Positions 1 through 32,000 of a DNA stretch of 32,000 nucleotides are shown here, one piece after another; within the stretch, counting starts at the first letter, position 1, and the number at the start of each line of letters is the position of its first letter. The notes beneath the pieces were generated by a model, which was not told the origin of the DNA, did no database searches, and worked only from the letters and a program-made list of their open reading frames with translations. Location of the stretch: positions 66,022 to 98,021 of the forward strand of contig NZ_MOMB01000001.1 of assembly GCF_002752165.1 (NCBI RefSeq), read 5' to 3'. The stretch is from Erwinia sp. OLFS4 (GTDB taxonomy: Bacteria > Pseudomonadota > Gammaproteobacteria > Enterobacterales > Enterobacteriaceae). Made by a program: the position numbers and the translations under genes.

Positions 1-843
1 TGGGTTACCAAAGCGATTGCCAATGCGCAACGCAAGGTGGAAAGCCGTAACTTTGATATCCGTAAACAGCTGCTGGAATATGATGACGTGGCTAACGATC
101 AGCGGCGTGCCATCTACAGCCAGCGTAATGAACTGCTGGATGTTTCTGACGTTAGCGACACCATTAACAGCATCCGTGAGGATGTGTTTAAAACTGTTAT
201 CGATAGCTACATTCCGCCGCAGTCGCTGGAAGAAATGTGGGATGTACCGGGCTTACAGGAACGGCTGAAAGCCGATTTCGATCTTGATCTGCCGGTAGCA
301 AGCTGGCTGAATAAAGAACCAGAGCTGCATGAAGAAACGTTGCGCGAGCGCATCCTGGAAAATGCTACCTCTCATTACCAGAGTAAAGAACAGGTGGTCG
401 GCGCTGAGATGATGCGTCACTTTGAAAAAGGGGTCATGTTGCAGACGCTGGATTCATTGTGGAAAGAGCACCTGGCCGCAATGGATTACCTGCGCCAGGG
501 TATTCATCTGCGCGGTTATGCGCAAAAAGACCCGAAGCAGGAGTACAAGCGTGAATCTTTTGCCATGTTTGCCGCCATGCTGGAAGCGCTCAAATATGAG
601 GTGATCAGCACCCTTAGCAAAGTTCAGGTGCGCATGCCGGAAGAGATCGAAGAGATGGAAGAGCAGCGTCGCCAGGAAGCAGAACGCCTGGCACAGCAGC
701 AGCGACTCAGCCACGTGGATGACGATACCGAAGCCAGTATTGCGCTGGCGGCACAGAGCGGTGACCGTAAAGTCGGACGTAATGACCCTTGTCCTTGTGG
801 TTCAGGTAAAAAGTATAAGCAATGTCACGGCCGGCTGGCCTGA
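1..843 (+). CDS. secA: Preprotein translocase ATPase SecA, C-terminal part (5' end outside window)
   Basis: Frame 1 is open from nt 1 ([30 protein letters not shown]...). It ends at TGA 841-843. The C-terminal zinc-binding tail [22 protein letters not shown] is characteristic of SecA. Confidence 0.95.
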
Positions 844-860
844 CGGCTTCAGTCTGTATG

Positions 861-882
861 GCGCCCTGCGGGGCGCTTTTTT
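861..882 (+). terminator. Rho-independent terminator after secA
   Basis: Stem GCGCCC (861-866), loop TGCG, stem GGGCGC (871-876), followed by TTTTTT (877-882). Confidence 0.6.
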
Positions 883-898
883 ATCACCGGAGAAATCA

Positions 899-1297
899 AT
901 GAAACATCTGCAGGTTGCCGTTGGCATCATTCGCAACCCCCAGGGTGAGATTTTCCTCGCACGGCGTCCGGCCACTTCTCATATGGCGAATATGTGGGAA
1001 TTTCCCGGTGGGAAAATCGAAGCAAACGAAACGGCGCAGCAAGCGCTGGTCCGTGAGCTGGAAGAAGAGACCGGCATTGAGGTGACTGACCTGACGCCTT
1101 ATGATCTGGCCGACCACCATTACCCGGATGTGCGCGTAACTCTGCATTTTTTTATGGTGACAGGCTGGCGTGGTGAACCTTACGGACGCGAAGGACAACC
1201 GCATCGCTGGCTGGCGCAGAATCATCTGATCGCCAGTGAGTTCCCGCCGGCAAATCATGCCATTGTTGCGCGTCTGGTTGCCGAAGCGGGCGCCTGA
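899..1297 (+). CDS. mutT: 8-oxo-dGTP diphosphatase MutT (Nudix hydrolase)
   Basis: MKHLQVAVGIIRNPQGEIF... closely parallels E. coli MutT (MKKLQIAVGIIRN...). The Nudix box GGKIEANETAQQALVRELEEETGI is present. The track ORF 719..1297 is an upstream extension that overlaps secA; the ATG at 899 gives 132 aa. Confidence 0.9.
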   Translation: MKHLQVAVGIIRNPQGEIFLARRPATSHMANMWEFPGGKIEANETAQQALVRELEEETGIEVTDLTPYDLADHHYPDVRVTLHFFMVTGWRGEPYGREGQPHRWLAQNHLIASEFPPANHAIVARLVAEAGA

Positions 1298-1320
1298 CGC
1301 CAGGCTGTCTGGCGATGGAT

Positions 1321-1527
1321 TTACTCGCGCTCCAGCGGGTTTTCACTCCAGTCATCGCTGTCGGTCATTTCGGTGCTGCTGGGGATGCGCTTTTCCTCTG
1401 CCGCCCATTCGCCGAGATCAATCAGCTGACAGCGTTTGCTGCAAAATGGACGCCACGGGCTTAACGTACCCCAGATTACCTGCTTACCGCAGCCGGGACA
1501 GGTGACAAAAATAATCTCATCGCTCAT
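1321..1527 (-). CDS. yacG: DNA gyrase inhibitor YacG (zinc-ribbon protein)
   Basis: 68 aa, [20 protein letters not shown]...[14 protein letters not shown], with the CxxC...CxxxC zinc ribbon. Its position downstream of zapD-coaE matches E. coli. Confidence 0.9.
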
Positions 1528-1535
1528 GTTTTACC

Positions 1536-2279
1536 TCAGCAGCATGCCAGTTGAAAATCCAGTTGTGACGGTACTTCACCCGCGTCGCTGTCCAGGGGCA
1601 GGAAGCGGATGGCATAGCGGCTTTTATGGCCGGAAATCTGCGGATAAAGTGAATCGGCCAGCGTCAGTTTCAGCCGCAGCAGATCGGCTTCCCCTGCGTT
1701 ACCCTGGTAAAAGCCGTTAACACTGCTCTGGTGGTGAAATGCGCCGGATTGACGAATCAGGTCCAGCAACAGCGTCAGTGAACTATGCAGTGGCTCCAGC
1801 GAAGCCAGCCAGCAGGCTATCTGGCTATCGCGCGTTTCCTGGGCCAGATGCAGCCACAGGTGGAGCGTGGGCAGGTCAAAACTACAGCAGCCGCCGGGGA
1901 TACTCAGGCGCTGGCGCACCAGGCCAATCAGCCGATCCTCGCGCAGCTGCTGGCCAGGACGGGAGACCGCCATCAGACGGATATGCTGCTGTTTTAACTT
2001 ATCTATTAATGTATAAACGATCTGGCTGTCGACCCCCGGCACGTTGATCCATGCCTGTAATTTTTGCTGCTGGCGATCCAGTTCTTTAAGGATATCGGTA
2101 CGTAATTCGCCGCGCTCGAGTACATCGAGCAGATCGGCCAGGTTACGAAACAGCGTCAGGGCATTGAGCGTATTGCTGACGGCGTGGCACTGATGAAGCT
2201 GTTGTAACAAAAATTCAATGCGTAGCCAGGTGCGCATTTTTTCATTGAGCGGATGCTCAAAAAGTACCGAATTACTCAT
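1536..2279 (-). CDS. zapD: Cell division protein ZapD (YacF)
   Basis: Start re-placed to ATG (complement of 2277-2279), giving [25 protein letters not shown]..., 247 aa. This matches the E. coli ZapD N-terminus and length. The track ORF (to 2378) overextends into coaE. Confidence 0.9.
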
Positions 2280-2895
2280 ACTCTCCATCCTGCTGTGCGG
2301 CTGCAGCCAGCGCCAGATAGCGCTGATGCAAGCCGGCGACGCGGGGGCGTACTGATGCCGGTGTCCCGCTGTTATCAATAATATCGTCGGCGATAGCCAG
2401 GCGCGCTTCGCGCGACGCCTGGGCTGCCAGTATGCGTTCCGCCTGTTGCCGGGTCATGCCATCGCGCGCCATCGCGCGGGCCAGCTGTATTTCGCGCGGG
2501 ACATCCACGACCAGCACGCGGTCAGCCTGATTTTGCAGCTGATTCTCAACCAGTAGCGGGACGACCCACAGGCGCCATGGTGAGGTCATTTTATCCAGCT
2601 GACGTTGTGTTTGCGCGTGGATAAGAGGGTGCAGCAGATGATTCAGCCATTGCTTACTGTTGGCATCAGCAAAGATATACTGACGCAGTGCACGGCGATC
2701 TAAACGGCCATCCGGCAGCAGAATGGTCGGGCCAAAGCGTTGAATAATCTTCTCCAGTGCCGGCGTGCCGGGTTCGACCACCTGACGGGCGATGTCGTCG
2801 GCATCAACCCATTCAACGCCCAGCGAAGCGAATGCCTGCGCAATGGTACTCTTACCGCTGCCGATGCCACCTGTCAGCGCGACGGTATACCCCAT
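2272..2895 (-). CDS. coaE: Dephospho-CoA kinase
   Basis: [22 protein letters not shown]... carries a P-loop and is 207 aa, against 206 aa in E. coli CoaE. Start ATG is the complement of 2893-2895. The stop lies 2 nt before the zapD start. Confidence 0.92.
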
Positions 2896-3119
2896 AAGCC
2901 CGGATTCCTTGTTTTGAATATTTGTGTGCCATATTGTCAATATCAGCGACGATCGTGGCGCAAATATGTGCGCAAGTTCACAATGAAACGGTGCAGATAA
3001 ATTTACTGGATTGTAGCCTATCCGGGATTTTTTTCGCAGTCTTGCCGCGCTGATTTTAACGCGTATGATCGACAGGCATAATGCGATATGTCACCTCACC
3101 GCTACAGGAATTTTAAGCT

Positions 3120-4160
3120 ATGCGTATTGAAGAAGATATTAAGCTCGGCTTTAAAGACGTGCTGATCCGTCCTAAACGTTCAACCCTGAAAAGCCGCTCA
3201 GAAGTTGAGCTGACGCGCAGTTTTAGCTTCAAGCATTCCCAGCTTAGCTGGTCTGGCGTACCGGTGATTGCGGCCAATATGGACACCGTGGGCACCTTTC
3301 GCATTGCGCAGGCACTGGCTGAGTTTGCTATTCTCACGGCGGTTCATAAACATTATAGCGTTGACGACTGGCGCGCATTTATTGCGCGCGTTCCGGAAAA
3401 AGTGCTGAACTATGTTATGGTTTCAACCGGAACCTCCGATGCGGATTTCAGCAAATTACAGCAAATCGTCGCGCTTTCACCGACACTGAATTTTATCTGT
3501 ATTGATGTGGCTAACGGGTACTCGGAACATTTTGTCGAATTCTTACAGCGTGCCCGTCAGGCCTTTCCGGCAAAAACCATCTGTGCCGGCAATGTGGTGA
3601 CCGGCGAAATGGTGGAAGAACTGATTCTTTCCGGCGCTGATATTGTTAAAGTCGGCATCGGTCCTGGCTCTGTGTGCACCACGCGGGTAAAAACCGGCGT
3701 CGGTTATCCGCAGCTGTCGGCCGTCATTGAGTGTGCCGATGCCGCTCACGGCCTTGGCGGTCAGATTGTCAGTGATGGCGGCTGTTCGGTGCCTGGGGAC
3801 GTGGCAAAAGCTTTCGGTGGCGGGGCGGACTTTGTCATGCTCGGCGGGATGCTGGCCGCGCATGATGAATGTGAAGGAACGGTAGTGGAAGAGCAGGGCC
3901 GGAAGTTTATGCTTTTTTACGGTATGAGTTCAGAAACGGCGATGAAACGTCATGTGGGCAGTGTGGCAGGTTATCGGGCCGCTGAAGGAAAAACCGTTAA
4001 GTTACCACTGCGAGGCCCGGTTGAAGACACCGCGCGTGACATTCTGGGTGGCCTGCGTTCAGCCTGTACTTATGTCGGCGCCAGCCGGCTAAAAGAACTG
4101 ACTAAACGTACGACCTTTATCCGCGTTGCCGAGCAGGAAAATCGCGTATATAACGCTTAA
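3120..4160 (+). CDS. guaC: GMP reductase
   Basis: 346 aa, [29 protein letters not shown]..., with the catalytic loop [11 protein letters not shown]. Near-colinear with E. coli GuaC. Confidence 0.95.
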
Positions 4161-4169
4161 TTTTTCTCT

Positions 4170-4190
4170 GGCGCCCGCCGGTCGGGCGCC
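4170..4190. terminator. Hairpin between convergent guaC and hofC (possible terminator)
   Basis: 8-bp GC stem GGCGCCCG (4170-4177) / CGGGCGCC (4183-4190) with a 5-nt loop. No clear U-tract on either strand. Confidence 0.35.
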
Positions 4191-5386
4191 TAACCCAGCG
4201 CTGCGCCAAGGTTGAATACCGGTAAATACATGGCAATTACCAGGGTACCAATAATCCCGCCGACAATAACCATCATTGCCGGTTCAAGCATGGCAGCCAG
4301 GTTTTCCGCTCGTTCCAGCGTCTGATTTTCATGCCACCCGGCCAGGCGACTCAGCATGTCGTCCAGCGCGCCGGCCTCTTCCCCCACCTTAATCAGCTGA
4401 TAACAGAGCGATGTAAACAGCGGATGCTGCTGTAACGCCCGGTGAAGCGGCTGCCCGGCTTCAATATGTTGGATAAGGCCCTGCAATGCCTGTTGCCACA
4501 CGCCGCCAGGCAAGGTTTGCGCCGTTGCTTTTAGCCCTTCCGCCAGCGGGATCCCCGCCTGCTGAGTCAGGCTTAGTGTGGTAAAAATCTGGCTGAGAAT
4601 GCTGCCGCGCCACAATGTTGCCACCAGCGGCAGACGCAATATCAGGCGCTGCAGAAAAAGGCGCATAGCCGGTGAACGGCGTTGCTGATAGCGCCAGCCG
4701 GTGGGCAGACAGACCAAAGCCAGTATCAGCCAGAGTCCGTTCAGTTGTAACCATTCAGACAGCTGCATGACCGCGCGGGTAAAAGCCGGCAGGCGGGCAT
4801 CAAAGTTGTCATAAATCGCAACAAATTCAGGCAGAACAAACAGCAGCATCGCAGCGCTGGTTGCCGCCGCTACCAGCAAAATGAACAGCGGATAACGCAG
4901 CGCTTTCTGGACTTTTTTGTGCAGTAACTGCTGACGTTCCTGTTGTGTCGCCAGTCGCTGGCAGCAGTTGTCCAGCTGGCCGGTCAGTTCGCCAATTTGT
5001 ACCAGCGCCGGGAAAAGTGGGGGGAATATTACCGGCCACTGTCGCAGGGCCTGGGCAAAGGCGTTGCCCTGGCTAATCTGCTCCGCCAGCTGTCTGAGTA
5101 GTAAACACCAGCATTTATGCTGGCCATGACTCAGCATGTTAAGACTGGCTGCCAGCGGCATTCCGGCCTTAAGCAAGGTAGCAAGCTGGCGCATCAGCGT
5201 AATGCGTGCCGCCTTCTGCCAGCCGGCAGTAACATAGAGACCGCGCAGGCGGATACGTAACGGTGAAAGCTGGTTATCATTCAGATAGAGATACACCTGC
5301 TGGCGATTGAGTGCCAGGCGTTCACCTTGCTGCCAGCCGCCGCTGTTGTCGACAGCCTGCCAGTGAAAGAGCAGGGTTTTATTCAT
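4190..5386 (-). CDS. hofC: Type IV pilus assembly platform protein HofC (PilC/GspF family)
   Basis: 398 aa and colinear with E. coli HofC (...LRYPLFILLV..., C-terminal GGIIGTLVIAMYLPVFNLG). It follows hofB with an 8-nt overlap. Confidence 0.85.
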   Translation of the reverse strand: MNKTLLFHWQAVDNSGGWQQGERLALNRQQVYLYLNDNQLSPLRIRLRGLYVTAGWQKAARITLMRQLATLLKAGMPLAASLNMLSHGQHKCWCLLLRQLAEQISQGNAFAQALRQWPVIFPPLFPALVQIGELTGQLDNCCQRLATQQERQQLLHKKVQKALRYPLFILLVAAATSAAMLLFVLPEFVAIYDNFDARLPAFTRAVMQLSEWLQLNGLWLILALVCLPTGWRYQQRRSPAMRLFLQRLILRLPLVATLWRGSILSQIFTTLSLTQQAGIPLAEGLKATAQTLPGGVWQQALQGLIQHIEAGQPLHRALQQHPLFTSLCYQLIKVGEEAGALDDMLSRLAGWHENQTLERAENLAAMLEPAMMVIVGGIIGTLVIAMYLPVFNLGAALG

Positions 5387-6773
5387 AATAGCTTCCGGTT
5401 ACGCGTTTGAGTTCTTCCAGGGTGGTATCGCCACGGTTAACCGCTTGCAACCCTTCGCTAAATAGCCGGCTAAGATTTTGTTCTGCCACCAGCGACTGGA
5501 GCTGTTGCTGGCTGGCATCACTGGCAATAGCGGCCTGTAGTGGCTGGCTGATTGGCAAGACTTCAAACAACGCCAGACGGCCATAAAAACCGGAAAAACA
5601 GCGATCACAGCCTGTCGCCAGCCAGTTTTGTAAGGTGCCTGACCACAGCGTTGCCGGCAGATTATCCAGCCGTTCCCCCGTTTGCCGGCAATAAGGACAT
5701 AAACGGCGTACCAGACGCTGGGCGATAACCATTTTTAATGCCGGGCCTAACTGATAACCAGGTAATCCCATTTGTCGCAGCCTTACCAGCGTTTCCAGCG
5801 TAGAGTTGGTGTGCAGCGTTGACAGCACCAGATGCCCGGTTTGTGCAGCGTTGACGGCAATGGCTGCGGTTTCGGCATCGCGAATTTCACCCAGCATAAT
5901 AATATCCGGGTCCTGGCGTAGCAGGGCGCGTAACACCTGCCGGAAGCCGAGATCAATTTTGTGATTGACCTGGGTCTGGATAATGCCAGGTAACGGGATT
6001 TCGATCGGATCTTCGACGCTGCAGATATTGCGTTGTGGCTGATTGAGCCAGCTTAGCGCGCTGTACAGCGTGAGAGTTTTACCACTGCCGGTCGGGCCGG
6101 TTACCAGGATCATTCCCTGAGGCTGATTCAGTGCCTGCTGAAAATGCAGCAGTAGCGGGGCTGACATGCCGAGCCGGTTAAGGCTGTCAGTCTGTTCAGC
6201 ATGCTGCTGCAAACGCAATACCGCCTTTTCACCATACTGTGTCGGCAAGGTTGATAGTCGAAAAGAAAGGTTTTGTCCTGTGTCGTGCTGCTGGCTGAAC
6301 TGACCGTCCTGCGGAAAGCGTCGTTCGGCGATATCAAGGGCGGCCAGAACCTTCAGGCGAGCAACCAGCGCGTGGCCGCTGGCGAGGCTTAGCGTACTGG
6401 CAATTTGCAGCACGCCATCAATCCGCAGGCGGACGCGAAACCCGTCTGCTTGCGGTTCAAGATGAATATCTGAAGCCCGGTGTTGTAACGCCAGCTGCAG
6501 CAGACGTTCGAGTCTGGCGGCGGTAGCCAGATTTTCCTGGTCAAAAGGCGTCGGGTCGATCCGGTCGTTTTTATCGCGCCAGGCCGCAATTTGCCCGGGA
6601 CTCCAGCTGAGGACTTCAATCCGCGCGTGGCAGACAAAACGCAGGGCTTCCATCAGATCATCCTGCGCCTGACCTGCAGTGGCGATAGTGACGCAGTCTG
6701 GATGATTTTCCAGTAAAACTGCCTGATAACGCTGACAAAGGGCATGCAGCATTGTGGCATCAGCCATGCTCAT
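5379..6773 (-). CDS. hofB: Type IV pilus assembly ATPase HofB (PilB/GspE family)
   Basis: 464 aa with Walker A LVTGPTGSGKTLT, the GspE-family motifs VEDPIEIP and LRQDPDIIMLGEIRD, and the C-terminal tetracysteine CPYC...CDRC. The start overlaps the ppdD stop (ATGA, 6770-6773). Confidence 0.88.
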   Translation of the reverse strand: MSMADATMLHALCQRYQAVLLENHPDCVTIATAGQAQDDLMEALRFVCHARIEVLSWSPGQIAAWRDKNDRIDPTPFDQENLATAARLERLLQLALQHRASDIHLEPQADGFRVRLRIDGVLQIASTLSLASGHALVARLKVLAALDIAERRFPQDGQFSQQHDTGQNLSFRLSTLPTQYGEKAVLRLQQHAEQTDSLNRLGMSAPLLLHFQQALNQPQGMILVTGPTGSGKTLTLYSALSWLNQPQRNICSVEDPIEIPLPGIIQTQVNHKIDLGFRQVLRALLRQDPDIIMLGEIRDAETAAIAVNAAQTGHLVLSTLHTNSTLETLVRLRQMGLPGYQLGPALKMVIAQRLVRRLCPYCRQTGERLDNLPATLWSGTLQNWLATGCDRCFSGFYGRLALFEVLPISQPLQAAIASDASQQQLQSLVAEQNLSRLFSEGLQAVNRGDTTLEELKRVTGSYYE

Positions 6774-7216
6774 GAACTTTTGTCCTCGTCGTCAAAACGA
6801 AATACCGATTCGCAGGCGCTTTTAAGCGTGCTGGCACTGGTTTCACAGCGACGCTGCCAGCGCATAATCCCTTGCTGGGGGTTCCAGTCCGGGGTCAGTG
6901 TTACCGCCAGCCCCTGCAGATTATCCTGTCCAGTTAATGAAATAACGCCGGCGTTCACTGTGCTGCTGGCGATATAGCGTGATGGTGTTGCTGACGGAAT
7001 ACCGGCATTTCCTTCGCTGCAGTTACCGGTTGCACCCTGTTCAATCGCGCAGATTTCAACCGCCGTTTTAAGCGGCATGGTGCTTTGCAGCATGTCGGTT
7101 AAGGCTGCTTTTTGCAGATAGTTTTGTTAGGCCGGCAGGCCAATAGCACTGAGAATTGCCACAATGGCGATAACAATCATCAGTTCAATCAGGGTAAATC
7201 CTTGTTGTGCAGACAT
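6770..7216 (-). pseudogene. ppdD: Prepilin-peptidase-dependent major pilin PpdD, interrupted by an in-frame TAA at codon 30
   Basis: ATG (complement of 7214-7216) is preceded by AGGAG. The N-terminus is MSAQQGFTLIELMIVIAIVAILSAIGLPA, followed by TAA (complement of 7127-7129). The same frame then continues QNYLQKAALTDMLQS...CESVFRFDD. E. coli PpdD has Tyr at this position (..IPAYQNYLRKAALTDMLQ..). The two track ORFs 7127..7312 and 6770..7093 are in the same frame. Confidence 0.75.
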
Positions 7217-7421
7217 CGTGACTCCTGAATAGTGCGTGGAGTGACTATGCTGCGCAAATGGCCGGATGAAACCAGTGGCAGGAAAGGCGTTTTGATGCTG
7301 GCGCGCAGACAAACGCGCGGCTTTACATGATGTGGCAGGCCTGATGGAATCGCGCCCGCAAAACCAGCCGCGTCAGGCCTGACGGTATAACAATGCCAGA
7401 CGGTATCCTGCGTGAGCCGCC

Positions 7422-8465
<1,044 letters not shown>

Positions 8466-8481
8466 TTAACGGGAGCAACAG

Positions 8482-9051
8482 ATGCAATTAAAAGCCGGGA
8501 ATATCGTGGGGGTGCGTCAGGTCGCGTCACCGCATTATGATTCCCGTCCGCAAGGAGAACAGCCTTCTTTATTGGTGATTCACAATATCAGCCTGCCGCC
8601 TGGAGAGTTTGGCGGGCCATGGATTGATGCGCTGTTTAGCGGCACTCTCGACCCGAATGCGCATCCGTATTTTGCCGGGATTGCGCCACTGCGGGTGTCG
8701 GCACACTGTCTGATCCGGCGTGACGGCGAAATTGTGCAGTACGTTGCTTTTCATCAACGCGCCTGGCATGCCGGCGTTTCCTGCTGGCAGGGCCGGGAAA
8801 ACTGTAATGATTTCTCGGTGGGGATTGAACTGGAAGGCACCGATACCCTGCCTTATACCGACCAGCAGTATCTGGCGCTGGCGGCGGTGACACGATTATT
8901 AATGCTGCATTATCCGCTGACGCTGGAAAATATCACCGGGCACAGTGATATTGCGCCGCAGCGAAAAACCGATCCCGGCGTGGCATTTGACTGGACGCGT
9001 TATCGTCAGATGCTGGCCGGTACTGATTCTATGGAGGGGCCCGGCGCATGA
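8482..9051 (+). CDS. ampD: 1,6-anhydro-N-acetylmuramyl-L-alanine amidase AmpD
   Basis: 189 aa; SPHYDSRP...[23 protein letters not shown] is near-identical to the E. coli AmpD N-terminal region. GGGAG RBS at 8471-8475. Confidence 0.92.
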
Positions 9052-9902
9052 CGCTGTTTAGTTTGTTACTGGTTTTAGGCTGGGAACGCTTGTTTAAAAT
9101 GGGGCAGCACTGGCAGATTGAACACCGGCTTGAACCGGTGATGCGCCAGCAGCAGCATTATTCGTTACCACGAACACTGTTGCTGACGCTAGCGTGTATG
9201 CTGCTGACCGCAGTCTGTATTGATCTGTTAAAAGGCTGGTTTTTTGGTTTTCCTCAGCTGATTTTCTGGATTCTGCTTGGGGTGCTCTGTATTGGTGCTG
9301 GCGGCGTCCGGCTGCACTATCACCGCTATCTGCAAGCGGCCAGCCGTGGTGACACGGAGGCACATCAGGCGATGGTGGAAGAGCTGACGCTGATCCATGG
9401 TGTGCCGCACGGTTGTGATGAGGCGAGCTCTTTGCGTGAACTACAAAACGCGCTGCTGTGGATCAACTACCGTTTTTATCTGGCCCCTATGCTGTGGTTT
9501 GTTGCCGGCGGTCAGTGGGGACCGGTATTGCTGATTGGCTATGCCACGCTGCGCGCCTGGCAAAGCTGGCTGGCACGCCATAAAACCCCGCTTGAGCGTG
9601 CGCAGTCCGGAGTGGACGGTATTTTGCATTGGGTGGATTGGCTGCCGGTGCGTCTGGTGGGCGTCGCTTATGCGTTGCTCGGTCATGGCGAACGGGCATT
9701 ACCGGCTTGGTTTGCGTCGCTGGGCGACCGGCACAGTGCGCAATATCAGGTACTGACTCAGCTGGCACAATTCTCTCTGGCGCGCGATCCGCATCACGAT
9801 AAAATAGCCACGCCGCAGGCGGCGGTCAGCCTGGCGAAACGCGTTTCCTGGATGATGGTGGTCGTGGTGGCATTACTGACGATTTACGGCACGCTGGTGT
9901 AG
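9048..9902 (+). CDS. ampE: Inner-membrane regulatory protein AmpE
   Basis: 284 aa, the same length as E. coli AmpE. It is a hydrophobic multi-pass protein with an ATGA overlap onto the ampD stop, the conserved ampDE arrangement. Confidence 0.85.
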
Positions 9903-9928
9903 CGTTTTCAGCGAGCCGGCAGGGCGGT

Positions 9929-9956
9929 AAAAAAGGGAGCAGTGGCTCCCTTTTTT
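9929..9956. terminator. Bidirectional rho-independent terminator between ampE and aroP
   Basis: AAAAAA (9929-9934), stem GGGAGC (9935-9940), loop AGTG, stem GCTCCC (9945-9950), TTTTTT (9951-9956). Confidence 0.65.
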
Positions 9957-9971
9957 GAGGATGATAAGCGG

Positions 9972-11330
9972 TTAGCTTCGCTGCAGGCGGTTTTTTAACA
10001 GGTAACCAATAGCCAGGATAATCAGCCAGACCGGAATCAGCCAGACCGAAATTGCCATGCCGGGGGTAAGCAACATAATGACCAGAATACCGGCGAGAAA
10101 CAGTAAGCACAGCCAGTTACCAAACGGATAGAGCAACGCTTTAAAACGCGTTTCAACGCCTTGCTGGTTTTTCTTTTTGCGGAATTTCAGATGAGCAAGG
10201 CTGATCATTGCCCAATTTATCACCAGCGCAGAAACCACCAGCGACATCAGCAGTCCGAAGGCTTCGCCAGGCATCAGATAGTTAATCAGGACGCAGATAG
10301 CGGTAGCCGCAGCAGAAACCAGAATGGTGGTGACCGGCACGCCGCGGCGGTCTACTTTGAGTAACGCTTTCGGCGCATTGCCTTGCTGCGCCAGGCCAAA
10401 TAACATGCGGCTGTTGCAGTAAACGCAGCTGTTATAAACCGACAGTGCCGCCGTCAGAATAACCACGTTGAGCAGATTTGATACCGCTACGTCGCCAAGA
10501 TTGTGGAAAATCAGCACAAAGGGGCTGGTGTCTTCAGTAACCTGAGTCCAGGGCAACAGTGACAGCAGCACGGCCAGCGATCCAATATAGAAAATCAGGA
10601 TGCGCCAGATAACCTGATTAGTCGCTTTGGGAATACTCTTTTCCGGATCGTCGGCTTCGGCAGCCGTAATACCCACCAGCTCAAGACCGCCAAACGAAAA
10701 CATGATGATCGCCATCATCATCACCATGCCGCTGATGCCATGAGGAAAAAAGCCTCCCTGTGACCAGAGGTTACTCACCGTTGCCTGTGGACCGGCCGAA
10801 CCGCTGAATAACAGCACACCTCCGTAAATAATCATTCCAATAACGGCGATGACCTTGATGATGGCAAACCAGAATTCCATTTCGCCGTATATTTTGACGT
10901 TTGTCAGGTTAATGGCGTTGATCAGCACGAAGAACACCACCGCGGTGATCCAGCTGGGCATATCCGGCCACCAGAACTGAACATATTTCCCGACGGCGGT
11001 TAGTTCGGCCATGGCAACCAGGACATAAAGCACCCAGTAATTCCAGCCAGAGGCGAAACCAGCAAAATTGCCCCAGTATTTATAAGCAAAGTGGCTGAAA
11101 CTGCCGGCAACCGGCTCTTCCACCACCATTTCCCCCAGCTGACGCATGATCAGGAAGGCAATAAAACCGGCGATGGCGTAGCCCAGTATCACGGCCGGTC
11201 CCGCCGACTTTATGACCGAGGCGCTGCCGAGAAACAGGCCGGTGCCGACTGCCCCTCCTAATGCGATAAGCTGAATGTGCCGGTTTTTAAGCGCACGTTT
11301 CAGCGTATCGTCGTTAACGTGACCATCCAT
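9972..11330 (-). CDS. aroP: Aromatic amino acid:H+ symporter AroP (APC family)
   Basis: Very high colinear similarity to E. coli AroP (LKNRHIQLIALGGA.GTGLFLGSASVI.SAGP...). The track start at 11348 is a TTG. The ATG at complement 11328-11330 (MDGHVNDD...) has GAGGA 6 nt upstream. Confidence 0.92.
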   Translation of the reverse strand: MDGHVNDDTLKRALKNRHIQLIALGGAVGTGLFLGSASVIKSAGPAVILGYAIAGFIAFLIMRQLGEMVVEEPVAGSFSHFAYKYWGNFAGFASGWNYWVLYVLVAMAELTAVGKYVQFWWPDMPSWITAVVFFVLINAINLTNVKIYGEMEFWFAIIKVIAVIGMIIYGGVLLFSGSAGPQATVSNLWSQGGFFPHGISGMVMMMAIIMFSFGGLELVGITAAEADDPEKSIPKATNQVIWRILIFYIGSLAVLLSLLPWTQVTEDTSPFVLIFHNLGDVAVSNLLNVVILTAALSVYNSCVYCNSRMLFGLAQQGNAPKALLKVDRRGVPVTTILVSAAATAICVLINYLMPGEAFGLLMSLVVSALVINWAMISLAHLKFRKKKNQQGVETRFKALLYPFGNWLCLLFLAGILVIMLLTPGMAISVWLIPVWLIILAIGYLLKNRLQRS

Positions 11331-11375
11331 TGTGTTTCCTCGTTTCAATGTGTTTCTTACCGCTGCGGTGCGTAA

Positions 11376-11393
11376 TGTAAGTTTTTTTTTACA
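11376..11393. promoter_or_regulatory. Candidate TyrR box in the aroP regulatory region
   Basis: TGTAAG-TTTTTT-TTTACA fits the TyrR box consensus TGTAAA-N6-TTTACA at 11 of 12 specified positions. aroP is a known TyrR regulon member in E. coli. Confidence 0.35.
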
Positions 11394-11785
11394 ACTAACG
11401 TATTGAATACTTGACGCTAATATTTACTGTGATTTTTTATGCAGCTGGCGTCGCGACAAGAATAGTGATAAGCGCAGGGCTTTGCACGCCCTTTCGATGT
11501 TAGCCGGTAAGAAGATGTAAAAAATTGTCAGGCGCGCACATTTTAAGTCAATGCGGATTTTATCAACTTTAGGGGCAAACCTGCCATAGCGCTTACTTAT
11601 TGCAACAACAGCTTAAGGCGCTATCACTGGTTTCAATGACACAAATGATTAACAAATAGATTATTTGCCAACTATCTGTTTTATATAAACAAAATAAAAA
11701 AGTTGTGTTTTTAAGACACATTTTGCGATGGGCAGGTATCTGGACATCCGATGAATACTTTGCTAGTTTAGCTGTTTAATCTGAG

Positions 11786-11802
11786 AATTGGTATTACCAA
11801 TT
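11786..11802. promoter_or_regulatory. PdhR operator (autoregulatory PdhR box)
   Basis: Perfect palindrome AATTGGT-ATT-ACCAATT lies 29 nt upstream of the pdhR ATG. It matches the PdhR box consensus AATTGGTnnnACCAATT. It overlaps a possible promoter, TTGCTA (11760-11765)-N17-GAGAAT. Confidence 0.7.
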
Positions 11803-11830
11803 TACTTTGAACAATGGACGCGCCGGGATG

Positions 11831-12595
11831 ATGGCTTACAGTAAAATTCGTCAACCGAAACTTTCTGACGCAATCGAACAGCAGCTGGAATCACTGATCA
11901 TGGAAGGAACGCTGCGGCCGGGTGAAAAATTACTGCCCGAGCGTGAGCTGGCCAAACAATTTGATGTTTCCCGCCCTTCTTTACGTGAAGCAATACAACG
12001 CCTGGAAGCAAAAGGTCTGCTGCTACGCCGCCAGGGGGGAGGTACGTTCGTTCACACAACGTTATGGAAAAGTATGAGCGACCCGCTGGTAGAATTGTTA
12101 GCATGCCACCCGGAATCACAGTTTGACTTACTGGAAACCCGTCACGCACTTGAGGGGATCGCAGCCTATTATGCGGCGTTGCGTGGGACGGAAGAAGACC
12201 TCAAGCGGATTAAAGATTGCCATATTCAGATTCAGACTGCCCAGCAAAGTGGCGATCTGAATGCGGAGGCCGATGCAGTGATGCAGTATCAGATCGCTGT
12301 CACAGAAGCCGCGCATAATGTCGTGTTGTTGCATTTGCTGCGTAGCATGAGCCCGATGCTCAAGCAAAACGTACATCAGAATTTTGAACTGCTCTATACG
12401 CGCCGGGAAATGCTGGCGAAAGTGAGCGAACACCGCGCCAGAATTTTTGCGGCGATTGTGGCTCGCGAGCCGGAAAAGGCCCGTGAAGCGTCGCATCGTC
12501 ATCTGGCGTTTCTTGAGGAAATCCTGCTGGAGAGAAACCGCGAACAGACGCGACGTGAGCGTTCGTTGCGGCGATTACAGCAGCGTAAGGATTAA
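11831..12595 (+). CDS. pdhR: Pyruvate dehydrogenase complex repressor PdhR (GntR/FadR family)
   Basis: [34 protein letters not shown]..., 254 aa and near-identical to E. coli PdhR. The track ORF starts 8 codons upstream. Confidence 0.93.
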
Positions 12596-12826
12596 TGCGT
12601 CAGCTAATAGACGCGGCAACAACACCCAGGACCTGCCTCTTAACTTAAACAGGTTTCCGGAAAACTTCGCATTACAGTGCGCGGGTGAGCGATAACATTC
12701 ATCAGATAACAGAGGATGTGAGTAGCTGCATACACCGTCGCAGGTTGTACGAAACGGGAAGGAAAGAGATTCAGGATGCAGGCTCCGGACTTATTCAACG
12801 TATAGACAAAAATAAGGAATACACCC

Positions 12827-15490
12827 ATGTCAGAACGGTTACATAATGACGTGGATCCGATCGAAACGCGTGACTGGTTACAGGCGATCGAATCGGTAAT
12901 CCGTGAAGAAGGTGTTGAGCGTGCGCAGTATCTGATTGATCAGGTACTGGTGCAGGCTCGTAAAGGTGGCGTAAACGTTGCCGCAGGCACCGCAGTAAGC
13001 AACTATGTTAACTCTATTGCCGTTGAAGATGAGCCGGACTATCCGGGTGATACCTCGCTGGAACGCCGCATCCGTTCCGCGATTCGCTGGAACGCCATTA
13101 TGTCGGTCCTGCGTGCTTCGAAAAAAGATCTGGAACTGGGTGGTCACATGTCCTCATTCCAGTCTTCCGCCACTATTTATGAAGTCTGTTTTAACCATTT
13201 CTTTCGCGCACAAAGCGAAAAGGATGGCGGGGATTTAGTCTATTTCCAGGGGCATATTTCCCCGGGGATTTACGCCCGCGCGTTTCTTGAAGGCCGTCTT
13301 AGCGAAGAACAGATGAACAACTTCCGCCAGGAAGTGCACGGTAATGGACTCTCTTCTTATCCTCATCCGAAACTGATGCCGGACTTCTGGCAGTTCCCTA
13401 CCGTGTCCATGGGATTAGGCCCGCTGGCGGCAATTTATCAGGCAAAATTCCTTAAATACCTTGAGCATCGCGGGCTGAAAGATACCCGTGCCCAGACGGT
13501 TTACGCTTTCCTTGGCGACGGTGAAATGGATGAGCCAGAGTCAAAAGGGGCGATCACCATCGCGACGCGTGAAAAACTGGATAACCTGGTTTTCATTATT
13601 AACTGTAACCTGCAGCGTCTTGATGGGCCGGTAACCGGTAACGGCAAAATCATTAACGAACTGGAAGGCATTTTCGGTGGTGCCGGCTGGGAAGTGATCA
13701 AAGTCATCTGGGGTGGACGCTGGAATGAGCTGCTGCGTAAAGATACCAGCGGTAAGCTGGTTCAGCTGATGAATGAAACGGTAGATGGTGACTATCAGAC
13801 CTTTAAATCGAAAGATGGCGCCTATGTTCGCGAGCACTTTTTTGGCAAATATCCGGAAACCGCAGCGCTGGTTAAAGAGTGGACTGATGCTGAAATCTGG
13901 TCACTGAACCGCGGGGGGCACGATCCGAAAAAAGTCTATGCGGCGCTGAAAAAAGCTCAGGACACCAAAGGCAAGCCGGTGGTGATTCTGGCGCATACCA
14001 TCAAAGGTTATGGTATGGGTGACACCGCTGAAGGCAAAAACATTGCCCACCAGGTGAAAAAGATGAACATGGATGGCGTACGCTATATCCGCGATCGCTT
14101 CAATGTGCCGGTGGAAGACGATAAGATCGAATCGCTGCCTTACATTACTTTTGATAAAGACTCTGAAGAGTACAAGTATCTGCACGGTCAGCGTGAAAAG
14201 CTGGGCGGTTACCTGCCGAAACGACAGGCCACTTTCAGTGAAAAGCTGGAAATGCCTGCACTGGAAGAGTTCCAGCCGCTGCTGGAAGAGCAGAAAAAAG
14301 AGATCTCCACCACCATTGCGTTTGTGCGTGCGCTAAACGTGATGTTGAAAAACCAATCAATTAAAGATCGCCTGGTGCCAATTCTCGCCGATGAAGCCCG
14401 TACTTTTGGCATGGAAGGTCTGTTCCGTCAGATTGGTATTTACAGTCCTAACGGTCAGCAGTACACCCCGCAGGACCGTGAGCAGGTGGCATACTACAAA
14501 GAAGATGAAAAAGGACAGATCCTGCAGGAAGGGATCAACGAACTCGGCGCCGGGGCTTCCTGGCTGGCAGCTGCCACCTCTTACAGCACCAATAATCTGC
14601 CGATGATTCCGTTCTATATCTATTACTCTATGTTTGGTTTCCAGCGTATCGGTGACCTGTGCTGGGCGGCAGGTGACCAGCAGGCGCGTGGCTTCCTCGT
14701 CGGAGGAACCTCAGGCCGTACCACGCTGAACGGCGAAGGCTTGCAGCACGAAGATGGCCACAGCCACATTCAGTCGCTGACTATCCCGAACTGTATTTCC
14801 TACGATCCGGCTTATGCCTATGAAGTGGCGGTGATTATGCATGACGGCCTGGTGCGCATGTACGGTGAAGCGCAGGAAAACGTCTATTACTACATCACTA
14901 CGCTCAACGAAAATTACCATATGCCTGCTATGCCGAAGGGCGTGGAAGAGGGTATCCGCAAGGGTATTTATAAACTGGAAACGCTGGCTGGCAATAAAGG
15001 TAAAGTGCAGCTGCTGGGGTCAGGCTCCATTCTGCGTCATGTGCGTGAAGCCGCGCAGATTCTGGCAAAAGAGTATGGCGTAGGTTCAGATGTTTACAGC
15101 GTAACTTCGTTTACCGAACTGGCGCGCGATGGCCAGGATTGCGAACGCTGGAATATGTTGCATCCGACCAAAAAACCGCGCGTGCCATATATTGCACAGG
15201 TGATGAATGAAGCACCGGCGGTGGCGTCAACGGATTATATGAAACTGTTCGCCGAGCAGGTTCGCAGCTATATCCCGGCCAGCGATTATCGCGTACTGGG
15301 CACCGACGGTTTCGGTCGTTCTGACAGTCGTGAAAATCTGCGTCATCACTTTGAAGTGGATGCGACATACGTAGTGATCGCAGCGCTGGGTGAACTGGCC
15401 AAACGTGGTGAAATCGATAAGAAAGTGGTTGCGCAGGCCATCACTAAATTCAATATCGATGCCGATAAAGTTAACCCGCGTCTGGCATAA
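12827..15490 (+). CDS. aceE: Pyruvate dehydrogenase E1 component
   Basis: 887 aa, [29 protein letters not shown]..., with the ThDP-binding motif [12 protein letters not shown]. Same length class as E. coli AceE. Confidence 0.97.
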
Positions 15491-15504
15491 GAGGTAAAAG
15501 CGTC

Positions 15505-17385
15505 ATGGCGATTGAAATTAACGTTCCGGATATCGGGGCAGATGAAGTAGAAGTGACCGAAGTGCTGGTCAAGGTGGGTGACAAGGTTGAAGCCGAGCAG
15601 TCACTGATCGTAGTAGAAGGTGATAAGGCCTCGATGGAAGTCCCTTCTCCGCAGGCCGGTGTGGTGAAAGAACTGAAAGTTGCGGTAGGCGATAAAGTGG
15701 CTACCGGCAAACTTATTATGGTGTTTGACGCTGAGCAGGGCGCTCAGACGACTGCTGCAAAAGCGTCAGAGCCGCAAGAGAAAAAAGCGGCTGCACCTGC
15801 CGCTTCCCCGGCAGCGGCCGCTGAAAGCAAAGAAGTGAATGTACCGGACATTGGTGGCGATGAAGTGGAAGTCACCGAAGTGATGGTAAAAGTTGGCGAC
15901 AGCGTAGCGGCAGAACAGTCGCTGATTACCGTTGAAGGTGATAAAGCCTCAATGGAAGTACCGGCGCCTTTTGCCGGTAAGGTGAAAGAAATCAAAATCA
16001 GCACCGGCGATAAAGTGTCGACTGGATCACTGATTATGGTGTTTGAGGTTGCCGGGGCGGGTGCGGCAGCGGCCGCGACAGACGGCACATCACAATCGGC
16101 TAAGGCACCGGCACCGGCGGCGGCTGGCAGTAAAGACGTCAATGTGCCGGACATCGGTGGCGATGAAGTGGAAGTCACCGAAGTGCTGGTAAAAGTTGGC
16201 GACAGCGTGGCAGCAGAGCAGTCGCTGATTACCGTTGAAGGTGATAAAGCCTCAATGGAAGTACCGGCGCCTTTTGCCGGTAAGGTAAAAGAGATCAAAA
16301 TCAGTACCGGCGATAAAGTCAAAACCGGGTCGCCGATTATGGTATTTGAAGTCGAGGGTGCGGCGGCGCCGGCAGCGGCCTCATCGCCAACAGCGGCACC
16401 CAGTGAGCCGCAAGCTGCACCGGCACCCGCGAAAGCCGCAGAGAAAGCGGAGTTTGTTGAAAATGTGGCCTATGTGCATGCCACGCCACTTATTCGCCGG
16501 CTGGCGCGTGAGTTTGGCATTAACCTGGCGAAGGTAAAAGGTAGCGGGCGTAAAGGACGGGTGCTGAAAGAAGATATTCAGGCCTATGTCAAAGATGCGG
16601 TAAAACGTGCCGAATCAGCGCCAGCTGCCGGCGGTGGCCTGCCGGGTATGCTGCCCTGGCCGAAAGTCGATTTCAGCAAATTTGGTGAAATTGAAGAAGT
16701 TGAGCTGGGCCGTATTCAGAAAATTTCAGGTGCCAACCTGAGCCGTAACTGGGTGATGATCCCGCATGTTACCCATTTTGATAAAGCAGACATTACTGAC
16801 CTTGAGGCATTCCGTAAGCAACAGAACGTGGAAGCCGAAAAGAAAAAGCTGGATGTGAAAATCACTCCGGTGGTGTTTATCATGAAAGCGGTCGCCGGGG
16901 CGCTGGAGCAGATGCCGCGCTTTAACAGTTCGCTGTCTGAAGATGCGCAGCGACTGACGCTGAAAAAATACATCAATATTGGCGTGGCGGTTGATACGCC
17001 GAATGGCCTGGTGGTGCCGGTGTTCAAGGATGTGAATAAGAAAGGCATTATTGAGCTGTCCCGTGAGCTGATGGCCACCTCGAAAAAGGCGCGCGATGGT
17101 AAACTGACGGCGGGTGACATGCAGGGGGGCTGTTTTACCATCTCCAGCCTCGGTGGACTCGGTACTACCGCCTTTGCGCCGATTGTCAACGCGCCGGAAG
17201 TGGCCATTCTTGGCGTTTCCAAATCCAGCATGGAACCGGTCTGGAATGGTAAAGAGTTTATACCACGCCTGATGCTGCCACTGTCACTCTCTTTTGACCA
17301 TCGGGTGATTGATGGTGCGGACGGTGCACGTTTTATTACCATTATTAATAACCTGCTGTCGGATATACGTCGTCTGGTCATGTAA
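15505..17385 (+). CDS. aceF: Dihydrolipoyllysine-residue acetyltransferase (PDH E2) with three lipoyl domains
   Basis: 626 aa with three lipoyl-lysine motifs ([10 protein letters not shown] x3) separated by Ala/Pro-rich linkers. It also has a peripheral subunit-binding domain ([16 protein letters not shown]) and the catalytic DHRVIDGA. Confidence 0.97.
15835..16353 (+). repeat. Intragenic tandem duplication: lipoyl domains 2 and 3 of aceF (about 215 nt each, 303-nt offset)
   Basis: 15835-16050 and 16138-16353 align without gaps and differ only by scattered substitutions. One shared run is GGTGGCGATGAAGTGGAAGTCACCGAAGTG. Confidence 0.8.
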
Positions 17386-17397
17386 TGATGGGTAAGT

Positions 17398-17427
17398 AAG
17401 GCCGGCGGGATAGCCGGCCTTGTTGTC
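17398..17427 (+). terminator. Hairpin/partial terminator after aceF
   Basis: 9-bp stem AAGGCCGGC (17398-17406) / GCCGGCCTT (17413-17421) with loop GGGATA, followed by the T-rich run GTTGTC. Confidence 0.45.
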
Positions 17428-17681
17428 AGTATTCAGTCACCGAAGCGCTTTGCAGTTTATTAACAATTCTGTAAACTCTTGCGGTGAAATTATCCCGGTT
17501 AAGAAAGGACTTAACGAGCCTGTTGTTTCAGGCGAGACTGGTGCAGTCAGTTTGTGAATTGCCCCGTATTAAGGACCCGGTGCGTACATGAAGTACGCAA
17601 GGCGTACCGCCTGGCAGGACGCAAAATGACCTTACCGGACAGGCTCAGTGTCTGACCACCGGCAATAAACAAGAGGTCATG

Positions 17682-19106
17682 ATGAGTACAGAAATCAAAG
17701 CTCAGGTCGTGGTACTTGGAGCAGGCCCGGCAGGCTACTCTGCCGCTTTTCGTTGCGCTGATTTAGGTCTGGAAACCGTGCTGGTTGAACGTTACAACAC
17801 GCTTGGCGGCGTTTGTCTTAACGTTGGTTGTATTCCCTCCAAGGCGCTGCTGCACGTCGCCAAAGTGATTGAAGAAGCAAAAGCACTTGAACAGCACGGC
17901 GTTGTTTTTGGTCAGCCTTCAACCGATATCAATAAAATTCGTATCTGGAAAGAAAAGGTCATTTCCCAGCTGACTGGCGGCCTGGCGGGCATGGCCAAAG
18001 GCCGTAAGGTGAAAGTAGTCAACGGTCTGGGTAAATTTACCGGTGCAAATACGCTGGTAGTACAGGGTGAAAAAGACGCCACCACCATTCAGTTTGACAA
18101 TGCGATCATTGCGGCGGGTTCCCGTCCAATCGAACTGCCATTTATTCCTCATGATGACCCGCGTGTATGGGATTCCACCGATGCCCTGGAACTGAAAGAA
18201 GTGCCGGAACGCCTGCTGGTGATGGGCGGCGGAATTATCGGCCTGGAAATGGCAACCGTCTATAATGCGCTGGGTTCGCAGATTGACGTGGTGGAAATGT
18301 TTGATCAGGTGATCCCGGCGGCCGACAAAGACGTGGTGAAAGTGTTCACCAAACGTATCAGCAAACAGTTTAACCTGATGCTGGAAACCAAAGTGACGGC
18401 GGTTGAGGCGAAAAAAGACGGTATTTACGTCACGATGGAAGGTAAAAAAGCGCCGTCTGAACCCCAGCGTTACGATGCGGTGCTGGTTGCTATCGGACGT
18501 GTGCCAAACGGCAAGATGCTGGATGCCGGCCAGGCGGGCGTTACGGTGGATGACCGCGGCTTTATTCACGTTGATAAGCAAATGCGTACCAACGTCCCGC
18601 ATATTTATGCCATTGGTGATATTGTCGGGCAGCCGATGCTGGCACATAAAGGCGTGCACGAAGGCCACGTGGCGGCTGAAGTTATCGCCGGTAAAAAGCA
18701 CTACTTTGACCCGAAAGTGATTCCGTCTATTGCTTACACTGAGCCTGAAGTGGCATGGGTGGGTCTGACCGAGAAAGAAGCCAAAGAAAAAGGCATCAGC
18801 TACGAAACGTCCACCTTCCCGTGGGCCGCTTCCGGTCGTGCTATTGCATCCGATTGTTCAGACGGCATCACTAAGCTGATTTTCGATAAAGAAACGCACC
18901 GCATTATTGGCGGCGCGATCGTTGGCAGTAATGGCGGCGAGCTGTTGGGTGAAATTGGCCTGGCGATTGAAATGGGTTGTGACGCTGAGGACATTGCACT
19001 GACTATCCATGCCCATCCGACGCTGCATGAATCGGTCGGACTGGCGGCTGAGCTGTTTGAAGGCAGCATTACTGATCTGCCTAACCCGAAAGCAAAGAAA
19101 AAGTAA
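17682..19106 (+). CDS. lpdA: Dihydrolipoyl dehydrogenase (E3)
   Basis: MSTEIKAQVVVLGAGPAGYSAAFRCADLGLETV..., with redox-active GGVCLNVGCIPSK and C-terminal DLPNPKAKKK, near-identical to E. coli Lpd (474 aa). There are two adjacent ATGs (17679, 17682); the second fits the AGAGG RBS spacing better. Confidence 0.96.
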   Translation: MSTEIKAQVVVLGAGPAGYSAAFRCADLGLETVLVERYNTLGGVCLNVGCIPSKALLHVAKVIEEAKALEQHGVVFGQPSTDINKIRIWKEKVISQLTGGLAGMAKGRKVKVVNGLGKFTGANTLVVQGEKDATTIQFDNAIIAAGSRPIELPFIPHDDPRVWDSTDALELKEVPERLLVMGGGIIGLEMATVYNALGSQIDVVEMFDQVIPAADKDVVKVFTKRISKQFNLMLETKVTAVEAKKDGIYVTMEGKKAPSEPQRYDAVLVAIGRVPNGKMLDAGQAGVTVDDRGFIHVDKQMRTNVPHIYAIGDIVGQPMLAHKGVHEGHVAAEVIAGKKHYFDPKVIPSIAYTEPEVAWVGLTEKEAKEKGISYETSTFPWAASGRAIASDCSDGITKLIFDKETHRIIGGAIVGSNGGELLGEIGLAIEMGCDAEDIALTIHAHPTLHESVGLAAELFEGSITDLPNPKAKKK

Positions 19107-19125
19107 CCGCCCTTATCACGCCCTC

Positions 19126-19152
19126 AAAGGCTCCCTGATGGGGGCCTTTTTT
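19126..19152 (+). terminator. Rho-independent terminator after lpdA
   Basis: Stem AAAGGCTCCC (19126-19135), loop TGAT, stem GGGGGCCTTT with one G-T wobble, running into TTTTTT (19147-19152). Confidence 0.6.
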
Positions 19153-19225
19153 ATGTGATGTCGCGCAAACAGCCGGAACAGCGGCCGCTGCGCCGATCAG
19201 GCTGACGGAATCGGAAAAAACAATC

Positions 19226-19289
19226 GGCGATCACATTTTGTCAGGTCTGATAAGACGGGTTAAATAATCTGCTCACATGTTTTGTCAGA
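19226..19289 (+). repeat. Left copy of a diverged direct repeat flanking the cas-CRISPR island (partner 30743-30814)
   Basis: Colinear exact blocks are shared with 30743-30814: GGCGATCA, CTGATAA, GACG, AAATAATCTG and TTGTCAGA. Confidence 0.5.
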
Positions 19290-19332
19290 TAGCTTTATTA
19301 TTAAGAATTATCTTAAGGCAATAGGGATATTT

Positions 19333-21987
19333 ATGCTGGCCGTAACCGATGGGCTATATCGTTACTGGGGTAAGGCGGCAACAGGGGACAATGGGGCTGC
19401 CATTCGTTGCCATCTGCTGGTCTGGCATTCACTGGATGTGGCGGCAGTGGCCGCCTGCTGGTGGGATCGTGCGCCGGCATTACGTCAACTGCTGTGCGCG
19501 GGCAATCCGCCGGCCGCTTACCGTGCCTGGTTGCTGTTCTTTGTTGCCTTGCACGATTTTGGTAAATGGGACATTCGTTTTCAGGCGAAATGCTGGCCGG
19601 CATGGCGCGCACTGAATCCCGATGAATCCAGTAAAACGCCCCCATGGAACGGTCAATGGGACCATGGTGCTGGCGGATTGTACTGGCTGAAAGAGGATGA
19701 ACGGACTGATGCCGGGCCGGCACAATACCATGATATGAGTGACTTTTTATTAAGTCTGCCGGTTGCGCACTGTCGTCAGGCCTGGTTTCCATGGATGGAA
19801 GCGGTAACCGGGCATCATGGTTATATCTATTCGCACCAGCAGATGACGGCGGCCGATAATCTGGCCTTAACCAGCGCTCTGACCCGGCGCGGCGCTGATG
19901 ATAAACAAACGCGTCAGGCATGGTTAAAGGCGCTGGAAGCCCTGTTTTTACAACCGGCTGGCCTCAGTCTGAATGATCAGCCGCCGCCTTGTTCTCCGTT
20001 ACTTGCGGGCTTCTGTTCAATTGCTGACTGGCTCGGTTCCTGGAGCAGTGAAGACACCTTTGTCTATCAGTCGGTTCGTCAGCCCCTGGCAGATTATTTT
20101 TCTCAGCGCTATCAAAATGATGCGCCTGTTGTGCTCGAACGCAGTGGACTGCTCAGCCAGATCAATGTCTGGCAAGGTATTGAAGCGTTGCTGGCACCGG
20201 GACAGTCAGCGCGCCAGCTGCAAACCTTAGTGAACAGGCTACCAGAACGGCCGGGGTTAACCATTATTGAGGCGCCGACCGGTTCGGGTAAAACGGAAAC
20301 CGCACTGGCGTATGCATGGCGATTGTTAGCCAGTGGTAGTGCGGAAAGTATTGTGTTTGCTCTGCCGACCCAGGCAACGGCGAATGCGATGCTCGACCGG
20401 CTGGATAAGCTGGCTACCTGCCTGTTTAACGCGCCTAATCTGATTCTGGCACACGGAAACTCCCGCCTGAGCCGCGCCTTCCTGGCGGTTAAATCGCGGG
20501 CAGAAAACGTGCAGAAAGAAGATGGGGAGGCCTGGGCACAATGCTGTGAATGGCTGAGTCGCAGCCAGAAGCGTGCCTTTCTTGGCCAGATTGGTGTGTG
20601 TACGATTGATCAGGTGCTTATTTCGGTACTGCCGGTTAAACACCGGTTTATTCGTGGATTTGGTCTTGGACGCAGCGTGCTGCTGGTAGATGAAGTACAT
20701 GCTTATGACACCTACATGCACAAATTGCTGGAGGAAGTATTACATCAGCAATATCTGGCAGGTCAGAGCGCGTTGTTGCTGTCGGCAACCTTACCGCCGG
20801 GTTTAAAGCAGCAGCTGCTGAAAACTTACGGCGGGAGCGCTGAAATACAACAGCATGCCGCGTACCCTCTTGTTACCTGGCAGCAAAAAAATCAGCGCAT
20901 CTATTTTGATCTGAGTGCCACGCCGCAACAACTGCCGCCGTCGTTCAGTCTGACCATTGACCGCCGTTATCTGCCGGTGATGCAGCCGGATGAAGAACTG
21001 CTGGCCGCGATGATAGCAGCAGCACGAGCCGGGGCCCAGGTCTGCCTGATTTGTAATCTGGTTGATGTTGCACAACAGGTTTATCAACAGTTACGTCAGA
21101 GCAGTGAATGTAACGTTATGCTGTTTCACTCCCGCTTTACGCTAAATGACCGCAGCGAAAAAGAAGCCAGCACCCTGGCGTTCTTTGGTAAGTCCGGCGA
21201 TCGTTGTGTTGGTCGCATTCTGGTGGCCACTCAGGTGGTTGAGCAGTCTCTCGATGTTGATTTTGACTGGTTAATTACGCAACTCTGTCCCGCCGACTTC
21301 CTGTTCCAGCGAGCCGGGCGTTTGCACCGCCACCACCGTGAAAAGCGTCCGCCAGGCTATCAGCAGCCGGTTCTGACGGTACTGCTGCCGGACACGGACG
21401 ACTATGGCAACAGTAATTATATCTATAGCAATACGCGGGCGATGTGGCGTACGCAGCGCTTACTTGAACGTCTTAATACTGACGCACTGGTTTTTCCTTC
21501 CGCATACCGTCGCTGGATAGATGAGGTGTACCACACCGAACCCGTTGTTGACGAACCTGGCTGGGTGACATCAGGTATGCAGACGTTTGCGGATAAAGAG
21601 CAGTCGCGCCGTTATAACGCCCGGCTAATGCTGAACAGTGCACAAAACGTGAGGCCATTCGCGGATGATGACAGCCATGTGCGCGCGGTGACGCGCGACG
21701 GCGAAATGAGTTTGCCGTTACTGCCATTCATTAACACACCTGATGGCCGGCGGCTGCTGGACGGACAGATAATCGAAAGTCTCGGTGAATATTCTGTTGC
21801 TGAACAGCTGATGCTCAACCGGGTAAACGTGCCATATCACTGGCAGAAAAACGGGCTGCCGGAGCCGGACGAACATGGCGTGGTATGGATTGCCGGTCGG
21901 CAGCGGGATGGACAGTGGTTCGCTGATCTGGCCGGCGGACAGCTAGATTATTCGCCGGAAACCGGCATGTCGAAGACGGCAGTCTGA
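19333..21987 (+). CDS. cas3: Type I-E CRISPR-associated helicase/nuclease Cas3 (HD + DEAH helicase)
   Basis: MLAVTDGLYRYWGKAA... parallels E. coli Cas3 (..YICHYWGKSS..). HD motifs LHDFGK and VTGHHG, Walker A EAPTGSGKTE and VDEVHAYD are present, and it is colinear with E. coli YgcB throughout (..ILVATQVVEQSLDVDFDWLITQ..). The track start 19282 is a TTG; the ATG at 19333 follows GGGA. Confidence 0.93.
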   Translation: MLAVTDGLYRYWGKAATGDNGAAIRCHLLVWHSLDVAAVAACWWDRAPALRQLLCAGNPPAAYRAWLLFFVALHDFGKWDIRFQAKCWPAWRALNPDESSKTPPWNGQWDHGAGGLYWLKEDERTDAGPAQYHDMSDFLLSLPVAHCRQAWFPWMEAVTGHHGYIYSHQQMTAADNLALTSALTRRGADDKQTRQAWLKALEALFLQPAGLSLNDQPPPCSPLLAGFCSIADWLGSWSSEDTFVYQSVRQPLADYFSQRYQNDAPVVLERSGLLSQINVWQGIEALLAPGQSARQLQTLVNRLPERPGLTIIEAPTGSGKTETALAYAWRLLASGSAESIVFALPTQATANAMLDRLDKLATCLFNAPNLILAHGNSRLSRAFLAVKSRAENVQKEDGEAWAQCCEWLSRSQKRAFLGQIGVCTIDQVLISVLPVKHRFIRGFGLGRSVLLVDEVHAYDTYMHKLLEEVLHQQYLAGQSALLLSATLPPGLKQQLLKTYGGSAEIQQHAAYPLVTWQQKNQRIYFDLSATPQQLPPSFSLTIDRRYLPVMQPDEELLAAMIAAARAGAQVCLICNLVDVAQQVYQQLRQSSECNVMLFHSRFTLNDRSEKEASTLAFFGKSGDRCVGRILVATQVVEQSLDVDFDWLITQLCPADFLFQRAGRLHRHHREKRPPGYQQPVLTVLLPDTDDYGNSNYIYSNTRAMWRTQRLLERLNTDALVFPSAYRRWIDEVYHTEPVVDEPGWVTSGMQTFADKEQSRRYNARLMLNSAQNVRPFADDDSHVRAVTRDGEMSLPLLPFINTPDGRRLLDGQIIESLGEYSVAEQLMLNRVNVPYHWQKNGLPEPDEHGVVWIAGRQRDGQWFADLAGGQLDYSPETGMSKTAV

Positions 21988-22170
21988 GGTGACGTTATTC
22001 TGCCGGGGAAGAGGGGGGTGCTTAAAATTCAACCATAATCACAAGGTTACATTAACGGCAGGTCATTAACTTTGTTTGTTGTGAAGCGTAAAACGTCATC
22101 ATCACTTAACATTGACTGACGATTTTTTGCTGTAACCAGGCAATTAAAAAATAGTTATCACGGAGGAATA

Positions 22171-23709
22171 ATGCGTCTGCTCATTGATCCATGGATTCCT
22201 GTCCGGCCAGCGGCAGGCGGGGCATCTGAACACATTACCTTGCAGCAGCTGCTGTGCGATCCGCAGCAGCGTTTGCTGAGCCTGCCGCGTGATGATATGG
22301 AACTGGCTGCCAGTCAGTTGCTTATCAGCATTGTGCAGATTCTTTGGCCTCCCGGCGATCTTAACCAGCTGGTTGCGCGTCTTGTTAAACCGCTTTCTCC
22401 GGAAGAGTTTCTGGCGGGCATTGAAGATTACATCGCAGATTTTGACCTTAGCCACCCGCATTATCCGTTTATGCAGGTAAAAGGCGTGATGGCTAAGGAT
22501 GTCACCGGTATGGACAAACTGATGGTGGGATTGACCGGTTCCACCTGTTGTGCCTTCGTTAATCAGCCCGGGCAGGGCGAAGCGCTGTGTGCCGGTTGTA
22601 GCGCCATTGCGCTATTCAATCAGGCCAGTAACGCACCGGGATTTGGTGGCGGTTTCAAAAGTGGTCTGCGCGGCGGTACGCCGATTACGACCCTGGTGCA
22701 GCAGCCCTGCTTACGCACCACCGTCTGGGCAAATGTGCTGACTCAGCAGAACCTTGATAAACACTATCCGCAGTGGCAGACGCAGGATAAACATGACTTT
22801 ACCTGGCGCCAGCCTATAACCAGTAACCAGCAGATATACGCACACCATATTGGCCTGGCGCGCGGACTGTTCTGGCAGCCGGCCCATATTGAACTGCTGG
22901 CGCCGGGGTCCGGCGGAACCTGCAGCGCCTGCGGTGGCGAAGTCACTCAGCGTTATCATGGTTTCCTTAAAGCTAAATTTAACTTTACCGTCACTGATTT
23001 CTGGCTTCACCCACATTCGCCATCGGTTATGCAGAGTAAAAAAGGGCAGACCGAACAGCGATATATTGGTTTTAGCACAGAAGCCCCTTGCTGGACCCAG
23101 ATTGGCCGGCTACTTATCCGTCATCAGTTAGAACAAAAGCAAGAAGGCCGCAGGCCGGCGCTGGTGGTGGAACAGGCGCGCGAGCTGGTGGGGGATGCTA
23201 ACCGGCTGTATTTAAGTATTGGCGGTTACCGCAACAATCAGGCGGCTATTCTGGAGCGACGCCATGAAGTCATGGTGTTTAATCAGGGCTGGGAACGTCA
23301 TCTGAACGTGATTAACGAAATTGTTCAGGCTGGCGACAGCTACCGGCTGGCATTGCGTAAAGCGTTGTATATTTTTGCTGAAGGTATGCGGGAAAAGGGC
23401 ATTAAAGGGGCCGGCGTGGCGGTGCATCTTAAAGCCGAGCCGCGCTATTACCGGCAAACTAATCTTATTATCACACCGCTGCTGGCGACAATAAATTATC
23501 AGCAACCACAGGCGGCACTTAATAAGCTGCACAGGCAGTTGTTTGAACTGTGCCAGCGACTGTTTGATGATGCGACTCTTCCTTATAGCCATCAACCGGA
23601 ATTGATTCTGACGCTGGCGTTTACCCGACGAATTCTGAATAAAAACCTATTCGCTCTGAATGCGCAAGGAGAGCAAACTGATGATGTCATCAAGCAGACA
23701 ATCAATTGA
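22171..23709 (+). CDS. cse1: Cascade large subunit Cse1/CasA (Cas8e)
   Basis: 512 aa, MRLLIDPWIPVRP...LSLPRDDMELAA...FVNQPGQGEALCAGCSAIALFNQA..APGFGGGFKSGLRGGTP, strongly similar to E. coli CasA. GGAGG RBS at 22162-22166. Confidence 0.93.
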   Translation: MRLLIDPWIPVRPAAGGASEHITLQQLLCDPQQRLLSLPRDDMELAASQLLISIVQILWPPGDLNQLVARLVKPLSPEEFLAGIEDYIADFDLSHPHYPFMQVKGVMAKDVTGMDKLMVGLTGSTCCAFVNQPGQGEALCAGCSAIALFNQASNAPGFGGGFKSGLRGGTPITTLVQQPCLRTTVWANVLTQQNLDKHYPQWQTQDKHDFTWRQPITSNQQIYAHHIGLARGLFWQPAHIELLAPGSGGTCSACGGEVTQRYHGFLKAKFNFTVTDFWLHPHSPSVMQSKKGQTEQRYIGFSTEAPCWTQIGRLLIRHQLEQKQEGRRPALVVEQARELVGDANRLYLSIGGYRNNQAAILERRHEVMVFNQGWERHLNVINEIVQAGDSYRLALRKALYIFAEGMREKGIKGAGVAVHLKAEPRYYRQTNLIITPLLATINYQQPQAALNKLHRQLFELCQRLFDDATLPYSHQPELILTLAFTRRILNKNLFALNAQGEQTDDVIKQTIN

Positions 23710-24154
23710 TGCTATGGGGCTGTACCGTGACTGGCTGGCGCTCGATAAGGGTACCAGCGCAAAACTCAGACGGGCAACAACGCCGGAAGCGTTACTCGAC
23801 ATTCCTGCCTTTTACGCGCTGGTTTCACCCTATGGCTGGCCAGAGCAGCGCTACCCGCTATTGCGATGTGTTTTCTGTCTGACATCCGGTGCGATTACGC
23901 ATTGTGATGATGACAGCCTGACGCTCGGGCGGGCGCTGGCCAGAAGTGAGAAAATTAATCTGTCGCGCGTGACGCATTTGATACGTCAGGATTCGCCGCA
24001 GGATATGGTGCAACTACGTCGAATACTTATTCATGCAGAACCCCGGTTGTACTGGCCGTCTCTGGCTGAGCAGCTAACGTGGTGGGGTAAATATGATCGC
24101 CGCACGCTGCTTGAACACTTCGTTCTCTCTTATTCCGCTAATTCCATCAAATAA
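23681..24154 (+). CDS. cse2: Cascade small subunit Cse2/CasB (Cas11e)
   Basis: MMSSSRQSIDAMGLYRDWLALDKG...DIPAFYALV...MVQLRRILIHAEP parallels E. coli CasB (MADEIDAMALYRAW...). AAGGAG at 23666-23671 precedes the ATG at 23681. It overlaps the cse1 3' end by 29 nt. Confidence 0.88.
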   Translation: MMSSSRQSIDAMGLYRDWLALDKGTSAKLRRATTPEALLDIPAFYALVSPYGWPEQRYPLLRCVFCLTSGAITHCDDDSLTLGRALARSEKINLSRVTHLIRQDSPQDMVQLRRILIHAEPRLYWPSLAEQLTWWGKYDRRTLLEHFVLSYSANSIK

Positions 24155-24170
24155 GGTGTAAGGATACTCA

Positions 24171-25271
24171 ATGAATAACTTTATTAATTTCCATGTTCTG
24201 ATTTCTCACAGCCCCTCCTGTCTGAACCGTGATGACATGAATATGCAAAAAGATGCCGTGTTTGGCGGTAAGCGACGGGTGCGTATTTCCAGTCAAAGTC
24301 TGAAGCGGGCGATGCGCAAGGGGGAGTATTACCAGCAGCATATCGGCGAGTCGAGTATCCGCACCATTCATCTTGAATTGCTGCGTGACAAAGTGCATCA
24401 GCATTTCGCAACGCGATACTCCAGCGAAGTGCTCAATACTGCCCTGAGTTTGTTGAGCGGTAAAACTATCGATCAGTCTGCGGCCATTGATGGCGGCGCC
24501 GTCTCTCCCTGGGTGATGGATGAAATTGACTGGTTCTGTCAGCAACTCAGTCATCCGGACAATGCGTCATTGGGCAACGATGAAAAGAAATGGTCAAAAT
24601 TGCTGAAAGAGCAGATTACCGGTCTGCGTTCAGCACTGAATAGCGCAGTGGATATTGCCCTGAGCGGACGTATGGCCACCAGTGGTTTGATGAGCGAACT
24701 GGGGAAAGTGGATGGGGCAATGTCGCTGGCGCACGCCATTACTACCCATGCGGTGGAATCAGATATCGACTGGTTTACTGCGGTAGACGATCTGAACGAT
24801 AAAAGCGGGGCGGCGCATCTGGGCACTCAGGAGTTTTCGGCCGGCGTTTTCTATCGCTATGCCAGCCTGAATATTGCTCAGCTGCAGGAAAACCTCGGTG
24901 GGGCCACGCGTGCGCAGGCGTTAACTATTGCGGCGCATCTCGCGCATATGCTGGCAACCGAAATACCCGGAGCCAAACAGCACAGTTTTGCTGCATTTAA
25001 CCCGGCGGATCTGGTGATGGTTAATTTTTCTGATTTACCGGTGTCGCTGGCAAATGCTTTTGAAAAACCGGTTGTGGCCAAAAAAGAGGGCTTCCTGCAG
25101 CCTTCGATTGAGGCGTTAAATGCGTACTGGGAACGTGTCGCCAGCGGCTATGCTCTCAATGGTCCGGCGGCACAATTTATTTTAGGTGACGACGTGGGTG
25201 CCGGGCAGGTGGTTCAGATGCCGGATCTTAATGCCCTGAAACAGTGGATTGTGAATAATAGCGAGGCATGA
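24171..25271 (+). CDS. cas7: Cascade backbone subunit Cas7e/CasC
   Basis: 366 aa; [49 protein letters not shown] is almost identical to the E. coli CasC N-terminus. Confidence 0.95.
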
Positions 25272-25272
25272 A

Positions 25273-25938
25273 ATGCAGGATTATCTGGTCTTGCGGCTCA
25301 CAGGCCCGATGCAAGCCTGGGGATTGCCGACATTTGAAGGAACACGGCCTTGTGCGACCTTTCCCGGGCGCAGTGGTTTACTGGGTTTGCTTGCCGCCTG
25401 CCTTGGCATTAAACGTAACGATCGCACCAGGCTAAAAATGCTCGCTGACAGCGTCAGGTTTGCCGTGCGCTGTGACAACCATCTGCCCTATCGGCCCACT
25501 TATCTGACCGACTTTCATACCGTGAAAGATGCCAGAGAAAAGGCCGGGGGCCTGAAAATGAATGACACCATTATCACCCGACGAGAGTATCTTTGTGATG
25601 CCAGCTTTAGCGTGGTGGTCTGGACACCTTCCGGCGAAGGGCAGGGTTTGACGCTGGACGTGTTGACGGCGGCAGTGCAGAAGCCGGTTTACACCCCGTA
25701 TCTCGGGCGGCGTAGTTGCCCGTTGACGCATCCTTTATTTCACTGCGTCATTAACGCTGAAAATCCTGCCTGCGCGCTGGCGTCCGCCATACCAGGTAGT
25801 GGCGTGATTTATAGTGAAGAAGCGATCAGCGGCGATGAACGGCGTTTGCCGGTCCGTGATGAACCCATTTTTCATCTTCCTCGTCAGTTCACCAGCAGAA
25901 CGTGGTTTGTTATTCAGCAGGAGGAAACATGTTTCTGA
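25273..25938 (+). CDS. cas5: Cascade subunit Cas5e/CasD
   Basis: 221 aa, MQDYLVLRLTGPMQAWG.PTFEGTRP...YTPYLGRRSCPLTHPLF, colinear with E. coli CasD. Confidence 0.93.
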   Translation: MQDYLVLRLTGPMQAWGLPTFEGTRPCATFPGRSGLLGLLAACLGIKRNDRTRLKMLADSVRFAVRCDNHLPYRPTYLTDFHTVKDAREKAGGLKMNDTIITRREYLCDASFSVVVWTPSGEGQGLTLDVLTAAVQKPVYTPYLGRRSCPLTHPLFHCVINAENPACALASAIPGSGVIYSEEAISGDERRLPVRDEPIFHLPRQFTSRTWFVIQQEETCF

Positions 25939-26531
25939 GCAAGGTTGCTATTGACTGGCGCTGGGCAAAGGACCCTTATCAGCTGCATCGTGCACTGTGG
26001 CAATTATTTCCTGACCGGCCGACGGCCCAGCGTGACTTTTTGTTTCGGGTGGAAGAGGGCGGTAATAGCCAGCAAGGTATACCGGTTTTATTACAATCGG
26101 TCAGTTCACCACAACAAAGTCAGGCAGCCATTGTGCTGGCAAGTAAATCCATTAACTATGCTTTGCCGCCAGGGGCGCTGCTCAATTTCCGGCTGCGTGC
26201 CAATCCGGTGAAGACAATTAAAGACAGCCAGGGGCGTACCAATCGCCATGGCCAAATAAAAAGTTGTCGCGTACCGTTAGTGACAGAGGAAGAGTGTCTG
26301 GCGTGGCTGGCGCGTAAACTGGCTTCAGCGGCATGCTTGCGCTCGGCCCGTATCATACGCGAACCGGCACTGCGCTTTGATAAAAAAGGCGTGGGTGGAA
26401 AAATTCAGCCGCTGTGTTTTGAAGGTGAGCTGGTGGTAGAGCAGCCGGCAAATTTACATGATCTGATAAGCCAGGGAATTGGTCCCGGCAAAAGTATGGG
26501 CTGTGGTTTACTGTCGCTGGCAAGGGCATAG
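25929..26531 (+). CDS. cas6e: CRISPR RNA endoribonuclease Cas6e/CasE
   Basis: MFLSKVAIDWRWAKDPYQLHRALWQLFPDRP...GIGPGKSMGCGLLSLA parallels E. coli CasE (MYLSKVIIARAW...). AGGAGG at 25917-25922 precedes the ATG at 25929. The track ORF starts 9 codons upstream. Confidence 0.92.
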   Translation: MFLSKVAIDWRWAKDPYQLHRALWQLFPDRPTAQRDFLFRVEEGGNSQQGIPVLLQSVSSPQQSQAAIVLASKSINYALPPGALLNFRLRANPVKTIKDSQGRTNRHGQIKSCRVPLVTEEECLAWLARKLASAACLRSARIIREPALRFDKKGVGGKIQPLCFEGELVVEQPANLHDLISQGIGPGKSMGCGLLSLARA

Positions 26532-26560
26532 CCTGGTAAAAAGGAAAACAGGAGGTTGCT

Positions 26561-27774
<1,214 letters not shown>

Positions 27775-27858
27775 GTTAGCGCTCTTTAACAAACTGAAAA
27801 AATCGGTAGAATAGCAGGGTGATGTAAAACTCTTTATATTCAATGGTATAAGCTAAGA
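27775..27858 (+). promoter_or_regulatory. CRISPR leader (AT-rich, 84 nt) with candidate pre-crRNA promoters
   Basis: It lies between the cas2 stop and repeat 1. Candidate -10 elements are TAGAAT (27807-27812, with TTTAAC 16 nt upstream) and an extended -10, TGgTATAAG (27844-27852). Confidence 0.55.
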
Positions 27859-30694
27859 GTGTTCCCCACATGCGTGGGGATAAACCGCAGTGCCGGGAGG
27901 TTGGACGGGAGCCACGGGAGTGTTCCCCACATGCGTGGGGATAAACCCAGTGCCGGGAGGTTGGACGGGAGCCACGGGACGTGTTCCCCACATGCGTGGG
28001 GATAAACCGGAAATTACCATGAGCACAGTAACCGCTGAAACGTGTTCCCCACATGCGTGGGGATAAACCGCAAAGGGGGGATTTGAAGGGAAAGGGGCAG
28101 AAGTGTTCCCCACATGCGTGGGGATAAACCGATGAACAAGCTACGTTATTTCCGGAGAAAGGTGTGTTCCCCACATGCGTGGGGATAAACCGAATGACCA
28201 TGCATCCACTGAACTGCATACATAGTGTTCCCCACATGCGTGGGGATAAACCGGCGCGGAACGCTGTTACGAAACGGCAGCGTGGGTGTTCCCCACATGC
28301 GTGGGGATAAACCGGTTTTATCCAACGAGGTAAATTTACTGAATAAGTGTTCCCCACATGCGTGGGGATAAACCGCCAATCGAAGAACATTTACACCATC
28401 CATGTATGTGTTCCCCACATGCGTGGGGATAAACCGCTGTATTCAGAGTCGGATCTGGTTCACTTCGCGTGTTCCCCACATGCGTGGGGATAAACCGATT
28501 TTAGAACCCTTTGTGTACCCGGGAACTTGGTGTTCCCCACATGCGTGGGGATAAACCGGGGATGCTGCGCAAGATTGAGGCGCTGCTGGCGTGTTCCCCA
28601 CATGCGTGGGGATAAACCGGTTATTTTCGAGTTTACTGATAGCGAGGCTGAGTGTTCCCCACATGCGTGGGGATAAACCGGCGAGAACGAGGTGATCGCC
28701 GCCCCGCGCGGCGTGTTCCCCACATGCGTGGGGATAAACCGGTGTCCTGACGCCTGAACATTTAATCAAACCCGTGTTCCCCACATGCGTGGGGATAAAC
28801 CGCGCCCGGCACGGGCTTTTACCATGCCGCAGACGTGTTCCCCACATGCGTGGGGATAAACCGCCACGATTACTTTTGACTATGAGCATAAATTAGTGTT
28901 CCCCACATGCGTGGGGATAAACCGCAACGCCGGTTTTCACGTCACGATTAATCAGCGTGTTCCCCACATGCGTGGGGATAAACCGACTGTGGCATATATT
29001 TTGATGCCGCAGCGACCGTGTTCCCCACATGCGTGGGGATAAACCTTGCACTTCCGCCAGGCGTGTCTGCACAATATCGTGTTCCCCACATGCGTGGGGA
29101 TAAACCGTCGATGCGGCGATGGCTTACATGAAAAACTCGGTGTTCCCCACATGCGTGGGGATAAACCGGTGGAAATTGAAAAATGACAACTAAACGCGGC
29201 GTGTTCCCCACATGCGTGGGGATAAACCGATTTTTGCTGATGATTTGCACACTCAATATCTGTGTTCCCCACATGCGTGGGGATAAACCGCGGCCTGCGT
29301 CAATGTGCTGGGCGTAAGGGGTGTGTTCCCCACATGCGTGGGGATAAACCGTATTAACTATGGAATATGCAAAAACACGCAAAGTGTTCCCCACATGCGT
29401 GGGGATAAACCGGCACGATCAACACCGTTAAATCCATTGATGAAGTGTTCCCCACATGCGTGGGGATAAACCGCTACACCATGTTATCAAGTCTGCAGTA
29501 GGTGCGTGTTCCCCACATGCGTGGGGATAAACCGATAATCGGCTAACCAAAATTAATTCAAGGGCTGTGTTCCCCACATGCGTGGGGATAAACCGCGGCT
29601 TGGAGATGACAAATGAACAGCAAACCGGTGTTCCCCACATGCGTGGGGATAAACCGAAAACCACAGTAGACGAACGTACCCCACTCCGGTGTTCCCCACA
29701 TGCGTGGGGATAAACCGTTAACCCACTGATTAAAATGCAAGAAGTAGGCGTGTTCCCCACATGCGTGGGGATAAACCGCGTGAACTCGTGATTGTACTTT
29801 GACAGCGCTGGTGTTCCCCACATGCGTGGGGATAAACCGTATCTCGCTCAGCCAGCAAAACCACAGTAGACGTGTTCCCCACATGCGTGGGGATAAACCG
29901 AAAGCTGTACAGGCCAACTGAGCAGCAGAATGGTGTTCCCCACATGCGTGGGGATAAACCGACCCGAATAAGCTGTTTCCGGGAACAACGTGGGTGTTCC
30001 CCACATGCGTGGGGATAAACCGGGCTGGGTATGGATTTAAAGAGCGCGCCTCCTGTGTTCCCCACATGCGTGGGGATAAACCGCTGTTTACCGAGCAGCA
30101 CCATGGTGCGCACGTGTGTTCCCCACATGCGTGGGGATAAACCGGTTGTGCCTGTGCCGGTAACTGTTGCCGACTGGTGTTCCCCACATGCGTGGGGATA
30201 AACCGCTACGTCAGAGATGATGGGCAACTGATAGCCAGTGTTCCCCACATGCGTGGGGATAAACCGAAAATAATCGGCTATTTTTTCTCCGGCAGCCCGT
30301 GTTCCCCACATGCGTGGGGATAAACCGGTGTAGACCTATTTGCAGCAATATTCGCTCTTGTGTTCCCCACATGCGTGGGGATAAACCTACTTCCGTTTTT
30401 TCGTCCTCATTTGAGGATACGTGTTCCCCACATGCGTGGGGATAAACCGCTTCATTCTGTGTTGCTGAACACTCATAGAGTGTGTTCCCCACATGCGTGG
30501 GGATAAACCGCCCGCAAAACAGTGCGTTTTGTCGGTAACTATGTGTTTCCCATCTGCGCGGAAATAAACCGAAAAAATCCACTAAATCTTTTCTCAACTT
30601 TACGCGCTCCCCACGTACATGGGGATAAACCGTTGGATAATCACCTGCCGTGGTGGTGATGAAAGGCATGTCCTGGTAACGAGGACATAAACCG
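27859..30694 (+). CRISPR. Type I-E CRISPR array: 47 repeats, 46 spacers
   Basis: The repeat GTGTTCCCCACATGCGTGGGGATAAACCG (29 nt; stem CCCCAC/GTGGGG; 3' ATAAACCG handle) recurs every 61 nt from 27859 to 30482 (R1-R44), with 32-nt spacers. R2 ends in C; R20 and R42 end in T. R45 (30543), R46 (30604) and R47 (30666-30694) are progressively degenerate, and the last spacer is 33 nt. Orientation and leader position match E. coli I-E. Confidence 0.98.
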
Positions 30695-30742
30695 CTAACT
30701 GATTTTGAAAAATAGCCGCGCTGAGGTTGTTGCCTGACTTGT

Positions 30743-30814
30743 GGCGATCAATCAGGGCGGAAATATACTGCTGATAACCATGACGCTGCAATGACGAAAT
30801 AATCTGTTGTCAGA
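30743..30814 (+). repeat. Right copy of the diverged direct repeat flanking the cas-CRISPR island (partner 19226-19289)
   Basis: It contains the same ordered blocks as the left copy: GGCGATCA (30743-30750), CTGATAA, GACG and AAATAATCTG+TTGTCAGA (30797-30814). Relative to the left copy it lacks the 10-nt CTCACATGTT between the last two blocks. Confidence 0.5.
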
Positions 30815-30854
30815 GGACGTCAGGGAAAATAGCGTATTGTGTTTGAGCTTGCGA

Positions 30855-30886
30855 AAAAACACCTGGTGATATTATCGCGGTGTTCG
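30855..30886 (-). terminator. Orphan intrinsic-terminator-like hairpin on the minus strand
   Basis: The minus strand reads AACACC-GCGATAATATCACCA-GGTGTT followed by TTTT. This is a 6-bp stem with a possible inner GAT/ATC pairing and a U-run. No annotated minus-strand gene ends here. Confidence 0.35.
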
Positions 30887-31139
30887 TCTGGCAATATGGC
30901 CGGGCAATTAAATCTATTTCCGGTCAGCAGTGATTTTATTGTCCGGGTGGCGTCTGAGCGGTTTTCCCTGGGGTTGGCTGTTTGAGTACTTTGTCACAAG
31001 GTCAGTTTTTTCTGCCTGCATAACCGGGGATGATGGTAACGAGTTAACGTTCATTCGTAAGCTGTACTTAAGTGTTGTGATGACTGTGCAGTAGTACTGG
31101 TGTTGACTTTTTAATGCATAAGAATTAACTGGAGTAAGA

Positions 31140-31898
31140 ATGTTTGCATTTTTTTCTGCAAATTATACAGCGACTAATACACTGCGGAATTATATCGAGA
31201 GAAAACTTCAGCGATATGATTCACTGGAGTATGCCTATATTGTGGTAAACAAGAAAAATCCTGCAGACGCTCTTATTATCTCCAATTATCCGGATAAGTG
31301 GGTCCAGTTATATCGGGATAATAATTTTCAGCTCACCGACCCGGTTATTCTTTTCGCTTTTAAAAGAACTTCGCCTTTTGCGTGGGACGAAAATATTACA
31401 TTATTGTCGGATATGCAGTTTAACAAAGTATTCACGCTTTCCCGGCAGTATAATATTGTTAATGGTTTTACATTTGTATTACATGATCACATGAATAATC
31501 TGGCGTTACTTTCGTTCATTATCAGAGCGGCACACCGCCAGGAGCTGGAACAGCATCTTGCTACTGAACAGGCCGAATTGCAGATGCAGCTGATTAATTT
31601 TAATGAGCAGATGTACCGACTAACTGGCTCTATTGCACAGAAGGAACAGGTACAAATTGCCGGCGAGAGCAATGCCATTTTTACCCTGAGGGAAAATGAA
31701 GTGCTTTACTGGGTGAGCATGGGGAAAACCTATGCGGAAACGGCTATTATTAGCGGCATATCGCTCAGCACAGTGAAATTTCACGTTAAAAATATTGTTG
31801 CTAAACTTGGTGTCAGTAACGTCCGGCAGGCAATTCGTCTCGGCGTTGAGCTTGATCTGATCAGACCGGCGCCCTCTGCAACAAGAACCAGGTTGTAA
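31140..31898 (+). CDS. esaR: LuxR-family N-acyl-homoserine-lactone receptor/transcription regulator, EsaR/ExpR type
   Basis: 252 aa with long colinear identity to my recollection of Pantoea stewartii EsaR (NNFQLTDPVIL.AFKRTSPFAWDENITL.SD, QYNIVNGFT.VLHDHMNNLALLS, FNEQMYRL, RENEVLYW.SMGKTYAE.A.I.GIS.STVKFH.KN.V.KLGVSN.RQAIRLGVELDLIRPA). Orthologues are named expR or eamR in other Erwiniaceae and Pectobacteriaceae. GGAG RBS at 31131-31134. Confidence 0.88.
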   Translation: MFAFFSANYTATNTLRNYIERKLQRYDSLEYAYIVVNKKNPADALIISNYPDKWVQLYRDNNFQLTDPVILFAFKRTSPFAWDENITLLSDMQFNKVFTLSRQYNIVNGFTFVLHDHMNNLALLSFIIRAAHRQELEQHLATEQAELQMQLINFNEQMYRLTGSIAQKEQVQIAGESNAIFTLRENEVLYWVSMGKTYAETAIISGISLSTVKFHVKNIVAKLGVSNVRQAIRLGVELDLIRPAPSATRTRL

Positions 31899-31918
31899 AC
31901 AACGATCTCCGTTAACGG

Positions 31919-32000
31919 TTAATCGTCAGGGTTAGCTGTGTCTCTGTTTCTGAAGTCACCGCCTGTGGCGCAACGACCTATGCAGAAACCCACCGATAAA
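31919..32000 (-). CDS. 3' end of a convergent ORF running off the window; possibly the cognate AHL synthase (esaI/expI-like)
   Basis: A minus-strand frame is open from the window edge to TAA (complement of 31919-31921): ...LSVGFCIGRCATGGDFRNRDTANPDD*. The convergent luxI/luxR arrangement is typical of esaI/esaR and expI/expR loci. Only 26 codons are visible and similarity to EsaI is weak. Confidence 0.25.
   Translation of the reverse strand, partial: LSVGFCIGRCATGGDFRNRDTANPDD

Follow-up and report, generated by a model that had tools for sequence, protein, structure and literature searches.

At the leader end of a type I-E CRISPR array in Erwinia sp. OLFS4, two neighbouring spacers carry essentially the same sequence one base apart, and the repeat between them departs from the consensus in its last letter. 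The question raised by this locus is whether a unit of the array was copied within the genome, or whether one foreign site was captured twice, in two registers. The window referred to below is the whole stretch of 32,000 nucleotides that was analysed. The units concerned, as obtained by reading the sequence and parsing the array, are as follows.

27859..27887, + strand: repeat 1, GTGTTCCCCACATGCGTGGGGATAAACCG, with the canonical terminal G at 27887
27888..27919, + strand: spacer 1 (the newest), CAGTGCCGGGAGGTTGGACGGGAGCCACGGGA, CAGTGCC...GGGA
27920..27948, + strand: repeat 2, ending ...AACCC, with C and not G at 27948
27949..27980, + strand: spacer 2, AGTGCCGGGAGGTTGGACGGGAGCCACGGGAC, AGTGCC...GGGAC
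27981..28009, + strand: repeat 3, canonical, G-ending

These readings bear out what an earlier note on this DNA had described, namely 31 identical nucleotides shared by spacers 1 and 2 at an offset of one base, a terminal C instead of G in repeat 2, and a 61-nt period that continues unbroken through both units. The window has exactly two copies of the shared 31-mer, against a chance expectation of none, even if three mismatches are allowed. When each spacer is taken together with the last base of the repeat before it, the resulting 33-mers (G plus spacer 1, and C plus spacer 2) tile a single 34-mer without conflict, GCAGTGCCGGGAGGTTGGACGGGAGCCACGGGAC, which starts GCAGTGCC and ends GGGAC, and the C of repeat 2 is at once the first base of spacer 1 and the base preceding spacer 2 in the deduced target. 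The terminal G of repeat 1 is read as the last PAM base, imported with spacer 1; spacer 1 would then stand in the canonical register (PAM xxG), and spacer 2 in the +1 register with the PAM xGC, or AGC if the site carries AAG. As in a +1 slip, the prespacer length of 33 nt is retained with a non-G base at position 29 of repeat 2, and the canonical-register prespacer lies exactly 1 nt upstream on the same strand, being spacer 1 with its own repeat base G. Processing of the crRNA of unit 2 should be unaffected, because base 29 sits outside the repeat hairpin. With a G+C content of 72%, spacers 1 and 2 rank second highest in the array (array mean 49%, window 53%), a possible sign of a GC-rich source that differs from the enterobacterial plasmids to which other spacers correspond.

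The cas operon and the array

The pair stands in a locus with a complete type I-E gene set, in which each of the eight genes has a Pfam match and an intact ORF. Gene coordinates were taken from the identical contig L001 (window position = L001 position + 17480), and the array was parsed from the sequence by script.

19333..27774, + strand: type I-E cas operon, intact (Pfam-based gene calls and ORF list)
19333-21987, + strand: cas3
22171-23709, + strand: cse1/cas8e (Cse1/CasA in the source)
23681-24154, + strand: cse2
24171-25271, + strand: cas7
25273-25938, + strand: cas5
25929-26531, + strand: cas6e
26561-27475, + strand: cas1 (Cas1e in the source)
27481-27774, + strand: cas2 (Cas2e in the source)
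27775..27858, + strand: leader, 84 nt, AT-rich, between cas2 and repeat 1, ending ...CTAAGA
27859..30510, + strand: CRISPR array of 44 repeats and 43 spacers

GenBank contig MOMA01000026.1 (assembly GCA_002752075.1, draft WGS) contains the window in identical form. At least four 'unclassified Erwinia' GenBank genomes, Erwinia sp. OLTSP20 among them, encode Cas1, Cas2, Cse1 and the downstream LuxR-type protein with 100% identity, and an exact protein look-up returned six contigs each for Cas2, Cas1 and the downstream LuxR protein. Among GTDB representatives, the nearest Cas1 proteins are just 84-85% identical (Pantoea sp. 1.19 and Erwinia sp. MMLR14_017), and the synteny of lpdA and cas3 is common to the window and Erwinia sp. 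MMLR14_017. The entire CRISPR-Cas locus is flanked by lpdA and acnB, and the interval between them also holds a LuxR-solo regulator (autoinducer-binding plus GerE) and a staphylococcal-nuclease-like gene (window 17679-19106 and 31140-31898, and downstream on L001).

All 43 spacers are 32 nt long, the start-to-start spacing is 61 nt throughout, and the 28-nt core of the repeat is free of substitutions and indels across the array. The 29-nt consensus given above for repeat 1 is of the ...CCCC-loop-GGGGATAAACCG type, with a predicted hairpin that matches that of the E. coli repeat, and AAAAAATCGGTAGA and a terminal TAGA are common to the leader and to that of a second array described below. The orientation of the array is confirmed by its protospacers, because every PAM lies 5' of the spacer on the + strand. 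Three repeats end in a base other than G, namely repeat 2 (C, 27948), repeat 20 (T, 29046) and repeat 42 (T, 30388), the last two of which were absent from the earlier note. Spacer 28 (29535-29566) and spacer 40 (30267-30298) have the 11-mer ATAATCGGCTA in common and then diverge; the match may reflect related source sequences or chance.

The origin of the last repeat base

In the type I-E system of E. coli, the G of a new repeat comes from the AAG PAM (review PMC10011333), and the earlier note had carried this over to the present array by deriving the last repeat base from the incoming protospacer. Plasmids and phages were queried with the array, and then with a repeat-free concatenate of all spacers from both arrays (A2 denoting the second). 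Perfect plasmid protospacers were obtained for seven spacers, each of which matches over 33 of 33 positions, that is, into the last repeat base.

S17: PAM AAG, pO157_Sal-type plasmids
S31: PAM AAG, Serratia transfer-region plasmids
S39: PAM AAG, Klebsiella plasmid
A2_S6: PAM AAG, pO157_Sal-type plasmids
A2_S11: PAM AAG, Serratia plasmids
S21: PAM AGG, Serratia plasmids (traW)
S42: PAM GAT, Citrobacter freundii IncX7 plasmid pCf.1_3

The PAM of these perfect protospacers is AAG in five cases, AGG in one and GAT in one, and the base at -1 equals repeat base 29 in every one of them, so that the derivation from the incoming protospacer holds for all seven, T-ending repeat 42 included. The latter provides the key case for a base other than G, since the T of repeat 42 together with its spacer (30388-30420) is found at 33/33 in pCf.1_3. 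Because its PAM is GAT and AAG is absent nearby, S42 represents a non-canonical-PAM acquisition and not a slip. Erwinia phage Pavtok was also considered as the target of S42, but matches at just 27/32 positions with C at -1, and the perfect match in pCf.1_3 was preferred. For spacer 20 (29046-29078 with the T of repeat 20), the plasmid/phage and E. coli genome searches returned no protospacer.

Each of the three non-G terminal bases is isolated, the next-newer repeat being back to G in all cases. As these bases were left uncopied in the next-newer repeat, integration duplicates the 28-nt core alone, and base 29 moves together with its spacer, as in E. coli. The C of repeat 2 is therefore best read as target-derived, given the agreement between base -1 and the last repeat base in 7/7 protospacers, including that of the non-G repeat 42. 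A possible exception is formed by S30 (29657-29688) and S33 (29840-29871), where the last 15 nt of S33 equal the first 15 nt of S30 (AAAACCACAGTAGAC) as if their protospacers overlapped at a distance of 17 nt. In S33 the overlap is preceded by C, yet the repeat of S30 ends in G, and a templated base 29 would here need different target alleles or a repeated motif.

Several of the matched spacers fall close together on their targets. S21 (29108-29139, traW), S31 (29718-29749, DotA/TraY) and A2_S11 (excA) all lie in IncI-like transfer regions of Serratia plasmids, and S17 (28864-28895) and A2_S6 match pO157_Sal-type conjugative plasmids on one and the same strand, at a distance of 5.6 kb; the second-array spacers that match these shared plasmid families are at L001 19159-19190 and 19464-19495. 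This clustering of both arrays on shared plasmid families, at distances of a few kb, is expected from repeated or primed sampling of one element and is compatible with priming.

The protospacer of the pair was sought with the 34-mer. Against phage and plasmid collections, blastn returned no match for it, just chance-level partial matches, and there was none in IMG/VR by the exact 31-mer, three wobble-degenerate codon-phase patterns or two 18-nt half-sites; two IMG/VR half-site matches agreed at 21/34 and 22/34 positions only and did not extend. The GTDB representative genomes, JGI metagenomes and E. coli complete genomes likewise contained no copy. A metagenome scan for the exact repeat found four loci, none of which has a spacer in common with the array.

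Two probable captures of one site, and the alternatives

Two independent integrations of one foreign site in adjacent registers, one canonical and the other slipped by +1, very probably account for the pair. Cas1-Cas2 would have integrated two 33-nt prespacers from a single site, 5'-..G/CAGTGCC...GGGA/C..-3' (slashes mark the ends of spacer 1), on two occasions, both times at the leader-proximal repeat. In the event with PAM-side processing in the normal register, the G of the PAM would be kept and become repeat base 29, followed by spacer 1. In the slipped event, processing one base further in (the '+1 slip') would keep the base C, and the captured spacer 2 would extend one base more at the far end. 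Both units keep the 61-nt period, and repeat 2 carries C, because the 28-nt core alone is duplicated and base 29 is supplied by the prespacer. By array polarity, the slipped spacer 2 would have entered first and the canonical spacer 1 second, an order that draws on the general rule of leader-proximal integration, and the site would be flanked by AAG. Both captures most likely took place during one encounter with a plasmid or phage in which the site was a favoured prespacer.

Such slips are well documented in E. coli, where Shmakov et al. (2014, PMC4027179) described type I-E slippage of ±1-2 nt around AAG sites and where deep primed-adaptation data place +1 slips as the top non-AAG class (37%), giving AGN PAMs (bioRxiv 10.1101/2020.02.10.942821). 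The earlier interpretation of spacer 2 as a slipped acquisition is supported by these +1 slips, together with the AAG PAM of this I-E system, the rule for base 29, the uncopied non-G bases and the fact that true duplicates stay in register.

The last of these points comes from a survey of 72 type I-E loci fetched through Cas1, with about 3,088 spacers, in which roughly forty duplicate spacer pairs were all in register, two further pairs overlapped at offsets of 5-7 nt, and spacers 1 and 2 formed the sole ±1 pair; in this small survey, the frequency of such a pair is about 1 in 3,000 spacers. The same contig offers a direct comparison in its other array, which lies outside the window.

L001 18825-19829, ~5.3 kb downstream of the first array: second type I-E array, 17 repeats, between acnB and a UPF0231 gene

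The repeat of this array differs from the first in one base of the loop (ACATACGT). The two spacers nearest the trailer, ACCTGGATGGAACAGTTGATGGTTCGAAGGCC, duplicate each other exactly and in register, and the last repeat is degenerate (GTAGGG). Simple duplication of a unit is a poor fit to spacers 1 and 2, with their 1-nt offset and C-ending repeat 2, when duplicates in the second array and in relatives are in register.

A duplication could still have been followed by two compensating changes of 1 nt. Replication slippage or unequal recombination would have copied the unit in register, after which the terminal G of repeat 2 was lost and a C gained between the spacer copy and repeat 3, either by mutation or through indel errors of the assembly. 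In-register duplication is common in I-E arrays, as the second array exemplifies, and the outcome would have the very sequence observed; yet three events are needed, including one indel at precisely each of the two spacer boundaries, whereas the other 42 units and the 16 units of the second array are free of any indel and the repeat cores are intact. The assembly is not prone to indels, because the cas operon, 8.4 kb long, has every ORF intact, and none of the roughly forty surveyed duplicate pairs is shifted in this way, all of which makes a duplication with later indels extremely improbable. An artefact of the assembly itself, in which a mixed culture held two subclones with either spacer 1 or spacer 2 at the leader end and the two were joined in tandem, is very unlikely. 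The record is a draft WGS contig (MOMA01000026.1), and leader and spacer 1 both end in GA, so that k-mers of up to 31 could link spacer 1 to repeat 2 with its C. Against this, two variants of one path normally give a collapsed bubble and not a concatenation, a false join would be unsupported by longer k-mers or reads, the rest of the 2.6-kb array is perfectly periodic, and two samples record the same contig. Even a true artefact would still imply that the site was acquired in two registers within one population.

The order and the lineage of the two events can be questioned separately from their number. Spacer 2 might have been inserted ectopically at the second repeat after spacer 1, in an interference-driven acquisition from a degrading target, or the two acquisitions might have occurred in different cells and been united by recombination between arrays; judged from the integration mechanism, either route would yield exactly the observed sequence, and in a native type I-F system acquisition is reported to be mainly interference-driven (PMC5059440). 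Leader-proximal integration is, however, a strong rule for I-E, and the leader end bears no other trace of ectopic insertion or array recombination, so that a departure from the simple succession of slip and canonical capture in one lineage appears improbable. Two captures of one site, the slipped one before the canonical one, remain the preferred reading.

Possible priming, significance and comparison with known systems

The earlier note had added that the adaptation was possibly primed. In such a course of events, the slipped acquisition would have provided partial immunity and priming, which in turn led to the fully functional canonical spacer, and the array would be a natural in-genome record of this process in a wild type I-E system; we regard this as a tentative proposal that is rather less than likely. 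Spacer 2, with an AGC PAM, may give partial interference and prime further uptake. The proposal is compatible with the order of the spacers and with their strand, spacer 1 being on the same strand as spacer 2, and AGC, the PAM presumed here, shows intermediate interference and is adaptation- and priming-proficient in E. coli (PMC6568314). What counts against priming here is that, in E. coli, uptake is inefficient from prespacers within about 200 bp of the priming site. Two draws from one favoured prespacer in one encounter are a simpler reading than re-capture primed by the slip.

The wild Erwinia pair displays two details otherwise known mainly from E. coli experiments, namely that incoming DNA provides the last base of the repeat and that the register of capture can slip by one base, and it suggests that the Erwinia I-E system took up spacers recently. 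Should sister isolates carry spacer 2 alone, the pair would become a dated natural example for testing slip-primed uptake; if the primed reading is true, it would provide evidence from the field that primed adaptation is seeded by slipped spacers, with the priming site itself re-captured.

Compared with in-register duplication of a unit, the pair is alike in that adjacent units carry essentially one spacer, but duplicated units are identical and in phase, whereas the Erwinia units show the 1-nt offset and the matching change of the last repeat base. Slipped spacers in type I-F Pectobacterium atrosepticum are reported to promote primed adaptation (Staals et al., 2016, PMC5059440; Jackson et al., 2019, Cell Host Microbe), and the two systems would resemble each other in that a slipped spacer with a suboptimal PAM came first and another spacer against that element was added later. 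They differ in subtype (I-E and I-F) and in that priming in Erwinia is a candidate only; moreover, the newer Erwinia spacer sits on the priming site itself, where the E. coli data suggest inefficient uptake.

The closest counterpart is the slipping described for the I-E system of E. coli K-12 (Shmakov et al., 2014, PMC4027179; bioRxiv 10.1101/2020.02.10.942821), which has the same subtype and AAG PAM as Erwinia. Both cases involve a 33-nt prespacer whose last PAM base becomes repeat base 29, and a length-preserving 1-nt shift from which an AGN PAM is predicted. The Erwinia pair, unlike the E. coli slips, is known from the array alone, its target PAM being deduced. Work on E. coli and other type I systems had already revealed the mechanism, and nothing in it is new. 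The E. coli slips are a minority of reads spread across populations in adaptation assays, whereas in Erwinia both registers are fixed next to each other in a single wild array, and this rare natural record is the unusual part.
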